Source: Escherichia coli (lineage in GTDB: Bacteria; Pseudomonadota; Gammaproteobacteria; Enterobacterales; Enterobacteriaceae). Taken from it: 64,000 bases of DNA. The notes beneath the pieces are model-generated. The model was not told the DNA's origin. It was given only the letters and a program-made list of their open reading frames with translations, and did not search any database. The stretch lies in the NCBI RefSeq assembly GCF_044324785.1, contig NZ_CP172127.1; one strand, written 5' to 3'. A program made the position numbers and the translations under genes. Below are positions 1 to 64,000 of this stretch, piece by piece; positions within the stretch are counted from its first letter, which is position 1; the number at the start of each line of letters is the position of its first letter.

Positions 1-545
1 GCACTGTTACCACGGGCATTTGCCATCAGCACGGCAATTGAGTACTGATGTGAAAAAAATTGTAAGCGGCGGGTAGATGCCAGTAGGTCGGGTTCCCCCA
101 GACATTGCCCTGTCGTAAACAGTGAACAGGTCGGGTCCATATCCATACCTTGCGGTTGTTCATCGACCACCGTGATGGTTCTGGAACGACGGCCCAGACA
201 TGCACCATGACTCTGATGGTAGATCCCTGGCGTTTTTCGCCACGGTGCGAACACCGCAATTCCACGAATAAAGCGATCGTTATATTCAACGGGAAGGCCG
301 GCAATGATGGTCATTCGCCAGGTCGTTGCAGCATAACAAAGCGGGTCTAACAGCGAGAGATCGGGTGGGGCAGGAAGGGCACGTCGCGAATAATCACACC
401 CCAGTAAAGAAAGCGATGGAAAAACTAACAGCTGACATTGTTGCCTGGCGGCGGCCCTCACAAACTCCAGATGATGAGCTACCTGTTCGGTGAGTGAGGT
501 TTTACGAGGCTCATATTGCGCTGCTGCAACTTTCCAGAACGACAT
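1..545 (-). CDS. yobB: Carbon-nitrogen hydrolase family protein YobB, 3' end cut by window edge
   Basis: Open minus-strand frame from ATG at 543-545 to window start (no stop in frame, checked by hand); translation begins MSFWKVAAAQYEPRKTSLTEQVAHHLEF; sits downstream of holE as in K-12. Not listed in ORF track because it runs off the edge. Confidence 0.75.
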   Translation of the reverse strand, partial: MSFWKVAAAQYEPRKTSLTEQVAHHLEFVRAAARQQCQLLVFPSLSLLGCDYSRRALPAPPDLSLLDPLCYAATTWRMTIIAGLPVEYNDRFIRGIAVFAPWRKTPGIYHQSHGACLGRRSRTITVVDEQPQGMDMDPTCSLFTTGQCLGEPDLLASTRRLQFFSHQYSIAVLMANARGNS

Positions 546-646
546 AATGACTTCCTTTTCAAAATGACTGCAAATTATGGGGGCGGTTTAGAAAATACTC
601 ATAATTTAGCAGGCGTTATGTAAGAAAGTGTAACTCTGTATAAGTT

Positions 647-877
647 TTATTTAAGTTTGGGCTCGTAAGGTAAACGTGACAGATTGACCGAAGCCAAACG
701 GTGGGCGATAAGCCGCTCGCGAAACCAGCTGCGCAAATGTTCAGGCTGTTCACGTTCAACTGCTTCAGCGATCACCGGCATATTGTAGCGTTCTTTAAAT
801 GCCACCCCGGCCGCAGCCAAATCGACATTCACTTTATCCATTTCTGTTTGATCCAGTTTAGCCAGATTCTTCAGCAT
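647..877 (-). CDS. holE: DNA polymerase III theta subunit
   Basis: Track ORF 647..964 trimmed to internal Met; 76-aa product [76 protein letters not shown] recognised as HolE. Confidence 0.9.
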
Positions 878-1015
878 TCTTAATCTCCTCATCATTCGCG
901 GGCAAAAGTTACTAAGAGTGAGCCTGGATGGCAAGCCGGAATTGATGATCCTCGACTCAGACATTAGACAGGGTTATGCTCTGTAAAAAAGTTATTACAA
1001 AAAGGAATAGATAAT

Positions 1016-1390
1016 ATGACTTCAACTGCACGCACCCTTCGCTACGCGCTGGCAATCCTGACCACTTCGTTGGTGACACCTTCCGTCTGGGCACATGCGC
1101 ATTTAACGCATCAGTATCCTGCGGCAAACGCGCAAGTGACAGCTGCCCCGCAGGCAATTACTTTAAACTTCTCGGAAGGCGTTGAAACAGGATTCAGTGG
1201 TGCAAAAATCACGGGGCCAAAAAACGAAAATATTAAAACATTACCGGCGAAGCGGAATGAGCAGGACCAAAAGCAACTGATTGTTCCACTGGCCGATTCG
1301 CTGAAACCCGGAACCTACACCGTTGACTGGCATGTTGTTTCGGTGGACGGGCATAAAACGAAAGGACACTACACCTTTAGCGTGAAATAA
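1016..1390 (+). CDS. yobA: CopC-family periplasmic protein YobA
   Basis: 124-aa ORF with N-terminal signal peptide and AAGGAA Shine-Dalgarno upstream; recognised as YobA; 3 nt before yebZ. Confidence 0.9.
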   Translation: MTSTARTLRYALAILTTSLVTPSVWAHAHLTHQYPAANAQVTAAPQAITLNFSEGVETGFSGAKITGPKNENIKTLPAKRNEQDQKQLIVPLADSLKPGTYTVDWHVVSVDGHKTKGHYTFSVK

Positions 1391-1393
1391 ATC

Positions 1394-2266
1394 ATGCTGG
1401 CGTTTACCTGGATCGCGCTGCGATTTATCCATTTCACCTCGCTGATGCTGGTTTTTGGCTTCGCAATGTACGGTGCCTGGCTGGCCCCCTTAACGATTCG
1501 TCGCTTGCTGACGAAGCGTTTTCTGCGTTTACAACAGCACGCTGCCGTCTGGAGTTTGCTCAGTGCCACTGCAATGCTCGCCGTTCAGGGCGGGTTGATG
1601 GGAACGGGATGGACAGATGTATTTTCGCCAAACATTTGGCAGGCTGTTTTGCAAACGCAGTTTGGTGGCGTCTGGTTATGGCAAATTGTTCTCGCCCTCG
1701 TAACGTTGATCGTCGCCCTTATGCAACCGCGGAATATGCCACGTTTGCTGTTTATGCTCACTACCGCGCAATTTATTCTGCTGGCGGGAGTCGGGCATGC
1801 GACGCTGAATGAAGGGGTAACGGCGAAAATCCATCAGACTAATCACGCGATTCACCTGATTTGTGCGGCGGCGTGGTTTGGGGGATTACTGCCGGTGCTC
1901 TGGTGTATGCAACTCATCAAAGGCCGTTGGCGACACCAGGCTATTCAGGCGCTGATGCGTTTTTCCTGGTGCGGGCATTTTGCGGTGATCGGCGTACTGG
2001 CAAGCGGCGTTCTTAATGCATTGTTGATTACCGGATTTCCCCCCACGCTTACGACTTACTGGGGCCAACTCTTATTGCTCAAAGCTATCCTGGTGATGAT
2101 TATGGTGGTCATCGCGCTGGCTAATCGTTATGTTCTTGTACCGCGCATGAGGCAGGATGAAGATCGTGCGGCTCCCTGGTTTGTGTGGATGACTAAACTC
2201 GAATGGGCGATAGGTGCGGTAGTGCTGGTGATCATCAGCCTGCTTGCGACTCTCGAACCTTTTTGA
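1394..2266 (+). CDS. yebZ: CopD-family inner membrane protein YebZ
   Basis: 290-aa polytopic hydrophobic ORF immediately after yobA; length and sequence match YebZ. Confidence 0.9.
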   Translation: MLAFTWIALRFIHFTSLMLVFGFAMYGAWLAPLTIRRLLTKRFLRLQQHAAVWSLLSATAMLAVQGGLMGTGWTDVFSPNIWQAVLQTQFGGVWLWQIVLALVTLIVALMQPRNMPRLLFMLTTAQFILLAGVGHATLNEGVTAKIHQTNHAIHLICAAAWFGGLLPVLWCMQLIKGRWRHQAIQALMRFSWCGHFAVIGVLASGVLNALLITGFPPTLTTYWGQLLLLKAILVMIMVVIALANRYVLVPRMRQDEDRAAPWFVWMTKLEWAIGAVVLVIISLLATLEPF

Positions 2267-2278
2267 TGGATTACGAAA

Positions 2279-2620
2279 ATGATGAAAAAAAGTATTCTGG
2301 CGTTTCTGTTACTCACCAGTTCTGCAGCGGCGCTGGCTGCACCGCAGGTGATTACCGTCAGCCGTTTTGAAGTGGGTAAAGACAAATGGGCGTTTAATCG
2401 CGAAGAGGTGATGCTGACTTGCCGACCGGGTAATGCTTTGTATGTCATTAACCCAAGTACCCTCGTGCAGTATCCGTTAAACGATATTGCACAAAAGGAA
2501 GTCGCCAGCGGGAAGACTAAAGCCCAGCCCATTTCGGTGATTCAGATTGATGATCCTAACAATCCCGGCGAAAAAATGAGTCTGGCACCGTTTATAGAGC
2601 GAGCTGAAAAACTCTGTTAA
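2279..2620 (+). CDS. yebY: DUF2511 secreted protein YebY
   Basis: 113-aa [23 protein letters not shown]... with signal peptide; third gene of yobA-yebZ-yebY. Confidence 0.85.
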
Positions 2621-2650
2621 TTACCTAAAATAGCCTTTTGATTTCCAATA

Positions 2651-2690
2651 AAAAACCGCCTCAGCTCTTTCACCAGAACGGGCGGTTTTT
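2651..2690. terminator. Bidirectional intrinsic terminator (yebY on +, RyeA on -)
   Basis: aaaaaccgcc...ggcggttttt: GC stem flanked by A-tract upstream and T-tract downstream, so a U-run follows the hairpin on either strand. Confidence 0.5.
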
Positions 2691-2763
2691 AACATTTAAG
2701 CTGATGACCACCGCGCTTTTTATTGACCATTTTGCACGCAAACTGGAAAACCTGGCGTCGTCA

Positions 2764-2774
2764 TCTATTCTTAA
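2764..2774 (+). promoter_or_regulatory. Sigma-S type extended -10 element for sdsR
   Basis: TCTATTCTTAA matches the RpoS extended -10 consensus (TCTATACTTAA) at 10 of 11 positions, placed to start transcription at about 2778. Confidence 0.5.
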
Positions 2775-2777
2775 AGG

Positions 2778-2881
2778 GCAAGGCAACTAAGCCTGCATTA
2801 ATGCCAACTTTTAGCGCACGGCTCTCTCCCAAGAGCCATTTCCCTGGACCGAATACAGGAATCGTGTTCGGTCTCTTTTTA
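2778..2881 (+). ncRNA. sdsR: sRNA SdsR (RyeB), RpoS-dependent
   Basis: Sequence GCAAGGCAACTAAGCCTGCATTAATGCCAACTTTTAGCGCACGGCTCTCTCCCAAGAGCCATTTCCCTGGACCGAATACAGGAATCGTGTTCGGTCTCTTTTT recognised as SdsR; ends in hairpin CCGAA..TTCGG plus T-run; about 104 nt. Confidence 0.7.
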
Positions 2882-3014
2882 TCTGTTAAAAGCCAGAAGC
2901 ATTCCCTTCGCTGACTTTATAGTCAACCATAACACACACTCTACTGTCTGAGTCCAGCGTTTTTTAACATTCTTGTTAAGATTATGTGATCTTTAGCGCG
3001 GGAGGAAAATATTG

Positions 3015-3671
3015 ATGAAACAGCCTGCGCCCGTTTATCAGAGAATTGCGGGTCATCAATGGCGACATATCTGGCTTTCAGGCGATATACACGGTTGTCT
3101 TGAGCAGTTGCGCCGCAAATTATGGCATTGTCGTTTTGATCCGTGGCGAGATTTACTTATCTCAGTGGGAGATGTTATCGATCGTGGGCCGCAAAGTTTA
3201 CGTTGTCTGCAGTTACTGGAACAACATTGGGTTTGTGCGGTAAGAGGCAATCATGAACAGATGGCGATGGATGCGCTGACATCTCAGCAGATGTCTTTGT
3301 GGTTGATGAATGGCGGCGACTGGTTTATTGCGCTGGCAGATAATCAACAGAAACAAGCGAAAACGGCGCTGGAAAAATGTCAGCATTTGCCCTTTATTCT
3401 TGAAGTACACAGTCGCACCGGCAAACATGTTATTGCTCATGCCGATTATCCAGATGATGTTTATGAATGGCAAAAGGACGTTGATTTGCATCAGGTCTTG
3501 TGGAGCCGCTCGCGATTAGGTGAACGCCCAAAAGGGCAGGGAATTAAAGGTGCTGATCATTTCTGGTTTGGTCATACACCGTTGCGACATCGCGTGGATA
3601 TTGGCAACCTGCATTATATTGATACCGGTGCTGTCTTTGGGGGCGAACTGACTCTTGTGCAATTGCAATAA
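3015..3671 (+). CDS. pphA: Serine/threonine protein phosphatase 1 (PrpA)
   Basis: Track ORF 3012..3671 (219 aa) with the second Met giving 218 aa, MKQPAPVYQRIAGHQWRHIWLSGDIHG; calcineurin-like phosphoesterase signature GDxxDRG present (GDVIDRG). Confidence 0.9.
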   Translation: MKQPAPVYQRIAGHQWRHIWLSGDIHGCLEQLRRKLWHCRFDPWRDLLISVGDVIDRGPQSLRCLQLLEQHWVCAVRGNHEQMAMDALTSQQMSLWLMNGGDWFIALADNQQKQAKTALEKCQHLPFILEVHSRTGKHVIAHADYPDDVYEWQKDVDLHQVLWSRSRLGERPKGQGIKGADHFWFGHTPLRHRVDIGNLHYIDTGAVFGGELTLVQLQ

Positions 3672-3863
3672 TTAAAAATCACCGTACTCCTGTGCTGGTC
3701 GCCAGAAACCATCAATAAAATCCTCGATTGGAAAACAACCGCCATGGCGGATCCGTTGATCGCTCATAGAATAAAGACACTGCTGTTCCGTGTTGTAGAC
3801 ATCCACAACAATATCTTCACAACCGCCATCCAGGTAGCAAACAAAAAGTACCAGCGCGAACAT
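3672..3863 (-). CDS. yebW: Small protein YebW (63 aa)
   Basis: Track ORF 3672..3947 trimmed to internal Met: MFALVLFVCYLDGGCEDIVVDVYNTEQQCLYSMSDQRIRHGGCFPIEDFIDGFWRPAQEYGDF. Confidence 0.8.
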   Translation of the reverse strand: MFALVLFVCYLDGGCEDIVVDVYNTEQQCLYSMSDQRIRHGGCFPIEDFIDGFWRPAQEYGDF

Positions 3864-3967
3864 TTCATCCCCGAAGTGTGGTGCCGTACCGTTAAGTTTA
3901 GGAGAGATTTTACAACGGGGGAATAACCAGGACAAATAACCCGCCATGCCGACGGGTTCTTTTTGGA

Positions 3968-4204
3968 TCAGGCAAGACGCATAATCCAGGCATCAGATTG
4001 TTGATCGTAACGGGTACGGTAAAGGACAGAGTGTTCGCCATTTAGCAGGGCAGGAATACTGGTTTCAGCATCCCAGGCATCCAGTTGCATACATAAATCG
4101 GGGTCTGATTTACAAGGAATGGTTAACGTTCGATCACCCGGCGATTCACCGTGTAATTCGCCGTCGTCGATTTCAAAAGCGCCTATGCGCACACTGGTTT
4201 TCAT
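3968..4204 (-). CDS. yebV: Small protein YebV (78 aa)
   Basis: Track ORF 3968..4219 trimmed to Met6: MKTSVRIGAFEIDDGELHGESPGDRTLTIPCKSDPDLCMQLDAWDAETSIPALLNGEHSVLYRTRYDQQSDAWIMRLA. Confidence 0.8.
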   Translation of the reverse strand: MKTSVRIGAFEIDDGELHGESPGDRTLTIPCKSDPDLCMQLDAWDAETSIPALLNGEHSVLYRTRYDQQSDAWIMRLA

Positions 4205-4321
4205 CTTCGTGCTCTCCATTTAGCTGCCGATTGTGGTACGACCAGTCCGATCGCACCATTTTTCAGCCTAGTTGAGGCAGCCGAATGTGCCAGTCAAAAA
4301 GTGCGCTTTTTTTGTGCGCTG

Positions 4322-5761
4322 TCAGGCGTTACCGGTAAAAAGTTTCCCATCTCGCACCAGTTCACGCGGGTAGCTGTTTTTCAGTCGCGAACCAATTCGT
4401 TTGGCTAAACCAATCGGCTGATGCTGGAAAGTAACTAATACATCATCCGCTACTGGCGCGGCTTGCGGGTAAACATCGCGCCCGCGATACCACTCTTCCG
4501 CTTCCTGCGGTGTCAGTTCAAAAGCGTTCACATTGTCGGGGGAGGCAAGGGCAATAACCGCTTCATGCTGCCAGCGATAACCTTTATTATGCGTTTCGGC
4601 AAGTTTAATCCCCAACCGAGAAAATCGGACTTTACCGATCAGGGCTTCAATGCCTACCGGGAACAACCACAGTTCTTTGTCGCGTTGCCAGAGTCGCAGG
4701 TTTCCATCCCAGTTTAAGCCAACACTTGCAGCCGCCTGACGAATTTGTCCGGCTTCGCGATCTTTTACCGGGCTAAACGGAAAATTGCCCACTTTGTATT
4801 TTGGGGCGGGTAACGCAGGAATCGCCTTGGTTTTACGCAGACGAGCAACGAAGAAGCCTTCGCAGTCGTAAATTTGTGGGAAAACATGCAAAAAACCTTC
4901 TTCGGTCAACGCCTTGTTTGCACCAGGGAAGAGATCGCCAAGCGGTAAAAACTCTACTGCGTCGGGGTAAGTCTCTTTCAGCCACAGGCAAACAGCTTCG
5001 TTTTCTTCCTTGTTTAAGGTACAGGTTGAGTAGACCAGCGTACCGCCAGTACGTAAAGCGTGAAAGGCACTGTCGATCAGTTCTCGCTGGGTCGCCGCAA
5101 TTTCCTGATTGCTTTCCGGTGACCAGTTTTTCAGTGCGTCGGGATCTTTGCGCACTACGCCTTCGCCAGAGCAGGGGGCGTCCAGCAGAATGGCATCGAA
5201 CATTTCTGGTAACGCCGCACCAAAGACGCGACCATCAAAATGAGTCAGAGAGACGTTACGGATACCGCAGCGACTGATATTGGCATGTAACACTTTTACC
5301 CGGCTGGCAGAAAACTCATTGGCAAGGATCGCCCCTTCGTTATTCATCCTCGCGGCAATTTGCGTCGTTTTTGAGCCTGGCGCGGCAGCGACATCCATCA
5401 CCCGCTGTGGTGCATTACCGTCAGCAAACAAGGCGGCGACGGGCAACATTGAACTGGCTTCCTGAATATAAAACAGGCCACTTAAATGCTCGGCGGTACT
5501 ACCCAATGGCAAGGCATCTTCATCGTCGCGTTCAATCCAGAAACCTTCTTCACACCACGGAATTGGCGTAAGCGTCCAGCCATAAGGGGCGGTTAATTGC
5601 AGGAAATCAGCAACGGAGATTTTCAGCGTATTAACGCGAATACTGCGGCGCAACGGGCGCTGACAGGCGGCAAGAAAATCATCAAATGAGAGCGTCGAAG
5701 GCATCGCTTCGCGCATTTGTGTCAGAAAGGCGTCCGGGAAATAAACGGTGTGTTGGGCCAC
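4322..5761 (-). CDS. rsmF: 16S rRNA m5C1407 methyltransferase RsmF
   Basis: 481-aa track ORF; annotated product is 479 aa, so probable GTG start two codons in; SAM-methyltransferase motifs ([20 protein letters not shown]) visible. Confidence 0.9.
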
Positions 5762-5840
5762 GAGCATGTACCACTGGCAAAAAAACAGGCGCGCAGTTTA
5801 GCATAAACGCTCCGGCGCAGGCACGCCGGAGCAGTGAGCA

Positions 5841-8474
5841 TTATTTGGGAAGCGCTGTTCCCCATTCACGCCACTCTTTCGGTTCACTTTCCTGCAACAG
5901 GAAGTGCTTGCCTTCCTGAGCTTTCGGTGCCAGCGGCGTACCCGGAGGCGTAGCGAAGGCGATGCCGCCACGGATAAACTGGTTAAAGGTGCCGGTTTTT
6001 ACTACGCCGCCCGTCAGACCAAAGTCCAGACTGTAACCCGATGCCAACCAGAAGACGGAATTGTTACGCACCAGGTGTTGATAGCGTTTACTGATGCGCA
6101 TCGCAATCATCACGCGATCTGACAATGTCCCCAGCGTCATTCCGGTAACCGTACCGACTTCCAGACCACGGAACAGCACAGGTGTACCGATACCTAACGA
6201 ACCGGCTTCCGGCGCTTCAACAATAATGCTTAAGCCATCCAGGTAACGCGAATCAGTTATGGTGGCCTCTTGTAATTCAAAGTCGCGGCGAGGATTGCCC
6301 CGGCCTGGTTCGACGTTGATATACGGCTGGAGGATAGTATCAAGATGCTCAACGCCAGCTGCCGAAATTTGCGGTGTGACCACTGAGAAGCGCGTACCAC
6401 CGCGAGCAAAGGTCTGGACATATTCCGGATAGAGCACCGCCTTTGCCTGTACTTCATTGCGCGCGGTAATCAGATCCAGCGTCTGGATTTGCCCGATATC
6501 AATACCGAGATAGCGAATTGGCATCCCGACCGCCAGTTTTCCGGCATCGAAAGCGTGAAGCGTAATCTGCCCGCCAACCGCACGGGCTGCTGTTTCGGAA
6601 GCATACAGAATACGCTTATCGCCTTTACGCTGACTGGCGCTGGCACCGCTGAGGTTATCGAAGCTAATGGCTCCCTTTAATGCTCTGGAGAGCGGGGATG
6701 CCTGTACGGTCAGGCCACTACCATTCAGCTGAACTTTCGCCCCGCCTTCTGCCCAGAACACGCTATTGCTGGTCAGAAGGTTGCGATACTCCGGCTTAAT
6801 ATGCAGATCGATATCAAACGCGTTAGCTCGCGGACGCACAGTAATAACTTCACCAACTTCAAATTTACGGTACAGCACTACCGATCCTGCCTGCACATCC
6901 GGCAGTGTCTCTGCACTCAAACTTACGGTTGTGGTGGGTAAATCGCTAAGGCTGTTCTCCAGCGCTTTTTCCAGATTGGCATACAGTGGATAGCTGGCTT
7001 TCATCTCGCCTTTATCGCCCGGCAGAATACGTATCCCGCCGTTAATCCATTCTGAGGCGCTGGCACCGAGAAACTCAACGCCATCCAGCCCCACCTTCAC
7101 GTCGACACGGCTGTTGACGACAAATTTGCTATCGCCTTTTACCAGTTCGCGATGCTGAGGCTCGATGGCGACGGTAAAGGTGACGCCTTTGCTGGTGAGT
7201 TTACGATCAATAACCTGGCCTACCTGCACGCCGTGAAGAATGAGCGGCTGACCAGCATCAATGCCGTAACTTTCTGGTGCTGTCAGGGTCAGTGTCAGAA
7301 CATCCGGCTCTTGTAGCAGGGCTTTTTCACCTGGCACAACAACGAACTCTTTGCGTGGCTCGCCATCGCCGGGCACCAACTCAAAGGTTTTTCCGGTCAG
7401 CAGGGCGCTGAGATTGGCATCGCTAAGGGATAATTTCGGATTACGTAATTCGATGCGGGTATTTTCACGAAGCAGGGTGACGACGCTGGGATCAACGGTC
7501 ATTTCTCCGGTGACTTTACCACCAGGATTTAAATCCAGTTTAGTCAGCTGTCCGACTTCCAGCCCCTGATACATTAACGGCGTCGAGTCGGCGGTTAATC
7601 CGGCCCCACTCGGCAGTTCCAGTTTTATTATTACGCCACGCTGGCTGTGGGCGAGATCTTCATACAGACCAAAGGTATCTTCCGCCTCGGCAGGTTTCGA
7701 CTCTTCAGGTGAATCGAAGGCAATCGCACCGTTAACCAGTGCCGCCAGACTTTCCAGTTTCACCTTCGCGCCACTGATACTGACGTTGGCATCAACGCCG
7801 GAAACGTTCCAGAAACGGCTACCTTTTTTCACCAGGTCGGTAAAACGCCGCTCGATCAGGACATCAATCACCACACCTTGCTTGTTGGGATTGATGGCAT
7901 AGTCGTAGACTTTTCCGACCGGGATCTTGCGGAAATAGACCAATGAACCGCTGTTCAGCGAACCGAGATCGGGGGCTTGCAGGTGGATCATCAAATCGCC
8001 ATTGTCCAGCCGATATTTCGGTTGGGTATCGAGTGCGACAAAGTGATCCTGCTCTTTACCTTTACCTGGCATCATGCCGATATAGTTACCACCGACGAGG
8101 GCGTCCAGCCCGGAGACACCTGCCAGCGAGGCCTTTGGCGTCACCAGCCAGAACTGTGTCTCTTCGCGCAGCGCATCTTTCATATCGGACTTGATGCTGA
8201 CCTTGACTTCAATCTTACGAAGATCGTCGCTCAGGCTGATATCCTGCACAGTTCCGACTTCAACGCCCTGATAACGAACAGGCGTACGGCCTGGAACAAT
8301 ACCATCCGCCGACATAAAGTCGATGGTGACGGTATTGCCCCGGTCCTGATAACTGTCCCAAATCAGCCAACCAGCAATCATTAGCGCGATGAACGGCAGC
8401 AGCCAGAAAGGTGAGATACGGCGTTTGTTTTTAATCTGCGCTTCAGTCGTCGAAGCGGGCGTTTCCTGACTCAT
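5841..8474 (-). CDS. letB: Lipophilic envelope-spanning tunnel protein LetB (YebT), multi-MCE domain
   Basis: Track ORF 5841..8516 (891 aa) trimmed to Met15 (MSQETPAST...) gives 877 aa; repeated MCE-like segments; overlaps letA by 32 nt. Confidence 0.9.
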
Positions 8475-9726
8475 GTGCATCCCAAAGTAAGCGGCTGTCC
8501 AGCCATTCCACAGCAAGAATAGTCAAAATTACCGCTGCGCCGAAATAAAACGCAGCCGGTCCCATAGTAAAAGCGAGGATCTGATCGCGATTAATCAGCG
8601 ACATGGTTAAAGATATGACAAACAGGTCGAGCATCGACCAGCGACCAATCCAGGTCACCATCCGCAGTAACAGAATGCGTGTGCGTAAACCTTGCTGGCA
8701 TTTAAAATGAATACTCAACAGTAAAGTGAACATGACGATCACTTTAGTAAACGGTACCAGAATACTGGCGATAAACACGATTCCCGCAACGGCAATGTTG
8801 CTACTTGCCAGCGACATAATTCCGGAAAGAATTGTATCTTCCTGCCGTCCTCCGTTCAGATAAATGATAGAAATAGGCAACAGGTTGGCAGGTAACAACA
8901 AAACGATTGACGCTAACAGCGCCGCCCAGCATTTTTGCAGACTATGACGGCGACGCAGGCGTAGCGGGATATGGCAACGCGGGCAGCGACCACGCTGATC
9001 AGGATAGCCGGTAAAATGGCACCCAAGACAGACACGGAGTTTCTCGTCCCTACGCGTAGCGGGGCGCTGCGGATAAAATCGCTCCCACAGTTCTTCGACA
9101 TTGAGATGTGACAACGTCACCGTCGTTAAAATCACCAACGCCACAAAAGAGAACAAGCCGACACCCGCCTGGATATGGGCATAATCCTGCACCTTTATAG
9201 AAGCAACGCCAATGCCGACCAGGTAGATATCGAGCATTACCCACTCTTTCAGTCGTTCAAGCATCAGCAGTACCGGACGTAAATTCATTCCCAGTCGGTT
9301 ACCAAACCATAAATAAGCTATGGAGGTCACCAGAATGAGGGGGGCACCGATAACGCAGAAAAAGACCATCGACCCCGTTATCGCATCGCCCTGTTTGGTC
9401 ATTTGCCAGATGCCTTGCATAACGTTGGCGTCAATACGAATGCCTAACAGCCAGATATGCAACAGCGGTTCGCCCCAGGCAAACGGCATAAGCAACAGCA
9501 TGGTGAAGGCCATTGCCGCCAGGCGCGTTAGCGACCAGTCGCGCCCGTCACGAATTTTTGCCTGACAGCGCGGACAATAGGCACTTTGATGAGAATTTAT
9601 CTCGGGCAGGCTAAACAGCATGTCACATTGCGGGCAACGTTGGTAATCACCACGCGGCAGTTCCTCACCGATAGCCCTCACTGTTATCTTTTTTGTCGGC
9701 GTAATTTGTGGTGTGTTAAGAGCCAT
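8443..9726 (-). CDS. letA: Inner membrane protein LetA (YebS), PqiA family
   Basis: 427-aa ORF with two CxxC...CxxC zinc-ribbon-like motifs each followed by hydrophobic segments; immediately upstream of and overlapping letB. Confidence 0.9.
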
Positions 9727-9855
9727 GACGTGCCAAATGTAATAAGAATTAACATTAATCTTAACCCATGATGGGAATGATCTTGAGCATTAACGCATTT
9801 AATGCTTATTTTAATAGGCTGGCAGTTCCTGGTAAGACAACCAAGTGATTATATA

Positions 9856-10353
9856 ATGAACAAAACAGAATTTTACGCGGATTTAAATCGCGACTTTAAC
9901 GCGCTGATGGCAGGAGAAACCAGTTTTCTGGCAACGCTTGCGAACACCAGTGCGTTGTTATATGAGCGTCTCACTGACGTAAACTGGGCAGGTTTTTATT
10001 TGCTTGAGGACGATACACTGGTGCTCGGACCATTTCAGGGCAAAATTGCCTGTGTCCGGATACCCGTCGGGCGCGGCGTGTGCGGTACTGCGGTTGCCCG
10101 CAATCAAGTGCAGCGTATCGAGGATGTTCATGCGTTTGACGGGCATATTGCCTGTGATGCGACGAGTAATTCTGAAATTGTTCTGCCGCTGGTGGTGAAA
10201 AATCAGATTATTGGTGTTCTCGACATCGATAGTACCGTCTTCGGTCGCTTTACAGACGAGGACGAGCAAGGCTTACGTCAGCTTGTGGCACAGCTTGAAA
10301 AGGTGCTTGCAACGACGGATTACAAAAAATTCTTTGCGAGCGTCGCAGGATAA
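9856..10353 (+). CDS. msrC: Free methionine-(R)-sulfoxide reductase MsrC (GAF domain)
   Basis: Track ORF 9802..10353 trimmed to MNKTEFYADLNRDFNALMAGETSF... (165 aa). Confidence 0.85.
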   Translation: MNKTEFYADLNRDFNALMAGETSFLATLANTSALLYERLTDVNWAGFYLLEDDTLVLGPFQGKIACVRIPVGRGVCGTAVARNQVQRIEDVHAFDGHIACDATSNSEIVLPLVVKNQIIGVLDIDSTVFGRFTDEDEQGLRQLVAQLEKVLATTDYKKFFASVAG

Positions 10354-10449
10354 TCAACGGATAACGTAGCATTTACTGATAGCGTCATTATAATGACGCC
10401 TGTTCATGCCTGCGCTTGTTGGCTACGTCCGTTGTAATCAGGAAATTTC

Positions 10450-11148
10450 ATGGAAAATCAACCTAAGTTGAATAGCAGTAAAGAAGTAATCGCGTTTCTG
10501 GCCGAACGTTTTCCCCACTGTTTCAGTGCGGAAGGTGAAGCGCGTCCGCTGAAAATCGGTATTTTTCAGGATTTGGTCGATCGTGTTGCCGGGGAAATGA
10601 ACCTGAGCAAAACGCAATTGCGATCCGCTTTACGTCTCTACACTTCGAGCTGGCGTTACCTTTACGGTGTTAAACCCGGCGCAACGCGTGTCGATCTTGA
10701 CGGCAACCCATGCGGTGAGCTGGACGAGCAACATGTAGAGCATGCTCGCAAGCAGCTTGAAGAAGCGAAAGCGCGTGTTCAGGCACAGCGTGCTGAACAG
10801 CAAGCGAAAAAACGCGAAGCTGCCGCAGCTGCTGGTGAGAAAGAAGACGCACCGCGCCGTGAACGCAAGCCACGTCCGACCACGCCACGCCGCAAAGAAG
10901 GCGCTGAACGTAAACCTCGTGCGCAAAAGCCGGTAGAGAAAGCGCCAAAAACAGTAAAAGCACCTCGCGAAGAACAGCACACCCCGGTTTCTGACATTTC
11001 AGCTCTGACTGTCGGACAAGCCCTGAAGGTGAAAGCGGGTCAAAACGCGATGGATGCCACCGTATTAGAAATCACCAAAGACGGCGTCCGCGTCCAGCTG
11101 AATTCGGGTATGTCTTTGATTGTGCGCGCAGAACACCTGGTGTTCTGA
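10450..11148 (+). CDS. proQ: RNA chaperone ProQ
   Basis: 232-aa [28 protein letters not shown]... with basic Ala/Lys/Arg/Glu-rich linker then C-terminal domain. Confidence 0.9.
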
Positions 11149-11167
11149 AACGGAGGCCGGGCCAGGC

Positions 11168-13216
11168 ATGAACATGTTTTTTAGGCTTACCGCGTTAGCT
11201 GGCCTGCTTGCAATAGCAGGCCAGACCTTCGCTGTAGAAGATATCACGCGTGCTGATCAAATTCCGGTATTAAAGGAAGAGACGCAGCATGCGACGGTGA
11301 GTGAGCGCGTAACGTCGCGCTTCACCCGTTCTCATTATCGCCAGTTCGACCTCGATCAGGCATTTTCGGCCAAAATCTTTGACCGCTACCTGAATCTGCT
11401 CGATTACAGCCACAACGTGCTGCTGGCAAGCGATGTTGAACAGTTCGCGAAAAAGAAAACCGAGTTAGGCGATGAACTGCGTTCAGGAAAACTCGACGTT
11501 TTCTACGATCTCTACAATCTGGCGCAAAAGCGCCGTTTTGAGCGTTACCAGTACGCTTTGTCGGTACTGGAAAAGCCGATGGATTTTACCGGCAACGACA
11601 CTTATAACCTTGACCGCAGCGAAGCGCCATGGCCGAAAAACGAGGCTGAGTTGAACGCGCTGTGGGACAGTAAAGTCAAATTCGACGAGTTAAGCCTGAA
11701 GCTGACAGGAAAAACGGATAAAGAAATTCGTGAAACCCTGACTCGCCGCTACAAATTTGCCATTCGTCGTCTGGCGCAAACCAACAGCGAAGATGTTTTC
11801 TCGCTGGCAATGACGGCGTTTGCACGTGAAATCGACCCGCATACCAACTATCTTTCCCCGCGTAATACCGAACAGTTCAACACTGAAATGAGTTTGTCGC
11901 TGGAAGGTATTGGCGCAGTGCTGCAAATGGATGATGACTACACCGTTATCAATTCGATGGTGGCAGGTGGCCCGGCAGCGAAGAGTAAAGCTATCAGCGT
12001 TGGTGACAAAATTGTCGGTGTTGGTCAAACAGGCAAGCCGATGGTTGACGTGATTGGCTGGCGTCTTGATGATGTGGTTGCCTTAATTAAAGGGCCGAAG
12101 GGCAGTAAAGTTCGTCTGGAAATTTTACCTGCTGGTAAAGGGACCAAGACCCGTACTGTAACGTTGACCCGTGAACGTATTCGCCTCGAAGACCGTGCGG
12201 TTAAAATGTCGGTGAAGACCGTCGGTAAAGAGAAAGTCGGCGTTCTGGATATTCCAGGTTTCTATGTGGGTTTGACAGACGATGTCAAAGTGCAGTTGCA
12301 GAAACTGGAAAAACAGAATGTCAGCAGTGTCATCATCGACCTGCGTAGCAATGGCGGTGGGGCGTTGACTGAAGCGGTATCGCTCTCCGGTCTGTTCATT
12401 CCATCCGGTCCGATTGTTCAGGTCCGTGATAACAACGGTAAAGTTCGTGAAGACAGCGATACCGATGGGCAGGTTTTCTATAAAGGCCCGCTGGTGGTGC
12501 TGGTTGACCGCTTCAGTGCTTCGGCTTCAGAAATCTTTGCCGCGGCAATGCAGGATTACGGTCGTGCGCTGGTTGTGGGTGAACCGACGTTTGGTAAAGG
12601 CACCGTTCAGCAATACCGTTCATTGAACCGTATTTACGATCAGATGTTACGTCCTGAATGGCCAGCACTGGGTTCTGTGCAGTACACGATCCAGAAATTC
12701 TATCGCGTTAACGGCGGCAGTACGCAACGTAAAGGCGTAACGCCAGACATCATCATGCCGACGGGTAATGAAGAAACGGAAACGGGTGAGAAATTCGAAG
12801 ATAACGCGCTGCCGTGGGATAGCATCGATGCCGCGACCTATGTGAAATCGGGAGATTTGACGGCCTTTGGACCGGAGCTGCTGAAGGAACATAATGCGCG
12901 TATCGCGAAAGATCCAGAGTTCCAGAACATCATGAAGGATATCGCGCGCTTCAACGCTATGAAGGACAAGCGCAATATCGTTTCTCTGAATTACGCTGTG
13001 CGTGAGAAAGAGAATAATGAAGATGATGCGACGCGTCTGGCGCGTTTGAACGAACGCTTTAAGCGCGAAGGTAAACCGGAGTTGAAGAAACTGGATGATC
13101 TACCGAAAGATTACCAGGAGCCGGATCCTTATCTGGATGAGACGGTGAATATCGCACTCGATCTGGCAAAGCTTGAAAAAGCCAGACCCGCGGAACAACC
13201 CGCTCCCGTCAAGTAA
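11168..13216 (+). CDS. prc: Tail-specific protease Prc (Tsp)
   Basis: Track ORF 11120..13216 trimmed to MNMFFRLTALAGLLAIAGQTFA (signal peptide), 682 aa; 19 nt after the proQ stop. Confidence 0.9.
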   Translation: MNMFFRLTALAGLLAIAGQTFAVEDITRADQIPVLKEETQHATVSERVTSRFTRSHYRQFDLDQAFSAKIFDRYLNLLDYSHNVLLASDVEQFAKKKTELGDELRSGKLDVFYDLYNLAQKRRFERYQYALSVLEKPMDFTGNDTYNLDRSEAPWPKNEAELNALWDSKVKFDELSLKLTGKTDKEIRETLTRRYKFAIRRLAQTNSEDVFSLAMTAFAREIDPHTNYLSPRNTEQFNTEMSLSLEGIGAVLQMDDDYTVINSMVAGGPAAKSKAISVGDKIVGVGQTGKPMVDVIGWRLDDVVALIKGPKGSKVRLEILPAGKGTKTRTVTLTRERIRLEDRAVKMSVKTVGKEKVGVLDIPGFYVGLTDDVKVQLQKLEKQNVSSVIIDLRSNGGGALTEAVSLSGLFIPSGPIVQVRDNNGKVREDSDTDGQVFYKGPLVVLVDRFSASASEIFAAAMQDYGRALVVGEPTFGKGTVQQYRSLNRIYDQMLRPEWPALGSVQYTIQKFYRVNGGSTQRKGVTPDIIMPTGNEETETGEKFEDNALPWDSIDAATYVKSGDLTAFGPELLKEHNARIAKDPEFQNIMKDIARFNAMKDKRNIVSLNYAVREKENNEDDATRLARLNERFKREGKPELKKLDDLPKDYQEPDPYLDETVNIALDLAKLEKARPAEQPAPVK

Positions 13217-13221
13217 TATCA

Positions 13222-13252
13222 ATCAGGCACAAGAAATTGTGCCTGATTTTTT
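13222..13252 (+). terminator. Intrinsic terminator after prc
   Basis: atcaggcacaa-gaaa-ttgtgcctgat hairpin followed by TTTTTT. Confidence 0.8.
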
Positions 13253-13407
13253 AACAGCGGCAAGATGCTGTAAATCAGATGCTACAAAATGTAAAGTTGT
13301 GTCTTTCTGGTGACTTACGCACTATCCAGACTTGAAAATAGTCGCGTAACCCATACGATGTGGGTATCGCATATTGCGTTTTGTTAAACTGAGGTAAAAA
13401 GAAAATT

Positions 13408-14289
13408 ATGATGCGAATCGCGCTCTTCCTGCTAACGAACCTGGCCGTAATGGTCGTTTTCGGGCTGGTACTGAGCCTGACAGGGATACAGTCGAGCAGC
13501 GTTCAGGGGCTGATGATCATGGCCTTGCTGTTCGGTTTTGGTGGTTCCTTCGTTTCGCTTCTGATGTCCAAATGGATGGCATTACGATCTGTTGGCGGGG
13601 AAGTGATCGAGCAACCGCGTAACGAAAGGGAACGTTGGCTGGTCAATACTGTAGCAACCCAGGCTCGTCAGGCGGGGATCGCTATGCCGCAAGTGGCTAT
13701 CTACCATGCGCCGGACATCAACGCTTTTGCAACCGGTGCGCGCCGTGATGCCTCTCTGGTTGCTGTCAGCACCGGTTTGCTGCAGAACATGAGCCCGGAT
13801 GAAGCCGAGGCGGTAATTGCTCATGAAATCAGCCACATCGCCAATGGTGATATGGTCACCATGACGCTGATTCAGGGCGTGGTGAACACCTTCGTTATCT
13901 TTATTTCCCGTATTCTGGCGCAGCTTGCCGCGGGTTTTATGGGCGGAAATCGTGATGAAGGTGAAGAGAGCAACGGCAACCCGCTGATCTACTTTGCGGT
14001 TGCAACGGTTCTGGAACTGGTGTTTGGTATTCTGGCGAGCATTATCACCATGTGGTTCTCGCGTCATCGTGAATTCCACGCTGATGCGGGTTCAGCAAAA
14101 CTGGTTGGTCGCGAGAAAATGATTGCTGCATTGCAGCGCCTGAAAACCAGCTATGAACCGCAAGAAGCAACCAGCATGATGGCTTTCTGCATTAACGGTA
14201 AGTCGAAATCGCTCAGTGAGTTGTTCATGACTCACCCGCCGCTGGATAAACGTATTGAAGCTCTGCGTACGGGTGAATACCTGAAGTAA
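13408..14289 (+). CDS. htpX: Membrane zinc metalloprotease HtpX
   Basis: 293-aa ORF with HEISH zinc-binding motif ([11 protein letters not shown]) and transmembrane segments. Confidence 0.9.
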
Positions 14290-14308
14290 TATGAAGTAAA
14301 TACTAAAA

Positions 14309-14337
14309 AGCGCGTCCTGATCGACGCGCTTTTTTTA
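14309..14337. terminator. Intrinsic terminator after htpX, overlapping the yebQ stop codon
   Basis: agcgcgtc-ctgatc-gacgcgct hairpin with A-run before and T-run after; the T-run contains the minus-strand yebQ stop codon. Confidence 0.75.
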
Positions 14338-15708
14338 TGCCCTGGCTCGTGGCTGAGTGATACGTAAACCACTGACACAGGCAGCAATCACTGCCAGAAT
14401 AGCCGCAGCCATCAGCGAGACGTGCGTACCATTATCACCAAACTGATTTAGCATTAGCGCCACCAGCGCCGCGCCGCTACTCTGACCCAGTAGACGAGCC
14501 GTCCCTAACATGCCACTGGCTCCACCGCTACGTTCACGAGGAGCAGAGGTAATAATGGTGTGGTTATTGGGTGACTGGAATAAGCCAAATCCAGCACCAC
14601 ATAAGATCATCGGCCAGATAATATTGATATCCGCAGGTGACGCGGGTAGTAGAACCAGGGAAAAAAGCCCCGCAGCCATGATTAACAATCCTAAAGCACC
14701 CAGCAATCCTGCATGTACGCGTTCAATCAAATAGCCTGCCAGCGGAGCCATCACCATTGTTGCTAACGGCCACGGTGTCAGAAGTAAACCTGTTTCGACT
14801 TCACTACGCCCGAGCACGGTTTGCAGGTAAAAGGGCAGGGAAACCATTGCCAGCATTTGTGCGCAGAAAGAGCAAACAGATGTGCAAATAGAAAGTGTAA
14901 ACAGCGGGATACGCAGTAAATCCACCGGTAGCAGCGGTACGGGAAGAGAAAGCTGGCGGCGAATAAAGAAAATACCAACGACAACCATTACCACCAGTTC
15001 CGCACCAATCAATGTCAGCGATTGCCCCTGAGCGAAACCACTCAACGCAGTGATAAGCAGGCCGAAGGTTAACGCGTTCATCACGGCGCTGGGCAGGTCG
15101 AAACGGGGTTTACTGGCGCGAGAACCATTGGGTGGCAGAAAACGCATTGCCAGAAGCAGGGCGATAATTCCCAACGGTACGTTGATTAAAAATAACCATT
15201 TCCAGGATGCGATGGAGAGGATTGCTGCAGCAATTGTCGGCCCGGCAGCAGAAGAGACGGCAACAATAAACGAGTTTATGCCCATCCCTCTACCCAGAAA
15301 ACGTTGTGGATAGATCAGGCGGATAAGTGCGGTATTAACGCTCATCAAAGCTGCACCGCCGAAACCTTGTATGACACGCGCAAGGGTGAGCATTTGCAGC
15401 GAATCAGAAAGGGCGCAGAACAGTGAAGACAACAGAAAAACGACCAGACCGCATTTATAAACACGTCGATAGCCAAACATATCCCCCAGAAACGAAAACG
15501 AGAGCAGGGAGATGACAATGGCGATTTGATAGGCGTTCACTACCCAGATGGAACTGGCCGGTGTGGCATGAAGGTCTGTGGCGATTGTTGGCAAGGCGAC
15601 GTTGGCGATTGCACCGTCAAGCACAGCCATCGAAATACCAATCACAATGGTTAATATCGCACCGTATCGCTGGGGCAACGGCAGGCCGTCGGCCTGAACT
15701 TTTGGCAT
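14335..15708 (-). CDS. yebQ: MFS-family efflux transporter YebQ
   Basis: Track ORF 14335..15819 trimmed to MPKVQADGLPLPQRYGAILTIV... (457 aa); 14-TMS-like hydrophobic profile. Confidence 0.85.
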   Translation of the reverse strand: MPKVQADGLPLPQRYGAILTIVIGISMAVLDGAIANVALPTIATDLHATPASSIWVVNAYQIAIVISLLSFSFLGDMFGYRRVYKCGLVVFLLSSLFCALSDSLQMLTLARVIQGFGGAALMSVNTALIRLIYPQRFLGRGMGINSFIVAVSSAAGPTIAAAILSIASWKWLFLINVPLGIIALLLAMRFLPPNGSRASKPRFDLPSAVMNALTFGLLITALSGFAQGQSLTLIGAELVVMVVVGIFFIRRQLSLPVPLLPVDLLRIPLFTLSICTSVCSFCAQMLAMVSLPFYLQTVLGRSEVETGLLLTPWPLATMVMAPLAGYLIERVHAGLLGALGLLIMAAGLFSLVLLPASPADINIIWPMILCGAGFGLFQSPNNHTIITSAPRERSGGASGMLGTARLLGQSSGAALVALMLNQFGDNGTHVSLMAAAILAVIAACVSGLRITQPRARA

Positions 15709-15884
15709 AGGAATTTTATATCTTTGGTGAATAATCAACAGGGGTAAGATTCTAGCACTGATATTCACGGTGGATGTCGCAGAATTGTAACTAACCGGCA
15801 AAAGATGGATTGCGACCACCCAGGTGCGAAATTATAATAAAAAACAGTTCTGATTTTTATAAAACACTCGCAATGAGGTGATAA

Positions 15885-16676
15885 ATGGCTAACGCAGATC
15901 TGGATAAACAGCCTGATTCTGTATCTTCCGTGCTAAAAGTTTTTGGCATTTTGCAGGCGCTGGGTGAAGAGCGCGAAATAGGGATAACCGAGCTGTCGCA
16001 ACGCGTCATGATGTCAAAAAGCACCGTTTATCGCTTTTTACAGACCATGAAAACCCTGGGTTATGTGGCGCAGGAAGGGGAGTCGGAGAAATATTCCCTG
16101 ACCCTGAAATTGTTTGAACTGGGCGCTCGCGCGTTACAAAACGTCGATTTAATTCGTAGCGCAGATATCCAGATGCGTGAGATCTCCCGCCTGACGAAAG
16201 AAACTATCCACCTCGGCGCACTGGACGAAGACAGTATTGTTTACATTCACAAAATTGACTCTATGTACAATTTGCGCATGTATTCACGGATTGGGCGTCG
16301 TAATCCGCTGTACAGCACCGCGATTGGTAAGGTACTGCTGGCATGGCGCGATCGCGATGAAGTGAAGCAAATTCTTGAGGGCGTGGAGTATAAACGCAGT
16401 ACCGAGCGGACCATCACCAGTACAGAAGCGTTATTACCCGTTCTGGACCAGGTGCGCGAGCAGGGGTATGGCGAAGATAACGAAGAGCAGGAAGAAGGGC
16501 TGCGATGCATTGCGGTACCGGTATTTGATCGCTTTGGCGTGGTCATTGCCGGTTTGAGCATCTCCTTCCCGACGTTGCGTTTCTCTGAAGAGCGTTTAAA
16601 GGAATATGTCGCAATGTTGCATACCGCAGCGCGCAAAATTTCTGCCCAAATGGGTTATCACGACTATCCATTCTGA
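15885..16676 (+). CDS. kdgR: IclR-family transcriptional regulator KdgR
   Basis: 263-aa ORF with N-terminal helix-turn-helix and IclR effector domain; recognised as KdgR. Confidence 0.9.
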   Translation: MANADLDKQPDSVSSVLKVFGILQALGEEREIGITELSQRVMMSKSTVYRFLQTMKTLGYVAQEGESEKYSLTLKLFELGARALQNVDLIRSADIQMREISRLTKETIHLGALDEDSIVYIHKIDSMYNLRMYSRIGRRNPLYSTAIGKVLLAWRDRDEVKQILEGVEYKRSTERTITSTEALLPVLDQVREQGYGEDNEEQEEGLRCIAVPVFDRFGVVIAGLSISFPTLRFSEERLKEYVAMLHTAARKISAQMGYHDYPF

Positions 16677-16683
16677 TGAGAGT

Positions 16684-16724
16684 AAGAACCTGTCTGAATA
16701 TCAAACAGACAGGTTCTTTATTTA
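16684..16724 (+). terminator. Intrinsic terminator after kdgR
   Basis: aagaacctgtctg-aatatcaaa-cagacaggttctt perfect 13-bp stem followed by TTTATTT. Confidence 0.8.
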
Positions 16725-16819
16725 GCATGAGAAAAATAAAGTTGAAGGTGGCGTTATATTAAACGCACTTCCGATAAGAATATTTTACTCATGAGTGAGA
16801 ATCTGGTTATTTATTACCC

Positions 16820-17059
16820 TTAACCATTATCGACCACAATATTGCTTTTACGTAACAACGGGCAATCTGTTATCCCCAGAAAACCACTTTTAGTGTGCAG
16901 GTATTGTACCGTGCTGGTGCCTCTGGCGGTCAGATAGGTACATTGCAAACCTAATCCCGCGGCATTCTCTTTGCTTCCAATCAAAACGCCATATCCGCTG
17001 AGTAATAATCCTATCCATACCAGTGCTATCAGCATAACTGTGCGAATGATGAATCGCAT
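16820..17059 (-). CDS. yobH: Small membrane protein YobH
   Basis: 79-aa ORF MRFIIRTVMLIALVWIGLLLSGYGVLIGSKENAAGLGLQCTYLTARGTSTVQYLHTKSGF... Confidence 0.8.
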   Translation of the reverse strand: MRFIIRTVMLIALVWIGLLLSGYGVLIGSKENAAGLGLQCTYLTARGTSTVQYLHTKSGFLGITDCPLLRKSNIVVDNG

Positions 17060-17161
17060 TACAACCTCTTCTCTTTTTATGTTCGCTTAATCGTAGCGGC
17101 AATATGCGCTGAAGCAAGCGACTCATTCTGAAAAAGCACGAATATCGACATAGTTAGGCGC

Positions 17162-17187
17162 TGTTTAACTAACGCATGCTAGTTTAA
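17162..17187 (+). promoter_or_regulatory. Candidate PhoP-box-like direct repeat upstream of mgrB
   Basis: TGTTTAA ... AGTTTAA direct repeat about 30-55 nt upstream of the mgrB start; mgrB is a known PhoPQ target, but the half-site spacing here does not match the 5-nt-spacer consensus, so this is tentative. Confidence 0.3.
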
Positions 17188-17217
17188 TGACATAAGGTAG
17201 GTGAAACGGAGATTGGA

Positions 17218-17361
17218 GTGAAAAAGTTTCGATGGGTCGTTCTGGTTGTCGTGGTGTTGGCTTGCTTGCTGCTTTGGGCGCAGGTATTCAACATGATGTG
17301 CGATCAGGATGTACAATTTTTCAGCGGAATTTGTGCCATTAACCAGTTTATCCCGTGGTGA
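17218..17361 (+). CDS. mgrB: PhoQ-inhibiting small membrane protein MgrB (47 aa, GTG start)
   Basis: Hand translation from GTG: (M)[46 protein letters not shown]; ACGGAG Shine-Dalgarno 7 nt upstream; missed by the track (below 60 aa, non-ATG). Confidence 0.85.
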
Positions 17362-17435
17362 TATCATTTTTTCAGCACTAGATTTTCTTCCTCTCCAGCA
17401 GTGGTAGAATAGCGCCTCTACTCAGAGGTGGTGAA

Positions 17436-17723
17436 ATGAACGAAGTTGTAAATTCAGGCGTGATGAACATTGCGTCTTTGGTTGTATCGGTGGTGGTTCT
17501 TCTTATCGGGCTCATCTTGTGGTTTTTTATCAATCGTGCCAGTTCACGGACTAACGAACAGATTGAACTGCTTGAGGCGTTGCTGGATCAGCAAAAACGT
17601 CAAAATGCACTGTTACGTCGTTTGTGCGAAGCAAACGAACCAGAGAAAGCAGATAAAAAGACCGTTGAGAGTCAAAAATCGGTTGAAGACGAAGATATTA
17701 TTCGTCTGGTCGCCGAACGATAA
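17436..17723 (+). CDS. yebO: Small membrane protein YebO
   Basis: 95-aa ORF MNEVVNSGVMNIASLVVSVVVLLIGLILWFFINRASSRTNEQIELLEALLDQQKRQNALLRRL... Confidence 0.8.
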   Translation: MNEVVNSGVMNIASLVVSVVVLLIGLILWFFINRASSRTNEQIELLEALLDQQKRQNALLRRLCEANEPEKADKKTVESQKSVEDEDIIRLVAER

Positions 17724-18392
17724 TCCTTCCTCAATCTTGAGTAACCCCGTCGTTGAAGGGTTACTCAATTCATCCTGATTATACGCACTGCCATGGTGCA
17801 ACTGCTTCAAATTAAAACTCTGGTCTGACTTCAAATAATTATCATATTATTTATTTGCGTAACGGGATATCAGAAAAAGATATTTAGCCCATTAATTTAT
17901 TAGGATGTTTACATCGGATTTGTGATTAAGTGTGGTATTATTTATTAGCGAAACGTTTCTCTCTTGATTTTTTTGCGCATTCATCAATTTTTCTTATTTT
18001 AAATTTACAATACCTTTGGCGATTGACTTCTCTTTGGGGTGATTGATAGCCGTTAACTGACTGTTTTATGAGAAAAAGTGATATAACTTTTTATTCATTG
18101 CATAGCAGAAAATGTGATATTGCACGCACTATGTAATAACTTCTCCCATTGGCCTGGAACAACTGAACTTATTGAACTATGTTAGAAAATACGTCAGTTT
18201 AAGTATCTGCCTGAACTGGCAAGGTTAAGCACAATGATATATCGGCGCGTATTCCGTTGCATAAGTGTGCAAAAAAAGTGGAAGACGTATCGAGATTTGT
18301 GCGTCTGATCGAGACATGTTTAAAAATGGCTTGCCATAATTAACGTTGTATGTGATAACAGATTTCGGGTTAAACGAGGTACAGTTCTGTTT

Positions 18393-18536
18393 ATGTGTGG
18401 CATTTTCAGTAAAGAAGTCCTGAGTAAACACGTTGACGTTGAATACCGCTTCTCTGCCGAGCCTTATATTGGTGCCTCATGCAGTAATGTGTCAGTTTTA
18501 TCTATGTTATGCCTGCGGGCGAAGAAAACAATCTAA
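18393..18536 (+). CDS. yobF: Small protein YobF (47 aa), co-transcribed with cspC
   Basis: Hand translation [47 protein letters not shown]; stop 12 nt before the cspC start. Confidence 0.8.
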
Positions 18537-18548
18537 GGAATTTTTCAA

Positions 18549-18758
18549 ATGGCAAAGATTAAAGGTCAGGTTAAGTGGTTCAACGAGTCTAAAGGTTTTG
18601 GCTTCATTACTCCGGCTGATGGCAGCAAAGACGTGTTCGTACACTTCTCTGCTATCCAGGGTAATGGTTTCAAAACTCTGGCTGAAGGTCAGAACGTTGA
18701 GTTCGAAATTCAGGACGGTCAGAAAGGTCCGGCAGCTGTTAACGTAACAGCTATCTGA
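18549..18758 (+). CDS. cspC: Cold-shock-family protein CspC
   Basis: 69-aa [72 protein letters not shown] with RNP1/RNP2 motifs. Confidence 0.95.
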
Positions 18759-18803
18759 TCGAATCCACTGATCTGAAGTGTGAATACGCTTCAATCTCGC
18801 TAT

Positions 18804-18830
18804 AAAGCCTCGTCGAATGCGAGGCTTTTT
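18804..18830 (+). terminator. Intrinsic terminator after cspC
   Basis: aaagcctcg-tcgaatg-cgaggctttttt hairpin plus T-run. Confidence 0.8.
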
Positions 18831-18923
18831 ACTTTGCTTTCTCTTCGCTCCAGTCGTTCGGATATTTGCCCGCCGCGTGATTCGCGTTACACTTGCGGCC
18901 TTTAGTATCCTGCCGGAGTTGTC

Positions 18924-19733
18924 ATGTCGTTTTCCTGTCCACTTTGCCATCAGCCTCTTTCGCGTGAAAAAAACAGCTATATCTGTCCCCAGCGACATCA
19001 GTTTGATATGGCGAAAGAAGGGTATGTCAATCTGCTGCCCGTTCAGCATAAACGGTCTCGTGATCCGGGCGACAGCGCGGAAATGATGCAAGCACGCCGC
19101 GCATTCTTAGATGCCGGACATTATCAGCCGCTGCGTGATGCAATTGTCGCTCAACTGCGGGAACGGCTTGATGAAAAGGCCACAGCGGTGCTGGATATTG
19201 GCTGTGGTGAAGGGTATTACACACACGCATTTGCCGATGCGCTGCCCGAAATCACCACGTTTGGCCTGGATGTCTCGAAGGTAGCGATAAAAGCGGCGGC
19301 GAAACGCTATCCGCAGGTCACTTTTTGTGTTGCTTCCAGCCACCGTTTGCCGTTTTCCGATACCAGTATGGACGCCATAATACGTATTTACGCGCCGTGT
19401 AAAGCAGAAGAATTAGCGCGAGTAGTGAAGCCTGGCGGTTGGGTCATTACTGCCACGCCGGGACCGCGACATTTGATGGAGCTGAAGGGGCTGATTTACA
19501 ATGAAGTACATCTTCATGCACCACATGCAGAACAACTGGAAGGTTTTACATTACAGCAGAGTGGTGAGTTGTGTTATCCGATGCGTCTTCGCGGTGACGA
19601 AGCCGTCGCATTATTGCAGATGACGCCGTTTGCCTGGCGTGCGAAGTCAGAAGTCTGGCAAACACTGGCAGCAAAAGAAGTGTTCGACTGCCAGACGGAC
19701 TTTAATATTCACCTCTGGCAGCGTTCTTATTAA
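18924..19733 (+). CDS. rlmA: 23S rRNA m1G745 methyltransferase RlmA
   Basis: 269-aa ORF with N-terminal Cys4 zinc motif (CPLCHQ...CPQRH) and SAM-binding DIGCGEG motif. Confidence 0.9.
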
Positions 19734-20296
19734 CCGTGGAAGTGCGTCCAGAGGATCTGGACGCCGATGCCGATCAGTACCAGCCCACCGAGAATTTCCG
19801 CTTTTTTCCCAATAATTGAGCCGATAAAGCGACCAACCATCATCCCTAATGTCGACATAATCAAGGTTGCACAACCAATGGCCAATGCGGTCGCGATAAT
19901 GTTGACCTGCAGAAAGGCGAGACCAACACCCACAGCCATGGCATCCAGGCTGGTGGCAATCGCGGTGGTTACCAGTAGCCAGAAACCGTGTCGACGGCGC
20001 GGTTCTTGATCTTCATCATCTGCGCCACGAAAACCCTCAATAATCATTCGCCCGCCGAGGAATATCAGCAGCACAAACGCAATCCAGTGGTTCCATTCAA
20101 GGACAAACCGGCTGGCTAACATGCCCATTCCCCAGCCGATCAGCGGCGTCAGGGTTTCGACGGCACCAAAAATAAGGCCGGTTCGCAACGCTTCAGAAAA
20201 TTTCGGTTTATGGAGGGTGGCACCTTTACCGATTGATGCAGCAAATGCATCCATCGACATACCAAACGCAAGAAGAACAGTAGCAGTGATATTCAT
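19730..20296 (-). CDS. mntP: Manganese efflux pump MntP
   Basis: Track ORF 19730..20350 trimmed to [25 protein letters not shown]... (188 aa); stop codon overlaps the rlmA stop in a TTAA tetranucleotide. Confidence 0.85.
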
Positions 20297-20525
20297 GACA
20301 ACGTCCTGACCGGGGTATCCATAAAACACATCATCGCCCCCAGCAAACATGCATACATGAACGACAAACCGCGATGGTTTTCGCGTTCATGCAGGCATAG
20401 CGATTGATGTGCATATGGTCTCGCCTGACTGAAAGTGTTCAGTCCGTACGTGCCACGTTTTGCAACGAGTATGTTGACACGTACATTTCCGGAATCTGGA
20501 AATCGGCTACTCCCCAAATGAGGGC
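20297..20525 (-). ncRNA. mntP 5' leader containing yybP-ykoY-type Mn2+ riboswitch
   Basis: Minus-strand leader contains the hallmark motif TTGGGGAGTAGCC (plus-strand 20507-20519 region) and an ...AGACCATATGCACATC... segment; known long Mn-responsive mntP leader. Confidence 0.6.
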
Positions 20526-20661
20526 GCAACCTTAACATATTTTGAGAATATAAAACAACTGTTGGAATATATTATTTCATTGCTTTATTGATAACGATTT
20601 TCATTTAGATTTATATATCAATGAAACGTTAAAATAAATAACAAATAAGGGAAGGGGTAAT

Positions 20662-20718
20662 ATAGCCTAAGCTATGTCTGATTATTAAAAATACACTAAA
20701 CATAGCTTTGGCTAAATT
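20662..20718. promoter_or_regulatory. Two MntR-box-like palindromes upstream of the mntP leader
   Basis: ATAGCCTAAGCTAT (perfect 5-bp arms) at 20662-20675 and AAACATAGCTTTGGCTAAATT at about 20698-20718, resembling the AAACATAGC..GCTATGTTT MntR operator. Confidence 0.45.
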
Positions 20719-20724
20719 GATAAC

Positions 20725-21183
20725 TTATTGAGTTGAAACGAGAAGCTTATAAATTTTTTCCAGATCGTCGATATTTCGAACGCGGATTAACAGCCGACGC
20801 TGTTCTAATTGCATCACCAACACGCCATCTTCCGACAAGTTCATCGCTTTGATTCGGCTATATTCAATCCAGACATTGGCGAAGAAAAAACCTTTTTGTT
20901 TAAAGATGATCTTCGGAACGCGGATCCAGAATATATAAAAACCCATCAGAGCCAGTGCACTTAATAACCATGTTGTTATTAGCGCGCCATGATTCGTGAC
21001 GTTGTTATAGATAAGAATGACAATCAATCCGACGAAGATAACGCTATCGATGCGACCACGCCGGAGCAAAGGAATTGCCAGCAGAGTGGGGCCGTTACGG
21101 CGGGGCATGATGAACTGATCGTAGATCGCGAAGGCCAGGAGTGCGGCGATGAAAAGAATCAGTACCAGGTCCGTGATTGTCAT
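20725..21183 (-). CDS. yobD: Inner membrane protein YobD (UPF0266)
   Basis: 152-aa hydrophobic [43 protein letters not shown]... Confidence 0.85.
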
Positions 21184-21195
21184 TAATCCTCCAGA

Positions 21196-21222
21196 TAAAA
21201 AAACGGGGCCAAAAGGCCCCGG
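21196..21222 (-). terminator. Intrinsic terminator after manZ
   Basis: Minus strand reads ccggggcc-tttt-ggccccg followed by TTTTTTT. Confidence 0.8.
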
Positions 21223-21237
21223 TAGTGTACAACAGTC

Positions 21238-22098
21238 TTACAGTCCCAGCAGGCCGCAAGCGTAACCAGCGATACCGATGACGAAGAAGCCAACGATGAT
21301 CCACAGCGGGTTAACTTTTTTGCGTAGTAGCCACATACAGGCAAAGGTCAGCAGCAGTGGTACCAGGCCTGGCATTAACTGGTCCAGAATAGTCTGAACA
21401 GTGGTAACGTGTTCTTTGCCCGTCTGGTCAGTAATGCGAGAGACAACCAGCGGGATGTTGACATGCGTCCACTTGTTAACTAATGCCCCCATGACAAACA
21501 GGCCGAGGATAGACGCCCCTTCCGTCAGTTTTTGCAGGAAACCACCACCCATATCTTTAACGATATCGATACCTTTGGAGTAACCATACGCTACGCCGTA
21601 GTAACGGGTTGCCAGACGCACCAGGTTAAACAAGATGAAGAACAGCAGCGGACCTAACAGGCTGCCGCTCATTGCGATACCGGCACCAAGCGCTGCAAAT
21701 ACCGGACGTACGGTTCCCCAGAAGATCGGGTCGCCTACACCAGCCAGCGGCCCCATCAAACCGACTTTGATACCGTTGATAGCACCGTCATCGATCTCTG
21801 CGCCATTAGCACGCTGTTCTTCCAGCGCCAGGGTTACGCCGAGAATCGGCGCAGCCACGAACGGCTGGGTGTTAAAGAACTCCAGGTGACGGCGAATAGC
21901 TTGTTTACGAGCTTCGTTGTTCTCAGGGTAGAGGCGACGAATTGCCGGTACCATAGAGAAGCAGAAACCCAGTGCCTGCATACGTTCGAAGTTCCATGAA
22001 CCCTGGAAGAGGTTAGAACGCAGGAAGACGCCACGAATATCACTTTGAGTGAGTTTTTTCTCGGTGGTAGTTTGAGTTGTATCAACCATTTCGCTCAC
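21238..22098 (-). CDS. manZ: PTS mannose-specific EIID component
   Basis: 286-aa ORF MSEMVDTTQTTTEKKLTQSDIRGVFLRSNLFQGSWNFERMQALGF...; last gene of manXYZ. Confidence 0.9.
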   Translation of the reverse strand: MSEMVDTTQTTTEKKLTQSDIRGVFLRSNLFQGSWNFERMQALGFCFSMVPAIRRLYPENNEARKQAIRRHLEFFNTQPFVAAPILGVTLALEEQRANGAEIDDGAINGIKVGLMGPLAGVGDPIFWGTVRPVFAALGAGIAMSGSLLGPLLFFILFNLVRLATRYYGVAYGYSKGIDIVKDMGGGFLQKLTEGASILGLFVMGALVNKWTHVNIPLVVSRITDQTGKEHVTTVQTILDQLMPGLVPLLLTFACMWLLRKKVNPLWIIVGFFVIGIAGYACGLLGL

Positions 22099-22101
22099 CT
22101 G

Positions 22102-22902
22102 TTAGTCCAGTTCGTTATCGAGATCGTTGTTACCAGCAGCCTGAGCAGGCGCACCGGCTACGCGGTTGTATTTCGGGCTAAGTTGGATGTAGAGCACTGC
22201 CATAACAGTACCAATCACACCCAGAGCAACCAGGTTAAAGTTGGTGAATGCTGCGGTTACGAAGCCGAGGTAGAAGAACGGCATCAGGTAGCCAGCACGC
22301 ATCATGTTGATAACCATCGCATAACCAACCACCACGATCATGCCACCGGCGATATTCAGACCATTGGTCACCACTTCCGGAATCGCATTCAGCATGTTCT
22401 GTACTTCGCTGGTACCAACAGACAACGCAACGATGACGGCCGGAATAGCCACACGCATTGCTTGCAGGAACAGAGAAGAAACGTGGATCCAGGAAATCGC
22501 TGTCAGGTTGCCGTTATCAGCAGCCTTATCCGCAGCGTGCTGGAAAGCAACGGTAATAGTACGAACGATGATGGTCAGTACCTGGCCCGCAGCGGCCAGA
22601 GGGATTGCCAGTGCGATACCTGCACCAATGCTCTGATGACCTGCGATAACCAGAATAGTAGAAATGATGGAAGCCAGAGCGGCGTCAGGCGCAACTGCAG
22701 CACCGATGTTCATCCAGCCCAGCGCGATCATTTCCAGCGTACCACCGATAATAATACCGGTTTTCATATCGCCAAGAACGATACCCACCAGGGTACACGC
22801 GATTAGCGGACGGTGAAACTGAAATTCATCGAGGATTGATCCCATACCTGCGATACAGGCTACGATAAATACCAGCACAATTTGAAGAGTGGTAATCTCC
22901 AT
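22102..22902 (-). CDS. manY: PTS mannose-specific EIIC component
   Basis: 266-aa polytopic ORF; stop of manY is 3 nt before the manZ start. Confidence 0.9.
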   Translation of the reverse strand: MEITTLQIVLVFIVACIAGMGSILDEFQFHRPLIACTLVGIVLGDMKTGIIIGGTLEMIALGWMNIGAAVAPDAALASIISTILVIAGHQSIGAGIALAIPLAAAGQVLTIIVRTITVAFQHAADKAADNGNLTAISWIHVSSLFLQAMRVAIPAVIVALSVGTSEVQNMLNAIPEVVTNGLNIAGGMIVVVGYAMVINMMRAGYLMPFFYLGFVTAAFTNFNLVALGVIGTVMAVLYIQLSPKYNRVAGAPAQAAGNNDLDNELD

Positions 22903-22964
22903 TGTACTTCTCCTGTTTACGTAAGACTAAAGTGTGAAAACTGAGTGATAATCAACACAATACG

Positions 22965-23936
22965 TTACTTATCGATTTTGCTGATCAGATCCATCATTTT
23001 CAGTTTCGGATCGGTGGAAACCTTACGGACTTCCAGCTCAATACCGCGCGCATTCAGTTTCTTGAACGCCTCGATATCTTTTTCATCAACCGAAACCGCG
23101 TTATTCACCTGGGTTTTACCCTGACGGAATGCCATACCACCGACGTTAACAGAGGTGATTTTCACGCCGCCTTCAACGAGACGCTCTACATCTGTTGGGT
23201 TGGTAAATAACAGCATTACACGTTCGCCAGCATATTTCGGGTTGTTGTAGACGCGAATCATTTTGGCAACATCAACTACGTGTGCTGTTACGCCCGGAGG
23301 TGCAACCTGGGTGAGCAGTGTCTTACGAACGGTATCCGCAGCCACTTCATCACTAACAACAATAATACGGGAGACATTGGTTTCTTTGGTCCAGCGGGTG
23401 GCGACCTGACCGTGAATCAGACGGTCGTCGATACGCGCAAGGCCAATAACCATGTAGTCGTTTGGCCCCATTGGTTTTGCCGGAGTTGGAGCCGCTTTTG
23501 GTGCTGCGGCAGCGGGTGCTGGCGCAGCTTTTTCAACCGGTTTGGCTTTCAGTGCTTTCACGCCTTCACGGCCTGTTTCTACTGCCAGCGCAACCAGTTC
23601 ATCAAAGCTTGGGTCATCATCACGGGCCATTAACGTTTCCACGAGCATTGGAATGTTAACGCCTGCAATGACTTCATAATGCTCTTTGTCGACGACAATG
23701 CGGCTGGCAGCATTGAACGGGCTGCCTCCCCATGTATCAACGAGAAACAGCACGCCTTTAGTGGTGTCGAGTTTTGCCAACTGAGCGTTGTACTTTTCAA
23801 TCAGCGTTTCGGCATTTTCACCTGGAACGAAATCGATCCAGCCGACGTTTTCCTGCTCGCCTAACAGCATTTCTGCCGTTTTAAGCAACTGCTCTGCAGC
23901 CCAACCATGTGTGCCTATAACAATAGCAATGGTCAC
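22965..23936 (-). CDS. manX: PTS mannose-specific EIIAB component
   Basis: 323-aa ORF MTIAIVIGTHGWAAEQLLKTAEMLLGEQENVGWIDF... with Ala/Pro-rich hinge (KAAPAPAAAAPKAAPTPAKP) between the IIA and IIB domains. Confidence 0.9.
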   Translation of the reverse strand: MTIAIVIGTHGWAAEQLLKTAEMLLGEQENVGWIDFVPGENAETLIEKYNAQLAKLDTTKGVLFLVDTWGGSPFNAASRIVVDKEHYEVIAGVNIPMLVETLMARDDDPSFDELVALAVETGREGVKALKAKPVEKAAPAPAAAAPKAAPTPAKPMGPNDYMVIGLARIDDRLIHGQVATRWTKETNVSRIIVVSDEVAADTVRKTLLTQVAPPGVTAHVVDVAKMIRVYNNPKYAGERVMLLFTNPTDVERLVEGGVKITSVNVGGMAFRQGKTQVNNAVSVDEKDIEAFKKLNARGIELEVRKVSTDPKLKMMDLISKIDK

Positions 23937-24050
23937 TTGCTACCTCCTTTATTATCGTTAACACCTCAACGTGCCAGATGTATTTTTGAATCGTCGTCCA
24001 CAATCGAATCGATTCAGATAAGGGCTACAACCAAAAACCCCTGCGTTTCG

Positions 24051-24101
24051 CGATTTATTTTAGATATCGAAAAAATTATTTTATGTGATGAAGATCCGTA
24101 A
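24051..24101. promoter_or_regulatory. Candidate Mlc/NagC-type operator and CRP-like half-site in the manX-yoaE divergent region
   Basis: TTATTTTAGATATCGAAAAAATTATTTTA (A/T arms around a central CG) followed by TGTGATGAAGATCCGTA; manX is a known Mlc/CRP target. Pattern-based only. Confidence 0.3.
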
Positions 24102-24398
24102 TTTAACTTTCGATTAGCAGAAATTTCGAAAGGTAAAATATCCTTGTCACATTCGTTTGCAAAGGAAGGTAAATCTTTGCCAAATCAGAGGCGTCTCTGA
24201 TATGTTTAACTCCCGTTTAACAACCATGGAGTATAGGGCAGTAGCCCGCAGTATGGATCGTCACCGACGTCATTTCAGCATCAGGCCTTTTAACGCCTGC
24301 CTTTCTGGCACTCTATGCCGCACCTTTCGTTTGCATTTTGTCGTTACGCCTGCATTATTTCTGGCGTCGAATAGCTATTCCTTAAGCAGGAGCTTGTC

Positions 24399-25955
24399 AT
24401 GGAATTCTTAATGGACCCCTCAATTTGGGCGGGGCTACTCACGCTTGTTGTTCTCGAAATTGTGCTGGGTATCGATAACCTGGTCTTCATCGCCATTCTT
24501 GCTGACAAACTGCCGCCAAAACAACGCGATAAAGCGCGTTTGCTGGGATTATCACTGGCGCTGATTATGCGTCTGGGGCTGCTGTCGCTGATTTCATGGA
24601 TGGTCACGCTGACCAAACCGCTATTTACCGTCATGGATTTCTCCTTCTCCGGACGTGACCTGATTATGTTGTTCGGGGGAATATTCTTGCTGTTCAAAGC
24701 AACAACCGAACTGCATGAACGGCTGGAAAACCGCGATCATGATTCCGGTCACGGTAAAGGCTACGCCAGTTTCTGGGTGGTCGTCACACAGATCGTCATC
24801 CTTGACGCCGTCTTCTCGTTGGATGCGGTAATTACGGCAGTAGGGATGGTTAACCATCTGCCAGTGATGATGGCGGCGGTAGTGATTGCGATGGCGGTTA
24901 TGCTGCTGGCATCGAAACCGCTGACGCGATTTGTTAACCAGCATCCAACGGTGGTGGTGCTCTGTCTGAGCTTCCTGTTAATGATTGGTCTGAGTCTGGT
25001 GGCAGAAGGTTTCGGTTTCCACATTCCGAAAGGTTACCTGTATGCCGCGATTGGCTTCTCGATCATCATCGAAGTGTTTAACCAGATTGCGCGTCGCAAC
25101 TTTATTCGTCACCAGTCGACTTTGCCGCTGCGAGCGCGTACTGCCGATGCCATCCTGCGTTTGATGGGCGGGAAACGTCAGGCCAATGTTCAGCACGATG
25201 CCGATAACCCGATGCCGATGCCGATCCCGGAAGGTGCATTTGCCGAAGAAGAACGTTACATGATTAACGGCGTACTCACGCTGGCGTCGCGTTCTCTGCG
25301 CGGGATCATGACGCCGCGCGGTGAAATAAGCTGGGTTGACGCTAATCTCGGGGTCGATGAAATCCGCGAGCAGCTGCTCTCCTCACCGCACAGCCTGTTC
25401 CCGGTATGTCGCGGTGAACTGGATGAAATCATCGGAATCGTACGTGCTAAAGAACTGCTGGTGGCGCTGGAAGAGGGCGTTGATGTGGCGGCGATTGCTT
25501 CGGCGTCTCCGGCGATTATCGTCCCTGAAACCCTCGATCCGATCAACCTGCTGGGCGTGCTGCGTCGTGCTCGCGGGAGCTTTGTTATCGTGACCAACGA
25601 GTTTGGTGTGGTACAAGGCTTGGTCACGCCGCTGGATGTGCTGGAAGCCATTGCGGGTGAATTCCCGGACGCTGACGAAACGCCGGAAATCATTACTGAT
25701 GGTGACGGCTGGCTGGTAAAAGGCGGTACAGATTTGCATGCCTTGCAGCAGGCGCTTGATGTTGAGCACCTTGCCGATGACGATGATATCGCGACGGTCG
25801 CGGGCCTCGTGATCTCGGCAAATGGTCACATTCCCCGTGTGGGCGATGTGATTGATGTAGGTCCACTGCATATCACCATCATTGAAGCCAATGATTATCG
25901 TGTTGATCTGGTTCGCATTGTTAAAGAGCAACCGGCGCACGATGAAGATGAGTAA
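24399..25955 (+). CDS. yoaE: TerC-family membrane protein with CBS/CorC C-terminal domains, YoaE
   Basis: 518-aa ORF: N-terminal polytopic TerC-like half, C-terminal soluble CBS-pair and transporter-associated region. Confidence 0.9.
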
Positions 25956-25958
25956 GCG

Positions 25959-27557
25959 TTAACGTAACGGCATAACGGGCGTGATATGTCCATTATGCCG
26001 GGCGGGCGGCGGTTGGCTGCCCGCCAGCCATTTGGGAAAATCACGTAGCGGCATCGGCTGTGCGTACAAATACCCTTGCAAAATATGCACGCCATGACGG
26101 CGCAAATACTTCGCCTGTTCTTGCGTTTCCACGCCCTCCGCCACCAGTTCAATATTCAGTCTTTGCCCCAGCGCGATGATGATATCGGTCACCGTCGAGT
26201 TAACCGCGTCAGAACCTATAGCTGCGGTAAATGACTTATCAATTTTCAGCACGTCAGGACGTAATGTTTCAAGCCAGGAAAACGAGCTGTTGCCGGTGCC
26301 GAAGTCATCAATCGCCAGTTTGACGTTTTTACGATGCAGCTCGCGGGCAATCCGATAATCCACATCCAGTAAGGCATCGCGTTCGGTGATTTCGAGGATC
26401 AGTTGCTGAATCGGGTGAGCGCTAAACCAGTACTGATTGAGATCTTTTATCAGCACACCACGGCGAAAATGGCTGGGTGCGACGTTAATGCCAACATGAA
26501 ACTGACTACTCATAGGGAAAACATGGCGCTGACGAATGGTTTCTGCCATCACATAGCGGGTCAGTGGCACAATTAAATGATGTTCTTCCGCGATAGGAAT
26601 AAACACATCCGGTGAAATCCAGCCCTGACGCGGATTGTTCCAGCGCAGCAAAATCTCTACACCAATACATTGCTGGCTGCGCGCATTAAGCAAAGGCTGA
26701 CAGAACAATTCGAACTCATGTTGCGCCAGGCCCAGATTGATTTCACGGGAAAAACTCATCCGGTAAGCGGTCGCCAGCCAGGCGATATAGCCCACAAGTA
26801 AACTTAGAAGCACCGCCAGCGGTAATTGTGTTGGAAGATAGTGCCATGCCAGCGCCGTAGCCCCCGGACCATTAACGTTAATGGTAAAAGGAAAGCGTTG
26901 CGAAGAAACCTGATAGTTTTCATTGTCTTCAGGTTGCGGAAGGGTATCTACCAGCCCATTACCATAGAGCAAATGCCGATTGTCCACCGTCAGGCTGGCG
27001 CTACTGATTTGCGGCAGTTGTGGCTCAAGCAGCATTGCCGCCAGTAAGTCGATGTTAATCATCTCCATGACCCCAGCATTGCTACTGCCCGCTGCTGGCG
27101 TCCATTGAATCAAAACCGGACTGCCTTTAATCAGGGCACGGTCGATCGTCAGGCGTAAAAGTGGTTGCGGTGCAGGAAGTTCAGCCAGAATGTCCACGAC
27201 GGGCACATTGCGATAACCAAAAATGCTGGAGCAATAAAGTGTGCCGTCTTGCACCAGGCCAATGGATCGCACAGTTTGGAGTTTTGCCGCCTGTTTACGT
27301 AATGGCAAATGGGCGACAGAGCAGGGCAGACCAATTAGCGGAAGTAAGACTTCGCTACCTGCCTGTAGGGGAAGCAGTACTTTATCTAATTCCTCTACAG
27401 CGTGATTGGCGAATTGTACTACCCGTTGTTGATTTAAGTTACGCTGTGAAATAAATCGCACGCTCAGGGTCGAAGCGAGCGTAACGAGTGCGCAAATCGT
27501 ACAAACAATCATTCGATTACGGCGATAGGTTTTAATGATCCGTTGTGCTTTTTGCAT
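25959..27557 (-). CDS. pdeD: c-di-GMP phosphodiesterase PdeD (YoaD), CSS-motif sensor plus EAL domain
   Basis: Track ORF 25959..27587 trimmed to MQKAQRIIKTYRRNRMIVCTI... (532 aa); EAL-domain motifs EITER, DDFGTG and QGYLY visible. Confidence 0.85.
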   Translation of the reverse strand: MQKAQRIIKTYRRNRMIVCTICALVTLASTLSVRFISQRNLNQQRVVQFANHAVEELDKVLLPLQAGSEVLLPLIGLPCSVAHLPLRKQAAKLQTVRSIGLVQDGTLYCSSIFGYRNVPVVDILAELPAPQPLLRLTIDRALIKGSPVLIQWTPAAGSSNAGVMEMINIDLLAAMLLEPQLPQISSASLTVDNRHLLYGNGLVDTLPQPEDNENYQVSSQRFPFTINVNGPGATALAWHYLPTQLPLAVLLSLLVGYIAWLATAYRMSFSREINLGLAQHEFELFCQPLLNARSQQCIGVEILLRWNNPRQGWISPDVFIPIAEEHHLIVPLTRYVMAETIRQRHVFPMSSQFHVGINVAPSHFRRGVLIKDLNQYWFSAHPIQQLILEITERDALLDVDYRIARELHRKNVKLAIDDFGTGNSSFSWLETLRPDVLKIDKSFTAAIGSDAVNSTVTDIIIALGQRLNIELVAEGVETQEQAKYLRRHGVHILQGYLYAQPMPLRDFPKWLAGSQPPPARHNGHITPVMPLR

Positions 27558-27687
27558 GCGGGCCACCCTGTAAGCGTATGGCGACAAACGCCTGACGCAA
27601 CAGTGGAAGTGTAGTGGGGAAAATTACAGCAGACGAGAAAGCGGGGATAAATTCGCCCATCCGTTGCAGATGGGCGAGAAAGAAGTA

Positions 27688-29052
27688 TTAGTCACACTGG
27701 ACTTTGATTGCCAGACCACCGCGTGAGGTTTCGCGGTATTTGGCGTTCATGTCCTTACCGGTTTCGTACATCGTTTCGATAACCTTATCTAGCGAGACGC
27801 GCGGTGCGCTGGTGCGGCGCAGAGCCATCCGTGCGGCGTTAATCGCCTTCACAGAGGCAATAGCATTACGCTCAATGCACGGCACCTGAACCTGCCCTGC
27901 AACAGGGTCACAGGTCAGACCGAGGTTGTGCTCCATGCCAATTTCCGCCGCCACACAAACCTGTTCCGGGCTACCGCCCAACAGCTCGGCAAGGCCCGCA
28001 GCAGCCATTGAACAGGCAACACCCACTTCGCCCTGGCAACCAACTTCCGCACCGGAAATAGAGGCGTTCATTTTATACAATGCACCAATCGCGCCCGCTG
28101 CCATAAAGTAACGGGTATAGATGTCCGGGCTGACCGATTCAATAAAGTGGTCATAGTAAGCCAGCACTGCCGGAACGATACCGCAGGCACCGTTGGTTGG
28201 CGCAGTTACCACACGACCACCGGCGGCGTTTTCTTCGTTAACTGCCAGCGCAAACATGTTTACCCAGTCAATGACATTCATCGGATCGTTAGACAGTTTA
28301 TCGCTGGAAACCAGCATCCGGCGCAGGGCAGACGCACGACGCGGCACGCGCAGCGGGCCTGGCAGTACGCCTTCGGTGTTCATCCCGCGATCGATACATG
28401 CCTGCATGGTTTGCCAGACATGCGCGAAATACTCGTCGATCTCTTTCTTGCTGTGCAGCGCCAGTTCATTCTGCATAGCGAGACCAGACAGCGAATAGCC
28501 GGTTTCGTTACAGTACGCGAGCAGTTCGGTGGCAGATTTGAACGGATACGGCACGCTCACTTCGTTGGCGGCATCCTGACCAAAGTGTTCTTCATCGACG
28601 ATAAAACCGCCGCCGATGGAATAATAAGTTTTGCTGTAGACGACTTCATCGCCATTATAGGCGTGGATTTGCATACCGTTTTCATGCAGCGGCAGGTTAC
28701 CGTTATGAAAACGCATCCCGTTGTCGCGCGGGAAATCCACTTCATGCCGTCCCTGTGCCAGCAGCAGACGTTCGCGCTCTTCTACGTCGCGAATAAAACC
28801 GGGAATACTGTCGATATCCACGGTGGCAGGTTCGTTACCTGCAAGACCCATAATAATGGCGATATCGGTGTGGTGGCCTTTACCCGTCAGCGACAGTGAA
28901 CCATAAACGTCCACGGCAACGCGAGTAACGCTATCCAGTAAGCCTTTTTCGACCAGATCATCGACGAACTGTTTACCCGCCTTCATAGGCCCTACGGTAT
29001 GGGAAGATGAGGGACCAATCCCCACCTTAAACATGTCGAATAGACTAATCAC
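27688..29052 (-). CDS. sdaA: L-serine dehydratase 1
   Basis: 454-aa [32 protein letters not shown]... recognised as SdaA. Confidence 0.9.
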
Positions 29053-29235
29053 GATAATACTCCTGACAAGGTGACTGGACTTCCAGTAACGAACTAATAA
29101 CAGCGCATAGTGTAAGAGGGAACGCGGCGACTGGCTTAACTATTCACATGAATTAAACTAATCAAAAACCGCGATTTAACTAATATTGCGATGATTGTCT
29201 CAAGTAGTGTTTTGTAGATGTAAAGATAAGTATAG

Positions 29236-29814
29236 TCAGGGTTTCACACCAATTTGCAGCGCCAGTTCACGAATTATGCCTGCGGTCATTCCCCATACAA
29301 AATACTGTTCGTACCAGGACAGCCATACCCGATGTGAATCGCCACGGCGGTAGATATCTAAAGGGTGATAACGACCCAGATGTAATGCCTGGGCGAGCGG
29401 CATTTCAAACACCGCCGAGACTTCATCTTCACTGGCGCGATACGGCAGATCGGGCGGGATAATGCCGACCACCGGGGTTACCTGGTAGCCAGTTACGCTA
29501 TCGACGGGCGGCAGCACGCCGATAACTTCAACGGCGGAAGGCGGTATAGCGACCTCTTCTTCAGCTTCGCGCAGCGCGGCGGCGATAACTGATGTGTCCG
29601 TGTCATCGACTGCACCTCCAGGGAATGCCACTTGTCCGGCGTGTTTACGCAGATGAATCGAACGCTGAGTCAGCAATAACCCCGGTTGCGGTCGACGGAC
29701 GATGGGGATTAACACGGCAGCCTGACGATGATTTAGGGTTTCCCGGTTAATTTGCGGGCGCAAAAGTTGAAAGCGCGATAAAAAATCATCAAGCGTCAGG
29801 CTACGGTATTCCAC
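29236..29814 (-). CDS. nudL: Nudix CoA pyrophosphohydrolase NudL
   Basis: 192-aa ORF with Nudix box ([23 protein letters not shown]); start 3 nt after the pabB stop. Confidence 0.85.
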
Positions 29815-29817
29815 GTC

Positions 29818-31179
29818 TTACTTCTCCAGTTGGCGTAATATCTTATTAACTTTATCAAAAGTTTCCTGATATTCCGCTTCTTCCTGGCTATCGGCGACAA
29901 TTCCACCGCCCGCAGAGCAGTAAATTTGTCCGTTAATGGCAGTCAGCGTGCGGATAGTAATGCTGGTGTCCATGTTGCCGCAAAAGCTCAAATAGCCAAT
30001 GCTGCCGCACCAGGCATTGCGTCGGTGCGGTTCCAGTTCGTCGATAATTTCCATAGCCCGTACTTTCGGAGCCCCAGTTATTGAGCCACCAGGAAAAGCT
30101 GCGCGCAGCAGATCGCTGGCGTGTAACTGTTCTGGTAGCCGCGCCGTTATGGTGCTGACCAGATGATGCACGGCAGGGAAGGGTTCGACCACGAACAGCT
30201 CTGGTACTTTTACCGAACCAGCTACGGCAACGCGACCGATATCATTACGCATTAAATCAACAATCATCAGATTTTCAGCGCGATCTTTCGCTGAGTTCGC
30301 CAGTTTTTCTGCTTGTTTGCTATCTTCCTGAGGATCGGGCAGGCGTGGTAGCGTGCCTTTAATCGGGCGGGTCTGGATTTCACTATTATCACAAAGGATA
30401 AACCGCTCTGGCGAAAGGCTTAAAATCGCACCCTGTTCAAGACGTAAAAAAGCGCTAAACGGCGCGCGGTTGGCCTGATTAAGCTGAAGGAATGCCTGCC
30501 ATTCATCGCCAGAATAGGTCGTATGAAAACGCTGGGCGAGATTCACCTGATAGCAATCACCACTGTGCAGATATTCCTGTACCTGGCGAAATTTTTCGCC
30601 GTACTGCTCGCGGGTCATATTGGATTGCCAGTCGGAAGTGAGCGTGAAATCTTCCTGCGGCGAGAATTGCTGGCTTTCCAGCCAGGCCCGACGAGCATTG
30701 ACATCATTATGACTCAGCAAAGAAACTGTTTGACGCTGGTGGTCAACAACCAGCGCCCAGTCGTAGATACCCACTACCATATCAGGCAGAACGATATCTT
30801 GCTGCGCAATTTCTGGCAGTGACTCAAAACGGCGGCCCAGATCGTAGCCAAACAACCCCAGCGCGCCGCCCTGAAATGGCAAATCTTCGTTATGCGCTGG
30901 GCGAATGTCTGCGCGATCCAGCACCTGCTGGAGCACCTGTAGCGGGTCATCAGTGGTCGTTGTGCGTTTTTCGCTTTCACTAACAACGGTTTCTTTACCG
31001 AAAGTGGTTAAAGTGCAAATCGGCTCGGCGACCACAATATCAAAGCGGCTATACGGATGATCGGCATAGCCGGAGTGTAAAAGCATCGCCCACGGCAGGT
31101 GGCTTAAGCGGGAGAAATAAAATTCAGCGGCGTCCTGACGCCAGGGTAAAGTAATCACAGCGGGAGATAACGTCTTCAT
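29818..31179 (-). CDS. pabB: Aminodeoxychorismate synthase component 1
   Basis: 453-aa chorismate-binding enzyme ORF; recognised as PabB. Confidence 0.9.
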   Translation of the reverse strand: MKTLSPAVITLPWRQDAAEFYFSRLSHLPWAMLLHSGYADHPYSRFDIVVAEPICTLTTFGKETVVSESEKRTTTTDDPLQVLQQVLDRADIRPAHNEDLPFQGGALGLFGYDLGRRFESLPEIAQQDIVLPDMVVGIYDWALVVDHQRQTVSLLSHNDVNARRAWLESQQFSPQEDFTLTSDWQSNMTREQYGEKFRQVQEYLHSGDCYQVNLAQRFHTTYSGDEWQAFLQLNQANRAPFSAFLRLEQGAILSLSPERFILCDNSEIQTRPIKGTLPRLPDPQEDSKQAEKLANSAKDRAENLMIVDLMRNDIGRVAVAGSVKVPELFVVEPFPAVHHLVSTITARLPEQLHASDLLRAAFPGGSITGAPKVRAMEIIDELEPHRRNAWCGSIGYLSFCGNMDTSITIRTLTAINGQIYCSAGGGIVADSQEEAEYQETFDKVNKILRQLEK

Positions 31180-31252
31180 CAGTCCTGACTCTACTGGCTA
31201 TGTGCCGGGTAGCATGAAATAATTAGCGCCAACAATTTAGCAGGAGTTAACA

Positions 31253-31432
31253 ATGTTTGCAGGTTTACCTTCACTCACCCATGAACAGCAGCAAAAAGCC
31301 GTCGAGCGGATCCAGGAACTGATGGCACAAGGGATGAGCAGCGGCCAGGCAATCGCGCTGGTGGCAGAAGAGCTGCGTGCCAACCATTCCGGCGAGCGAA
31401 TCGTGGCGCGTTTTGAGGATGAAGACGAGTAA
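31253..31432 (+). CDS. yoaH: UPF0181 small protein YoaH (59 aa)
   Basis: Hand translation [59 protein letters not shown] with CAGGAG Shine-Dalgarno; track shows only the antisense ORF. Confidence 0.8.
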
Positions 31433-31486
31433 CACACTTATCCGTATCGTTTTCGTTATAGAAGCCGATGGTTATTTGATTGTGAG

Positions 31487-31527
31487 AAAAAGGACGCTTT
31501 TCATATGTGATTAAAAGCGTCCTGACC
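31487..31527. terminator. Hairpin terminator between convergent yoaH and yoaC
   Basis: aggacgctttt-catatgtgatt-aaaagcgtcct 11-bp stem; on the minus strand it is followed by a T-run, so it is best supported as the yoaC terminator. Confidence 0.65.
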
Positions 31528-31551
31528 CATTTATGCTGATGTAAATTTAAC

Positions 31552-31851
31552 TTAGACCAGTGCTTTTAGTTCTTCCTGCATATATGTTGAAAAGTATTCA
31601 GGATTTTTAATCACAGAGCGTTCACCTGTCTCCATTTTTTTTGCCCATCCAACCATTTTTTCCGTGAACCCAGGGTTCCAGCCTTCCTGGTCAGCTCGCG
31701 CCGTAATATCAGCGGCACTCGCGGGTACTCCCAGTTCTTTTAAATATTTAAAGATTCCCTTCGCCGTGCTTTCATTCATCGAACTTGGTGTTGGCGCTGA
31801 TACATCCATGGCACCAATGAAATCCAGGGCTTTATCTATTACAGCAGGCAT
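31552..31851 (-). CDS. yoaC: DUF1889 protein YoaC
   Basis: Track ORF 31552..31911 trimmed to MPAVIDKALDFIGAMDVSAPTPSS... (99 aa). Confidence 0.8.
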   Translation of the reverse strand: MPAVIDKALDFIGAMDVSAPTPSSMNESTAKGIFKYLKELGVPASAADITARADQEGWNPGFTEKMVGWAKKMETGERSVIKNPEYFSTYMQEELKALV

Positions 31852-32272
31852 ATTCTTATCCTTAAAATTAACCATGTTATCGATAAGGCTATATATGACC
31901 TTAATTTGCATCTAATATCAAAGGGATTATAACGATATGGCACGAGTTAACCTGTTGACATTCAGGTGTTTTAAAGGTAGCAGCTCATGGTGTGTTATCC
32001 AGTAAGAGGGAGAAAATTAACGGTCAGTCCGCACGCTATAACCAAATTGTTCAGCTAAGAAAGAAAACCAGAGATGCTAATCGAAGGGTGAACACAACGG
32101 CATTGTTATGTTTATTTATATAGTTAGTTTTATAGCTAAAATTGAAATTATAAAAATAAATAATGAATTAGCAGGAGCATCAACAGTAATATCTTAATCT
32201 CTGGTCGATTTATGTAAAACCGACCAGTATTATCGATAAATTATCGTCTGACTTATTTTGCTTCGATAAAGC

Positions 32273-32617
32273 TTACACCGCAGCCACAATCTTAATTTCA
32301 ACTTTATACTTCGGGTTCATCAAACCCGCTTGTACCGTGCAGCGCACCGGCGCATGACCCGCGACAACCCAGGCATCCCACGCTTTATTCATCGCCGCGA
32401 AGTCGTTTTTATCGGCCAGGAAAATGGTGGCATCCAGAATGCTCGATTTATTGCTGCCCTGTTTTTCCAGCACGGCGTCAATCTGCGCCAGCGTGTTGGC
32501 GGTTTGCTCAAAGGCATCGGCGTCGAGGTTTTCCGGTACACCAGTGTAGTAGAGCGTGTTGTTGTGGATTACTACATCAGACCAGCGGGCTTCAGCATCG
32601 ATACGAACGATAGTCAT
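32273..32617 (-). CDS. yoaB: RidA/YjgF-family protein YoaB
   Basis: Track ORF 32273..32665 trimmed to MTIVRIDAEARWSDVVIHNNTLYYTGVPENLDADAFEQT... (114 aa). Confidence 0.8.
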   Translation of the reverse strand: MTIVRIDAEARWSDVVIHNNTLYYTGVPENLDADAFEQTANTLAQIDAVLEKQGSNKSSILDATIFLADKNDFAAMNKAWDAWVVAGHAPVRCTVQAGLMNPKYKVEIKIVAAV

Positions 32618-32748
32618 CATTTTGTCCTCATTATACTTCCATTTTCGTGCTGCAAAGACTGCCACAATGTGAGGTCGCCGTCACCACTTCAACTGGCGAA
32701 AGCGCCCTCATCCTGACATAATCCCTGTTCAAATCAACAGGGGGTAGT

Positions 32749-34659
32749 GTGACGGACGATTTTGCACCAGACGGTCAGCTGGCGAAAGCGATACCAGGCT
32801 TTAAGCCGCGAGAACCACAGCGACAGATGGCGGTAGCCGTCACCCAGGCGATAGAAAAAGGCCAGCCGCTGGTGGTGGAAGCAGGAACCGGTACGGGCAA
32901 AACCTACGCTTACCTGGCCCCTGCGCTGCGGGCGAAAAAGAAAGTCATTATCTCGACCGGCTCAAAAGCGTTGCAGGATCAGCTCTACAGCCGCGATTTG
33001 CCAACAGTCTCAAAGGCGTTGAAATATACGGGCAACGTGGCGTTGCTGAAAGGGCGCTCAAACTACCTCTGCCTCGAACGTCTCGAACAGCAGGCGCTGG
33101 CGGGCGGCGATCTGCCGGTACAAATCTTAAGCGATGTGATCCTGCTGCGCTCCTGGTCTAATCAAACAGTCGATGGTGATATCAGCACCTGCGTCAGCGT
33201 GGCGGAAGATTCACAGGCGTGGCCGCTGGTCACCAGCACCAACGACAACTGTCTTGGCAGCGACTGCCCGATGTATAAAGATTGCTTTGTGGTCAAAGCA
33301 CGTAAAAAAGCGATGGACGCCGATGTGGTGGTGGTAAACCATCATCTCTTTCTGGCGGATATGGTGGTTAAAGAGAGTGGATTTGGCGAGTTGATCCCGG
33401 AAGCGGACGTCATGATCTTCGACGAAGCCCATCAGCTACCGGACATTGCCAGCCAGTATTTTGGTCAGTCACTCTCCAGTCGACAACTGCTCGACCTGGC
33501 AAAAGACATCACCATCGCCTACCGCACCGAATTAAAAGACACCCAGCAGTTACAAAAGTGCGCTGATCGTCTTGCCCAGAGTGCGCAGGATTTTCGTCTG
33601 CAACTCGGTGAGCCAGGTTATCGCGGTAACCTGCGTGAGCTGTTAGCTAATCCGCAAATTCAGCGGGCATTTTTACTGCTCGATGACACCCTGGAACTTT
33701 GTTATGACGTGGCGAAACTGTCACTGGGGCGTTCCGCCTTGCTGGATGCGGCATTTGAGCGCGCCACGTTGTATCGCACACGGCTGAAGCGGCTAAAAGA
33801 GATCAATCAGCCGGGCTACAGCTACTGGTACGAATGCACTTCGCGCCATTTTACTCTGGCTCTCACGCCGCTCAGCGTGGCGGATAAATTCAAAGAGTTA
33901 ATGGCGCAAAAGCCCGGTAGCTGGATCTTCACCTCAGCAACGCTGTCGGTGAACGACGATCTGCATCATTTCACCTCGCGGCTTGGGATAGAACAGGCGG
34001 AGTCGTTGCTATTGCCAAGCCCGTTTGATTACAGCCGCCAGGCGTTACTCTGTGTGCCGCGCAACCTGCCGCAAACCAATCAACCGGGCTCCGCACGGCA
34101 ACTGGCGGCAATGTTGCGACCGATCATCGAAGCTAACAACGGTCGTTGTTTTATGCTTTGTACCTCGCACGCCATGATGCGCGATCTGGCCGAGCAGTTC
34201 CGCGCTACCATGACGCTTCCCGTTTTGTTGCAGGGGGAAACCAGCAAAGGGCAACTGTTGCAGCAATTTGTCAGTGCCGGTAATGCGCTTCTTGTGGCAA
34301 CCAGTAGTTTCTGGGAAGGGGTGGACGTGCGTGGCGATACATTGTCATTGGTAATTATCGACAAATTGCCGTTTACCTCGCCGGATGATCCACTGTTAAA
34401 AGCGCGCATGGAAGATTGTCGTTTGCGCGGTGGCGACCCGTTCGATGAAGTACAACTGCCGGATGCGGTGATTACTCTCAAGCAGGGAGTAGGGCGACTG
34501 ATTCGCGACGCCGACGATCGCGGCGTGCTGGTGATTTGCGATAATCGGCTGGTGATGCGCCCTTACGGCGCGACGTTTCTCGCCAGTCTGCCGCCCGCGC
34601 CGCGCACCCGTGACATTGCCCGTGCGGTTCGCTTCCTTGCGATACCATCCTCCAGGTAA
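32749..34659 (+). CDS. yoaA: DinG-family ATP-dependent DNA helicase YoaA
   Basis: 636-aa ORF with Walker A (GTGKT), DEAH box (DEAH) and an Fe-S-type Cys cluster region; recognised as YoaA. Confidence 0.9.
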   Translation: MTDDFAPDGQLAKAIPGFKPREPQRQMAVAVTQAIEKGQPLVVEAGTGTGKTYAYLAPALRAKKKVIISTGSKALQDQLYSRDLPTVSKALKYTGNVALLKGRSNYLCLERLEQQALAGGDLPVQILSDVILLRSWSNQTVDGDISTCVSVAEDSQAWPLVTSTNDNCLGSDCPMYKDCFVVKARKKAMDADVVVVNHHLFLADMVVKESGFGELIPEADVMIFDEAHQLPDIASQYFGQSLSSRQLLDLAKDITIAYRTELKDTQQLQKCADRLAQSAQDFRLQLGEPGYRGNLRELLANPQIQRAFLLLDDTLELCYDVAKLSLGRSALLDAAFERATLYRTRLKRLKEINQPGYSYWYECTSRHFTLALTPLSVADKFKELMAQKPGSWIFTSATLSVNDDLHHFTSRLGIEQAESLLLPSPFDYSRQALLCVPRNLPQTNQPGSARQLAAMLRPIIEANNGRCFMLCTSHAMMRDLAEQFRATMTLPVLLQGETSKGQLLQQFVSAGNALLVATSSFWEGVDVRGDTLSLVIIDKLPFTSPDDPLLKARMEDCRLRGGDPFDEVQLPDAVITLKQGVGRLIRDADDRGVLVICDNRLVMRPYGATFLASLPPAPRTRDIARAVRFLAIPSSR

Positions 34660-34716
34660 TTTGTTACGGAGTATGGTATGATGCGCGCCTTTTTATTGAT
34701 CTAAGCACGAAGACCC

Positions 34717-35412
34717 ATGCGAATTCTGGCTATCGATACCGCGACAGAGGCCTGCTCTGTCGCTCTGTGGAACGACGGCACTGTCAACGCTCATTTTGAG
34801 CTTTGCCCTCGTGAACATACTCAACGAATTTTACCGATGGTGCAGGATATCCTGACCACCAGCGGAACTTCCCTGACTGACATTAACGCTCTGGCTTACG
34901 GGCGCGGCCCCGGTAGCTTTACTGGCGTGCGCATTGGTATTGGCATCGCGCAAGGGCTGGCACTTGGCGCAGAGCTGCCGATGATTGGCGTCTCCACGCT
35001 AATGACGATGGCGCAAGGGGCGTGGCGCAAAAACGGCGCAACACGCGTGCTGGCAGCCATTGACGCGCGAATGGGCGAAGTTTACTGGGCCGAATATCAG
35101 CGTGATGAAAACGGTATCTGGCACGGTGAAGAAACCGAAGCCGTACTCAAACCTGAACTCGTTCATGAACGGATGCAACAGCTTTCCGGGGAATGGGTGA
35201 CGGTAGGTACAGGCTGGCAAGCCTGGCCGGATCTCGGTAAAGAGAGCGGGCTGGTTTTGCGCTACGGAGAAGTTTTACTGCCAGCGGCGGAAGATATGCT
35301 GCCGATTGCTTGTCAGATGTTTGCCGAGGGTAAAACGGTGGCGGTGGAACATGCCGAACCGGTTTATTTACGTAACAACGTCGCATGGAAGAAACTTCCG
35401 GGCAAAGAATGA
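34717..35412 (+). CDS. tsaB: tRNA t6A37 biosynthesis protein TsaB (YeaZ)
   Basis: 231-aa [21 protein letters not shown]... (inactive Kae1/TsaD paralogue fold). Confidence 0.9.
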
Positions 35413-35450
35413 ATCTTAAGAGTATGCCCTGAGAAAAAAGGAGTCGCATC

Positions 35451-36032
35451 ATGGCGGTTCAAAAGAATGTTATCAAAGGCATACTGGCAGGTACGTTTGC
35501 GCTAATGCTGAGCGGTTGTGTCACTGTGCCGGACGCCATTAAAGGCAGCAGTCCCACGCCGCAACAAGATTTAGTTCGGGTGATGAGTGCGCCGCAGCTG
35601 TACGTTGGTCAGGAGGCTCGCTTTGGCGGCAAAGTGGTTGCGGTACAAAACCAGCAAGGGAAAACCCGCCTGGAAATTGCTACCGTACCGCTGGACAGCG
35701 GTGCCAGACCGACGCTGGGAGAACCTTCTCGCGGGCGCATTTATGCCGATGTGAATGGTTTTCTTGATCCGGTCGATTTCCGTGGGCAGCTGGTGACAGT
35801 TGTCGGGCCAATCACCGGTACGGTTGACGGAAAAATCGGCAACACGCCCTATAAATTTATGGTGATGCAGGCAACAGGTTACAAACGTTGGCATTTAACC
35901 CAGCAGGTGATTATGCCGCCTCAGCCGATTGATCCATGGTTTTATGGCGGTCGTGGCTGGCCCTATGGCTACGGCGGATGGGGCTGGTATAATCCCGGCC
36001 CTGCGAGAGTACAAACAGTTGTAACTGAATAA
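35451..36032 (+). CDS. yeaY: Slp-family outer membrane lipoprotein YeaY
   Basis: 193-aa ORF with lipobox (LSGC) and Gly/Trp/Tyr-rich C-terminus. Confidence 0.85.
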
Positions 36033-36053
36033 TTGCTTGTTTTTAAAGAAAAA

Positions 36054-36087
36054 GAAACAGCGGCTGGTCCGCTGTTTCTGCATTCTT
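36054..36087 (+). terminator. Hairpin after yeaY
   Basis: gaaacagcgg-ctggt-ccgctgtttc perfect 10-bp stem followed by a T-rich tract (tgcattctt). Confidence 0.5.
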
Positions 36088-36146
36088 ACGGTAAAGATAA
36101 AAATAAATAGTGACGCGCTTCGCAACCTTTTCGTTGGGTAATTATC

Positions 36147-36164
36147 AAGCTGGTATGATGAGTT
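36147..36164 (+). promoter_or_regulatory. Candidate FadR operator upstream of fadD
   Basis: AAGCTGGTATGATGAGTT matches the FadR consensus AACTGGTCNGACCNGTT at about 11 of 16 informative positions; about 75-90 nt upstream of the fadD TTG start. Confidence 0.45.
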
Positions 36165-36236
36165 AATATTATGTTAACGGCATGTATATCATTTGGGGTT
36201 GCGATGACGACGAACACGCATTTTAGAGGTGAAGAA

Positions 36237-37922
36237 TTGAAGAAGGTTTGGCTTAACCGTTATCCCGCGGACGTTCCGACGGAGATCAACCCTGACCGTT
36301 ATCAATCTCTGGTAGATATGTTTGAGCAGTCGGTCGCGCGCTACGCCGATCAACCCGCGTTTGTGAATATGGGGGAGGTGATGACCTTCCGCAAACTGGA
36401 AGAACGCAGTCGCGCGTTTGCCGCTTATTTGCAACAAGGGTTGGGACTGAAGAAAGGCGATCGCGTTGCGTTGATGATGCCTAATTTATTGCAATATCCG
36501 GTGGCGCTGTTTGGCATTTTGCGTGCCGGGATGATTGTCGTAAACGTTAACCCGTTGTATACCCCGCGTGAACTTGAGCATCAGCTTAACGATAGCGGCG
36601 CATCGGCGATTGTTATCGTGTCTAACTTTGCCCACACTCTGGAAAAAGTGGTTGATAAAACCGCCGTTCAGCACGTAATTCTGACCCGTATGGGCGATCA
36701 GCTATCTACGGCAAAAGGCACGGTAGTCAATTTCGTTGTTAAATACATCAAGCGTCTGGTGCCGAAATACCATCTGCCAGATGCCATTTCATTTCGTAGC
36801 GCCCTGCACAACGGCTACCGGATGCAGTACGTCAAACCCGAACTGGTGCCGGAAGATTTAGCTTTCCTGCAATACACCGGCGGTACCACTGGTGTGGCGA
36901 AAGGCGCGATGCTGACTCACCGCAATATGCTGGCGAACCTGGAACAGGTTAACGCGACCTATGGTCCGCTGTTGCATCCGGGCAAAGAGCTGGTGGTGAC
37001 GGCGCTGCCGCTGTATCACATTTTTGCACTGACCATTAACTGCCTGCTGTTTATCGAACTGGGTGGGCAGAACCTGCTTATCACTAATCCGCGCGATATT
37101 CCAGGGTTGGTAAAAGAGTTAGCGAAATATCCGTTTACCGCTATCACTGGCGTTAACACCTTGTTCAATGCGTTGCTGAACAATAAAGAGTTCCAGCAGC
37201 TGGATTTCTCCAGTCTGCATCTTTCCGCAGGCGGAGGGATGCCTGTTCAGCAAGTGGTGGCAGAACGTTGGGTGAAACTGACTGGACAGTATCTGCTGGA
37301 AGGTTATGGCCTGACCGAGTGTGCGCCGCTGGTCAGCGTTAACCCGTATGATATTGATTATCATAGTGGTAGCATCGGTTTGCCGGTGCCATCGACGGAA
37401 GCCAAACTGGTGGATGACGACGACAACGAAGTACCACCGGGTCAACCGGGTGAGCTTTGTGTCAAAGGACCGCAGGTGATGCTGGGTTACTGGCAGCGTC
37501 CGGATGCTACCGATGAAATCATCAAAAATGGCTGGTTACACACCGGCGACATCGCGGTGATGGATGAAGAAGGATTCCTGCGCATTGTCGATCGTAAAAA
37601 AGACATGATTCTGGTTTCCGGTTTTAACGTCTATCCCAACGAGATTGAAGATGTCGTCATGCAGCATCCTGGCGTACAGGAAGTCGCGGCTGTTGGCGTA
37701 CCTTCCGGCTCCAGTGGTGAAGCGGTGAAAATCTTCGTAGTGAAAAAAGATCCATCGCTTACCGAAGAGTCACTGGTGACTTTTTGCCGCCGTCAGCTCA
37801 CGGGCTACAAAGTACCGAAGCTGGTGGAGTTTCGTGATGAGTTACCGAAATCTAACGTCGGAAAAATTTTGCGACGAGAATTACGTGACGAAGCGCGCGG
37901 CAAAGTGGACAATAAAGCCTGA
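36237..37922 (+). CDS. fadD: Long-chain fatty acid-CoA ligase FadD (TTG start)
   Basis: Track ORF 36171..37922 trimmed to TTG-initiated (M)[25 protein letters not shown]... (561 aa); AMP-binding motif [11 protein letters not shown] present. Confidence 0.9.
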
Positions 37923-37940
37923 GCGTTAAGTCAGTCGTCA

Positions 37941-37967
37941 GACGCCGGTTAATCCGGCGTTTTTTTT
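37941..37967 (+). terminator. Intrinsic terminator after fadD
   Basis: acgccgg-ttaat-ccggcgt hairpin followed by TTTTTTT. Confidence 0.85.
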
Positions 37968-37991
37968 GACGCCCACTAAAGAGAATACAAT

Positions 37992-39119
37992 TTGAATTAC
38001 CAAATGATTACCACGGACGATGCGCTGGCTTCTTTGTGTGAAGCCGTCCGTGCCTTTCCGGCGATAGCCCTGGATACTGAATTTGTTCGTACGCGCACCT
38101 ATTACCCGCAACTGGGTCTAATTCAACTTTTTGATGGTGAGCATCTGGCGCTAATTGATCCTCTCGGGATCTCCGACTGGTCACCGCTGAAAGCGATCCT
38201 GCGCGATCCGTCCATCACAAAATTTCTCCATGCGGGCAGTGAAGATCTGGAAGTGTTCCTCAATGTCTTTGGCGAATTACCACAACCCTTGATTGACACG
38301 CAAATCCTTGCTGCCTTCTGCGGACGCCCGATGTCATGGGGTTTCGCTTCCATGGTGGAAGAGTATTCCGGCGTTACGCTGGACAAGAGTGAATCGCGCA
38401 CCGACTGGCTGGCCAGACCGCTGACCGAACGTCAGTGTGAATACGCAGCGGCGGATGTCTGGTATCTGTTACCGATCACCGCAAAGCTTATGGTAGAAAC
38501 GGAGGCCTCCGGCTGGCTACCTGCGGCGCTGGATGAATGCCGCCTGATGCAAATGCGTCGTCAGGAAGTCGTTGCACCGGAAGATGCCTGGCGTGATATT
38601 ACCAATGCCTGGCAGTTACGCACACGCCAACTGGCCTGTCTGCAACTGTTAGCCGACTGGCGACTGCGCAAGGCGCGGGAGCGCGATCTGGCGGTGAACT
38701 TTGTCGTGCGTGAAGAGCATTTGTGGTCGGTAGCGCGTTATATGCCGGGAAGTTTAGGCGAACTGGACAGCCTGGGCTTATCCGGTAGCGAAATCCGCTT
38801 TCACGGTAAAACGCTGCTGGCGCTGGTGGAAAAAGCGCAGACATTGCCGGAAGAGGCCTTACCGCAGCCGATGCTTAACCTGATGGACATGCCGGGTTAT
38901 CGTAAAGCGTTTAAAGCGATTAAGTCGTTGATTACTGACGTGAGCGAAACGCACAAGATCAGCGCCGAATTGCTGGCATCGCGTCGGCAAATCAACCAAC
39001 TGCTGAACTGGCACTGGAAACTGAAACCGCAGAACAATTTGCCGGAGCTGATTTCCGGCTGGCGTGGTGAGCTGATGGCGGAAGCATTACACAATTTATT
39101 GCAGGAATATCCGCAGTAA
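37992..39119 (+). CDS. rnd: Ribonuclease D
   Basis: 375-aa ORF with DEDDy 3'-5' exonuclease and HRDC regions; recognised as Rnd. Confidence 0.9.
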   Translation: MNYQMITTDDALASLCEAVRAFPAIALDTEFVRTRTYYPQLGLIQLFDGEHLALIDPLGISDWSPLKAILRDPSITKFLHAGSEDLEVFLNVFGELPQPLIDTQILAAFCGRPMSWGFASMVEEYSGVTLDKSESRTDWLARPLTERQCEYAAADVWYLLPITAKLMVETEASGWLPAALDECRLMQMRRQEVVAPEDAWRDITNAWQLRTRQLACLQLLADWRLRKARERDLAVNFVVREEHLWSVARYMPGSLGELDSLGLSGSEIRFHGKTLLALVEKAQTLPEEALPQPMLNLMDMPGYRKAFKAIKSLITDVSETHKISAELLASRRQINQLLNWHWKLKPQNNLPELISGWRGELMAEALHNLLQEYPQ

Positions 39120-39125
39120 AATCTT

Positions 39126-39168
39126 CCGAAGCCGGACTGGGCGCGCTCAGCGCCACATCCGGCTTCGG
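39126..39168. repeat. REP-like palindromic element between convergent rnd and yeaX
   Basis: ccgaagccgg ... ccggcttcgg 10-bp inverted repeat enclosing a GC-rich core; contains the CCGGATG-type REP signature (catccggc). Confidence 0.45.
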
Positions 39169-39172
39169 CAAA

Positions 39173-40138
39173 CTACAAATCCAACACCAGGCGTTTACCC
39201 TTCGCGCGCGAACAACAGATCAACATACTTTGCTGGCTGGCACGCTCTTCATCGCTAAAATACTGATCCCGATGGTCAGCTTCACCTTCCAGTATTGCCG
39301 TTTCGCAGGTTCCGCATACCCCTTCACGACATAAACATTCCACTTTCGCTGCTTTATTATTTTCAATAACCTGCAAAATAGTCATCTCTTCCGGCACCAC
39401 ATACTCTTTACCGGAACGGGCAAGCACCAGGGTAAATGCATCGCCGGTTTTGTCTTCAATCGCAAATTGTTCAAAGTGCAGCGTATCGGCGGCGATGTCC
39501 AGACGCGCAGCTTCACTTCTTACCGCCTCATTTAGCGCTTCGGGGCCACAGGTATAAACATGTGTGCCAGGTTCGATATCCGCCAATAATCGCGCTAATT
39601 CCAGTCGTGTTCCGGTTGATGAATGATGCAAATGGACTTTCTCAGCCTGCGGATGCTGGACTAGCTCATCACGAAATGCGCAACTTTCTGGATTTCGTGA
39701 GCAGTAATGTAACTGCCAGTCGACGTCGCTGTATTGCATCTCTGCCAGGTGCGACAGGAAAGGGGTGATACCAATGCCTCCCGCGATAAACAGATGCTTT
39801 CTGGCCGAGGGAATTAGCGCAAACAGGTTATTAGGCGTTGAAATCGTTAACCGATCGCCCACTTTTACCTGCTGATGCAAAAAGCGGGAACCGCCGCGCG
39901 AGTTTTCCTCCAGCCGAACGGCAATCTGATAACAAGAGGTGTCATGCGGCGAACTCAGTAGTGAATACGCATTGCTGTACTCGTTATCACCATCGCTCAT
40001 CTGCACAATGACGTGACTTCCTCCGGTAAACGCAGGTAATGGTTTGCCATCGGTTGCCACCAGCGTGAAGCGTTTCACCTGTTCGGTAAGCGGTTCAATT
40101 TGGCTCACCTGTACTTCAAACATTTGATAGTCTGACAT
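39173..40138 (-). CDS. yeaX: Carnitine monooxygenase reductase subunit YeaX (CntB); FNR-like reductase with C-terminal 2Fe-2S ferredoxin
   Basis: 321-aa ORF with C-terminal Cys cluster (CREGVCGTCE) typical of plant-type ferredoxin domains. Confidence 0.85.
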   Translation of the reverse strand: MSDYQMFEVQVSQIEPLTEQVKRFTLVATDGKPLPAFTGGSHVIVQMSDGDNEYSNAYSLLSSPHDTSCYQIAVRLEENSRGGSRFLHQQVKVGDRLTISTPNNLFALIPSARKHLFIAGGIGITPFLSHLAEMQYSDVDWQLHYCSRNPESCAFRDELVQHPQAEKVHLHHSSTGTRLELARLLADIEPGTHVYTCGPEALNEAVRSEAARLDIAADTLHFEQFAIEDKTGDAFTLVLARSGKEYVVPEEMTILQVIENNKAAKVECLCREGVCGTCETAILEGEADHRDQYFSDEERASQQSMLICCSRAKGKRLVLDL

Positions 40139-40193
40139 TGCTGTACTCCATCAAAAATCAGCCCAGCGGCGGAAAATACCGCCGCCGATGTCA

Positions 40194-41318
40194 TTAGTCC
40201 TTAAACACCTGCGCCAGCAGATTATGGAAATGGGCGATACCATGTTCGGAAATTCCGCTACCGCTACTGTCGGCCATGATGCGCCCCTGACCACGATAGC
40301 CACGCGATTTCAGCCCTTTCTGTACGCTTTCAACCAGACGTAAATCTTCCGGACGGAACACATCGCGATACCACTCAATCAGCGATTTTTGCTCGTCGGT
40401 TAACTCTTCATTGGTGAAGTAAATATCGTAGTTTTGCAGGGTAGTTTCAGAATCCACCGGGAATTCATAAATGACCGTCATCATCCCTTTGATCGGGGTG
40501 ACGTTCAGCATCGTGCACGGCCACAGCCAGAAACCGTGGAATGCCGCATCCGTGCCCTCTTCGAATTTGAAAGACTGTTCGGACGGTTTGGCGAAACCGT
40601 ACTGCAGCGTCCAGTTACCGTGCATGGTGTGCCAGTAACGATCAACCTGAACGGAGTCGGAGAAACCTGGATGCGCCGGACCACAGTGATAGCACTCGAG
40701 ATAGTTATCGACAATGTTCTTCCAGTTGGCAGGCGTGCGGGTGGTAAAGCGGGCCGCCAGTTTCAGGTCGTGGACTTCCGGGCAGGCTTCCAGCACTTTC
40801 GCGCCCAGACCGGGTAACTGATCTTCTACGCTGGTGGCGTTGGGGTCCATGTTGATGAAGACGAATCCGGCATATTCTTCCAGACGCACCGGAACCAGTT
40901 GCGCTTTGTCGCTATCGAAATTGGCGACGTTTTCGCAGTTACGTGCATGGGCCAGATTGCCATCGAGTTTGAATGCCCATGCGTGATACGGGCAGGTAAT
41001 CACATTTTTTGCTTTTCCTTCACCGCTCAACAACTGATGACCACGGTGCGGACACACGTTATAGAACGCGCGCAAAACCTTATCACGACCGCGTACCAGC
41101 ACGATGCTTTCGCCAATGATCTCACGCGTCACATAATCATTGGCATTAGCCAGTTCGCTGCTGTGAGCGACGCAAATCCAGCTTTTGGCGAAGACGTTCT
41201 CTTTTTCGTGTTCAAAGGCGTTCTGATCGGTATAAAAACGGGCAGGAATGGTCCACGCCTCTTGCGGGTTAGCGCAAAAATTTTCGGGTAGTACAAAGTC
41301 AGGGCTCAGATTGCTCAT
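40194..41318 (-). CDS. yeaW: Carnitine monooxygenase oxygenase subunit YeaW (CntA), Rieske-type
   Basis: Track ORF 40194..41438 trimmed to MSNLSPDFVLPENF... (374 aa); Rieske motif CPHRGHQ...CPYHAW present. Confidence 0.85.
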   Translation of the reverse strand: MSNLSPDFVLPENFCANPQEAWTIPARFYTDQNAFEHEKENVFAKSWICVAHSSELANANDYVTREIIGESIVLVRGRDKVLRAFYNVCPHRGHQLLSGEGKAKNVITCPYHAWAFKLDGNLAHARNCENVANFDSDKAQLVPVRLEEYAGFVFINMDPNATSVEDQLPGLGAKVLEACPEVHDLKLAARFTTRTPANWKNIVDNYLECYHCGPAHPGFSDSVQVDRYWHTMHGNWTLQYGFAKPSEQSFKFEEGTDAAFHGFWLWPCTMLNVTPIKGMMTVIYEFPVDSETTLQNYDIYFTNEELTDEQKSLIEWYRDVFRPEDLRLVESVQKGLKSRGYRGQGRIMADSSGSGISEHGIAHFHNLLAQVFKD

Positions 41319-41349
41319 AGGGTTACCTTTATCGTTAGGATGATGGCGC

Positions 41350-42960
41350 TCAGTTGTCGCCTTTGAATACGGTTCCCGCAGGGAGCACTGGTGTTTTTTC
41401 CAGGGCTTCAACCGGTGTCTGCGGGAGATAATGTTCAACTTGATGAGCCGGAATGTCGGCGTAATCCTGTTTCAGCCAGCGAATAAATCCGCCGACTTTC
41501 ACCAGTAAAATGACGAGGAAGGGAAGGGCTGTGAGCACGACGGTGGTTTTCATCGTTTCCAGCGAAGCACCGGTAAACAAGATGGAAAGCGGGATCAGAG
41601 TGATCACCACGCACCAGAAAAGACGCAGCCCACGGTCAGGATCTTCACCTTCCTGGAGATTACGCGTACTGGTCGCCGCCATGGTGTAGGCCACCGCATC
41701 CATATGCGAGGCAAGGAAAATAATCATCACGCCCAGGTATGCGGCGAGGAACAATTTACCGGCTGGCAACGACATCAGAACTTGCTGCACAGCTGTTTCA
41801 CCGCCCAGTGTTTCCAGCACCTGTGGGACGTTGATTACGCCATTGATAAACTGATGAATGGCATAGCTTTCCATTACGCCGAAGAAGAACCAGCAACCGA
41901 CGGTGCTGCCGAGGATCAGTCCCCAGATAACTTCTTTAATCTTATGACCGCGGGAAACGCGGGTGACAAACATTGCTACGCCAGGCGTGTATGAGATCCA
42001 CCACAGCCAGTAGAAAACGGTCCAGTTGCGGGTAAATGAACCATCGCCAAGCGGATCGGTGAATAAGCTCATTTGCAGGAAGTTTTGCGTGGTCAGGCCG
42101 ATGGCATTGATGATGCTGTTGGTAATAAATTCGGTTGGACCGACAATCAGCACCAGTAATGGCAGCAGGAACGCGCCCCAGCCAACCATTTTGCTCAGAC
42201 GTTGCAAACCGTTGTTGATACCAATCCATGAGCTTAGGCAAAAAATGCCGCCGGAAAGCAGGATCACAAATGCCTGCACGGTGAAGTTATCGGGTAAACC
42301 GGTCAGTGCGGAAAGTCCACGAGTAAAGGTTGCTGCGGTGACAACAAGGGAAATAGTCAGTGCGCCGACAGTGGCGATCAGGAACATCAAATCAACCAGT
42401 TTTCCCCATGGGCCTTGCGGGCGAACGCCGGTAATCGCGGCAATAATGCCGGAAAGACTCAGACCTTTGTTTTTCCGCACATGAAAGTGATAAGCCATGA
42501 TTAATGAGGCCAGCGTATAAGTTGCCCAGGCGCTGATGCCCCAGTGGAAGAAGGAGTAAGGGACGCTAAATTCGAGTGCCTGTTGTGAACGCGGTGCGAT
42601 ATTTAATCCAGGCGTTTGATAATAATAGGCCCATTCAGCAACCCCCCAATAAAGCGTAGAAGAACCTAAACCGGCACAAATAAACATAAACAGCCAGGAG
42701 AGCGTGCTGTATTCCGGTTTTCCTTCGCCAAGACGAATATTGCCGTATTTACTGGTGGCTAAATAAATCACCAGTCCCATTGCCAGCAAAACCAATACCT
42801 GTACGGCGGAACCTAACGTACGCGTAACAAAAGTGTATATTGCGTTGGCCGCGTCGGCCGATTGTTGTGGGAAAAGGCTTAATGCAGCTGCGATGAAAAG
42901 AATGGCCACCAGGCTGATGCTTATCAGCGGCACATCTTTTTTCTTAACATTGCTCATCAT
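41350..42960 (-). CDS. yeaV: BCCT-family transporter YeaV (probable carnitine/betaine-type carrier)
   Basis: 536-aa polytopic ORF; N-terminal region resembles CaiT/BetT-type BCCT carriers from the first Met, so the full ORF is kept; exact start uncertain. Confidence 0.8.
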
Positions 42961-43210
42961 GAGTCATCTCCTGGGCATAAAAGCCCGTCTCTGGCTTTTG
43001 CCAGTTGTAATTATTTGCAGGGTAATGAGTTGTATGTTGTGTTTAACAAATTGATTATTTGCATGTTACATAAATTAAACAATTAAGAATACGGAAAGCC
43101 ATAAAACACGAAACGGAAACAATAAAAGGTGAAATGACGCAGGTTATTAACTGCAAAGAACGAATAAAAAAACCGCGTCAGTGACGCGGTTCAAATAAAC
43201 TGGTTTGACC

Positions 43211-44296
43211 TTAACGCAAAATAATTTTGCAAATCGCGTCGGCAACCTGTGGCGTGGTGGCACTGCCTTTCATATCCGGTGTTTTCGGCCCGTGAGCAAT
43301 CACTTCTTCAATCGCTGCCAGAATACCGTTATGCGCTTGCTGGAAACGCTCATCGCCATTGCCGAGAAAATCGAGCATCATTGCACCGGCCCAAATTGTG
43401 GCAATAGGGTTAGCAATATTTTTCCCGTAGATATCCGGCGCGGAACCGTGAACAGGCTCGAAGAGCGACGGGAAAGTGCGTTCCGGATTCAGGTTGGCGG
43501 ATGGGGCAATGCCAATGGTGCCGGTGCAGGCCGGGCCAAGATCGGAAAGGATATCGCCAAACAAATTGGACGCCACCACCACATCGAAGCGTTCCGGCTG
43601 CATCACAAAACGCGCGCAGAGAATATCAATATGCTGCTTGTCCCAGCGGATCTCCGGGTAATTCTCGGCCATTGCTTCCACTCGCTCATCCCAGTACGGC
43701 ATGCTGATGGCTAAACCGTTTGATTTAGTGGCAGAGGTTAGCGTCTTACGTGGGCGGCTTTGCGCAAGTTCGAAGGCATAACGCAAAATGCGATCGACAC
43801 CACGACGCGTAAATACCGATTCCTGAATGACGACTTCATGCTCTGTACCTTCATTCACTCTACCGCCGAGCGAGGAATATTCGCCTTCGGTGTTTTCCCT
43901 GACCACGTAAAAATCGATGTCGCCAGGCTGTTTTCCCGCCAGCGGGCAGGGAACGCCAGGAAAGAGACGAACCGGGCGCAGGTTGACGTACTGGTCGAAT
44001 TCACGACGAAATTTCAGCAGCGAACCCCACAACGAAATATGGTCCGGAACGGTGTCCGGCCAGCCGACGGCACCAAAATAGATGGCGTCGAAACGGCTAA
44101 GTTGCTCATGCCAGTCGTCCGGCATCATTTTACCGTGATGGCTGTAATACTCGCAGCTCGCCCACTCCATTTGCTCAAAACTCAAGGCGAAGCCCCAGCG
44201 CTCAGCGGCAGCCTGTAACACGCGAATCCCTTCAGGAAGGACTTCTTTGCCAATCCCGTCTCCCGGGATCGCAGCAATACGCATCGTTTTCATCAT
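43211..44296 (-). CDS. dmlA: D-malate dehydrogenase (decarboxylating) DmlA
   Basis: 361-aa isocitrate/isopropylmalate dehydrogenase-family ORF MMKTMRIAAIPGDGIGKEV... Confidence 0.9.
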   Translation of the reverse strand: MMKTMRIAAIPGDGIGKEVLPEGIRVLQAAAERWGFALSFEQMEWASCEYYSHHGKMMPDDWHEQLSRFDAIYFGAVGWPDTVPDHISLWGSLLKFRREFDQYVNLRPVRLFPGVPCPLAGKQPGDIDFYVVRENTEGEYSSLGGRVNEGTEHEVVIQESVFTRRGVDRILRYAFELAQSRPRKTLTSATKSNGLAISMPYWDERVEAMAENYPEIRWDKQHIDILCARFVMQPERFDVVVASNLFGDILSDLGPACTGTIGIAPSANLNPERTFPSLFEPVHGSAPDIYGKNIANPIATIWAGAMMLDFLGNGDERFQQAHNGILAAIEEVIAHGPKTPDMKGSATTPQVADAICKIILR

Positions 44297-44398
44297 TGGG
44301 TTCTCACTTCCTGACCATCAAAATTGACAACATCACCATCCTATAATTGACTGAAAAGGAATTAATCCCCGTAACTGGTGAAACATAAAACACGAATC

Positions 44399-45322
44399 AT
44401 GAATAATTTACCGCTGCTGAACGATTTGCGCGTCTTTATGCTGGTGGCTCGCCGGGCTGGTTTTGCCGCCGTGGCGGAAGAACTGGGCGTTTCACCGGCG
44501 TTCGTCAGCAAGCGCATCGCCTTGCTGGAGCAAACGCTAAACGTGGTGTTGTTACACCGCACCACCCGCCGCGTCACCATTACCGAAGAAGGAGAGCGGA
44601 TTTATGAATGGGCGCAGCGGATTTTGCAGGATGTCGGTCAGATGATGGACGAACTTTCTGACGTGCGTCAGGTGCCACAGGGGATGCTGCGTATTATCAG
44701 CAGCTTTGGTTTTGGACGACAGGTGGTGGCTCCGGCGTTATCAGCGCTGGCGAAGGCGTATCCGCAACTGGAATTACGTTTTGATGTGGAAGACCGGCTG
44801 GTCGATTTGGTCAATGAAGGTGTCGATCTCGATATTCGCATTGGCGATGACATCGCCCCTAATTTAATCGCCCGCAAACTGGCGACCAATTACCGCATTC
44901 TCTGCGCGTCGCCGGAATTTATTGCGCAACATGGCACGCCGAAACATTTAACCGATCTTTCTGCATTGCCGTGCCTGGTCATTAAAGAGCGCGATCATCC
45001 TTTTGGTGTCTGGCAATTACGCAATAAAGAAGGCCACCATGCGATTAAAGTCACCGGCCCACTGTCGTCTAATCATGGAGAAATTGTCCATCAGTGGTGT
45101 CTCGATGGGCAGGGGATTGCTCTGCGTTCCTGGTGGGATGTTAGCGAAAACATTGCCAGTGGTCATTTAGTGCAAGTGCTACCGGAATATTACCAGCCAG
45201 CGAACGTCTGGGCCGTTTATGTTTCAAGGCTGGCGACGTCAGCGAAAGTGCGGATAACGGTAGAATTTTTACGCCAGTATTTTGCCGAGCACTACCCGAA
45301 TTTTTCACTGGAGCATGCCTGA
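44399..45322 (+). CDS. dmlR: LysR-type transcriptional regulator DmlR
   Basis: Track ORF 44378..45322 trimmed to MNNLPLLNDLRVFMLVARRAGFAAVAEELGVSPAFVSKRI... (307 aa); divergent from dmlA. Confidence 0.85.
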   Translation: MNNLPLLNDLRVFMLVARRAGFAAVAEELGVSPAFVSKRIALLEQTLNVVLLHRTTRRVTITEEGERIYEWAQRILQDVGQMMDELSDVRQVPQGMLRIISSFGFGRQVVAPALSALAKAYPQLELRFDVEDRLVDLVNEGVDLDIRIGDDIAPNLIARKLATNYRILCASPEFIAQHGTPKHLTDLSALPCLVIKERDHPFGVWQLRNKEGHHAIKVTGPLSSNHGEIVHQWCLDGQGIALRSWWDVSENIASGHLVQVLPEYYQPANVWAVYVSRLATSAKVRITVEFLRQYFAEHYPNFSLEHA

Positions 45323-45379
45323 TTAATGATTCAATTATCGGGTTGATATCGGGTTAAAACCTGATTTTCTCCTTTCTAA

Positions 45380-46087
<708 letters not shown>

Positions 46088-46170
46088 TACTTTCAGCCCG
46101 CGTTGTCGCGGGCTTCCCATCTGTAATCCTCCCTGATTCTTCTCTGATATGGTGCTAAAAAGTAACCAAT

Positions 46171-46193
46171 AAATGGTATTTAAAATGCAAATT
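46171..46193 (+). promoter_or_regulatory. Candidate NsrR operator upstream of yeaR
   Basis: AAATGGTATTTAAAATGCAAATT resembles the NsrR inverted repeat (AANATGCATTT-N-AAATGCATNTT); about 70-90 nt upstream of yeaR, a known NsrR target. Confidence 0.4.
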
Positions 46194-46259
46194 ATCAGGC
46201 GTACCCTGAAACGGCTGGAATAAACCATTTTCAGCGCATTCACCGAAGGAGGGAAAAGG

Positions 46260-46619
46260 ATGCTGCAAATCCCACAGAATTATATTCATACGCGCTCAAC
46301 GCCTTTCTGGAATAAACAAACTGCGCCTGCCGGAATATTCGAACGTCATCTTGATAAAGGAACGCGCCCGGGAGTTTACCCACGCCTTTCCGTTATGCAT
46401 GGGGCGGTCAAATATCTCGGCTACCCTGATGAACACAGTGCAGAGCCTGATCAAGTGATCCTTATCGAAGCGGGGCAGTTTGCGGTGTTCCCTCCAGAAA
46501 AGTGGCACAACATTGAAGCCATGACTGACGATACTTATTTCAACATTGACTTCTTCGTTGCCCCTGAAGTCCTGATGGAAGGTGCGCAACAACGGAAAGT
46601 CATTCATAACGGGAAATGA
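46260..46619 (+). CDS. yeaR: DUF1971 protein YeaR
   Basis: 119-aa ORF MLQIPQNYIHTRSTPFWNKQTAPAGIFERHLDKGTRPGVYPRLSVMHG... Confidence 0.85.
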   Translation: MLQIPQNYIHTRSTPFWNKQTAPAGIFERHLDKGTRPGVYPRLSVMHGAVKYLGYPDEHSAEPDQVILIEAGQFAVFPPEKWHNIEAMTDDTYFNIDFFVAPEVLMEGAQQRKVIHNGK

Positions 46620-46622
46620 ATC

Positions 46623-46805
46623 ATGGGCAAAGCAACGTATACCGTGACCGTCACCAATAACAGCAATGGCGTTTCTGTCGATTATGAAACAGAGACGCCG
46701 ATGACTTTGCTGGTGCCAGAAGTGGCGGCTGAAGTGATAAAAGATCTGGTGAATACCGTGCGTTCTTATGACACGGAAAACGAACATGATGTTTGTGGTT
46801 GGTAA
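46623..46805 (+). CDS. yoaG: Small protein YoaG (60 aa)
   Basis: 60-aa ORF MGKATYTVTVTNNSNGVSVDYETETPMTLLVPEVAAEVIKDLVNTVRSYDTENEHDVCGW; 3 nt after the yeaR stop. Confidence 0.8.
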   Translation: MGKATYTVTVTNNSNGVSVDYETETPMTLLVPEVAAEVIKDLVNTVRSYDTENEHDVCGW

Positions 46806-46952
46806 TTATCTCTGATCGTTGATGGCGCAATTTCTGCGCCATCGCAAAAAAATCCTCCGTGATGCTCGTCACAAATTTTGCCCTCCCGATGTTGTGCTAT
46901 GCTTTTTATCAGCGACTAACCCGCTAATGCAAAACAGATAAGTGAGGAAACA

Positions 46953-47201
46953 ATGGGCATTCTGTCATGGATTATTTTTGGGCTTATTGCCGGTATTCTG
47001 GCGAAGTGGATCATGCCAGGTAAAGATGGTGGTGGATTCTTTATGACTATCCTGCTGGGGATAGTCGGTGCCGTAGTCGGCGGATGGATCAGCACGCTGT
47101 TTGGCTTTGGTAAAGTCGATGGCTTCAATTTTGGCAGCTTCGTGGTTGCCGTTATTGGCGCGATTGTCGTGCTGTTTATCTACAGAAAGATTAAAAGTTA
47201 A
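46953..47201 (+). CDS. yeaQ: GlsB/YeaQ/YmgE-family small membrane protein YeaQ
   Basis: 82-aa ORF MGILSWIIFGLIAGILAKWIMPGKDGGGFFMTILLGIVGAVVGGWISTLFGF... Confidence 0.85.
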   Translation: MGILSWIIFGLIAGILAKWIMPGKDGGGFFMTILLGIVGAVVGGWISTLFGFGKVDGFNFGSFVVAVIGAIVVLFIYRKIKS

Positions 47202-47214
47202 CGTTTAAATTGCA

Positions 47215-47248
47215 CAAAGGCTGCACACAGGCAGCCTTTGCTATTTTC
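47215..47248 (+). terminator. Intrinsic terminator after yeaQ
   Basis: caaaggctgc-acacag-gcagcctttg hairpin followed by ctattttc. Confidence 0.7.
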
Positions 47249-47259
47249 TAGATGTGACG

Positions 47260-47334
47260 TTACCACCATCCCAGCTCAGTGCCGAGTACGACAATAATCG
47301 CCACACCCATCATAATAATCGTTGTTTTTTTCAT
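47260..47334 (-). CDS. yoaJ: Tiny hydrophobic protein YoaJ (24 aa)
   Basis: Hand translation of minus strand MKKTTIIMMGVAIIVVLGTELGWW; start 2 nt after the yoaK stop. Confidence 0.7.
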   Translation of the reverse strand: MKKTTIIMMGVAIIVVLGTELGWW

Positions 47335-47336
47335 CT

Positions 47337-47435
47337 TTATGCTCCCGGGGCAGCATAGCCGCCAATAAAAAACCATGCTAAAAATACGACCGCTGTAATA
47401 AAGATTACAACCGGAAAAATAATACCGATTCGCAT
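47337..47435 (-). CDS. yoaK: Tiny hydrophobic protein YoaK (32 aa)
   Basis: Hand translation of minus strand MRIGIIFPVVIFITAVVFLAWFFIGGYAAPGA; sits between dgcP and yoaJ on the same strand. Confidence 0.7.
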   Translation of the reverse strand: MRIGIIFPVVIFITAVVFLAWFFIGGYAAPGA

Positions 47436-47467
47436 GTTATCACCAATCAAAAGGATGTGAATACGCC

Positions 47468-48493
47468 TCAGGAATGTAGCGCTGGATGCGCGACAAAAGG
47501 GGTTTTCTGTTTGTGTTTTTTCTCCTGATACATCGCGATATCGGCAGCATGCAGGGCACTGTCTGCATCGGTCGTTTCAGGATCGACTTCTACTATGCCA
47601 AGACTGGCACCGGGATAATACAAATCAACATCACCTAAGTGATATTCTCCACGTATTTGCTGTTGAATACGTTCTCGCAGCGACGAAATATCCGCATTCT
47701 CGTTGTTCAGTGAAACAACCAAAAACTCATCACCGCCGAGACGACCAATAACTTCGCCATTTTGCTGGAGCGTATTAAGGCGCTCGCCAACCTGAATGAG
47801 GAACAAATCACCACTATTATGACCAAAACGATCGTTGATTAATTTGAAGTTATCCAGATCGATAAACGCGATCATTATCTTATGGTTAAGATGTCGGGCG
47901 AGAGAAAACAGCGTCGTCAGGTTTTCAAAAATCGCCCGCCGATTCGGTAGCCCGGTTAACGAGTCGGTATACGATTGCGCAATCAGCGCAGCATTGGCTT
48001 CGCGCAGCTGTTCTACCAGCGCCTCTTTTTGAATATATTGTGCAATCAGTCCGGCGAATAACTGCAAAACCTGTTCCGCGCGTTCACTCCACTGGCGCTT
48101 CTCACTACTGGCGGCGCAAAGCGTGCCATAGAATGATCCATCCGGTAAGTGAATTGGCGTGCTCAGAAATGTGGTGATGCCAAGATTGCGTGCCGCAATA
48201 CAGTCGCCCCAACGGTCAGGGACTTCATCGCTGAAAAAGCAGTTTTCATCAATGGCGCGTTTGCATAACGAGTAATCCCACGAGACGGTAAAATTCTCCG
48301 GGATGTGCATTTTCTGGCTGTTACGGGCAAACATAATATGCTGCAGGCGCGCTTCGACATCCACTTTGGTCAGGTAGGTTGATTCCATATCAGTGACCAT
48401 TTCCAGCATCTCCAGAAGCTGTCGGACCAGGCTTTCCAGTGACTGTTCTTTGGCAAGGGATTGCGAGACGCGGGCGATAATCTGATCTGACAC
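47468..48493 (-). CDS. dgcP: Diguanylate cyclase DgcP (YeaP), GAF-GGDEF; GTG start
   Basis: Track ORF 47468..48622 trimmed to GTG-initiated (M)SDQIIARVSQSLAKEQSLESLVRQLLEML... (341 aa); GGDEF active-site motif RLGGDEF present. Confidence 0.85.
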   Translation of the reverse strand: MSDQIIARVSQSLAKEQSLESLVRQLLEMLEMVTDMESTYLTKVDVEARLQHIMFARNSQKMHIPENFTVSWDYSLCKRAIDENCFFSDEVPDRWGDCIAARNLGITTFLSTPIHLPDGSFYGTLCAASSEKRQWSERAEQVLQLFAGLIAQYIQKEALVEQLREANAALIAQSYTDSLTGLPNRRAIFENLTTLFSLARHLNHKIMIAFIDLDNFKLINDRFGHNSGDLFLIQVGERLNTLQQNGEVIGRLGGDEFLVVSLNNENADISSLRERIQQQIRGEYHLGDVDLYYPGASLGIVEVDPETTDADSALHAADIAMYQEKKHKQKTPFVAHPALHS

Positions 48494-48675
48494 GAAACAA
48501 CTCCAGGATACGGCGGGTAAATGCTGATTATTTAATCTTTGCAGGCATGATAAAACATCATCAACAAAGATGAAACAAGGCGTAATATGATTTGAGTGAA
48601 TGTAATAAAAATAGTGCTGCAAAACAAAACGATACCGCGATACTCTAAGCCTGGATAAATATGTGAGATCAATAA

Positions 48676-48930
48676 ATGAAAATTATCAGTTTTGTTCTGC
48701 CTTGCTTGCTGGTTCTGGCTGGTTGTTCAACCTCTTCTCAGCCAGAAGCACCTAAACCGCCGCAGATTGGTATGGCAAATCCGGCGTCGGTCTATTGCCA
48801 GCAGAAGGGCGGGACGCTCATTCCAGTGCAGACAGCGCAAGGGGTCAGCAACAATTGCAAATTACCGGGCGGTGAAACGATTGATGAATGGGCATTGTGG
48901 CGACGGGACCATCCGGCTGGTGAAAAATAA
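48676..48930 (+). CDS. yoaF: DUF333 lipoprotein YoaF
   Basis: 84-aa ORF with lipobox (LAGC) MKIISFVLPCLLVLAGCSTSSQPEAPKPPQIGMANPASVYCQQKGG... Confidence 0.8.
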   Translation: MKIISFVLPCLLVLAGCSTSSQPEAPKPPQIGMANPASVYCQQKGGTLIPVQTAQGVSNNCKLPGGETIDEWALWRRDHPAGEK

Positions 48931-48951
48931 CCGCCGGATGCTGTACTAAAA

Positions 48952-49299
48952 TCACAAGCTACGTAGCCAGTCGGCCAGCACCAGCGCATGGTTCTGCGTG
49001 GTGTTTTTTGCTGAGTAGAGCAGGGTCAGCGGCTGTTTTTTGGCGATGTCCGCCAGCCGCTTTCCTTCTTGCTCGTGTTGCGCCAGTTCTGCAAGATATT
49101 GCTCGCGAAAGGTTGCAAAATCGACGACTTCGCCGTGAAAGGCTTTGCGCAGTTCCGTTGACGGCGTGATTTCTTTATCCCACTCATCAAGGGCTAAATC
49201 GGTTTTTTTGATACCACGCGGCCAGAGGCGGTCGACCAGTACGCGATAACCATCGCTCTGTTCTGCCGGATCATAAACGCGTTTGCACTGAATATTCAT
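48952..49299 (-). CDS. yeaO: DUF488 protein YeaO
   Basis: Track ORF 48952..49320 trimmed to MNIQCKRVYDPAEQSDGYRVLVDRLWPRGIKK... (115 aa). Confidence 0.8.
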   Translation of the reverse strand: MNIQCKRVYDPAEQSDGYRVLVDRLWPRGIKKTDLALDEWDKEITPSTELRKAFHGEVVDFATFREQYLAELAQHEQEGKRLADIAKKQPLTLLYSAKNTTQNHALVLADWLRSL

Positions 49300-49353
49300 C
49301 GTGTTTGTTCTCCCTTCCACGCATGATTGGTCACGTCACTATAGCACCGGATA

Positions 49354-50535
49354 TTAGCGAATTTCTTTGTCTCTCCCGGCGCAAAGTCCGAAAATCGCCA
49401 TCAGTAGTGAAAGTATGGCAACACCCATCAATGGTATGGACCAGTCACCGTTAGTATCGTGTATTTTACCCATCAGCGGCGGCCCACAGGCTGCCAGCAA
49501 ATACCCGACGGATTGTGCCATCCCCGAGAGTGCCGCCGCCTGATGCGCAGAACTTGCCCGAAGACCAATGAACGTCAACCCTAGTATCATTGTTGCGCCG
49601 GAACCAAAACCGAAAAGCAGAGTCCAGGTGATCGCGTGCGCTGGCATAAAGCAGAGCCCAACCGCGCCCACTGCGCACATCAAGGCAACGAACGCTGCAA
49701 TACCACGCTGATCTTTCACATGATGTAAGAAAAGTGGGATCAGCAAACCGGGAGCTGCTGTGGCTAGTTGCAGCAAACCATGCAGTGAACCCGCCTGTGC
49801 TTCGCTATAGCCGTGACTGATGAGGATCGCCGGAAGCCAGCCAATAATCACGTAATAGATCAGTGAGTTGATCCCAAGAAACAATGTTACCTGCCAGGCA
49901 AGCGGCGAACGCCAGATACCCCGAGTATGTAAGGCGCGTGAGGTACTCAAATTTGCATGTTGTTGACTTCGCCACTGTGGCAGCCATAAAAAAAGAGCCA
50001 GCAGAGGAAAACACATCAGCATGAGCAACGCGCCTTGCCAGCCAAAACCGTTCAAAGCCAGCGGCACGACCATAGCCGATCCCAGTGCCGCTGCAGCTCC
50101 CATTGTCAGGGAATATGCGCCGGTAAGTCTGGCGACGGAATGAGGGAAATCGCGTTTAATTAATCCTGGCAGTAAGACATTGCCTAATGCAATCCCACCG
50201 CCAATGACCGCTGTACCGCCAAATAATAAGTAAGGCGAAGGGAGAGAGCGAATTGCGATACCAGCACAGATCAAAAGTAACGCGGCAAACAGGCTACGCT
50301 CCATACCAAAACGTCGCGCCACCGGGGCAGCCAGCGGTGAGATTAGCGCAAAGGCTAATAATGGCAGGGTGGTCAATAAGCCGGTTTGCGCCGTCGTCAG
50401 CGAGTAAGCGAAACGAATCGTATCCAGTAACGGTGCTGCGCCGGTAAAGGTGACGCGTAATGTTGTGGCAATCATTAGAATGCCAGCGATAAGGACAATC
50501 CTGTTTTTGCCGCTTAATGAAGTTGAACAGGTCAT
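49354..50535 (-). CDS. yeaN: MFS transporter YeaN (cyanate-transporter-like family)
   Basis: 393-aa 12-TMS-like ORF; divergent from nimR. Confidence 0.85.
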   Translation of the reverse strand: MTCSTSLSGKNRIVLIAGILMIATTLRVTFTGAAPLLDTIRFAYSLTTAQTGLLTTLPLLAFALISPLAAPVARRFGMERSLFAALLLICAGIAIRSLPSPYLLFGGTAVIGGGIALGNVLLPGLIKRDFPHSVARLTGAYSLTMGAAAALGSAMVVPLALNGFGWQGALLMLMCFPLLALFLWLPQWRSQQHANLSTSRALHTRGIWRSPLAWQVTLFLGINSLIYYVIIGWLPAILISHGYSEAQAGSLHGLLQLATAAPGLLIPLFLHHVKDQRGIAAFVALMCAVGAVGLCFMPAHAITWTLLFGFGSGATMILGLTFIGLRASSAHQAAALSGMAQSVGYLLAACGPPLMGKIHDTNGDWSIPLMGVAILSLLMAIFGLCAGRDKEIR

Positions 50536-50631
50536 ATGCTTCTCATTGTTACAAACGAGGCTGTACCTTACCGTTTTTATTGTTATGTTGAATCAAGCTA
50601 AAATGACAAATTATCGCTAAATTCGGACAAA

Positions 50632-51453
50632 ATGATGCATAGGTTGAATCTCAATGGCTATGAACCCGACCGACACCATGAAGCCGCGGTCGCATTTTGT
50701 ATTCACGCCGGAACGGATGAGTTAACCAGTCCTGTACATCAGCACCGCAAAGGGCAGCTGATACTGGCGCTACATGGTGCAATTACCTGTACGGTGGAAA
50801 ATGCTTTGTGGATGGTGCCGCCGCAATATGCGGTTTGGATACCGGGAGGGGTGGAACATAGCAATCAAGTGACAGCTAACGCTGAACTCTGTTTTCTGTT
50901 TATCGAACCCAGCGCAGTGACAATGCCGACAACCTGTTGCACATTGAAAATATCGCCCTTATGCCGGGAATTAATTTTAACCCTGGCAAACAGGACGACG
51001 ACTCAGCGTGCTGAGCCGATGACCCGCAGATTAATTCAGGTCCTGTTTGATGAACTCCCTCAGCAGCCACAACAACAGCTGCACCTACCCGTTTCTTCTC
51101 ATCCTAAAATTCGCGCGATGGTGGAGATGATGGCGAAAGAGCCCGTCGAGTGGGGGTCATTGGGGCAATGGGCTCGCTTTTTTGCGATGAGTGAACGCAA
51201 TCTTGCCCGACTGATAGTGAAAGAGACGGGGTTGAGTTTTCGCCAGTGGCGTCAGCAGTTACAGCTGATTATGGCGCTTCAGGGATTAGTGAAAGGCGAT
51301 ACTGTACAGAAAGTTGCTCATACGCTGGGGTATGATTCAACAACGGCCTTTATTACTATGTTTAAGAAAGGCCTGGGGCAAACGCCAGGCCGATATATTG
51401 CGGGATTAACTACTGTTTCCCCACAATCAGCGAAACCAGACCCGCGGCAATAA
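50632..51453 (+). CDS. nimR: AraC-family transcriptional regulator NimR (YeaM)
   Basis: 273-aa ORF with N-terminal cupin-like domain and C-terminal AraC helix-turn-helix; 3' end overlaps yeaL by 44 nt. Confidence 0.85.
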
Positions 51454-51856
51454 GCGGGCCAACCGGTACGCCGCGAAACAGCGCCACGCCCAAAACAGTG
51501 CCCACCAGCAGCCCGGCGACCAGTTGCGGCTGGCTGCCCATTAACGTCACGCCGCGCCCACCTAGCCAGGAGACAATAACGCCTACTGCAATTGCCACCA
51601 GCGATTTCCAGTTCAGAAACGAGTGAATCAGGGTTGAGGGCGGTAGCGTCCCGCTGGCGATGGGGGCCATAACGCCAATCGTCAGAATGATTATCCCGAT
51701 ACTTAGCCCCTGTTTTTCAATCCACGGGAAAAAGGTGCTTAACGGTGTGACGCGGACAATGATTAACACCAGAATTGAAACGGCGACAGTGGTGTTATGA
51801 CTGATAAAGCCCAGCGCAGCTAACCCGAGCAGGATCAGCAAAGTGACATCAAACAT
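51410..51856 (-). CDS. yeaL: UPF0756 membrane protein YeaL
   Basis: 148-aa hydrophobic [42 protein letters not shown]... Confidence 0.8.
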
Positions 51857-52025
51857 CGTGGTTTCCTTGCCAAAGAATAATAAGCCTGCTTACTTTACGC
51901 TTGCTGCAGGAAGGAAGTAGAAAATCTTTACGTTTTTTGCATAAAAAATCAGGCGAACTGTCATCAAACTGCCATTTGCGCACGCTAACAATAACGTGAA
52001 AACAGCTATCTCCCGGGGGCATACT

Positions 52026-52130
52026 ATGAACGATCAAATGTTCGTCGAGACTCTGATTATCACGTCATCGTTTTTTGCCATTGCTGTTGTGCTGGTTTTG
52101 TCCGTTCTTCTTATCGAACGGACAGGCTAG
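52026..52130 (+). CDS. yoaI: Small membrane protein YoaI (34 aa)
   Basis: Hand translation [34 protein letters not shown]; its stop abuts the yeaK stop on the opposite strand. Confidence 0.7.
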
Positions 52131-52634
52131 TTACGCAGTGCGGCGGAAATTGACCAGTTCTGGTTGCGCAATGCGCAAATAATCCGCGGTTTTCAAAATA
52201 ACGGATTTATCCAGCATGCCTGCATTGAAGGCGATTTCATCAAATCGTTCGAAGAGTAGGGGATCGGCAACCAGTTTGAGTTTTGGATGGAAGCTGAAAG
52301 GGGGGATCGCGCCGAAGACACAGCCTGTGAGTTCATCGACTTCCGCCGGGCTGGCCAACGAAGCGCGTAATCCGCCTATATGGCTGGCGAGTTGGCTCAG
52401 ATCGGCCTGTTGATCGGCAGCGAGGATCGCCAGAACATGTTGATTTACACCATTGCCTTTGACTTTACATACCAGTGCCTTAGCCCCCTGGCCTAAAGCG
52501 GTGCCACGAATTTCTGACACCGCTTCACATTTACCTACCGCTTCATGGGTAACGACGCGGAAGTCAGCACCTTCTTGTGATAATAAAGCGATTAACCGCT
52601 GATGCGTCACGCTTCCTTTAGCCATTTCAGTCAT
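52131..52634 (-). CDS. yeaK: YbaK/ProX-family aminoacyl-tRNA deacylase YeaK
   Basis: 167-aa ORF MTEMAKGSVTHQRLIALLSQEGADFRVVTHEAVGKCEAVSEIRGTALGQGAKALVCK... Confidence 0.85.
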   Translation of the reverse strand: MTEMAKGSVTHQRLIALLSQEGADFRVVTHEAVGKCEAVSEIRGTALGQGAKALVCKVKGNGVNQHVLAILAADQQADLSQLASHIGGLRASLASPAEVDELTGCVFGAIPPFSFHPKLKLVADPLLFERFDEIAFNAGMLDKSVILKTADYLRIAQPELVNFRRTA

Positions 52635-52676
52635 TTCATGCTCCTGAGATTACAAGCAAACAACCACAGAAGGTTA

Positions 52677-54167
52677 TCATGAACGGCTGTTTTTGTTCTG
52701 CTTATTGACATATAAACGCTCATCGGAAGCTTTATACGCATCATGTAACGTATCGTTTTCTTTCATCGCGTAAATACCGGAAGAGAAGCCGATCTCTTTC
52801 TGCGGCGCGATATGTTGCAGACGTTTTTCGATACGTTCAGGCAGTTGTGCTGCAATTTGCGGCGTTGAATCGACAAGAATGATGCAGAATTCATCGCCAC
52901 CGAGTCGGATGGCATAATCACTTTTACGAATCGACTGTTTAATCGCCTGCGCTAATAACGTAATCGCTAAATCCCCCTCCTGATGACCGAGGGTGTCATT
53001 TATTTGCTTTAACTTGTCCATGTCAATTGCAATAAACATCACCGAAGAACCGGATTGCACCAGTTTCTGCAACCGCTGCTCCAGTTCAGGGGTTAAAATT
53101 TTGCGATTATACAGTCCAGTCATCGCATCACTAATATTTTCTCGCGACACATTTTGGTATAAACGGAAGTGCATCCGGACCATATTCAACAAAATTAATG
53201 CCGTCAAAATCCAGAACAGAACGCTTTTCCACGAAGACGTGATAAAGTAAAGAATATCAATGGATAACGAGACACGAATGCCGCCCGGTAAGTCATGGAC
53301 GTAACTGACATACTGGAACAGATTATCTTCGCTCTGGTTGATGATAATGTCGCGCCCCGAATCGGTATCGGTTAGCGTGACATTGAGAAAACGCCAGAGG
53401 AGAGGGCGGTCATGAGTGTAAAAGATATTCCGCAGATTGTTTTTGTTAATATCCAGCAGCACAATCCCTTTTAGCTGCCCTGCGACATATACCGGCGTCA
53501 GCAAACTCATCACGTTCTGTTTAGTACGCTGATCCTGGTAAATGCTCGATAATACGGTACGCCCGGTAAATACCTTTTCAATATCTTTGCGATCGATGCC
53601 AATACTTCCTGACTGCAGGAAAGACCAGTTATTCATCGCAAAGTACTCAACATTAACCGGCTCATAAAAATAGACATAGCGGTCATTGAGATCGAGATAA
53701 TAGTGAAATTTCTCTTCGGCCATCCCAAGACCTGAACCGTAATCATCCTGGTGGCGGTTGCCTTCCACTGCCTGATCAAAAGCGGGTAATAGTGCAGCAG
53801 CTTCCACAATTGTGTCGCAGTCAGTGGATGCGGTTTGTAGTGTGCCGCGTAAGCCCGGGTATTTATGGGCAGTCAGGTTTAAGCCATGGGTATTATTGGC
53901 AGACTCAAAAGCCTCGCAGATGGCGCGCCGCTGTTCTGGCGACACTTCCGACTGCTCAGCAGCGAGAGCGCGCATCACATGCGCGGCAATACTCTGATTC
54001 TGATACTTATCATAAAGAAAGGAGGAGTCTGCTCTCTGCACGATATAGCGCAGATAGGCACTCATTGCTCTGTCGCTGGCGACAAGTTCAAAAATAAGGA
54101 AGGAAGATGTCAGCACAATGACACTTGCGGCGATAAAATGCCGGAGCATTCTATGGTGCAATTTCAT
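52677..54167 (-). CDS. dgcJ: Diguanylate cyclase DgcJ (YeaJ), membrane sensor plus GGDEF
   Basis: Track ORF 52677..54347 trimmed to MKLHHRMLRHFIAASVIVLTSSF... (496 aa); GGDEF motif RLGGDEF present. Confidence 0.85.
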   Translation of the reverse strand: MKLHHRMLRHFIAASVIVLTSSFLIFELVASDRAMSAYLRYIVQRADSSFLYDKYQNQSIAAHVMRALAAEQSEVSPEQRRAICEAFESANNTHGLNLTAHKYPGLRGTLQTASTDCDTIVEAAALLPAFDQAVEGNRHQDDYGSGLGMAEEKFHYYLDLNDRYVYFYEPVNVEYFAMNNWSFLQSGSIGIDRKDIEKVFTGRTVLSSIYQDQRTKQNVMSLLTPVYVAGQLKGIVLLDINKNNLRNIFYTHDRPLLWRFLNVTLTDTDSGRDIIINQSEDNLFQYVSYVHDLPGGIRVSLSIDILYFITSSWKSVLFWILTALILLNMVRMHFRLYQNVSRENISDAMTGLYNRKILTPELEQRLQKLVQSGSSVMFIAIDMDKLKQINDTLGHQEGDLAITLLAQAIKQSIRKSDYAIRLGGDEFCIILVDSTPQIAAQLPERIEKRLQHIAPQKEIGFSSGIYAMKENDTLHDAYKASDERLYVNKQNKNSRS

Positions 54168-54347
54168 GATAAATGGCACTCCTTCGGTTAGTGAAACGAG
54201 AAAACCAGTTAAAGTTCGATTGCGGCCTGGCACAGGGGCGCTAATTATACTCATCTCTGCGCCGCTGGGGAGGGGAAATTTAGGGGTAATAGTAATAAAT
54301 TGTATGCAAAAGCCACGCAAAAAGCATGGCTCTGAATATTTTTGCAC

Positions 54348-55823
54348 TTAAATATGATGAATAATCACTTTGTTGCCCCCATCGCTTTTCGCTTCGCGTA
54401 AGGCTTTATCTGCTTCCGTCATGACAAGCGAGATATTACGTGTGTCACCCGTTGAAAAAACCGTGCCAATACTGATGGTCATTTGCTCAGGAACATCATA
54501 TCTGTTACTAAAGCCGGTCAGGAGTTCGACATTTTTACGCATACGATCCGCAATGATTTTTGCCTGGGCACTATTGAGTTCGGTAAATAGCAAGCCAAAC
54601 ACCTCACCCTCCAGTCGCGCTAAAATATCATCGGGGCGGATGCTTTGCTGGATAATATCGACAATTGAAACCAGCACTTTATCACCCACACGATGTCCCC
54701 ATTGGGCATTGATGCGTTTGAACTGATTAATATCAACCAGCATGACACAGAAGTCCTTAACAACAGGTCGCGACAATAATGACTCTACGCTGTTGAAAAA
54801 GTAGCGCCGATTATAAATATTGGTCAGCACATCATGAACTGCCAGTTTGCTGGAGAGTTGCAGTTCCTGAAAAATGTTATAAATCAGAAAAGACACAACA
54901 AACAGTTTACTGGAGACTTCAATCCCGCGACTGATATACCAGATGGTATAATTATACTCATCCAGAGTCAGTAGAAGTAAGTTGCAGCATAGCGATGCCA
55001 GACATAATAATGCTATTAACGGCCATAGTTCGCTGGCTAATCGTGTACGCATGATAATAAAGAACAGTAAAAATGCCCACAGACAAACCAATATTTTTGT
55101 ATAGTTGATTCCCCAGGTCGCAGTATGGTTGTCCGGACAGTAATCGACGACATACAAAGAATAGTCAGCGTTATAACTGCTCAGATTGTGTGCCAGAAGG
55201 GGAAAAACTAAAAAAGGAATCAGCGCCAGCAACAGGATCCCCGTTTTTTTCTTATTGTTGTCAAGGATGTTGTCTTTACCATAACAAAAGAGCGCCAGCG
55301 AGGTTAAACAAATAAAACTGAGTTGGCGGAAAATATAGAAAATAGAAACATCATTCGACTTTGTCTGGATCAGTGTGCTGTCGTTGATTGGTTTATGGAT
55401 AATTACAATGGTTTCAACTAAATAGATAAGGCCACTTAAAAATGCAAGGCTTAAAATGAGTGTTGGTAAAATTTGTTTGTTAGTGAAATATTTCATTAAC
55501 ATGAAAAGAAAAATGACGGCGTTAAGGAAAAACAAAGCCACAACAACCATCAGGTAATTCATCTGTGGGATGAGTTTTACATTCGTGTTTTCGTTATATA
55601 AGGTAGTAATGCAAAATAAAATTAACGTCAGCAATAAACTGAAAATAAAAAAGCCTTGAGCTTTTAATTTTTGTGTACCCATAGAAACCATAAAAAGGAG
55701 AGCAATGTGAGTGCTGGATTTTATTGATGGCAGAGATATATAGTTTTGACCAGGATCAATTTTCGTTAACGATAAAAAATATTTAAAGAATAACCCCAGG
55801 GAAACACGTGTTGACCGAATCAT
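54348..55823 (-). CDS. dgcI: GGDEF-domain membrane protein DgcI (YeaI), MASE-type N-terminal domain
   Basis: 491-aa ORF: long polytopic N-terminus plus C-terminal GGDEF domain with variant motif (RLEGEVF in place of GGDEF). Confidence 0.85.
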   Translation of the reverse strand: MIRSTRVSLGLFFKYFLSLTKIDPGQNYISLPSIKSSTHIALLFMVSMGTQKLKAQGFFIFSLLLTLILFCITTLYNENTNVKLIPQMNYLMVVVALFFLNAVIFLFMLMKYFTNKQILPTLILSLAFLSGLIYLVETIVIIHKPINDSTLIQTKSNDVSIFYIFRQLSFICLTSLALFCYGKDNILDNNKKKTGILLLALIPFLVFPLLAHNLSSYNADYSLYVVDYCPDNHTATWGINYTKILVCLWAFLLFFIIMRTRLASELWPLIALLCLASLCCNLLLLTLDEYNYTIWYISRGIEVSSKLFVVSFLIYNIFQELQLSSKLAVHDVLTNIYNRRYFFNSVESLLSRPVVKDFCVMLVDINQFKRINAQWGHRVGDKVLVSIVDIIQQSIRPDDILARLEGEVFGLLFTELNSAQAKIIADRMRKNVELLTGFSNRYDVPEQMTISIGTVFSTGDTRNISLVMTEADKALREAKSDGGNKVIIHHI

Positions 55824-55969
55824 TTTTCCGAATGATTGTTTTCTGGAACTAAATTGTGTAAAGGTTATGCTGTCATATTTAAAGCGATTGTAAGCTAATG
55901 TATGTAATAAATGAGATAATTTACAGTGAGCTAAAAATCAGCCAGGCGATAATGACCCGGCTGATAGTT

Positions 55970-57265
<1,296 letters not shown>

Positions 57266-57365
57266 CTACATTTGCCAACTGTATGCTACGCCTGTGTTGC
57301 CGCTTCTCTGGCCCACGGTTCGCTGTCGTTGTAGGCCCGGTAGCATGTGTACCGGGCCAGGGTTG

Positions 57366-59300
57366 TTAAGACGATTTACGTACGCGCAAATACCATTCGC
57401 ACAGTAAACGCACCTGTTTACGGGTGTAGCCTTTTTCCATCATACGGTCGACAAAGTCGTCATGTTTCTTCTGCTCGTCGGTTGACGTTTTGGCGTTAAA
57501 CGAAATAACCGGCAACAGCTCCTCGGTATTGGAGAACATTTTCTTCTCAATAACCGTGCGCAGTTTTTCATAGCTGGTCCAGTTCGGATTGCGTCCGCTG
57601 TTATTCGCTCTGGCGCGCAGTACGAAGTTAACAATCTCGTTGCGGAAATCTTTTGGATTACTGATCCCCGCCGGTTTCTCGATTTTCTCCAGCTCGGCGT
57701 TAAGAGACTCGCGGTCAAACAACTGCCCGGTATCCGGATCGCGATACTCCTGATCCTGAATCCAGAAATCCGCGTAGGTAACATAACGGTCGAAAATGTT
57801 TTGCCCATATTCGGAATAGGATTCAAGGTAGGCCGTCTGGATCTCTTTGCCGATAAACTCGGCATATTTCGGGATCAGATAACCTTTCAGGAACTCCAGA
57901 TAGCGTTCTGCCTGCTCTTGCGGGAACTGCTCGCGCTCGATCTGCTGTTCCAGGACGTAGAACAGATGGACCGGGTTTGCCGCCACTTCTACATGATCGA
58001 AGTTGAACACGCGGGAGAGGATCTTAAACGCAAAACGCGTCGACAGACCGTTCATCCCTTCATCGACACCGGCATAGTCACGATATTCCTGATACGACTT
58101 GGCTTTGGGATCGGTGTCTTTCAGACTTTCGCCATCATAAACCCGCATCTTTGAATAAATGCTGGAGTTTTCTGGCTCTTTCAGGCGCGAAAGAATGGAG
58201 AAACGTGACAGTGTTTCCAGCGTGCCAGGGGCGCAGGGGGCGTGAGTCAATTCACTGTGATTAAGCAATTTCTCGTAGATTTTGATCTCTTCGGAAATGC
58301 GCAAGCAATACGGCACCTTCACGATGTAAACACGATCGAGGAAGGCTTCGTTGTTTTTGTTATTACGGAAAGTGACCCATTCGGATTCGTTCGAGTGGGC
58401 GAGAATAATCCCGTTGAACGGCAGGGCGGAGATACCTTCCGTCCCGTTGTAGTTACCTTCCTGAGTGGCGGTTAGCAAGGGATGCAGCACTTTTATCGGT
58501 GCTTTAAACATCTCGACAAATTCCATGATCCCCTGATTGGCGCGGCACAGCGCACCGGAATAGCCGTAGGCGTCCGGGTCATTCTGCGCGTAGTGTTCGA
58601 GTTTACGAATATCGACTTTCCCAACCAGCGCGGAGATGTCCTGGTTGTTCTCATCACCGGGTTCCGTTTTGGCGATAGCAATTTGTTGCAGAATTGACGG
58701 CCAGACCTTCACTACCCGGAACTTAGTGATATCGCCACCAAATTCATGCAGGCGTTTTGCCGCCCACGGCGACATGATGGTGCCGAGATAACGGCGAGGA
58801 ATGCCATACTCTTTTTCCAGAATCTGCGCATCTTCCTGCGGATTGAAAAGACAGAACGGATGATCGTTGACCGGGCTACGCTCACCGTTGGCGCTCAATA
58901 CATAAATCGGTACGAGCTGCATTAATGATTTCAGTCGCTCAGCAAGCGATGATTTACCCCCACCCACAGGCCCCAGCAGATACAGGATTTGTTTCTTCTC
59001 TTCCAGCCCCTGAGCCGCGTGTTTCAGATAAGAGACAATCTGTTCAATCGCGTCTTCCATGCCGTAAAACTCTTCAAACGCCGGATAACGTGCAATGACC
59101 CGGTTAGAAAAGAGTCGAGAAAGTCTGGGTTCCTGGGCTGTATCGACCATGACAGGCTCACCGATAGCCATCAATAGCCGCTCAGCCGCGTTGGCATAAG
59201 CACTGCGATCTTGCCGACAAGTGGTAAGAAACTCCTGCAGTGTGAACTCTTCGTCCTTGGCAGCTTCATATCGCTGGCGATAGTGATCGAATATATTCAT
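57366..59300 (-). CDS. yeaG: PrkA-family serine protein kinase YeaG
   Basis: 644-aa ORF; Walker A P-loop (LLGPVGGGKSSL) near the N-terminus; recognised as YeaG. Confidence 0.9.
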   Translation of the reverse strand: MNIFDHYRQRYEAAKDEEFTLQEFLTTCRQDRSAYANAAERLLMAIGEPVMVDTAQEPRLSRLFSNRVIARYPAFEEFYGMEDAIEQIVSYLKHAAQGLEEKKQILYLLGPVGGGKSSLAERLKSLMQLVPIYVLSANGERSPVNDHPFCLFNPQEDAQILEKEYGIPRRYLGTIMSPWAAKRLHEFGGDITKFRVVKVWPSILQQIAIAKTEPGDENNQDISALVGKVDIRKLEHYAQNDPDAYGYSGALCRANQGIMEFVEMFKAPIKVLHPLLTATQEGNYNGTEGISALPFNGIILAHSNESEWVTFRNNKNNEAFLDRVYIVKVPYCLRISEEIKIYEKLLNHSELTHAPCAPGTLETLSRFSILSRLKEPENSSIYSKMRVYDGESLKDTDPKAKSYQEYRDYAGVDEGMNGLSTRFAFKILSRVFNFDHVEVAANPVHLFYVLEQQIEREQFPQEQAERYLEFLKGYLIPKYAEFIGKEIQTAYLESYSEYGQNIFDRYVTYADFWIQDQEYRDPDTGQLFDRESLNAELEKIEKPAGISNPKDFRNEIVNFVLRARANNSGRNPNWTSYEKLRTVIEKKMFSNTEELLPVISFNAKTSTDEQKKHDDFVDRMMEKGYTRKQVRLLCEWYLRVRKSS

Positions 59301-59735
59301 GGTATGCCGTCCTTTCGTTTTTTAGCACAGGTTAAGAGCCGTTCATATGAATAGTAGAGGCTCCCGGAAGAGGTAAACTGAACGACGTCTCTTGCTAAAA
59401 CACAGCAACTCTCATGCCATTTTATCGACGATGAGAACAACGTGCCCGGTGATACACCTTCAAAATTAAGCGTAGATGGCAAATGGAAAACTTGCCTACA
59501 CGGCTTTCTTAATTTCAATGGCATATCAACAACTCATCCATAAATTTTGCATAATTAATGTAAAGACCAGGGTCGCCAGTAACGCTAAATTCATTTGGCT
59601 GTAAGCGCGATGTCATCCGCGTCAGGAAAATTAAACAGTTACTTTAAAAAATGAAAACGTAAAAAGGTTGGGTTTCGATGTATTGACGGGTAAACTTTGT
59701 CGCCCGCTAAACATTTGTTTAAGGAATGATTAATT

Positions 59736-60482
59736 GTGACCAAACTCAAACTTCTGGCACTTGGAGTGCTTATCGCAACGTCTGCAGGCGTAGCGCACGC
59801 TGAAGGTAAATTTTCCCTGGGCGCAGGCGTAGGTGTCGTTGAACACCCATATAAAGATTACGATACCGATGTTTACCCAGTACCGGTAATCAACTATGAA
59901 GGCGATAACTTCTGGTTCCGTGGCTTAGGTGGTGGTTACTACCTGTGGAATGACGCAACGGACAAACTTTCAATTACCGCTTATTGGTCGCCGCTTTACT
60001 TCAAAGCGAAAGACAGTGGCGATCACCAAATGCGTCACCTGGATGACCGTAAGAGCACCATGATGGCTGGTCTGTCTTATGCTCACTTTACCCAGTACGG
60101 TTACCTGCGTACCACCCTGGCTGGCGATACCCTGGATAACAGCAACGGCATCGTCTGGGATATGGCCTGGTTGTATCGTTACACCAACGGTGGCCTGACC
60201 GTGACTCCGGGTATTGGTGTGCAGTGGAACAGCGAAAACCAGAACGAATACTATTATGGCGTATCGCGCAAAGAGTCTGCTCGCAGCGGTCTGCGTGGCT
60301 ATAACCCGAACGACAGCTGGAGCCCTTACCTGGAGCTGAGCGCCAGCTACAACTTCCTCGGCGACTGGAGTGTTTACGGTACCGCGCGCTACACCCGTCT
60401 GTCTGATGAAGTTACTGACAGCCCAATGGTGGATAAATCCTGGACTGGCCTGATTTCTACCGGGATCACCTACAAATTCTGA
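59736..60482 (+). CDS. mipA: MltA-interacting outer membrane protein MipA
   Basis: 248-aa ORF with signal peptide and beta-barrel-like C-terminus ending in the aromatic ...TYKF. Confidence 0.9.
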   Translation: MTKLKLLALGVLIATSAGVAHAEGKFSLGAGVGVVEHPYKDYDTDVYPVPVINYEGDNFWFRGLGGGYYLWNDATDKLSITAYWSPLYFKAKDSGDHQMRHLDDRKSTMMAGLSYAHFTQYGYLRTTLAGDTLDNSNGIVWDMAWLYRYTNGGLTVTPGIGVQWNSENQNEYYYGVSRKESARSGLRGYNPNDSWSPYLELSASYNFLGDWSVYGTARYTRLSDEVTDSPMVDKSWTGLISTGITYKF

Positions 60483-60571
60483 TAATGCATCTTTCCAGGG
60501 CATTTTGTGCATAAAAACAGGGCGTAATGCCCTGTTTTGCATTACGGTGGTGCAATACCTGGGAGGAAACA

Positions 60572-61426
60572 ATGCAACAAAAAATGATTCAATTTAGTGG
60601 CGATCTCTCACTGCCAGCCATAGGGCAGGGAACATGGTATATGGGCGAAGATGCCAGTCAGCGTAAAACAGAAGTTGCTGCACTACGCGCGGGCATTGAG
60701 CTCGGTTTAACCCTCATTGATACCGCCGAAATGTATGCTGATGGCGGTGCCGAAATGGTGGTTGGGGAAGCATTAACCGGCCTGCGTGAGAACGTCTTTC
60801 TCGTCTCTAAAGTCTATCCGTGGAATGCTGGCGGGCAAAAAGCGATAAATGCATGCGAAGCCAGTTTACGCCGTCTCAATACTGATTATCTCGATCTCTA
60901 CTTATTACACTGGTCTGGCAGTTTCGCTTTTGAAGAGACTGTCGCAGCGATGGAAAAATTGATTGCCCAGGGAAAAATCCGCCGCTGGGGCGTTTCTAAC
61001 CTTGATTATGCCGATATGCAGGAACTCTGGCAGCTGCCGGGGGGAAATCAGTGTGCCACTAATCAGGTGCTTTACCATCTCGGTTCACGAGGGATTGAGT
61101 ACGATCTACTCCCCTGGTGCCAGCAACAGAAGATACCGGTGATGGCTTACAGTCCGTTAGCTCAGGCCGGGCGGTTGCGCAATGGGCTGCTAAAAAACGC
61201 AGTAGTCAACGAAATTGCACATGCTCACAATATCAGCGCGGCACAAGTATTGTTAGCGTGGGTAATCAGCCATCAGGGGGTGATGGCGATTCCAAAAGCG
61301 GCCACGATAGCCCATGTCCAACAAAATGCGGCTGTGCTTGAGGTTGAACTTTCGTCAGCGGAATTAGCTATGCTGGATAAGGCATATCCGGCACCAAAAG
61401 GTAAAACTGCGCTGGATATGGTGTGA
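60572..61426 (+). CDS. yeaE: Aldo-keto reductase YeaE
   Basis: Track ORF 60527..61426 trimmed to MQQKMIQFSGDLSLPAIGQGTWYMGED... (284 aa). Confidence 0.85.
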   Translation: MQQKMIQFSGDLSLPAIGQGTWYMGEDASQRKTEVAALRAGIELGLTLIDTAEMYADGGAEMVVGEALTGLRENVFLVSKVYPWNAGGQKAINACEASLRRLNTDYLDLYLLHWSGSFAFEETVAAMEKLIAQGKIRRWGVSNLDYADMQELWQLPGGNQCATNQVLYHLGSRGIEYDLLPWCQQQKIPVMAYSPLAQAGRLRNGLLKNAVVNEIAHAHNISAAQVLLAWVISHQGVMAIPKAATIAHVQQNAAVLEVELSSAELAMLDKAYPAPKGKTALDMV

Positions 61427-61468
61427 TGTTGATACGTGCCGGATGCATCGCACCCGGCACACAACATT
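61426..61468. repeat. REP-like palindrome between convergent yeaE and yeaD
   Basis: gatgttg-atac-gtgccggatgcatcgcacccggcac-acaacatt: nested inverted repeats with GCCGGATG core. Confidence 0.45.
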
Positions 61469-61476
61469 AACGCAAA

Positions 61477-62361
61477 TTAACGTTTGGCAACGCGAATGGA
61501 TTGCGCCAGATGTGCAGGTTTTTCTTTGGTGACTTTTTGCGTTTCTGAAGCGTAAGCCGTTTCTACACAAACAAAGGTCTTGTAGCCATCGTCCGGCATG
61601 TCGCCCATGCTAACTGAAAGCGCCGGTCCCGGATTCCAGCCTACAACGTTCAGATGATGCTGGTGACCTACGGCGATAATACGATTCAGCGCTTCATCAT
61701 TAATCACGCTGCAATCTTGCGGATTCAGATACACGCGATCGGTACGGTCAGGGAAGGTCTGAATACCGTCGGTCAGTACATCTTCTTTCGCGTCATTCAC
61801 TTTATCAATGAAGCGATCGCCCAGCCCACTGACGCTTACCTTAGCGATATCACCCACGTTAAAGTAGGTATGCAGGGCAGAGGTGGTTTCAAATTCGCCA
61901 TGTGATTCAAGATCGATTTCACAGGTTTTACCCACGCGGAAATGCGCTAACAGCGTAAAGTCGTGCGGCCAGAATTTTTTCGTCTCTTCGCTTTGCGTCA
62001 ATTCAAAAGTCAGCGCTACGCCATCAGCATCTTCATGATGTGATTTCAGCGTCCACGGCAGGTTGCGGGCAAAACCGTGCGCAGGCAGGCCTTGTTGTGC
62101 AGCCGGACCAAACCACGGCCAGCAAACCGGTACGCCACCGCGAATAGCGACGCCATTTTTGAACGGTGTGTTATTGCTCAACCACAGAACTTCTTCTTCA
62201 CCCGCAGGTTTCCATGAGAGAAGGTGTGCGCCCTGTAATGCAAAAGAGGCTTTTACCTGGGGATGATCGACCACAATGAGGTCCAGTTCATCCAGTTTAC
62301 GACGGGAGAGGACAGGGGAGATTTGTTCGATGACCGGAAGGGCAAAAATTTTCTTAATCAT
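61477..62361 (-). CDS. yeaD: Putative glucose-6-phosphate 1-epimerase YeaD (aldose-1-epimerase family)
   Basis: Track ORF 61477..62382 trimmed to MIKKIFALPVIEQISPVLSRRKLDELD... (294 aa). Confidence 0.85.
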   Translation of the reverse strand: MIKKIFALPVIEQISPVLSRRKLDELDLIVVDHPQVKASFALQGAHLLSWKPAGEEEVLWLSNNTPFKNGVAIRGGVPVCWPWFGPAAQQGLPAHGFARNLPWTLKSHHEDADGVALTFELTQSEETKKFWPHDFTLLAHFRVGKTCEIDLESHGEFETTSALHTYFNVGDIAKVSVSGLGDRFIDKVNDAKEDVLTDGIQTFPDRTDRVYLNPQDCSVINDEALNRIIAVGHQHHLNVVGWNPGPALSVSMGDMPDDGYKTFVCVETAYASETQKVTKEKPAHLAQSIRVAKR

Positions 62362-62392
62362 GACGCAGTCCTTTAACTTCATTTTATCAGGT

Positions 62393-62423
62393 AAAAAAAA
62401 GAGCGACCGAAGTCGCTCTTTTT
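62393..62423 (-). terminator. Intrinsic terminator after gapA
   Basis: aaaaaaaa-gagcgac-cgaa-gtcgctc-ttttt: symmetric hairpin with U-run on the minus strand downstream of the gapA stop. Confidence 0.8.
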
Positions 62424-62444
62424 AGATCACAGTGTCATCTCAAC

Positions 62445-63452
<1,008 letters not shown>

Positions 63453-63781
63453 CTATTTGTTAGTGAATAAAAGGTTGCCTGTAAAATTACAAAAACCTTA
63501 CGCAGCGTCAAGCGGAATCGTGTCAATCATTGCGACAAATCAATCCTGTGCCTAAGCATTACGCGACTGACTCGCCTCACTCTTCCTTTGGGCTTGAGAC
63601 CACATGGGGTCGGCGTCCCGAATTTTAAAGGGCAATTACGATAAAAATGTGATTTTCATCACGATTTAGGTGCAGCCATTTCGTCGAGATCAAGTTTAGG
63701 ACAAATTTTTGCCAGTTGGTGTTAATGTTTTGTTAGAATCAGTCGCGTAATGTGAGCACGATTAAAGTGAGATGTGAGCAA

Positions 63782-64000
63782 ATGGCTAATAAACCTTCGG
63801 CAGAAGAACTGAAAAAAAATTTGTCCGAGATGCAGTTCTACGTGACGCAGAATCATGGGACAGAGCCGCCATTTACGGGTCGTTTACTGCATAACAAGCG
63901 TGACGGCGTATATCACTGTTTGATCTGCGATGCCCCGCTGTTTCATTCCCAAACCAAGTATGATTCCGGCTGTGGCTGGCCCAGTTTCTACGAACCGGTG
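63782..64000 (+). CDS. msrB: Peptide methionine sulfoxide reductase MsrB, 3' end cut by window edge
   Basis: ATG at 63782; [73 protein letters not shown] with CxxC zinc motif; divergent from gapA. Confidence 0.9.

Follow-up and report, generated by a model that had tools for sequence, protein, structure and literature searches.

What does the AT-rich non-coding DNA between yoaC and yoaB in Escherichia coli do? The window, the whole 64,000-nucleotide stretch of E. coli DNA analysed here (contig NZ_CP172127.1 of assembly GCF_044324785.1), has pabB, yoaH, yoaC, yoaB and yoaA at this locus, and the three features that frame the question are the following.

32617-32273, minus strand: yoaB.
31851-31552, minus strand: yoaC, 99 aa in the K-12 and RefSeq annotation.
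31852-32272: the yoaB-yoaC gap, 421 bp, 33% GC, equivalent to K-12 1893712-1894132.

Conversion between K-12 and window coordinates is linear, as the two gaps align without indels. The first-pass annotation had begun the gap at 31912, presuming a 119-aa yoaC open reading frame from an ATG at 31911. That ATG is AGG or ACG in other Escherichia species, the frame there is broken by a 2-nt deletion, and the K-12 and RefSeq start lies at 31851; the gap proper therefore spans 31852-32272. Of 5426 complete E. coli genomes, 5356 contain at least 80% of it, mostly as a single copy (median of one place per genome), and full-length coverage is missing in 55 of 5411 matching genomes. Neither K-12 nor the sampled records among these 5411 genomes carry any annotation of the gap. 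The earlier statement that the interval has no assigned function is thus correct for genome annotation and incorrect for the literature, in which YeiE, YhaJ, RNA polymerase and Term-seq data have been published; most elements of the gap, while unannotated, can be found in genome-wide datasets already published. The best explanation, with a probability of about 0.75 for the whole, is that the AT-rich gap is an ordinary composite non-coding regulatory spacer made of several elements rather than one.

The origin of the gap becomes apparent from comparison of the locus across genera. The gap is part of a larger segment that contains a terminator shared by yoaH and yoaC, the yoaC gene, and the 421-bp gap with the yoaB hairpin described below.

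31433-32272: AT-rich insertion specific to Escherichia, 840 bp, 37.6% GC, between the convergent core genes yoaH and yoaB.
31485-31527, both strands: bidirectional terminator hairpin AAAAAGGACGCTTTT...AAAAGCGTCCT between convergent yoaH and yoaC, inside the insertion.

Only 0-7 bp lie between the stop codons of yoaH and yoaB in Salmonella enterica, the Klebsiella/Raoultella group, Citrobacter and Enterobacter, compared with 840 bp here. The segment has the marks of acquired DNA in that it is AT-rich (37.6% GC vs 52-53% in the 5-kb flanks) and is absent from the yoaH-yoaB junction of the four other genera. Homologues of yoaC are found in Buttiauxella, Citrobacter and Lelliottia, none of them adjoining yoaB, yoaH or pabB. 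On sequence comparison, the gap is the yoaC-upstream arm of a small foreign insertion, found in Escherichia only, that placed yoaC between yoaH and yoaB, and this foreign origin is the simplest explanation of its AT-richness. No terminal inverted or direct repeats were found at the ends of the 840-bp segment, and no phage similarity was detected in it; matches to 'plasmids' were rejected, as these were mislabelled chromosomes or covered the yoaC coding sequence only. Deletion of yoaC has been reported to sensitise cells to boric acid.

The YoaC protein of the window is 100% identical to that of K-12, while the window pabB is 99.3% identical to that of strain Rb-50 vs 97.1% to that of K-12, and the nearest gap sequence is that of Rb-50, with 3 differences vs 12 to K-12. 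These similarities suggest recombination mosaicism around the islet. At the yoaH end, Term-seq 3' ends flank the yoaH/yoaC hairpin at K-12 1894457 (minus), which is 31527 (plus) in the window, and at K-12 1894497/8 (plus), which is 31486/7 (minus); a Rho termination region with a score of 3.16 lies antisense to yoaC at 31552-31611 (K-12 1894397, K-12 minus strand; Adams et al. 2021, PMC7815308). The yoaH-side 3' end falls 4 nt past the stem and is not followed by a U-tract, as at yoaB. The antisense Rho region would be yoaH read-through stopped by Rho inside the islet.

Of the elements within the gap, the one nearest to yoaB is defined by an RNA structure and a mapped transcript end.

32228-32272, minus strand: first 45 nt of the yoaB 3' UTR, from stop codon to hairpin; 1 of 45 columns is variable in 8 E. 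coli sequences, and the segment is partly conserved genus-wide.
32201-32227, minus strand: conserved RNA hairpin with an 11-bp stem including one G.U pair and a 5-nt loop, 45 nt past the yoaB stop codon.
32197, minus strand: mapped RNA 3' end (K-12 1893787, plus strand), 4 nt past the stem and 76 nt past the yoaB stop codon.

A hairpin with a 7-bp stem had been noticed at 32203-32229; the structure is real, its position is 32201-32227, and on the plus strand the stem extends to 10 bp with one A.C mismatch. The minus strand replaces this mismatch with a G.U pair to give an uninterrupted 11-bp RNA stem with a dG of -15.5 kcal/mol (z of -5.3), a stability reached in 0 of 200 shuffles, and the plus-strand hairpin is weaker owing to the mismatch. 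The bare 7-bp stem occurs in 53% of dinucleotide shuffles of the interval and its length alone is therefore not significant; the reality of the hairpin rests on conservation, covariation and the mapped RNA 3' end. Among seven related Escherichia sequences (E. coli, E. albertii, E. whittamii and cryptic lineages), a small sample for covariation, 94% of cells are paired and two pairs display compensatory double changes, whereas sliding the partner by 1-3 columns as a control leaves only 7-43% paired. The wobble pairs found across species are G.U on the minus strand, in yoaB-sense orientation, and would be A.C on the plus strand, which argues for a sense-strand RNA structure over a protein operator. 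The eight E. coli sequences compared are invariant at the outer ten stem pairs, and one strain has an altered innermost pair; the remaining variants fall in the loop or at the 3'-end position. A separate 9-nt complementarity between 32067-32075 and 32197-32205 showed no covariation in other species and was treated as chance.

Mapping of transcript 3' ends on both strands had been proposed as a check of the interval, and published data provide it. The Term-seq list of Adams et al. 2021 (eLife, PMC7815308; Supplementary file 1) has one 3' end in the gap, at K-12 1893787 on the yoaB-sense strand, and no other on either strand. This end is classed as 'orphan' and appears three times, matching three growth-condition tabs; the flanking sequence printed for it is the hairpin at 32201-32227. 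With a conserved hairpin and a 3' end 4 nt past it, the hairpin marks the 3' end of the yoaB mRNA. In E. coli the stem is not followed by a U-tract, the 8-nt tail AGAGAUUA (AGAGAAUA in K-12) containing only one or two U, and a scan of 31400-32800 returned 0 terminator-like sites.

How yoaB transcription ends is thus a question of what happens beyond the hairpin, where two further features lie.

31999-32196: variable AT-rich spacer, whose yoaB-sense RNA is untranslated and richer in C than in G.
31965, minus strand: bicyclomycin-sensitive 'Rho termination region' (K-12 1894019, plus strand), of low resolution, with 800-nt score windows.

Transcription of yoaB continues 45 nt past the stop codon into the 11-bp hairpin, and in published Term-seq the stable 3' end is 4 nt beyond the stem. 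As the E. coli stem has no U-tract behind it, most polymerases would run on into the untranslated C>G spacer RNA; Rho would then stop them short of the yoaC promoter, and exonucleases would trim the RNA to the hairpin. This combination of Rho action in the spacer and subsequent exonucleolytic trimming is the preferred reading. Dar and Sorek are said to have described in 2018 how Rho-dependent mRNA 3' ends are trimmed back to a protective stem-loop. The spacer offers at least ~80 nt of untranslated, C-rich and G-poor RNA with no conserved open reading frame, as expected of a Rho substrate; over gap positions 77-308 the sense RNA has 48 C vs 30 G. The Rho region lies ~230 nt downstream of the Term-seq end, which itself is 4 nt past the stem, an arrangement that fits a stable end upstream of a termination zone. 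The published region has a score of 3.15, a p value of 2.4e-6 and read counts of 92, 41, 67 and 94 (Adams et al. 2021, Supplementary file 2, PMC7815308, where Rho-dependent ends trimmed to stem-loops are also discussed). A signal of this kind, built from 800-nt windows and tens of reads, could equally reflect de-repression of yoaC under bicyclomycin.

The main alternative is weak, non-canonical intrinsic termination of yoaB at the hairpin, where RNA polymerase would stop without Rho and the +4 end would be the true point of termination. This reading is the less probable one and is a serious competitor all the same: a stable, conserved hairpin is directly followed by a mapped 3' end with three Term-seq entries, the stems of sister lineages have GUGUUUUAG or GUGUUUAAG after them and an A-tract before them and so resemble a bidirectional terminator, and the neighbouring yoaH transcript ends in the same dataset at the same distance from a hairpin that likewise has no U-tract. 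It is opposed by the U-poor E. coli tail, by a terminator scan that calls no site, not even in the sister lineage whose tail is richer in U, and by the Rho-sensitive region downstream in the same gap. Far less credible is the proposal that the gap encodes an unannotated small RNA, either a yoaB 3'-UTR-derived RNA ending at 32197 or a plus-strand RNA running from the AT-rich run (TTTATA-16-TAAAAT, 32115-32142) to the hairpin. Hfq-binding small RNAs carry a U-tail, and none is present here. The defined, abundant 3' end classed as 'orphan', the conserved hairpin and promoter-like matches on both strands could be taken as signs of such an RNA, but the promoter-like matches number 2 vs 3.4 expected from shuffles, the opposite strand has no Term-seq 3' end anywhere in the gap, the mismatched plus-strand hairpin is the weaker of the two, and the sequence from the AT-rich run to the hairpin is poorly conserved. 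An Rfam scan of the gap with E-values up to 10 gave only two chance-level matches, to unrelated families. Neither Rfam, promoter and terminator scans, Term-seq nor folding gave evidence of an independent or antisense small RNA in the gap. The small-RNA suggestion of the first-pass annotation is not borne out; the sole Term-seq end lies 76 nt past the yoaB stop codon on the sense strand of yoaB, and the simplest role for the hairpin, as the 3' end of the yoaB mRNA, had been overlooked.

A small-protein gene was likewise rejected, with no open reading frame in the gap conserved in start, frame and stop: 0 of 10 frames of at least 8 codons are kept in all other sequences, and one 8-codon frame inside the conserved block next to yoaC is kept in all sequences but one. 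A five-codon mini-ORF at 31988-31971 on the minus strand (ATG-AGC-TGC-TAC-CTT-TAA) reads M-x-C-Y-L-stop in seven of eight Escherichia sequences. The Rho coordinate at ~31965 is 6 nt downstream of this frame. No Shine-Dalgarno sequence is conserved ahead of it, so that the overlap of the mini-ORF with the operator-like block in that region is probably coincidental.

At the other end of the gap, the earlier suggestion of a promoter region for yoaC is supported by both conservation and published occupancy. The features of this end are as follows.

31919-31998, minus strand: conserved putative promoter/operator block; 3 of 80 columns are variable within E. coli, and the block is conserved genus-wide.
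31958-31947 and 31983-31959, minus strand: candidate LysR-box-like dyads TCAACAGGTTAA and CTGCTACCTTTAAAACACCTGAATG, respectively, their likeness judged by eye.
31931-31926, minus strand: predicted -10 element TATAAT with a poor -35; predicted transcription start site (TSS) near 31918.
31852-31918, minus strand: predicted yoaC 5' UTR of ~67 nt, with Shine-Dalgarno AAGGA at 31863-31859.

Conservation of the gap among Escherichia species is highest in the 150 nt adjoining yoaC, which include the perfect TATAAT. The -10 hexamer is identical in seven of eight Escherichia sequences and is GATAAT in the eighth. In comparisons across genera, similarity at the yoaC locus starts at a -10-like hexamer and runs through CYTTTGAT to GGTTAATTTTAAGGATAAGA(A/G)(T/C)ATG, and the proximal block 31919-31998 has no RNA-structure signal (z about 0). 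This pattern of conservation within E. coli, across the genus and, from the -10 onwards, between genera, in the absence of RNA structure, points to a predicted yoaC promoter and leader. The promoter would be activator-dependent, pairing a perfect -10 with a poor -35, and would start transcription near 31918 to give a leader of ~67 nt. Two-hexamer scans left it unranked, the weak -35 being the cause, and a composition-corrected sigma-70 matrix scan singled out no promoter in the gap. Relative to the predicted TSS, the dyads would fall near -35 (TCAACAGGTTAA) and -57, again as judged by eye. In ChIP-exo data, YeiE binds upstream of the RNA polymerase footprint at yoaC, for which no coordinates are given, and yoaC is the example of upstream-bound activation chosen by the authors (Gao et al. 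2018, NAR, PMC6237786). In the mechanism proposed here, the 150 nt adjoining yoaC would act as an activator-dependent promoter with LysR-type dyads near -35 and -57 and YeiE upstream of RNA polymerase, and the ~67-nt leader that follows the predicted TSS would supply a strong Shine-Dalgarno sequence.

The segment GGTTAATTTTAAGGATAAGAATATG (31849-31875, minus strand), which runs up to and includes the yoaC start codon, is nearly invariant in Escherichia, Buttiauxella, Citrobacter and Lelliottia, unlike the YoaC proteins of these four genera, which are only 66-75% identical; no RNA structure explains it. Such conservation could mark either a signal for translation or a binding site. With no covariation and z values near or above zero (-0.1 to +1.3), a structured leader of yoaC or an element like a riboswitch was rejected.

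The remaining part of the gap, its AT-rich middle, is the most variable and is bound by a second LysR-type regulator.

32111-32170: run of 60 nt with 90% AT.
32129-32144, plus strand: published YhaJ (LysR-type) box TTATAGATAAAATTGA, inside the AT-rich run; it reads TTATAGCTAAAATTGA here.
32233-32242, plus strand: perfect 10-bp match to the H-NS high-affinity motif TCGATAAATT (tCGATAAATT), beside the hairpin.

The run had been called the most AT-rich in the window, and 32111-32170 does rank first at the 40- and 60-nt scale across the 64 kb; at 100-200 nt the richer segment is ~20532-20731. That segment has 76.5% AT over 200 bp, more than the gap at the 100-200 nt scale. The AT palindromes within 32111-32170 are of the kind expected by chance at such composition. 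In the literature, yoaC is among the known YhaJ-regulated genes, and YhaJ ChIP-seq has intergenic peaks at yoaC with scores of 10.4 and 21.1 in EHEC and 7.2 and 2.3 in UPEC (Connolly et al. 2019, PNAS, PMC6765310; SI Tables S3 and S4). The peak centres lie ~280-305 bp from the annotated yoaC start, and the nearest T-N11-A box, TTATAGATAAAATTGA, is 65-66 bp from the centre (PMC6765310). With YhaJ ChIP-seq and YeiE ChIP-exo, the published record thus contains in vivo occupancy of this promoter region by LysR-type regulators. The copy of the YhaJ box in this strain has a substitution, C at 32136, that is absent from seven other E. coli sequences sampled, and the peaks lie far upstream of the predicted yoaC promoter, which is unusual for a LysR-type activator. 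A further sequence, TTATCGATAAATTATC (32230-32245), resembles by eye the boxes in the Connolly tables, as does the conserved dyad TCAACAGGTTAA near the yoaC promoter, and both may serve as a lead.

Variation within E. coli is concentrated in the spacer, which has 21 of the 31 variable columns among eight sequences, compared with 5 in the yoaC-proximal 147 nt and 1 in the yoaB-proximal 45 nt. In Escherichia sp. MOD1-EC7003 the gap is only 271 bp: it retains the hairpin and the promoter-proximal block and lacks ~150 bp that include the AT-rich run with the published YhaJ box. In E. coli strain D72, an IS1A insertion with an adjacent deletion truncates yoaC, which lacks its N-terminus, and removes the gap up to ~32193, and the yoaB hairpin is intact. 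The AT-rich middle would thus be a poorly conserved, dispensable upstream regulatory region, the part of the gap that YhaJ occupies in vivo in published ChIP-seq.

A nucleoid protein may bind there as well. The 10-bp high-affinity motif of H-NS was defined by Lang et al. 2007 (PMC2094087); the match beside the hairpin is the only copy in the 64-kb window and arises in 0.27% of composition-matched shuffles of the gap. In four of five other Escherichia species the motif, read from the alignment, is exact or has one mismatch. Matches with up to two mismatches number 4 vs 1.1 expected (p about 0.03), at a density equalled elsewhere in the window. Among the papers searched, none was found that links yoaC to H-NS silencing. 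From the AT-richness, the insertion origin and the one perfect motif, binding of H-NS to the gap is plausible, and the perfect nucleation motif suggests that H-NS would bind the AT-rich middle in addition to YhaJ. An extension of this proposal, itself doubtful, treats the distal half of the gap as a module for counter-silencing and insulation: H-NS would nucleate at TCGATAAATT and spread over the islet, YhaJ would activate yoaC mainly by displacing H-NS and not by classical contact with RNA polymerase, and the hairpin together with Rho would bar yoaB transcription from yoaC.

The data on the AT-rich middle could also be read in two other ways. One puts a distal promoter for yoaC, dependent on YhaJ, inside or close to the AT-rich run, with a leader of ~250-330 nt subject to Rho-dependent attenuation, so that the proximal block would be leader RNA. 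In its favour, YhaJ has its peak centres and its published box 220-300 bp upstream of the ATG, and there are promoter-like sites with a good -10 at 32152-32147 (TATAAT) and 32196-32191, the Rho region at ~31965 upstream of yoaC, and the mini-ORF kept in seven of eight Escherichia sequences. The distal -10 candidates, however, are not conserved beyond E. coli, one Escherichia lineage has the entire segment deleted and still retains yoaC, the proximal block gives no RNA-structure signal, and the mini-ORF has no conserved Shine-Dalgarno sequence. Conservation across genera begins at the proximal -10, as expected for a TSS just downstream of it, and the distal promoter is accordingly given little weight. 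The other holds that the AT-rich run is itself functionless, a decaying relic of the inserted DNA whose occupancy by protein is incidental. It draws on the highest polymorphism in the gap, the deletions in MOD1-EC7003 and D72, the lack of an open reading frame or RNA family, and a YhaJ box that lies 65 bp off the peak centre and is substituted in this strain. The YhaJ ChIP peaks are nevertheless reproducible in two strains, and the full-length gap is kept in 5356 of 5426 complete E. coli genomes, which makes a relic unlikely, if less so than the distal promoter. The preferred reading remains a composite spacer with the yoaB 3' end at one side, the predicted yoaC promoter at the other and a variable regulatory region between them.

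The significance of this reading beyond annotation is small. The yoaB 3' end and its hairpin, the YhaJ and YeiE binding regions, and the yoaC promoter could be annotated, and yoaB can be named as the source of the 'orphan' Term-seq end at K-12 1893787. A modest new point is evolutionary: yoaC would have reached Escherichia as an 840-bp AT-rich cassette, placed exactly between two convergent core genes, that came with its own leader and terminators. The cassette would provide a compact case of a single acquired gene that is insulated transcriptionally and wired to resident LysR-type regulators.

The elements of the gap resemble four known systems. Like the acquired AT-rich islets targeted by H-NS, the yoaC segment is a lineage-restricted insertion about 15 points below the GC content of its flanks and carries a perfect high-affinity motif; it differs in being very small (840 bp, one gene). 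With the LysR-type promoters, such as the YhaJ targets yqjF, ybiJ and yhhW and the targets of YeiE, the gap shares YhaJ and YeiE occupancy, boxes of the T-N11-A type, and a predicted yoaC promoter with the weak -35 and strong -10 typical of activator dependence. The difference is that the YhaJ peak and box lie ~200 bp upstream of the predicted core promoter rather than at the classical -65/-35. Intrinsic terminators are similar to the yoaB 3' end in having a covarying, G+C-containing hairpin directly 3' of the gene, a 3' end just downstream and, in sister lineages, a U-richer tail, but the yoaB hairpin has no U-tract in E. coli and fails the terminator scan. The yoaB end also has a counterpart among trimmed Rho-dependent ends. 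Although the Rho signal here is of low resolution and ~230 nt downstream, and the Rho dependence of the yoaB end is putative, the two have in common a hairpin with no U-tract, a 3' end a few nucleotides past the stem, an untranslated RNA downstream in which C outnumbers G, and a bicyclomycin-sensitive region further downstream.

Follow-up and report, generated by a model that had tools for sequence, protein, structure and literature searches.

The distal FadR site upstream of Escherichia coli fadD lies in the hairpin of the probable yeaY terminator

Introduction

The control region of fadD in E. coli raises the question whether a single short stretch of DNA ends the transcript of one gene and regulates the next, and, if so, which of the two functions has been kept in evolution. 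An earlier note on this DNA had claimed that a FadR-like operator precedes fadD and that a perfect hairpin further upstream, which also resembles a FadR site, may be both the yeaY terminator and a second operator. The window analysed here is the whole stretch of 64,000 nucleotides (64 kb), and positions are given in its numbering.

Both FadR sites have long been known and the terminator end is already present in a public dataset. In the 2012 paper of Feng and Cronan (PMC3460868) the words "terminator", "hairpin" and "yeaY" are absent, and the overlap of operator and terminator is not mentioned there. What is added here is the explicit link between operator and terminator, together with comparative evidence on which of the two functions is conserved.

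Results

Locus and identity to K-12

Region 36040-36236 is the intergenic stretch between yeaY and fadD, whose role in the control of E. coli fadD is well characterised. The upstream gene, yeaY (35451-36032, plus strand), encodes a Slp-family lipoprotein, is defined by its open reading frame and by the RefSeq annotation of matching E. coli genomes, and has its transcript end at the hairpin described below. The downstream gene, fadD (36237-37922, plus strand), encodes the acyl-CoA synthetase and starts with TTG; its 561 amino acid translation is 99% identical to E. coli FadD and the annotation agrees. Both flanking genes are those of the earlier note; the fadD start is at 36237, not at 36238. 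The segment 35400-36700 was matched in 5,425 of 5,426 complete E. coli genomes, with the plus-strand order tsaB, yeaY, fadD, rnd. As the 204 bp intergenic region is 100% identical to that of K-12 BW2952 and of O157:H7, the published K-12 results on FadR apply base for base. The locus is that of the K-12 operators O_D1 and O_D2 (Black et al. 1992; PMC3460868; PMC4259882), without any sequence difference, and the gel shift probes match exactly.

An Rfam search of 35300-38300 (E up to 1) gave no match in the intergenic region; the sole match was the small RNA sroD (RF00370, 115 bits) at 37881-37966 on the plus strand, which overlaps the 3' end of fadD and coincides with a strong 3' end in Term-seq tables. 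In strain PEC301 an ISApl1 element (IS30-like; locus L085 1440-2414) is inserted at about window position 36103, between the hairpin with the distal FadR site and the CRP site, and puts approximately 1.1 kb between the hairpin and the fadD promoter.

The fadD promoter and its proximal operator

The fadD transcription start has been placed 60 bp upstream of the start codon (PMC3460868), which corresponds here to the A at 36177. The -10 region is found at 36164-36172 (TAATAT/TATTAT, the choice of hexamer being our assignment) on the plus strand; the pair TTAATA/TATCAT proposed by a promoter scan (36163-36192) was set aside as it does not fit the published start site. CRP-cAMP binds the fadD promoter at a class I position, and ArcA has a site that touches one of the FadR sites (PMC3460868). 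The probable CRP site is AGTGACGCGCTTCGCA (36109-36124, plus strand), centred near -60.5, which matches TGTGA-N6-TCACA at 8 of 10 positions, its exact placement being approximate. This block is near-invariant in the 53 aligned species (mean column entropy 0.12 bits). A further block in the 5' untranslated region, GGGGTTGYGATGACGAC (36195-36213), is near-invariant in the 53 Enterobacteriaceae intergenic regions, with conservation equal to that of the operator and the CRP site; CpxQ was considered as its explanation and dropped, given that the CpxQ preprint reports FadD to be unaffected.

FadR sites were scored with a matrix derived from the PMC4259882 probe sequences of five independent sites other than those of fadD (fadL1, fadL2, fadBA, fabA and fabB). 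The good consensus match claimed by the earlier note, AAGCTGGTATGATGAGTT at 36147-36164, was found there, and the operator within it, O_D1 (AGCTGGTATGATGAGTT, 36148-36164, plus strand, -29 to -13), scores 13.05 bits and ranks second among the 127,968 17-mers of the window. It agrees with the 17 bp FadR consensus (aaCTGGTCnGACC(T/A)Gtt, from PMC9329746), and by sequence alone the match is compelling. It occupies the promoter spacer, from -35 to -10, and overlaps core promoter elements, a position that fits repression. Its CTGGTA core is invariant in all 53 aligned Enterobacteriaceae, the mean column entropy of the operator is 0.09 bits, and in most of 80 Enterobacterales loci the site is found at the same distance from the start codon (approximately -89).

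The highest scoring match to the FadR matrix in the entire window lies away from fadD; it is CTCTGGTCTGACTTCAA (17818-17834, plus strand, 15.4 bits), in the intergenic region of about 670 bp between yebO and yobF. We know of no report of a FadR site between these two genes. The positions given above and below for the two fadD operators (-29 to -13 for O_D1, -115 to -99 for O_D2) are reportedly those of Black et al. 1992 and are consistent with a transcription start at 36177.

The probe fadD-FadR2-F (GTAATTATCAAGCTGGTATGATGAGTTAATATTATG) is identical to window 36138-36173 and was bound with relatively high affinity (Zhang et al. 2014, PMC4259882). In the published gel shifts FadR bound at this operator is released by long-chain acyl-CoA, the probe sequence being identical to the window (PMC4259882, PMC3460868).

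The distal FadR site

According to Feng and Cronan (2012, PMC3460868) the fadD promoter has two FadR sites 68 bp apart whose affinities differ by more than 10-fold, and long-chain acyl-CoA abolishes the gel shifts. The distal site, O_D2 (GGCTGGTCCGCTGTTTC, 36062-36078, plus strand, -115 to -99), is documented by the gel shift probe covering 36054-36086 and by the cited footprints. That probe, fadD-FadR1-F (GAAACAGCGGCTGGTCCGCTGTTTCTGCATTCT), is the hairpin itself and is identical to the window over these positions (Zhang et al. 2014, PMC4259882). The second operator which the earlier note suspected inside the stem-loop (GCTGGTCCGCTGTTT) is therefore a published FadR site, detected by footprint and by gel shift. 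The DNase I footprints at both fadD sites are those of Black et al. 1992, as cited in PMC3460868; the footprinting which the earlier note had proposed as a check was thus in print more than 30 years ago, with both sequences protected according to that citation.

The sequence of the distal site resembles the consensus in one half only. The left half, CTGGTC, which consists of the hairpin loop and the first base of the stem, and G10 match the consensus, and the right half is degenerate. With the FadR matrix the site scores 6.8 bits and takes rank 99 in the window, so that on sequence alone its resemblance to a FadR site does not exceed chance; its status rests on the published binding experiments. 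Nor is its position one from which repression is expected, the centre being at -107. A 2022 review (PMC9329746) calls this position surprising for a repressor site and describes its in vivo role as untested.

The fadL promoter is comparable to that of fadD in having two 17 bp FadR sites, a modest 2-3-fold repression and inputs from CRP and ArcA (PMC3460868). The arrangement differs, as in fadL the two sites have equal affinity, are separated by 8 bp and both lie close to the start, whereas those of fadD are about 68 bp apart with a weak distal site at about -107 (PMC3460868).

A technical point concerns the binding data. Both strands of the 33 nt distal probe (36054-36086) fold to a DNA hairpin of about -11.7 kcal/mol, compared with -0.7 kcal/mol for the proximal probe. 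The annealed distal probe may therefore be present partly as a hairpin with CTGGT single-stranded, which would lower the apparent binding, and short palindromic gel shift probes for this site should be used with the warning that they may self-fold. The footprints, done on longer DNA, are untouched by this caveat.

The yeaY hairpin and its conserved pairing

The earlier note had described a perfect hairpin, GAAACAGCGG-CTGGT-CCGCTGTTTC, at 36054-36078. It is present as described, and its stem extends by one pair (36053/36079) to 11 bp with a 5 nt loop, which gives AGAAACAGCGG-CTGGT-CCGCTGTTTCT (36053-36079, plus strand). The hairpin starts 21 nt 3' of the yeaY TAA stop codon. For its 25 nt RNA core the calculated folding energy is -14.5 kcal/mol (z = -3.9). 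The 64-kb window has only seven perfect hairpins with a stem of 10 bp or more, against 0.1 expected from shuffled sequences, and the other six resemble terminators.

For the comparative analysis 80 species-representative loci were collected via FadD, in 79 of which yeaY lies upstream of fadD, and an alignment was made of 53 distinct intergenic regions from Enterobacteriaceae. In this alignment 98.5% of the cells of the 11-pair helix are paired, compared with just 39-68% in controls in which the helix was slid along the sequence. Compensatory changes on both sides are found in 4 of the 11 pairs (28 cells). None of 500 shuffles attains these values. Enterobacter (AGAGACAGCGG/CCGCTGTCTCT), Buttiauxella (GAGGCAGCGG/CCGCTGCCTC) and Cedecea (CAAACAGCGG/CCGCTGTTTG) provide examples of such stems. 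In Yersinia, Serratia and Rahnella, outside the Enterobacteriaceae, the corresponding position behind yeaY holds unrelated GC hairpins. The hairpin was also considered as a protein-binding palindrome, which was rejected because the sequence of the stem changes while the pairing is kept.

Probable termination at the hairpin

Like an intrinsic (Rho-independent) terminator, the hairpin has a GC-rich core stem (CAGCGG/CCGCUG), a short loop and a flanking A tract, follows closely on a stop codon and has an RNA 3' end 7 nt past the stem; its tail is U-rich in most relatives. Unlike typical terminators of this type, in E. coli its U tract is interrupted (UUUCUGCAUUCU), read-through is likely, and the DNA is also a protein-binding site. 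Of the 12 bases that follow the GC core, 8.1 are T on average; 39 of the 53 sequences have 8 or more, and relatives up to 10. Enterobacter has GTTTTTTT directly 3' of the stem. E. coli has 7 T of 12, and the clade of E. coli and Citrobacter has the weakest tail (6-7 of 12). On the plus strand of E. coli the tail (TGCATTCT / UGCAUUCU) has 4 T in 8, and a simple terminator scan calls the hairpin on the minus strand only.

A yeaY RNA 3' terminus is catalogued in the supplement of PMC10687069, where the entry for this locus gives a "Primary" terminus at MG1655 position 1889897 (1889899 in the second dataset; minus strand there) and the fold drawn by the catalogue shows the same hairpin. Counted from the yeaY stop (1889951 = 36032), 1889897 corresponds to 36086 and 1889899 to 36084, which puts the terminus at 36084-36086 on the plus strand of the window, and the catalogued end 7 nt past the last paired base of the hairpin. 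A yeaY 3' end was not found in the available part of the Term-seq tables of Adams et al., nor was a yeaY entry found in TERMITe. When sigma-E is overproduced, yeaY is up 2.8-fold, fadD 2.2-fold and rnd 1.5-fold (PMC2731931, on which paper the sigma-E link is based here). This decreasing series suggests appreciable read-through, and termination would be at best partial.

From the compensatory changes and from the catalogued 3' terminus 7 nt after the stem we conclude, in support of the earlier note, that the hairpin is the yeaY terminator and that it is conserved across the family; that the 3' end arises by termination is what we infer from these data. In E. coli the terminator is probably leaky.

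The mapped 3' end could also be a processing product, left by 3' exonucleases that trim the transcript back to a stable hairpin. The poor U tract of E. coli, the signs of read-through (PMC2731931) and the absence of the end from the accessible tables of one Term-seq study (Adams et al.) are in line with this explanation, but a spacing of 7 nt between stem and end is usual for intrinsic terminators, and in most relatives this hairpin is followed by a canonical U tract, and we regard it as rather unlikely. Less probable still, and in our view doubtful, is that the hairpin serves mainly the opposite strand, or both, and stops antisense transcripts running from the fadD promoter region toward yeaY. 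It is true that the scan calls only the minus strand (11 bp stem, tail TTTTTCTTT), where the hairpin followed by TTTTTCTTTAAAAA scores better than on the plus strand, that the fold is as stable as the plus-strand fold, and that in E. coli the 12 bases preceding the GC core include 10 A; this A tract is, however, less conserved in the alignment (mean 7.3 of 12, with 8 or more in 25 of 53) than the T tract on the other side (mean 8.1, with 8 or more in 39 of 53), and in the part of the 3'-terminus table (PMC10687069) that spans the fadD and yoaB termini the only entry in between is that of yeaY, with none on the other strand. We know of no minus-strand promoter near the hairpin.

Conservation of the distal site compared with that of the hairpin

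Both FadR sites and their spacing have been described as "largely conserved" in Citrobacter, Klebsiella and Enterobacter by Feng and Cronan (PMC3460868). For the distal position this statement needs qualifying, since it is the hairpin that persists there. The TGGT of the distal half-site is formed by loop bases 2-5, whose entropies (1.34, 1.95, 1.02 and 1.19 bits) rank with the highest of the region. There are 19 loop variants, and CTGGT is present in 9 of the 53 sequences, carried by E. coli, C. amalonaticus, Pluralibacter, one Kosakonia, Phytobacter, Entomohabitans and one Buttiauxella. Other loops include CTCAG in Enterobacter, CTCGT in the C. youngae group and CTTGT in Raoultella.

The loop also varies within E. 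coli. Over 36036-36096 the window sequence recurs unchanged in 4,018 of the 5,425 complete genomes, and in 1,023 (about 19%) the sole difference is a CCGGT loop, due to a T/C polymorphism at 36065 which leaves the stem intact. CCGGT removes the T of the CTGG core, and this core is invariant in seven aligned E. coli FadR sites. The comparative data thus argue against conservation of the distal site as a FadR site, with the caveat that its loss in other genera does not prove absence of function in E. coli.

Discussion

The earlier idea of one element acting as yeaY terminator and as second operator is borne out insofar as two activities are documented in the same stretch of DNA. The terminator is the evolutionarily conserved function and the distal operator a lineage-restricted overlay, known as an in vitro site. 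We are confident of this account as a whole, that is, repression from the proximal operator, a yeaY terminator and a minor distal overlay.

The mechanism that we propose is as follows. FadR represses fadD mainly from the proximal operator at 36148-36164, which its dimers bind and where, in the spacer of the promoter, they block RNA polymerase. Long-chain acyl-CoA, the product of FadD, frees FadR from the operator, and CRP-cAMP bound near -60 activates the promoter. The hairpin at 36053-36079 is primarily the intrinsic terminator of yeaY, whose RNA would fold so that most transcripts stop about 7 nt past it. As duplex DNA, its loop and 3' arm form in the E. coli lineage the FadR half-site CTGGTC, weakly bound in vitro. 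The share of the distal operator in the control of fadD is probably small.

It is less easy to say what, if anything, binding at the distal site does. Three explanations were ranked, with incidental or minor binding as the most probable, an auxiliary operator next and a roadblock as a speculative third. The first, which we favour tentatively, is that the loop of the terminator happens to spell a half-site and that FadR binds it in vitro at high protein concentration without regulatory effect. This is consistent with the 99 positions in the 64-kb window which score as high or higher, with a loop that is free to vary while the stem covaries, with the loss of the core T in 19% of E. coli genomes, and with a centre at -107, beyond the range of direct occlusion. 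What speaks against purely incidental binding is that two methods, footprint and gel shift, report it (PMC3460868) and that CTGGT is the commonest loop (9 of 53). The latter, together with 31 of 53 loops ending in GT, suggests that some constraint on the loop may exist.

The second explanation, possible but in our judgement less probable, sees in the distal site an auxiliary operator kept by selection, where FadR at -107 would cooperate with FadR at -21, for instance by looping, or would interfere with CRP or the alpha-CTD, and so tighten repression. FadR does bind the site in vitro and is released by acyl-CoA (PMC3460868, PMC4259882), and the centre-to-centre distance of 86 bp corresponds to about 8.2 helical turns. 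Among the nine sequences whose loop is CTGGT, seven have 90 nt between the centres of the loop and of the proximal operator, one has 88 nt and one has 100 nt, the last adding about one turn. These regularities have to be set against a total FadR repression of fadD of just 2-3-fold (PMC3460868), a half-site with a weak matrix score, core bases that are the most variable of the region between species and polymorphic within E. coli, and a position which the 2022 review found surprising (PMC9329746).

In the third explanation FadR on the terminator DNA would be a roadblock that strengthens a leaky yeaY terminator, and sigma-E driven transcription of yeaY would enter fadD mainly once acyl-CoA has removed FadR. 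The decreasing rise of yeaY, fadD and rnd on sigma-E induction (PMC2731931), the weakest T tail (6-7 of 12) in the E. coli and Citrobacter clade and an RNA 3' end (36084-36086) just past the FadR site are all compatible with such a gate. The proposal is nevertheless improbable, being entirely inferential: FadR has a low affinity for this site and a weakly bound protein makes a poor roadblock, the Citrobacter species that share the weak tail mostly have no CTGGT loop, and FadR bound at the proximal operator could have the same effect.

The overlap of operator and terminator offers a simple explanation for the weak affinity and the odd position of the distal site, and the natural E. coli strains with a CCGGT loop are ready-made material for testing it. 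The FadR site near -100 may exist only because the loop of the yeaY terminator spells a half-site, and its function, if it has any, may be that of a roadblock on a leaky terminator, an idea to which we give little weight. If it were true, FadR on the terminator would set how much sigma-E driven yeaY transcription continues into fadD, and would in this way link envelope stress to fatty-acid activation.

Follow-up and report, generated by a model that had tools for sequence, protein, structure and literature searches.

The five genes at positions 39173–45322 of the window, a 64-kb stretch of Escherichia coli DNA, very probably represent an intact enterobacterial orthologue of the Acinetobacter carnitine operon lacking hyd and msadh. 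In this arrangement dmlR is divergent from dmlA, which is followed, as a separate group, by yeaV-yeaW-yeaX; the locus is best read as a known trimethylamine (TMA)-producing module with remains of a downstream pathway and not as a demonstrated complete route. The link between carnitine and D-malate for this cluster is not new, as it was already published by Piskol et al. 2024 (PMC11353897). In that study the E. coli cluster was presented as an orthologue of the A. baumannii cluster with msadh and hyd missing, and the A. baumannii route from carnitine to TMA and malic semialdehyde, and further to D-malate and pyruvate, was proven, malic semialdehyde dehydrogenase (MSA-DH) yielding D-malate and MDH pyruvate.

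The sequence-only reading had proposed a longer route from carnitine into central metabolism. Its idea that dmlA is part of this route is supported by ancestry, the same module being present in at least six genera and the route via D-malate to pyruvate having been proven with the orthologous enzymes of A. baumannii. The complete route is weakened for E. coli because msadh, and with it the connecting MSA-DH, is absent, the genes are placed in separate units instead of one operon, and carnitine does not support growth of the strains BL21, B and K-12.

Gene content and coordinates

According to the ORF list, yeaX, yeaW, yeaV and dmlA are on the minus strand and dmlR is divergent (Table 1), and the set of yeaV, yeaW and yeaX on one strand beside dmlA and dmlR was recovered with ORFs exactly where they had been placed earlier. 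The mechanical yeaW ORF opens at TTG 41438, but the CntA alignment and the K-12 annotation place the real start at ATG 41318. For dmlR, position 44378 given earlier corresponds to a GTG in frame upstream of the annotated ATG at 44399. The intergenic gaps are 250 bp (dmlA-yeaV), 31 bp (yeaV-yeaW) and 55 bp (yeaW-yeaX). Megablast matched the locus, with identical gene names, in 5425 of the 5426 complete E. coli genomes.

Table 1. Features of the dmlR–yeaX locus, in window coordinates.
Feature	Position	Strand	Evidence
yeaX	39173-40138	-	ORF; Pfam FAD_binding_6, NAD_binding_1 and Fer2
Terminator-like hairpin and T-run between yeaW and yeaX	40163-40188	-	terminator scan
yeaW (cntA), Rieske-type carnitine monooxygenase oxygenase subunit, 374 aa	40194-41318	-	CntA alignment, Pfam
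yeaV, full-length BCCT-family transporter, 536 aa	41350-42960	-	NCBIfam PRK09950
224-bp segment deleted in K-12-type strains	42833-43056	.	window vs K-12 alignment
Two short yeaV-leader hairpins, CTGGC-AAAA-GCCAG and GGGC-N6-GCCC	42973-43004	-	fold
Candidate yeaV promoter	43054-43082	-	-35 TTGTTT (43082-43077), 17-bp spacer, -10 AATAAT (43059-43054)
Conserved block TTTCACCTTTTATTGTTTCCGTTTCGTGTTTTATG upstream of yeaV	43100-43135	-	holds 13-mer TTCGTGTTTTATG (43112-43100)
dmlA intrinsic terminator, 10-bp stem, 3-nt loop, T7	43170-43192	-	terminator scan
dmlA, decarboxylating D-malate/tartrate/3-isopropylmalate dehydrogenase, 361 aa	43211-44296	-	NCBIfam TIGR02089
Divergent dmlR-dmlA control region, 102 bp	44297-44398	.	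13-mer, dyad, repeat
dmlR, LysR-type regulator, 307 aa	44399-45322	+	Pfam HTH_1 and LysR_substrate

Protein assignments

YeaW, with the Pfam domains Rieske and Ring_hydroxyl_A, is 73% identical to the crystallized A. baumannii CntA (structure 6y8j, E 9e-197). When compared with the cofactor and substrate residues listed in PMC7948474 and PMC9508527, it was found to keep all the Rieske, iron and substrate-pocket residues of CntA, including the Rieske motif C89-P-H91 ... C109-P-Y-H112, the mononuclear-iron ligands H211, H216 and D325, and the bridging residue E208. YeaX matches phthalate dioxygenase reductase (2pia, E 5e-55) and has the [2Fe-2S] ligands C270, C275, C278 and C308 together with the FMN residues E77 and S84. 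All cofactor ligands were hence present behind the Rieske CxH...CxxH motif and the 2Fe-2S cysteine cluster pointed out before, and the identification of the pair as carnitine monooxygenase, also made then, is established E. coli biochemistry (PMC9508527). The E. coli CntA is highly active on L-carnitine and gamma-butyrobetaine alike (PMC9508527), and crystal structures of CntA with either compound bound show one common pocket (PMC7948474). As has been shown elsewhere for these or near-identical proteins, electrons from NADH travel via the FMN and [2Fe-2S] cluster of YeaX to trimeric YeaW, which with O2 cleaves L-carnitine, and gamma-butyrobetaine about equally, into TMA and an aldehyde.

The group V Rieske oxygenases (GbcA/BmoA glycine betaine monooxygenase and Stc2 stachydrine demethylase) likewise have a Rieske and catalytic domain fold with a bridging Glu, and also pair with a PDR-type reductase like YeaW does. 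Membership of YeaW in these families was rejected because the similarity is distant: the score with the GbcA model was 154 bits (cut-off 670), and the match to Stc2 had an E value of about 1e-31.

YeaV belongs to NCBIfam PRK09950 over positions 1–536 (1030 bits, cut-off 647) and matches the CaiT and DddT structures. Its N-terminus M(M/L)SNVKKKD... is kept in Escherichia, Citrobacter, Shimwellia and Xenorhabdus, and it would probably import quaternary amines. In one metabolomics screen, YeaV overexpression had broad effects, carnitine depletion among them (PMC10971958). DmlA belongs to TIGR02089 (564 bits, cut-off 470) and matches structure 3flk (E 8e-195); as shown elsewhere, it converts D-malate to pyruvate by oxidative decarboxylation, with DmlR as the activator of DmlA. 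The best NCBIfam match of DmlR is the TtdR model, below the cut-off of that model, and by synteny DmlR is the orthologue of Acinetobacter CarR.

Synteny and the loss of msadh

Work on the A. baumannii cluster, in which carR is divergent from mdh-bcct(aci01347)-hyd-cntA-msadh-cntB, is reportedly that of Zhu 2014, Breisch 2019 and 2022, and Piskol 2024. The E. coli locus shares with the Acinetobacter cluster the gene order, the divergent LysR gene and a LysR-mdh spacer of about 100 bp, and compared with their A. nosocomialis orthologues DmlR is 46%, DmlA 72%, YeaV 54% and YeaX 50% identical. The two differ in that hyd and msadh are present only in Acinetobacter, where also mdh and bcct are contiguous (20–51 bp, one operon), whereas in E. 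coli they are set 250 bp apart, with a terminator and a distinct control region in between. Furthermore, CarR responds to carnitine but E. coli DmlR to D-malate and tartrate, and growth on carnitine has been demonstrated in Acinetobacter but reported for no E. coli strain.

Among the about 60 loci surveyed, the order LysR, divergent from mdh-bcct-cntA-(msadh)-cntB, was conserved in at least six genera: Escherichia, Citrobacter, Xenorhabdus, Shimwellia, Acinetobacter and Psychrobacter. The LysR-mdh spacer was compared in six genera; it measured 100–104 bp in five, including Acinetobacter and Psychrobacter, and 127 bp in a Neisseriaceae MAG. Between cntA and cntB, msadh is present in Acinetobacter, Psychrobacter, most Citrobacter and four of the six Xenorhabdus, and missing from all four Escherichia species, some Citrobacter, two Xenorhabdus and Shimwellia. 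No malic semialdehyde dehydrogenase gene was found in the Escherichia clusters nor anywhere in the 64-kb window. The enterobacterial clusters with msadh (Citrobacter sp. R56, C. youngae, Xenorhabdus khoisanae and others) have likewise dmlR divergent from dmlA, yeaV-yeaW ... yeaX, the dmlA terminator, the yeaV upstream blocks and the hairpin before yeaX, but between yeaW and yeaX they carry an MSA-DH homologue (62–64%) with Asn184, which Escherichia lacks. The excision in Escherichia is clean, with the hairpin retained.

The five genes would descend from one catabolic unit, which in Enterobacterales appears split in two: dmlA, closed by a terminator, and yeaVWX, served by a separate upstream region. 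Conversion of malic semialdehyde to D-malate would have no dedicated gene in Escherichia, and carnitine could then reach pyruvate only if a housekeeping aldehyde dehydrogenase substitutes. The best candidate is GabD, which keeps the substrate and catalytic residues of MSA-DH (R166, E256, R284, C290 and S447) and is 62–65% identical to every in-cluster MSA-DH clade, as close as the clades are among themselves; against this substitution, it carries Ser at the site of the Asn184 present in all cluster MSA-DHs.

Transcription units and control regions

The dmlA terminator (-15.6 kcal/mol, z -3.9) is identical in sequence across Escherichia and Citrobacter. Because of this conserved terminator and the conserved upstream region of yeaV itself, dmlA and yeaVWX appear to be two transcription units in Enterobacterales instead of one operon. 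The hairpin directly 5' of the yeaX Shine-Dalgarno (SD) sequence has a folding energy of -19.5 kcal/mol (z -3.8), compensatory changes in six of its ten pairs (Escherichia, Citrobacter, RIT691) and a constant position relative to yeaX whether msadh is present or absent.

In the yeaV leader (121-nt fold, z -2.6), the SD AGGAG (42972-42968) lies directly 3' of the two short hairpins, and in Citrobacter the GGGC/GCCC stem is invariant and its loop variable. The candidate yeaV promoter lies within an AT-rich block that is conserved in both Escherichia and Citrobacter and in which TGTTA-like repeats recur every 11 bp; ArcA-like repeat matches are weak. The promoter matches 8 of 12 consensus positions only and so falls below promoter-scan reporting.

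The 13-mer TTCGTGTTTTATG occurs exactly both in the block upstream of yeaV and in the dmlR-dmlA region (44396-44384); exact sharing of this length was reached in 2 of 1000 shuffles. Its GTGTTTTAT core is at an equal position in both control regions in Escherichia, Citrobacter, RIT691 and Shimwellia. The 13-mer is a candidate shared operator and the only hint of DmlR control over yeaVWX. The dmlR-dmlA region, which is strongly conserved in Enterobacterales, holds also a repeated GTCAATT motif and a perfect TAATT-N11-AATTA dyad (44344-44364), the sole exact match in the 64 kb.

At glucose exhaustion O157:H7 Sakai shows increased yeaV (log2 2.06) and yeaW (log2 2.43), and therefore the intact allele is transcribed.

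Three alleles in E. coli

The complete E. coli genomes divide into those with an intact cluster (~54%; the present window and O157:H7 Sakai), those with a 224-bp deletion at the 5' end of yeaV (~27%; K-12, the BL21 lineage and C) and those that have lost the whole cluster (~20%; CFT073). The B2 lineage scar removes dmlRA and yeaVWX together. This split into three alleles was found nowhere in the literature searched. The damaged or deleted clusters (~46% of genomes) suggest weak or niche-specific selection.

The 224-bp segment, found in 2930 of the 5426 complete genomes, spans yeaV codons 1–43 (TM1) together with the SD, the 5' leader and some of the candidate -10. An exact copy of the K-12 junction occurs in 1439 genomes, including DH5a, MC4100, C41(DE3) and C122, and PGAP labels their yeaV as a pseudogene with the N-terminus missing. 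The K-12 locus (b1799-b1803; dmlR, dmlA, yeaV, yeaW, yeaX) is 98.3–99.0% identical in nucleotides to the window, but lacks 42833-43056; it thereby misses the native start, SD and leader of yeaV and some of the candidate -10, and the K-12 annotation has yeaV begin at a TTG within TM2, which gives 481 aa. The K-12 comparison gave 14 nucleotide and no amino-acid differences in yeaW, the proteins being identical, and 15 nucleotide differences and one amino-acid difference in dmlA. Such differences point to strong purifying selection on yeaW, yeaV and dmlA.

Growth with carnitine failed for BL21, B and K-12, and BL21 extract was inactive (PMC11353897). These carnitine-negative strains belong to lineages with the 224-bp deletion allele.

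Alternative interpretations

It is possible, though we would not call it probable, that the adjacency is merely historical, dmlR-dmlA serving the use of D-malate or tartrate with a generalist DmlA while yeaVWX stands alone and either trims intracellular quaternary-amine pools or decays. DmlA and DmlR serve D-malate use in K-12 despite its crippled yeaV, and the separate units, the loss of msadh and the frequent loss of the yeaV 5' end or the whole cluster agree with this. Also Piskol et al. suggested a role in carnitine homeostasis, and according to them public expression data show no substantial cntA transcription (PMC11353897). The purifying selection, the yeaV regulatory blocks kept between genera, the Sakai induction and the joint removal of both modules by the B2 scar argue against it.

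That E. coli with the intact allele has in these five genes a functional route from carnitine to pyruvate, an unlinked aldehyde dehydrogenase filling the gap and DmlR co-regulating dmlA and yeaVWX on carnitine or D-malate, seems rather unlikely. It would fit the conservation of the whole module in six genera, the 13-bp element kept at both control regions, the joint loss in B2, the plausibility of GabD as a substitute and the origin of the carnitine-negative strains from deletion-allele lineages, and in A. baumannii the binding of CarR to its intergenic region depends on carnitine (PMC11353897). Against it stand the lack of msadh in every Escherichia species and the conserved terminator that parts dmlA from yeaV. 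In addition, the 13-mer copy in the dmlR-dmlA region lies directly against the dmlR start codon, and even Acinetobacter retains the core; the role of the element may therefore be in the expression of dmlR and not that of an operator. Citrobacter does not retain the lone LysR-type dyad near yeaV (43008-43028, with one mismatch), and no published link between DmlR and yeaV was found in the literature search.

Equally doubtful is a reading in which gamma-butyrobetaine, with which the anaerobic cai pathway of E. coli ends, takes the place of carnitine as the physiological substrate in Escherichia. By chemical inference its cleavage would give succinic semialdehyde beside TMA, and GabD/Sad would convert this to succinate, making msadh and dmlA unneeded and explaining the msadh loss. 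The tight and conserved linkage of dmlA/dmlR beside yeaVWX in species without msadh speaks against this, Citrobacter species with msadh should meet gamma-butyrobetaine too, and the literature search returned no data on growth or expression with gamma-butyrobetaine. On the other side, all Escherichia lack msadh yet have GabD, the E. coli enzyme is highly active on both substrates (PMC9508527), and the gamma-butyrobetaine-pocket residues of CntA are all kept in YeaW (PMC7948474). In one metabolomics screen, YeaV overexpression had broad effects, carnitine depletion among them (PMC10971958).

Gene content and protein identities

ORF calling found all five genes of the cluster intact in the window between 39173 and 45322. 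The gene set and motifs proposed for this interval by the sequence-only reading were confirmed, except that its dmlR coordinate, 44378, corresponds to an upstream in-frame GTG. RefSeq names the products as the BCCT transporter YeaV, the carnitine monooxygenase YeaW/YeaX, DmlA and DmlR. In comparison to K-12 the region is inverted, with an identity of 98.3–99.0%, and megablast matched it in 5425 of the 5426 complete E. coli genomes. Across 9.2 kb the window shares 99.1% identity with E. coli strain N3, and at most about 92% with the genomes compared as representatives of Escherichia species (E. sp. E1V33, E. whittamii, E. albertii and the divergent "E. coli E69"); judged by these identities, it is E. 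coli proper.

Genes and predicted control elements of the carnitine cluster, with window coordinates
Feature	Position	Strand	Basis or remark
yeaX	39173-40138	minus	ORF call
Terminator-like hairpin with T-run	40163-40188	minus	directly 5' of yeaX SD
yeaW	40194-41318	minus	ORF call
yeaV (536 aa)	41350-42960	minus	ORF call
GGGC-N6-GCCC hairpin	42973-42986	minus	directly 5' of yeaV SD
AT-rich block with weak -35/-10 candidate	43082-43054	minus	conservation; 8/12 consensus positions
Conserved block TTTCACCTTTTATTGTTTCCGTTTCGTGTTTTATG	43135-43100	minus	conservation
dmlA intrinsic terminator	43192-43170	minus	-15.6 kcal/mol, z -3.9
dmlA	43211-44296	minus	ORF call
dmlR	44399-45322	plus	ORF call

YeaW was 73% identical to the A. 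baumannii CntA structure 6y8j (E 9e-197) and matched the Pfam Rieske model with an E value of 1.6e-23. The ligand and substrate-pocket residues described for CntA (PMC7948474, PMC9508527) were all retained in the alignment. The Rieske [2Fe-2S] ligands Cys86/His88/Cys106/His109 correspond to C89/H91/C109/H112 of YeaW, the mononuclear iron triad His208/His213/Asp323 to H211/H216/D325, and the bridging Glu205 to E208. Also the pocket residues Tyr203/Tyr225/Phe258/Asn270/Tyr295/Tyr315/Phe319 were invariant, as Y206/Y228/F260/N272/Y297/Y317/F321. The syntenic cntB, yeaX, lies 55 bp downstream of yeaW. Its product is of the phthalate dioxygenase reductase type, with FMN- and NAD-binding domains and a C-terminal plant-type [2Fe-2S] cluster whose ligands C270/C275/C278/C308 are present, and none of its seven amino-acid differences from K-12 YeaX is in a ligand position. 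The Rieske motif of YeaW and the 2Fe-2S cysteine cluster of YeaX noticed earlier are thus real, with all ligands found.

The protein sequence of YeaW does not differ from that of K-12 YeaW, which has been characterized together with YeaX and releases TMA from L-carnitine (PMC9508527). With this and the agreement with CntA, the earlier assignment to a two-component, TMA-releasing carnitine monooxygenase holds, and it is established knowledge. YeaW, YeaX and DmlR passed no NCBIfam model, so their identities rest on the PDB match, the residue checks, synteny and RefSeq naming; DmlR has the HTH_1 and LysR substrate domains.

YeaV matched PRK09950, the YeaV equivalog model, with 1030 bits over positions 1–536 of 536, including TM1, which is centred near residue 20. 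It is 54% identical to the Acinetobacter carnitine transporter, and its overexpression leads to carnitine depletion (PMC10971958); by this indirect argument, YeaV is a predicted carnitine transporter. DmlA scored 564 bits against the D-malate/tartrate dehydrogenase model TIGR02089 (cut-off 470.4) and differs by one amino acid from the characterized K-12 DmlA, in agreement with the decarboxylating D-malate dehydrogenase proposed for the gene.

Organization of the cluster in other genomes

One genome per species was scanned with a YeaW/CntA alignment, and the resulting 80 loci were annotated by ORF calling and by blastp, with the proteins of the window and of Acinetobacter as references. A LysR gene divergent from a D-malate dehydrogenase gene (mdh), followed by the BCCT gene (bcct), in some loci the acylcarnitine hydrolase gene (hyd), then cntA, in some loci the malic semialdehyde dehydrogenase gene (msadh), and cntB, was found in this order repeatedly across genera: in four Escherichia species, about 14 Citrobacter and related genomes, six Xenorhabdus, Shimwellia, about 35 Acinetobacter, Psychrobacter and one Neisseriaceae MAG. 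This recurrence argues that dmlR and dmlA are an ancestral and integral part of the carnitine cluster, not chance neighbours.

In Acinetobacter, Psychrobacter, most Citrobacter and four of the six Xenorhabdus, msadh separates cntA from cntB; it was absent from all Escherichia in the scan, some Citrobacter, two Xenorhabdus and Shimwellia. The loci without it show a clean removal, the hairpin and T-run 5' of yeaX being retained. Using tblastn, no homologue of MSA-DH or Hyd was found anywhere in the 64-kb window, and the 55-bp gap between yeaW and yeaX contains no aldehyde dehydrogenase gene. The cluster of the window thus differs from the complete Acinetobacter-type carnitine-to-pyruvate cluster, which has both msadh and hyd.

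Some further variation was seen among the loci. Citrobacter braakii ATCC 51113 has two cntA clusters in one genome (L016 and L019), one without msadh (YeaW 92% identical) and a more divergent one with msadh (YeaW 88%) and a shortened dmlR ORF. Clusters without a D-malate dehydrogenase gene were found in Aquitalea pelogenes (L056) and a Curvibacter MAG (L061), where the LysR gene directly faces bcct, and in Achromobacter piechaudii (L058), which has bcct-cntA-cntB only. The divergent LysR and mdh genes (loci L005–L067) are 100–104 bp apart in Escherichia, Citrobacter, Shimwellia, Xenorhabdus, Acinetobacter and Psychrobacter, a constant spacer length although the sequence identity between orders is low.

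Transcription units and control elements

The sequence of the dmlA terminator was invariant across Escherichia and Citrobacter. The 250 bp 5' of yeaV hold conserved blocks, and in Citrobacter the GGGC-N6-GCCC hairpin has an invariant stem and a variable loop. The sigma-70 consensus scan gave no promoter 5' of yeaV at the scan threshold; by their partial consensus match, the -35/-10 elements of the AT-rich block are proposed as a candidate promoter. While mdh and bcct are separated by only 20–51 bp in Acinetobacter, dmlA and yeaV of the window are separated by the terminator and then the control region, so that there is no single operon from mdh to cntB. These features indicate that dmlA and yeaVWX form two separate transcription units in Enterobacterales, and RT-PCR across the yeaV–dmlA junction would consequently be expected to be largely negative.

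An identical 13-mer, TTCGTGTTTTATG, was present 5' of yeaV (43112-43100) and in the dmlR–dmlA spacer (44396-44384); a shared word of this length occurred in 2 of 1000 shuffles. Its core was kept at both sites in Escherichia, Citrobacter, the compared genome RIT691 and Shimwellia. This is the only hint in the sequence of a common control of dmlA and yeaV, such as the regulation by DmlR suggested earlier. The spacer copy, however, lies right next to the start codon of dmlR, and even Acinetobacter has kept its core, so that the 13-mer may instead serve dmlR expression. No link between DmlR and yeaV was found in the literature searched.

The LysR-type dyad TAATT-N11-AATTA occurred exactly only in the dmlR–dmlA spacer. 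A copy with one mismatch at 43008-43028 was rejected as a DmlR box of yeaV since it is not conserved in Citrobacter, and dyads with up to two mismatches were at chance frequency (37 found, 36 expected). Upstream of yeaV, scans for CRP and ArcA patterns gave weak matches only, which are low-confidence hints; yeaV is among the CRP targets of genomic SELEX (PMC3105977). An Rfam search of 38900-45500 returned nothing meaningful, its single match (E 0.13) falling on the dmlA terminator.

The hairpin preceding yeaX has kept its position across Escherichia and Citrobacter, with or without msadh, and shows compensatory changes in six of its ten pairs. It may set the ratio of oxygenase to reductase.

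The route from carnitine to pyruvate

The products of carnitine monooxygenase are TMA and malic semialdehyde. In A. baumannii, the product of the cluster MSA-DH is specifically D-malate, which the cluster MDH, a homologue of DmlA, decarboxylates to pyruvate (Piskol et al. 2024, PMC11353897). The same study described the E. coli cluster as being without hyd and msadh and pointed to GabD (62% identity). Both the cluster and a possible connection with D-malate metabolism have therefore been described already, and the longer carnitine-to-central-metabolism route through dmlA, as put forward in the sequence-only reading, is not new (PMC11353897). The part of that proposal concerning common origin is borne out by synteny, and the route itself is proven in Acinetobacter, but in E. 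coli msadh is absent from the cluster and the genes form two transcription units. With the connecting enzyme missing from the cluster, the two halves transcribed separately and the control of yeaVWX by DmlR putative, the E. coli route stays hypothetical.

The MSA-DH residues for catalysis and substrate binding, R166, E256, R284, C290 and S447, are conserved in E. coli GabD, which has Ser in place of Asn at position 184. Its identity to each in-cluster MSA-DH clade was 62–65%, equal to the similarity among those clades. These comparisons make GabD a plausible stand-in for MSA-DH in E. coli. Another possibility is that the substrate that matters is gamma-butyrobetaine, on which E. coli CntA shows high activity (PMC9508527), and that GabD would receive succinic semialdehyde. 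It may also be that the dmlRA and yeaVWX modules are functionally uncoupled.

Allelic variation of yeaV and of the whole cluster

Alignment with K-12 identified a segment of 224 bp (42833-43056) that is present in the window and missing from K-12. It spans part of the candidate -10 element, the leader, the SD and codons 1–43 of yeaV, including TM1. The segment was present in 2930 of the 5426 complete E. coli genomes (about 54%), while the exact K-12 deletion junction was found in 1439 (about 27%), including MG1655, DH5a, MC4100, C41(DE3) of the BL21 lineage and C122. In the genomes with the junction, PGAP annotates yeaV as a pseudogene without its N-terminus. An insertion in the window strain was rejected, as the full N-terminus and the upstream blocks are common to E. 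albertii, other Escherichia and Citrobacter, which makes the K-12 state a deletion. Slippage between two TTTGTTA copies does not fit the K-12 junction, where there is a microhomology of 1 bp only.

About 1060 further complete genomes (about 20%) were without window positions 39197-43775 and 43949-45154. The deletion removes yeaX, yeaW and yeaV together with the greater part of dmlA and dmlR, leaving a scar formed by a 173-bp remnant of dmlA and the final 168 bp of dmlR. The scar was seen at two of the compared loci (L003 and L087), and the B2 uropathogen CFT073 carries it. The dmlA remnant (window 43776-43948, L003 2708-2879) was 92.5% identical, compared with about 98% in the flanks; the lower identity suggests that the deletion is old and that the remnant has decayed since.

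No mention of the yeaV allele polymorphism was found in the literature searched. Together with the covarying hairpin before yeaX, it is a modest addition to what was described previously. Growth on carnitine was negative for BL21, B and K-12, the laboratory strains tested had no carnitine monooxygenase activity, and cntA transcription was not substantial in public expression data (PMC11353897). The growth- and activity-negative strains belong to lineages with the deletion allele, which could explain these results; the practical value of the three-allele polymorphism lies in offering such a simple reason for the laboratory-strain negatives in PMC11353897. O157:H7 Sakai has the intact allele, and in a published time course of this strain the expression of yeaV and yeaW increased more than 4-fold when glucose was exhausted. 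On a more far-reaching reading, which we consider rather unlikely, K-12, B/BL21 and C would be natural cluster mutants through the 224-bp deletion, and their negatives for cntA expression, activity and growth on carnitine would be strain artefacts. The genomes with the intact allele (about 54%), such as the window and Sakai, would then express yeaVWX when carbon is limiting and form TMA aerobically from carnitine or gamma-butyrobetaine, which cluster-less B2 strains could not.

TMA released from carnitine gives rise to TMAO in the host, and TMAO has been linked to cardiovascular risk. In human gut surveys, almost all cntA sequences come from E. coli (PMC5433236). Detecting cntA by itself is a poor guide to TMA formation, as in about 27% of the complete genomes the transporter and the promoter region ahead of the gene are crippled, and if the strain-artefact reading were true, cntA-based estimates of the gut TMA potential would need allele typing.

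In the representative genome of Escherichia whittamii (Sa2BVA5, locus L006, about 8198-8965), the sole long yeaV ORF begins near YeaV residue 203. By this ORF, yeaV looks disrupted in that genome and may be a pseudogene.

Follow-up and report, generated by a model that had tools for sequence, protein, structure and literature searches.

The yeaR-yoaG locus and its counterpart in K-12

The window analyzed here, a 64-kb stretch of Escherichia coli DNA, is collinear with K-12 MG1655 from 1,925,984 to 1,862,212 in reverse orientation, at 98.1-98.5% identity, and carries the gene pair yeaR-yoaG together with the promoter elements and neighbors listed in Table 1. An 851-nt query spanning the yeaR-yoaG region found a match in 5419 of 5426 complete E. 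coli genomes, and the RefSeq annotation under the match names leuE, yeaR (DUF1971) and yoaG (DUF1869). The gene names and the operon structure given in a sequence-only reading of this DNA were thus borne out, with RefSeq, Pfam and PDB in agreement. The locus is that of the K-12 yeaR-yoaG operon (b1797-b1796), with the same synteny, dmlR-leuE-yeaR-yoaG-yeaQ, and the K-12 yeaR promoter is identical to the one found here in its NarL and NsrR sites, in the inferred -35 and -10 elements and in the ribosome-binding site. The control region 46144-46226 (-70 to +13) shows no differences from K-12, and the four SNPs in the leuE-yeaR intergenic region (46089, 46123, 46143 and 46227) all fall outside the control elements. 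Along with an A56P exchange in YeaR, these flanking SNPs constitute allelic differences only, and no functional difference is expected.

We are confident that the feature is the yeaR-yoaG operon of the E. coli chromosome, together with the composite control region already known for it. The operon and its published NsrR and NarL control sites are already known and well studied: the operon itself, the NsrR operator, the NarL site and the induction by nitrate, nitrite and NO have been in print since 2007, a cryo-EM structure of the yeaR promoter exists, and the promoter has been employed as an in vivo sensor of nitrate and inflammation. NsrR dependence and NO/nitrate induction of yeaR-yoaG are essentially covered by the literature, and their recovery in this window carries little discovery value.

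Table 1. Coordinates of the genes and sequence elements at the yeaR-yoaG locus (window positions), with the two-copy loci of other species in the last line (positions within each locus).
Feature	Position	Strand	Basis or remark
leuE, LysE-type exporter	45449-46087		upstream of yeaR
NarL 7-2-7 activator site TAACCAATAAATGGTA, centered at -43.5	46163-46178	.	identical to the cryo-EM site; same in K-12
NsrR operator (predicted), 11-1-11, AAATGGTATTT-A-AAATGCAAATT	46171-46193	.	published 23-mer, matrix score, conservation
Inferred weak -35 hexamer, TTTAAA	46179-46184	+	derived from NarL center at -43.5
Inferred -10 hexamer, TACCCT, 17-nt spacer	46202-46207	+	calculated from the published center at -43.5
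Strong ribosome-binding site of yeaR, GAAGGAGGG	46245-46253	+	6-nt spacing
yeaR, 119 aa, DUF1971, small cupin-like beta-barrel	46260-46619	+	Pfam PF09313, PDB 3BB6, Foldseek
Spacer ATC, 3 nt, yeaR stop to yoaG start	46620-46622	+	direct reading
yoaG, 60 aa, DUF1869, preceded by a weak ribosome-binding site, UAACGGGAA	46623-46805	+	Pfam PF08956, PDB 1NEI
10-bp G+C-rich hairpin followed by A7, not a U-run	46820-46844	+	15 nt past the yoaG stop
yeaQ, 82-aa membrane protein	46953-47201		downstream of yoaG
Two-copy loci (tandem yeaR paralogues before yoaG): L020, L028, L030-L038, L040-L043, L045-L047, L049-L057, L059-L062, L064-L066, L068, L071, L072, L074	about 2285-3000 in each		

The YeaR and YoaG proteins

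Both products were assigned to their families above the Pfam gathering score, YeaR to Pfam PF09313 (79.7 bits against a cut-off of 23.1; E = 1.7e-22) and YoaG to PF08956 (113.3 bits against a cut-off of 21.3; E = 4.7e-33). YoaG is identical over 60/60 residues to the protein in PDB 1NEI, and likewise to K-12 YoaG, and YeaR matches PDB 3BB6 at 118/119 residues (E = 9.4e-81), residue 56 being the sole difference. At this codon (46425-46427) proline stands here in place of the alanine of K-12 and 3BB6. Since other genera commonly have proline at this position in their copy-2 paralogues, within an FPD motif, Pro56 is probably a neutral natural variant.

A Foldseek search with the YeaR model returned 3BB6 at a target-normalized TM-score of 0.96, followed by Vibrio 3DL3 and the N-domain of 3M70, and beyond the DUF1971 structures many cupins at marginal E-values near 1e-3; with the YoaG part, 1NEI alone was found at E ≤ 1e-3. 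The TehB-type DUF1971 proteins, namely 3DL3 from Vibrio and 3M70, the N-terminal domain of H. influenzae TehB, share the small beta-barrel fold of YeaR, with phmmer E-values of 7e-20 and 4e-6 and target-normalized TM-scores of up to 0.93. Whereas TehB has a SAM-dependent methyltransferase domain, YeaR is a stand-alone domain, and it is YeaR, not TehB, that is paired with YoaG. No tellurite phenotype for YeaR is documented in the literature examined. The invariant residues among 103 YeaR-type sequences are glycines, prolines and phenylalanines, and H83 and E86 of YeaR are conserved in at least 90% of 41 aligned rows. In YoaG, the invariant positions form the motifs TNNSNG and YDTE and a C-terminal VCGW.

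Translation of yoaG behind yeaR

The sequence and the list of open reading frames confirm that yoaG encodes 60 residues and begins 3 nt after yeaR, as the sequence-only reading had stated: the yeaR stop TGA (46617-46619) is followed by ATC and the yoaG ATG. The two ribosome-binding sites differ markedly in strength, the predicted duplex with the anti-Shine-Dalgarno sequence reaching -12.2 kcal/mol for GAAGGAGGG of yeaR versus -4.3 kcal/mol for UAACGGGAA of yoaG, and the mRNA leader before yeaR would measure approximately 46 nt. A scan of 46000-47300 found no promoter-like or terminator-like sites between yeaR and yoaG. Because the gap is only 3 nt and the yoaG ribosome-binding site is weak, ribosomes that have just finished yeaR probably account for most of the translation of yoaG. 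In most other genera, however, a perfect AAGGAG lies within the last yeaR codons.

Conservation and possible partnership of the gene pair

We scanned one genome per species for yoaG homologues and obtained 76 loci, of which 75 were usable after a 264-bp contig had been dropped. The dropped contig (L073; NZ_NUZU01000116.1), from a 'Bacillus sp.' assembly, holds a yoaG fragment that is 85% identical to the E. coli protein, and most likely represents enterobacterial contamination of the Bacillus assembly. In 73 of the 75 loci, the spacing between the end of a yeaR-type ORF and the start of yoaG ranges from an 8-nt overlap to a 15-nt gap, the most common gaps being 3 nt (28 loci) and 4 nt (17 loci). 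Close adjacency fails in one locus with a 114-nt gap (L044) and in one where yoaG stands alone (L075), the latter being the only clear exception to yeaR-yoaG adjacency. This solitary homologue, of 61 aa (2998-3183 in the locus, from Enterobacteriaceae bacterium RIT693), is flanked by rne and flgL, and no gene of the yeaR type occurs within 1.5 kb. An apparent 175-aa YeaR-YoaG fusion in two Leclercia loci (L058 and L063) was rejected; both contain a real TAG stop and a 15-nt spacer with AAGGAG.

In about half of the loci (37), yoaG is preceded by two yeaR paralogues in tandem, and the genera with this arrangement include Enterobacter, Kluyvera, Lelliottia, Cedecea, Pseudocitrobacter and Silvania. 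Copy 1 has 108 aa, shares 70-79% identity with E. coli YeaR and is missing the final ~14 residues. Copy 2, with 117 aa, has the C-terminal tail and is mostly 54-60% identical to E. coli YeaR (38-42% in three outliers). In two-copy loci, it is always the tailed copy that adjoins yoaG.

Whether this adjacency reflects a shared function has to be weighed against the reading that yeaR and yoaG are co-transcribed neighbors with independent functions, the short gap being a matter of genome compaction and implying neither functional nor physical partnership. We consider independence a real possibility, though one we would not bet on. It draws on the existence of DUF1971 proteins without YoaG (Vibrio 3DL3 and the TehB N-domain 3M70), on the one species with a solitary yoaG, and on genetic data from UTI89, where deletion of yeaR lowers type 1 piliation and the yeaR deletion alone gave the same piliation phenotype as deletion of the whole locus. 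Structure prediction is also in keeping with independence. We ran AlphaFold2 on a YeaR-(GGGGS)6-YoaG fusion with a paired alignment of the yoaG-adjacent YeaR and the YoaG of 41 species, and the resulting model had a pTM of 0.49 and no ordered interface, as obtained from a shallow alignment of 41 rows, without an error map, and for a YoaG that is present as two chains in 1NEI. The pLDDT was 85-93 for the YeaR barrel and 64-77 for YoaG, and fell below 50 in the YeaR tail (108-119), the linker and the YoaG C-terminus. Against independence stands the very narrow distribution of the YoaG family, which comprises 227 clusters at 90% identity among 5.8 billion proteins, every named one from Enterobacterales, and the position of yoaG directly behind a full-length, tailed yeaR-type gene in the 73 loci above, irrespective of whether a second, tail-less paralogue is present.

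The sequence-only reading had taken the 3-nt gap to indicate tight coupling of the two proteins. This holds for conserved adjacency and, probably, for translational coupling, while AlphaFold2 lends no support to a defined YeaR-YoaG complex; the prediction is a weak negative only, because the alignment was shallow, the error map was absent and YoaG is deposited as two chains. With regard to function, a CFT073 yeaR-yoaG mutant keeps the novel anaerobic NO-consuming activity, and a whole-word literature search for yoaG from 2016 onwards returned no paper assigning a biochemical function. Our best guess is that YeaR and YoaG act jointly in coping with nitrosative damage and not in NO removal. The near-constant position of yoaG after a tailed yeaR gene and the presence of two yeaR copies in many Enterobacteriaceae provide modest handles on what the two proteins do.

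The downstream end of the transcript

The segment 46800-46875, which spans the hairpin past yoaG, folds as RNA with -20.9 kcal/mol (z = -3.4), a value equalled by none of 200 shuffles. The terminator scan did not call the hairpin, and the first canonical terminator on the + strand was found at 47215-47240, after yeaQ. Because A7 replaces the U-run, the hairpin is not a canonical terminator on either strand; it is a candidate 3' end or stabilizer of the transcript. It is overlapped by a 40-aa ORF at 46819-46941.

The gene further downstream, yeaQ, directly follows yoaG in Escherichia only, is 1.3 kb away in Salmonella, and is missing from the locus elsewhere, and it therefore falls outside the conserved unit. 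A longer transcription unit, in which yeaR, yoaG, the 40-aa ORF and yeaQ would form one operon, is in our view unlikely. It would be in keeping with the absence of a canonical terminator between yoaG and yeaQ and with the expression of c2201, which, judging by its neighboring locus number, is presumably the small ORF right after yoaG, and which rose 142-fold alongside yoaG in CFT073. A four-gene operon has also been hypothesized (PMC4959519); however, yeaQ and the 40-aa ORF were not up-regulated under conditions where yeaR and yoaG rose more than 30-fold (PMC4959519), a stable hairpin follows yoaG, and yeaQ has a ribosome-binding site of its own, besides being placed behind yoaG in a single genus.

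The NarL site and the yeaR promoter

The upstream element TAACCAATAAATGGTA agrees at 10/14 positions with the NarL consensus of two inverted TACYYMT-type heptamers at 2-bp spacing. It is the NarL 7-2-7 site of the yeaR promoter, centered at -43.5, on which a NarL dimer was seen bound in the NarL-RNAP complex resolved by cryo-EM (PMC10853779; for the position, also PMC7419079). At this sigma-70 promoter, whose -35 element was termed 'intrinsically weak' (PMC10853779), phospho-NarL, which conveys the nitrate or nitrite signal, binds as a dimer and recruits RNA polymerase via the alpha C-terminal domain, and the single 7-2-7 suffices, such that NarL activates the yeaR promoter alone, without Fnr (PMC10853779, PMC7419079). 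Counting from the published center, we place the transcription start near 46214. A scan of 46000-47300 for consensus sigma-70 promoters found none, as expected for an activator-dependent promoter. In addition, Squire and colleagues reportedly observed in 2009 that Fis lowers yeaR expression in rich medium by competing with, or displacing, NarL. The sequence-only reading did not include the better-characterized half of the control region, namely repression by Fis and the 7-2-7 activator site at which NarL overlaps NsrR.

During anaerobic growth on nitrate, yoaG and yeaR of CFT073 were up 168-fold and 160-fold, respectively, and both genes were up more than 30-fold in intracellular bladder communities (PMC4959519), which puts them among the most strongly induced genes of uropathogenic E. 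coli under these two conditions. The yeaR promoter also switches on in the mouse gut, and Salmonella yoaG is NO-responsive and tracks NO levels on plants.

The predicted NsrR operator and its overlap with the NarL site

The imperfect inverted repeat AAATGGTATTTAAAATGCAAATT that the sequence-only reading had pointed out upstream of yeaR was located at 46171-46193, 89 nt upstream of the yeaR ATG. Taken simply as an inverted repeat of the 11-1-11 type, it has 8/11 complementary positions, and because 106 positions in the 64-kb window equal this, the palindrome per se is not significant. We scored it with a palindromized NsrR matrix built from the 16 ChIP-seq-positive 11-1-11 sites of Mehta et al. 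2015 (PMC5320621, Table 4), with yeaR excluded. The 23-mer scored 21.2 bits, within the range of the training sites (12.9-30.4), and ranked first in the window, the runner-up reaching 10.9 bits; block-shuffling the window 300 times never produced such a score, and shuffling the 172-nt intergenic region 20,000 times produced it once. By direct reading, the right half-site matches the consensus AAATGCATCTT at 9/11 positions and the left half, taken as its reverse complement, matches poorly, at 7/11 (half-site consensus AAGATGCATTT). We conclude that the 23-mer is a predicted NsrR 11-1-11 operator, and the NsrR-like operator proposed by the sequence-only reading is letter for letter the published NsrR site of yeaR, tabulated as a predicted site in CFT073 (PMC5320621, Table 4). 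Regulation of yeaR-yoaG by NsrR and NarL is described in the same study and elsewhere (PMC5320621, PMC4959519). A result to the contrary is that NsrR ChIP-seq of CFT073 showed no peak for yeaR; the authors consider this a false negative (PMC5320621).

Since the NarL site is centered at -43.5, the 23-mer extends from -43 to -21 with its center at -32; it covers the -35 hexamer and shares 8 bp with the right NarL heptamer. Lin, Bledsoe and Stewart are said to have placed the NsrR operator of yeaR at -32 in 2007. Judged by this arrangement, the operator overlaps core promoter elements, so that binding would block initiation. NsrR is an Rrf2-family dimer with an iron-sulphur cluster. On 46171-46193, holo-NsrR would exclude both NarL and sigma region 4, and NO would nitrosylate the iron-sulphur cluster, upon which NsrR would leave its operator. 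Full induction would accordingly take two signals, NO for derepression and nitrate or nitrite for activation, because NsrR would shut out NarL and sigma region 4 until removed by NO, and the promoter would read nitrate/nitrite and NO via overlapping sites.

Other members of the NsrR regulon (ytfE, hmp, hcp-hcr and ygbA) likewise carry a 23-bp site of the type AAGATGCATTT-N-AAATGCATCTT over the core promoter and are derepressed by NO. Unlike these, the yeaR operator of Escherichia, Citrobacter and Salmonella has a degraded left half and belongs to an Fnr-independent promoter. The left half is degraded because its bases are shared with the NarL activator site, and the promoter may therefore integrate nitrate and NO at one overlapping site.

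Of 74 loci from other species, 72 have an NsrR site of at least 15 bits located 72-98 nt upstream of the first yeaR ATG, with a median score of 24.7 bits in two-copy operons versus 19.3 bits where yeaR is present once. Among the two-copy genera, the site approaches the perfect palindrome AAGATGCATTTAAAATGCACTTT, and a 7-2-7 is absent at the E. coli position; when the promoters of L003-L078 were compared, several of these genera showed one perfect NarL heptamer (TACCYCT) immediately 5' of the NsrR site. The degradation of the left NsrR half to AAATGGTATTT in Escherichia, Citrobacter and Salmonella coincides exactly with the overlap by the NarL heptamer. It is most improbable that the 23-mer is merely a NarL site joined to an A+T-rich weak -35 element and a Fis target, with a coincidental likeness to an NsrR site and an indirect NO response of yeaR: a left half dictated by the NarL heptamer AATGGTA, an inverted repeat matched at many places in the window and the missing ChIP-seq peak would fit such a coincidence, but the matrix score is unique in 64 kb, an even better NsrR palindrome is present, equally far from the ATG, in orthologous promoters that lack the 7-2-7, and direct NsrR regulation of yeaR is cited in the literature.

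Possible origin of the E. coli arrangement

The predicted NsrR operator in its overlapped form, taken together with the paralogues, bears on how the E. coli operon may have arisen. The body of E. coli YeaR is identical to the copy-1 consensus at 83/105 positions, and its tail matches copy 2 at 6/14, copy 1 being tail-less. This pattern suggests loss of a paralogue or recombination in the lineage of Escherichia, Citrobacter and Salmonella. A chimera with a copy-1 body and a copy-2 tail fits the segment identities, and tail loss in copy 1 fits them equally well.

A more speculative scenario, which we rate as somewhat unlikely in its entirety, is that tailed YeaR and YoaG form an obligate two-protein module, and that the E. 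coli form was simplified from an operon in which a near-perfect NsrR palindrome preceded tail-less yeaR1, tailed yeaR2 and yoaG. The Escherichia/Citrobacter/Salmonella lineage would have lost one paralogue, or the two would have recombined there, and the left NsrR half would then have been overwritten by the NarL 7-2-7. If this were true, the overwriting would have turned a pure NO switch into a combined nitrate-and-NO gate.

Other features of the window

The 64-kb window contains no tRNA genes. Matches at the Rfam gathering score were found in three places: the overlapping antisense pair SraC/RyeA (- strand) and SdsR/RyeB (+ strand) at 2740-2884, a cspA-type thermoregulator leader at 18373-18833, which by position is the yobF-cspC leader, and the sRNA sroD at 37881-37966. 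All of these are at the positions expected from K-12. A segment of 224 bp at 42833-43056, which contains the 5' end of yeaV (BCCT transporter, - strand) and the sequence upstream of it, is missing from K-12 MG1655 (junction at K-12 1,883,151). Because 2930 of 5426 complete E. coli genomes have the segment, the yeaV allele of K-12 appears to be 5'-truncated.

Follow-up and report, generated by a model that had tools for sequence, protein, structure and literature searches.

YoaK and YoaJ, a putative translationally coupled pair of single-helix membrane proteins encoded downstream of dgcP in Escherichia coli and other Enterobacteriaceae

Two very small genes, yoaK and yoaJ, follow the diguanylate cyclase gene dgcP in the window (the entire 64,000-nucleotide stretch of E. 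coli DNA that was analyzed). The reading that we favor, with a probability of about 0.6, is that they encode a coupled pair of single-helix proteins acting in the plane of the membrane, with YoaK as the core component, packing through an invariant helix face, and YoaJ as a lineage-specific accessory. The finding re-identifies annotated genes and is not novel. It therefore matters little as a discovery; it narrows where the function of yoaKJ is to be sought. The additions are modest, namely, the universality of the coupling arrangement, the survival of yoaKJ without dgcP, a YoaK lineage that occurs alone and in part on plasmids, and the definition of a conserved helix face. The leads that they offer are a coupled unit that outlives dgcP and, in the conserved YoaK core, a mapped face for mutagenesis.

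Two catalogued small genes at the end of the dgcP operon

yoaK lies at positions 47337 to 47435 of the minus strand, and its translation is MRIGIIFPVVIFITAVVFLAWFFIGGYAAPGA followed by a stop codon (32 aa). yoaJ occupies positions 47260 to 47334 of the same strand and is translated as MKKTTIIMMGVAIIVVLGTELGWW, again ending in a stop (24 aa). The yoaK stop codon (TAA, 47339 to 47337) and the yoaJ ATG (47334 to 47332) are separated by 2 nt. Upstream, dgcP (yeaP; 47468 to 48493, minus strand) is the first cistron and encodes a 341-aa soluble GAF-GGDEF diguanylate cyclase, as assigned from Pfam, RefSeq, and RNA-seq operon data; its stop codon (47470 to 47468) is 32 nt ahead of the yoaK ATG. RefSeq gives the gene order as yeaQ (plus strand), yoaJ, yoaK, and dgcP (all three on the minus strand), and yoaF (plus strand). 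The names, sizes, strand, and 2-nt spacing proposed in the initial annotation were exact according to the translations, coordinates, NCBIfam models, and RefSeq, and the single-helix character ascribed to both products was also borne out (GRAVY of 1.88 for YoaK and 1.22 for YoaJ).

YoaK matched the NCBIfam model NF033821 with 69.1 bits against a cutoff of 32 (E = 1.8e-19; residues 1 to 32 on profile positions 1 to 32 of 32), and YoaJ matched NF011343 (PRK14760) with 60.4 bits against a cutoff of 54 (E = 1.1e-16; residues 1 to 24 of 24). The YoaK product has the length (~32 aa), the one hydrophobic helix, the residues P8, W21, and F22, and the GGYAxP end of its family. In a broad YoaK alignment (A1), M1, P8, W21, and F22 were invariant and A15, G26, A28, and P30 were conserved in at least 90%, and all of these residues are present in the YoaK from the window. 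The YoaJ product likewise is a 24-aa open reading frame (ORF) with a GWW end and a start a few nucleotides from the yoaK stop. Neither protein shows any difference from its K-12 counterpart: YoaK is the type member of its family as it occurs in a different E. coli strain, and YoaJ has the same GWW end directly after yoaK. The 186-nt yoaKJ block differs from that of K-12 MG1655 by 1 nt (99.5% identity) and is in the same place after dgcP. It is near certain that the two genes are the already catalogued E. coli genes for small inner-membrane proteins. YoaK has no Pfam family (best E value, 0.19), and a sequence search of the PDB returned no chain matching YoaK or YoaJ at an E value of ≤10, hence no solved structure containing either. 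The Bacillus subtilis proteins YoaJ (expansin EXLX1) and YoaK are unrelated and share the names alone; most literature matches for "YoaJ" refer to the B. subtilis expansin.

A longer, 37-aa version of yoaK starting at a TTG codon (47337 to 47450) was considered and rejected, since the orthologues and the NCBIfam profile begin at the M-R/K codon. The latter start is preferred because it has a Shine-Dalgarno sequence of its own and matches the starts of the orthologues and the profile. This sequence, GGTGA (47440 to 47444), is within the 32-nt dgcP-yoaK spacer (47436 to 47467, minus strand), and an AGGTGA-type motif recurs ahead of yoaK in other genera.

By RNA-seq operon calling, yeaP-yoaK-yoaJ form one transcription unit (PMC4620388), in which yoaK and yoaJ are the last two cistrons. 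The initial annotation had seen no terminator between dgcP and yoaK, in agreement with a pattern scan that found no minus-strand terminator-like site there; the folding of the spacer RNA is unremarkable (z = −1.68). On the 3′ side of yoaJ there is an 11-bp GC-rich hairpin (47215 to 47240) and then the convergent yeaQ, so that no same-strand gene comes next. Lying between yeaQ (plus strand) and dgcP-yoaK-yoaJ (minus strand), the hairpin is part of both transcripts; it fits the terminator pattern on the plus strand only, and the minus-strand RNA has a folding energy of −21 kcal/mol (z = −2.45). In the other genera that were inspected, yoaJ is likewise followed by comparable GC-rich sequence, the similarity being one of sequence, not of folding. 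The hairpin is likely to be the end of the dgcP-yoaK-yoaJ operon.

DgcP is reported to be under vegetative sigma-70 control and to be abundant during growth (PMC5635695). Near E. coli yoaK, the lone promoter-like site on the minus strand overlaps the yoaK start codon, and the total of such sites is below chance. An antisense promoter-like site inside yoaJ (47288 to 47316, plus strand; ACGACA-17-CATAAT) is probably meaningless, as the region has 2 sites compared to 4.0 expected by chance. In Salmonella, a scan for consensus promoters ahead of yoaKJ returned no plus-strand sigma-70 site.

Conservation, selection, and translational coupling

Tiny ORFs readily arise by chance (the 3.5 kb from 45500 to 49000 overlaps 70 ORFs of at least 20 aa), and hence the reality of yoaK and yoaJ must rest on other evidence. 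A 1.8-kb stretch including the genes matches 5,418 of 5,426 complete E. coli genomes (best identity, 99.6%). The 186-nt yoaKJ block is found in 5,416 of the 5,426, with at least 99% identity in 4,891, making yoaKJ a single-copy component of the E. coli core genome. In E. coli NCCP 13717 (NZ_CP115984.1, 2313521 to 2313598; hit H52), only the yoaJ-side 78 of the 186 nt match and the annotation reads "hypothetical protein," which suggests disruption or rearrangement of the yoaKJ locus there.

A phmmer search of 1.84 billion representative proteins retrieved only 25 relatives of YoaK, all variations on the 32-aa sequence. When one genome per species was scanned with a narrower YoaK alignment (A2), 136 relatives were obtained, the best 80 of which were analyzed. 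Among these 80, yoaK was followed by a 24-aa yoaJ in 63 Enterobacteriaceae species loci, with YoaJ in the form M[RK]K[TS]T..A..G..GWW*. The genera with yoaKJ are Escherichia, Salmonella, Citrobacter, Enterobacter, Lelliottia, Leclercia, Silvania, Huaxiibacter, Pseudenterobacter, Klebsiella, Raoultella, Kluyvera, and Pseudocitrobacter.

The Nei-Gojobori pN/pS ratio, computed from 59 distinct haplotypes, is 0.14 in yoaK and 0.29 in yoaJ, against 1.1 to 3.3 for the shifted sense frames. Ratios of 0.26 (yoaK) and 0.40 (yoaJ) were obtained for the antisense frame with the shared wobble position, as expected for such a frame, and the remaining antisense frames are above 1. Variability at the first, second, and third codon positions is 0.13, 0.03, and 0.38 in yoaK and 0.18, 0.10, and 0.39 in yoaJ. 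Conservation under purifying selection raises both frames above chance, as real coding sequences. The initial annotation had held that these frames should be abandoned if they were neither translated nor conserved; they are conserved, and both proteins have been detected in published work.

The two genes evolve at different rates, YoaJ about twice as fast as YoaK (pN of 0.177 versus 0.095). Between Escherichia and Enterobacter, YoaK is hardly altered while YoaJ differs at ~10 positions. As YoaK is near constant while YoaJ diverges, there is no sign of compensatory coevolution of the two. Covariation between YoaK and YoaJ was accordingly dropped as a line of evidence, YoaK being almost invariant and the differences tracking phylogeny.

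In every one of the 60 scored loci, the distance from the yoaK stop to the yoaJ start falls between −4 and +3 nt, with values of −4 (an ATGA overlap; 8 loci), −1 (TAATG; 2 loci), 0 (26 loci), +2 (22 loci), and +3 (2 loci). In the window, the yoaJ Shine-Dalgarno sequence, GGGAG (47342 to 47346), falls inside the last yoaK codons; elsewhere the ribosome-binding motif is GGGGG or GGAGG, within the codons for the PG[AG] end of YoaK. With the yoaJ ribosome-binding site in the final codons of yoaK, ribosomes finishing yoaK would restart on yoaJ. This is the classic geometry of termination-reinitiation, and from its start and stop positions translational coupling of yoaK and yoaJ is strongly implied. 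Both peptides would then be made together, in a fixed ratio.

Being small and very hydrophobic, YoaK and YoaJ resemble the Hok, Ldr, and Ibs peptides, and one could conceive of them as type I toxin-like or pore-forming peptides, or else as leader peptides for a downstream gene. We regard this as scarcely credible. A single-copy, unrepeated core-genome locus under purifying selection across many genera does not fit a toxin, and no type I antitoxin RNA or any other curated Rfam family was found on either strand between 46000 and 49500 at an E value of ≤1. PADLOC and PHROGs returned no meaningful defense or phage family match for either protein. Tagged YoaK and YoaJ were overexpressed with no toxicity reported in a study where HokB was toxic (PMC10470546). 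As for a leader peptide or attenuator, no same-strand gene that it might regulate is found downstream of yoaJ, only the hairpin and convergent yeaQ.

YoaJ orthologues are underannotated outside Escherichia. Orthologues are present in L002, L005, and L013 to L066. Clear ones score 49.4 (Enterobacter), 46.0 (Kluyvera), and 36.9 (Salmonella) bits on NF011343, whose tight cutoff of 54 leaves YoaJ orthologues unnamed in most genera. YoaJ is absent from the gene tables at L002 (1843 to 1917) and L005 (4102 to 4176), the PLSDB tables being incomplete, and one Citrobacter record annotates a 17-aa ORF from an internal Met in its place. The 5′ end of yoaJ reads ATG-AAAAAAA-C, i.e., ATG plus seven A residues (47322 to 47334 in the window). 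This run is A8 in L003 (4103 to 4113) and A6 in L016 (~4103), and the frame is broken in both records; these indels are either sequencing errors or real slippage. Several database "proteins" from this locus (P0001, P0002, and P0016) are frameshifted read-throughs or, for P0002, a YoaK-YoaJ fusion, as a result of indels at the A run and in the GGG that precedes the yoaK stop.

yoaKJ without dgcP and YoaK without YoaJ

The initial annotation had raised the possibility that the two small proteins modulate DgcP. In this interpretation they would be dedicated modulators or membrane tethers of the cyclase, controlling its activity or placing it at the membrane. The common operon in E. coli speaks for it, as does the presence, in 55 of the 63 yoaKJ loci, of a same-strand dgcP orthologue immediately upstream (52 of them scored automatically, mostly with spacers of 9 to 57 nt, and L042, L053, and L055 added by inspection).

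The properties of the proteins themselves argue against it. DgcP consists of a GAF_2 domain (residues 17 to 155) and a GGDEF domain (residues 175 to 330; E = 5.7e-41) according to Pfam, and no membrane segment was found in it. YoaJ is integral to the membrane with an N-in/C-out orientation (PMC4597795), and YoaK was scored as having "dual" topology in reporter fusions (Table S1 in PMC10470546), which fits its single N-terminal positive charge. Only MR- in YoaK and MKKT- in YoaJ precede the hydrophobic helices (Table S1 in PMC10470546), and the cytoplasmic exposure of either protein is only 2 to 5 residues. For both, the assignment as single-helix inner-membrane proteins draws on the NCBIfam match and pN/pS, together with the helix face (see below) for YoaK and the published topology for YoaJ.

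The distribution of the genes argues in the same direction, intact yoaKJ without an adjacent dgcP being present in 8 of the 63 loci. In Salmonella enterica subsp. arizonae and diarizonae (L033 and L038; 3805 to 4175), dgcP is lost and yoaKJ is intact; homology to E. coli starts just 9 nt before yoaK, and the divergent yoaF is 196 nt upstream. Intact yoaKJ without an adjacent dgcP was also found in Citrobacter amalonaticus (L019, L020, and L022) and Citrobacter sedlakii (L016). In L020 and L022, the two C. amalonaticus loci covered by the comparison, 70 nt of the 3′ end of dgcP remain. Enterobacter asburiae TN152 (L029; 3647 to 3815) has an internal deletion of ~980 nt relative to strain AEB30 and has kept yoaKJ, and in Enterobacter sp. 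BIGb0383 (L059) yoaKJ is located elsewhere, with no adjacent dgcP. Loss or internal deletion of dgcP has thus occurred at least three times (Salmonella arizonae/diarizonae, C. amalonaticus/C. sedlakii, and E. asburiae TN152), and yoaKJ and dgcP have been separated in at least four independent events.

YoaK also exists by itself. Seventeen loci (L067 to L083) among the best 80 of the 136 relatives, from Kosakonia, Pluralibacter, and other Enterobacteriaceae, carry the YoaK variant MRIGIAFPILVFIVAVAFLAWFILGGYATPGS, which scores 67.9 bits on NF033821. There is no yoaJ anywhere in these loci and no adjacent dgcP or yeaQ; in L070, a dgcP-like gene is ~2 kb upstream of the solo yoaK. Solo YoaK is also encoded on a conjugative IncFIB plasmid of Klebsiella variicola (L004; 4001 to 4099), on a Pantoea plasmid (L006; 4001 to 4099), and, in a more diverged form (31.3 bits), on a Rahnella megaplasmid (L007; 4001 to 4099). 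The solo yoaK neighborhoods are conserved only within a genus (Kosakonia), not between genera, and offered no clue to function. Hence YoaK is able to stand on its own, YoaJ being an accessory confined to the dgcP-side locus. In the coupled-pair reading YoaK would be the core component, found alone in other genera and on plasmids, and YoaJ a faster-evolving accessory helix, Enterobacteriaceae specific and with a GxxxG-WW end.

With a soluble cyclase, minimal cytoplasmic tails, yoaKJ retained after dgcP loss, and solo YoaK paralogues with no cyclase adjacent, modulation of DgcP is unsupported, and we consider a dedicated partnership improbable. The survival of yoaKJ without dgcP and the scarcity of anything cytoplasmic to touch point instead to shared expression as the meaning of the operon link: the common transcript would provide common timing of expression rather than physical association with DgcP. 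Some functional link of yoaKJ to c-di-GMP signaling may exist, given that dgcP is upstream in 55 of the 63 loci.

Several database records in this set call for caution. L082, labeled Chryseobacterium sp. 18061, carries Enterobacteriaceae-type DNA that is 91 to 94% identical to L083 (Citrobacter sp. 18056), with an identical YoaK paralogue. Both are from one project, and the L082 assembly is probably mislabeled or contaminated. In the plasmid collection, some "plasmid" records (among H11 to H13, H20, L002, L003, and L005) are whole chromosomes of 4.8 to 5.4 Mb, and others are chromosome-like segments with the yoaF-dgcP-yoaK-yeaQ neighborhood, for example, a 10.9-kb Enterobacter record flanked by IS903B.

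A conserved helix face and its possible partners

Conservation in YoaK follows one side of the helix. At 100 degrees, which is also the best angle for the periodicity of the per-position entropy, the conservation moment reaches 8.9, compared to 3.2 ± 1.6 with the columns permuted (P = 1e-4). The invariant face comprises G4, I5, (F7) P8, I11, F12, A15, F18, L19, (W21) F22, and (G25) G26, and all variation is at positions 3, 6, 10, 14, 17, 20, and 24. Adding the solo paralogues leaves this face in place (P = 0.0016). YoaJ keeps K3, T5, A12, G18, G22, W23, and W24, with a G18xxxG22-WW end, and the periodicity of its conservation is marginal (P = 0.07).

Most likely, to judge from this pattern, the invariant face of YoaK packs against a conserved helix. 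In the coupled-pair reading, each protein would span the membrane with about one helix, the pair would act within the plane of the inner membrane, and we infer that the YoaK face binds a second copy of YoaK, YoaJ, or some larger membrane protein. As the solo YoaK also keeps the stripe, YoaJ cannot be its sole partner. Alternatively, the face could reflect requirements of membrane insertion or of the lipids instead of a protein partner. The suggestion in the initial annotation that a membrane partner is involved is in keeping with the one-sided conservation; no partner protein for YoaK or YoaJ was found here or is reported in the accessible literature.

Small single-helix proteins that bind larger membrane proteins include AcrZ (AcrB), MgrB (PhoQ), MgtS (MgtA), KdpF (KdpABC), and CydX (CydAB). 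YoaK and YoaJ are like these in being inner-membrane proteins of at most 50 aa with one transmembrane helix, and also in the conserved helix face and condition-dependent expression. They differ in being a putative translationally coupled pair and in that the sole large protein of their operon is soluble. KdpF and CydX share an operon with the membrane complex that they bind, whereas the only other cistron here is dgcP. The resemblance to proteins of the AcrZ or KdpF type is thus one of kind by analogy, not of membership.

The published data on the protease RseP bear on a different possibility, that YoaK and YoaJ have no specific partner and act on the lipid bilayer itself, through packing or the buffering of stress, or as substrates or competitors of RseP. 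YoaJ coimmunoprecipitates with RseP (PMC4597795), purified RseP cleaves both YoaJ and YoaK in vitro, and RseP lowers 3xFLAG-YoaJ levels in vivo (PMC10470546); many substitutions are, moreover, tolerated in the YoaJ hydrophobic core. The in vivo cleavage was, however, inconsistent between tags and absent with chromosomal RseP, for which reason both proteins were placed in class II (PMC10470546). An HA-MBP-YoaJ fusion remained uncleaved, and overexpressed YoaJ barely affected RseA cleavage (PMC4597795). Generic bilayer effects, in addition, need none of the ten invariant positions on one YoaK face. On balance, we think this explanation unlikely. A rise of YoaJ levels with diamide (Hemm 2010, as cited in PMC12542507) would also fit it; in the accessible literature, that rise and the RseP cleavage of both proteins in vitro (PMC10470546) are the only functional hints.

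A more elaborate form of the coupled pair can be drawn from the dual topology of YoaK, its weak charge bias, and its invariant helix face. YoaK and the N-in/C-out YoaJ would make up a fixed-ratio complex that reports envelope or thiol stress to local c-di-GMP production by DgcP. If true, this would be a new signaling module of small proteins; we hold it to be highly improbable. In a milder version, YoaK may form antiparallel homodimers whose orientation is fixed by YoaJ.

Both yoaK and yoaJ still appeared with unknown function in a 2022 listing (PMC9769844). YoaK-SPA was seen by immunoblotting, with a level near the bottom of the range for the early-identified small proteins (10.1101/511675). 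In a data set that lists yoaK as novel, with no verification recorded, its ribosome occupancy shifted about 2-fold with RyhB (PMC4666370).

Follow-up and report, generated by a model that had tools for sequence, protein, structure and literature searches.

The diguanylate cyclase gene dgcP very probably begins at the GTG codon at positions 48493–48491 (minus strand) of the window, the 64-kb stretch of Escherichia coli DNA analysed here, and the 43 codons upstream of it are promoter and leader DNA whose frame is open by chance. A start codon and a Shine-Dalgarno sequence are conserved at this site, the coding signature runs from there, and the codon is placed on the mRNA as a translation start should be. 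We propose that transcription would start at around 48540 from a sigma-70-type promoter (-10 hexamer TATCAT, 48552–48547) in the 182-bp yoaF-dgcP intergenic region, and that a 47-nt leader would bring a GGAG Shine-Dalgarno sequence 7 nt upstream of the GTG, at which translation would begin with formyl-Met. The 43 codons from the TTG at 48622 to the GTG would then be AT-rich, non-coding DNA, open by chance. The case for GTG as the site actually used is very strong; it stays an inference because our literature search found neither an N-terminal peptide nor an initiation-profiling footprint for dgcP.

The dgcP locus and its reading frame

The minus strand between 47468 and 48622 is occupied by a single long ORF in the ORF list of the window. 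Since its translation carries GAF and GGDEF domains and its matches in E. coli genomes are annotated as dgcP, we identified the locus as E. coli dgcP (formerly yeaP, b1794). The 1.5-kb region is matched in 5,417 of 5,426 complete E. coli genomes at 95–99.4% identity, and the features annotated beneath this match are dgcP, yoaF, yoaK and yoaJ. Comparison with the RefSeq feature tables reveals the gene order of the DgcP/YeaP orthologous group, with yoaF (48676–48930, plus strand) divergent upstream across the intergenic region, yoaK and yoaJ readable downstream, and yeaQ (46953–47201, plus strand) convergent; the yoaF and yeaQ ORFs listed for the window match those tables. DgcP of E. coli K-12 (YeaP, b1794; NP_416308.4) shares the neighbourhood of yeaO, yoaF, dgcP, yoaK, yoaJ and yeaQ, and its 1026-nt CDS has the same boundaries and the same GTG start. 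DNA identity to K-12 is 97.9% over 1.5 kb, and the differences are only allelic and leave the structure unchanged; two bases before the GTG, for example, the window has T where K-12 has C.

The dgcP CDS (47468–48493, minus strand) spans 1026 nt, comprising 341 codons and a TGA stop read from the sequence at 47470–47468, the same extent as the RefSeq CDS. The GTG is followed by TCA GAT CAG ATT ATC, the beginning of SDQIIARVSQ. A preliminary description of this DNA had proposed that dgcP most likely initiates at the GTG at 48491–48493, giving a 341-aa product that starts (M)SDQIIARVSQ. The product is confirmed in the sequence, and the proposed start is supported by RefSeq, by the start codons of orthologs, by the Shine-Dalgarno sequence, by substitution bias and by the transcription start site. 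The same description had assigned the longer track ORF an ATG start that adds 43 residues. Its length holds, as the longest mechanical ORF (47468–48622) encodes 384 aa and exceeds the 341-aa form by 43 codons, but its first codon is TTG (48622–48620; 1877586 in MG1655) and not ATG.

This TTG is the sole in-frame ATG, GTG or TTG between the upstream stop and the GTG, and reading of the whole extension found no in-frame ATG. The 129-nt extension (48494–48622, minus strand) would, on our reading, be spurious as coding sequence; in translation it runs MQHYFYYIHSNH...SWSCF and contains the peptide MQHYFYYIHSNHITPCFIFVDDVLSCLQR. Its GC fraction is 0.349, close to the 0.352 of the whole yoaF-dgcP intergenic region, compared with 0.486 for the CDS. 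An alternative, that translation starts at the TTG and that the real product has 384 aa, draws on the open frame: counted back from the GTG, it runs for 63 codons altogether in the window, in K-12 and in other E. coli. Against this, mononucleotide shuffling of the 189 nt upstream produces an open frame of at least 43 codons in 8.7% of cases; the open frame is thus unremarkable and needs no special explanation. The intergenic composition of the extension likewise counts against a TTG start, as does the lack of any Pfam domain over residues 1–43 of the 384-aa form and of any PDB homolog for them.

Annotation and public records

We mapped RefSeq feature tables onto the window and found dgcP at exactly 48493–47468, encoding 341 aa, in strains A10, XL1-Blue and MG1655 (in the last, NC_000913.3 1877715..1878740, NP_416308.4). 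RefSeq thus places the gene at these coordinates in genomes of 99.4% and 97.9% identity. In an exact-sequence look-up, the 341-aa sequence is public as 'MULTISPECIES: diguanylate cyclase DgcP' and occurs on at least 1000 contigs. The protein is nearly identical to the named RefSeq DgcP protein, which places it in the DgcP/YeaP orthologous group of Enterobacteriaceae. NCBIfam holds no DgcP-specific model and hence gives no help in fixing the N-terminus.

Deposited records also speak for the TTG start. The same kind of look-up recovered the exact 384-aa form on 9 contigs (BAG77489.1, CBG34786.1, CDL25242.1, EDV60748.1), for which E. coli 042 and E. coli B7A are the source names. The sequences in BAG77489.1, CBG34786.1 and EDV60748.1 are identical to the longest-ORF translation of the window. 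These older GenBank records took the first possible start, the TTG; the GTG 43 codons downstream is the start in RefSeq/PGAP and in the comparative data. The 384-aa form survives only in a few old GenBank records, and the track behind the preliminary description most likely came from such a record or from a longest-ORF rule. The GTG start is the standard reference annotation and was already known; our analysis is a confirmation and not a new proposal. What it bears on is annotation hygiene only. Cloning, tagging or modelling DgcP from a 384-aa record would add 43 spurious residues, and the 384-aa 'ORF' would take in the promoter of dgcP itself. There is no new biology here, as the reference annotations use GTG already.

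A start discrepancy like that of dgcP is seen at the neighbouring yeaO (48952–49320, minus strand). Its mechanical ORF runs from a GTG at 49320 and encodes 122 aa (MEGRTNTMNIQ...), and RefSeq has yeaO as 348 nt and 115 aa from the ATG at 49299 (MNIQCKRVY...).

Comparison of orthologous loci

We compared 26 orthologous loci, taken from a scan with one genome per species. All 26, drawn from six named genera, carry a start codon at the position equivalent to the GTG: the codon is GTG in every Escherichia and ATG in Citrobacter, Enterobacter, Lelliottia, Pseudenterobacter, Kosakonia and Ca. Symbiopectobacterium. A GGAG-type Shine-Dalgarno sequence precedes it by 7–10 nt in 26/26 loci, and the GGAG column is conserved across genera. 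From this codon, ORFs of 337–342 aa extend in 25 of the 26 loci. The exception is Enterobacter sp. EA-1 (locus L028, 1201–1332), in which only about 21 conserved residues are read before the frame is lost, with a stop at codon 44; this locus is either a frameshifted pseudogene or a sequencing error. Protein conservation begins at the GTG-equivalent codon, as MSDxI(L/I)ARVS..., and is kept across the six named genera.

Upstream of this codon the picture is different. The 43 codons read in frame give translations that are unrelated between genera, with stops in many loci. Four loci from divergent Escherichia genomes have no start codon in the upstream frame and a stop 13–20 codons upstream: L004 (Escherichia sp. 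E1V33), L005 (E. albertii), L007 (E. whittamii) and L026 ('E. coli' E69). A 1-nt insertion at about -27 is found in L004, L007 and L026, and +1/-2 indels in L005. These indels are not multiples of three and would therefore break a frame from the TTG to the GTG. The TTG and the open frame are kept in the sampled E. coli sensu stricto, and also in loci L003 and L006.

The substitution pattern changes at the GTG. For 8 Escherichia sequences, we sorted the variable columns of the alignment by codon position. The first 150 nt from the GTG (+1 to +150) have 4/1/33 variable columns at positions 1/2/3 (p = 2e-11), and the 129-nt extension has 13/18/10 (p = 0.30). Thus, the third-position bias sets in at the GTG, and codon periodicity is absent from the extension. 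Among 7 E. coli strains, all three SNPs in the extension would be non-synonymous. From these alignments, the extension appears to show no sign of selection as a peptide. The frameshifting indels, the stops and the missing start codon in other Escherichia genomes, together with the absent periodicity, stand against the TTG start, and the comparative data largely refute it.

The same alignments bear on an alternative in which the start lies further downstream, at the ATG of codon 29 or 32 (48409 or 48400), and the first 28–31 codons belong to the leader. The ATG at codon 32 has CTGGAG 9 nt upstream, with an anti-Shine-Dalgarno duplex of -6.4 kcal/mol, slightly better than that of the GTG, and the Pfam GAF match starts only at residue 17. 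Codons 2–28 alone, however, carry variable columns of 1/1/17 at positions 1/2/3 (p = 1.4e-6), the sequence is conserved from residue 1 onward across the six named genera, and at codon 1 every locus has a start codon, preceded by a conserved Shine-Dalgarno sequence of its own. The AlphaFold model of the 384-aa form also predicts a helix over residues 42–58 (384-aa numbering), at low confidence. A downstream start is very unlikely.

Several loci differ around or within dgcP. Loci L010–L022 (Enterobacter, Lelliottia and Pseudenterobacter) share an inverted repeat, ATGCAGA...TCTGCAT, about 15–45 nt upstream of the start and directly before a GGGAG Shine-Dalgarno sequence; this repeat is absent from Escherichia and could form a leader hairpin. 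The same loci contain an ATG 14 codons upstream, which is in frame except in L016. In E. coli SW070919 (L030, 1788–2560) an IS1A element adjoins the upstream side of dgcP and is flanked by yeaH on the other, and the intervening genes, yoaF included, appear to have been deleted. The -10 hexamer TATCAT is interrupted by the IS1 junction, and the 341-aa CDS is intact and annotated. The annotation of E. coli O157:H7 EDL933 (L033) lists dgcP as a pseudogene containing an internal stop, and in strain EF7-18-51 (H13) the gene is split by an IS1 insertion.

Ribosome binding and the transcription start

The Shine-Dalgarno sequence GGAG (48501–48504, minus strand), read directly from the sequence, is separated from the GTG by a 7-nt spacer. 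Its predicted duplex with the anti-Shine-Dalgarno sequence has an energy of -5.9 kcal/mol at the GTG, compared with -3.0 kcal/mol at the TTG and a background mean of -2.4 kcal/mol; no Shine-Dalgarno sequence is present at the TTG, a further point against initiation there. The leader and the first 33 coding nucleotides fold more weakly than shuffled controls (z = +1.57), which fits an accessible initiation region of a typical kind. Our Rfam scan of 47300–49000 yielded nothing credible, the lone match, to RsmY, reaching 15 bits where the gathering score is 57.

For K-12, one transcription start site (TSS) of yeaP has been published, with a 47-nt 5' UTR and 2 reads (Kim et al. 2012, PLoS Genet, Table S1; PMC3415461). 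The 51-nt promoter string given there maps to 48590–48540 of the window with two mismatches between K-12 and the window, both far upstream. The TSS thereby falls on the A at 48540, and the 47-nt untranslated leader occupies 48494–48540 (minus strand). A strict sigma-70 consensus scan of 48400–48760 returned no promoter, so the -10 hexamer was located from the published TSS instead. It is TATCAT (48547–48552, minus strand), which matches TATAAT at 5/6 positions and lies 6 nt upstream of the TSS. The block is conserved across genera, reading TATCAT or TATTAT in Escherichia and Citrobacter and TACTAT in Enterobacter. A promoter of the sigma-70 type agrees with the findings of Sarenko et al. (2017; PMC5635695), who report vegetative (RpoD) control of DgcP and relatively strong expression in every growth phase. 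Sigma-S dependence of dgcP was also considered and was dropped in view of their report.

Relative to the published TSS, the TTG is 82 nt further upstream and is therefore absent from that mRNA. We treated the TSS as corroborating and not decisive, because it rests on 2 reads from K-12 and because the strict promoter scan was empty. The Cappable-seq supplements hold no coordinates in the dgcP range, and the tetracycline ribosome-profiling supplements have no entry for yeaP or b1794. Taking the deposited records and the open frame together with the evidence against them, we consider translation from the TTG in place of the GTG to be extremely unlikely.

The use of both starts is another alternative. 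The GTG would then be the main start, and a minor 384-aa isoform would arise from upstream transcripts, for example by yeaO read-through across the antisense strand of yoaF. Retention of the TTG and its frame across the sampled E. coli sensu stricto is compatible with this, and the TSS evidence is one low-count dataset. The points raised against the TTG start apply here too; all three intraspecific SNPs are non-synonymous, and the extension is lost in sister species. We regard dual initiation as highly improbable. There is equally little chance that, in E. coli sensu stricto, rare transcripts that begin upstream or read through give rise to a low-abundance 384-aa isoform, whose N-terminal tail would be hydrophobic and rich in aromatic residues. 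If they did, the tail might alter localisation or GAF signalling. Initiation at the GTG alone remains our preferred reading.

Other features of transcription were seen at the locus. Just downstream of the TSS, the leader contains the motif AAAT(N2-3)TCAGCA (48520–48540, minus strand), which is conserved from Escherichia to Enterobacter between flanks that cannot be aligned, and which may be a regulatory site. Within the GAF-coding region of dgcP, Kim et al. (2012, Table S1) give an antisense TSS, assigned to yoaF with a 628-nt UTR; its promoter string ends at 48048 (plus strand). The same table has a sense TSS within the 3' part of dgcP, at about 47608 (minus strand), assigned to yoaK with a 173-nt UTR and 3 reads.

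Domain architecture of DgcP

The product is a GAF-GGDEF protein, in line with the preliminary description, and both domains were matched in Pfam above their cut-offs. The GAF sensor domain (48029–48445, minus strand) covers residues 17–155 of the 341-aa form, or 60–198 of the 384-aa form, and scores 41.6 bits for GAF_2 (PF13185, cut-off 28.6, E = 1.7e-10) and 36.5 bits for GAF (PF01590, cut-off 22.4). An N-terminal GAF domain above the gathering threshold marks DgcP as a GAF-domain sensor protein. The GGDEF catalytic domain (47504–47971, minus strand; residues 175–330) scores 140 bits against a cut-off of 23.8 (PF00990, E = 7.5e-41) with nearly the full profile covered, as is expected of a diguanylate cyclase. 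The active-site motif is intact (RLGGDEFLV; GGDEF at residues 253–257, 47723–47737, minus strand), and its residues G296, G297, D298, E299 and F300 (384-aa numbering) are invariant in 26 sequences.

The PDB contains no solved DgcP structure and no match that covers the 43-residue extension. Structures of TpbB/YfiN (7a7e), PleD (1w25) and DgcZ (3tvk/4h54) have GGDEF domains homologous to that of DgcP (E = 1e-13 to 3e-23, over about residues 200–375 in 384-aa numbering) but differ from it in their N-terminal sensor modules. In the AlphaFold model of the 384-aa form, pLDDT is below 50 for residues 1–59. This range takes in the extension, for which there is no alignment depth, as well as 16 genuine residues at the start of the 341-aa form, so that the model favours neither start.

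We also looked at the inhibitory site, an RxxD motif that we take to be expected five residues upstream of GGDEF, as in PleD. At residues 244–252 (47738–47764, minus strand; context QQNGEVIGRLGGDEF), DgcP has QNGE at the position of RxxD, and because of this it appears, on its primary structure, to lack a canonical I-site.

With its 341 residues, DgcP is a cytoplasmic diguanylate cyclase of the GAF-GGDEF type, and its activity is known from the literature. YeaP is among the diguanylate cyclases with verified activity, and deletion of dgcP in strain CFT073 reduces biofilm, which is rescued by WspR (PMC3484386). In S. flexneri, dgcP raises a c-di-GMP reporter, and a GG-to-AA mutant does not (PMC11327459).
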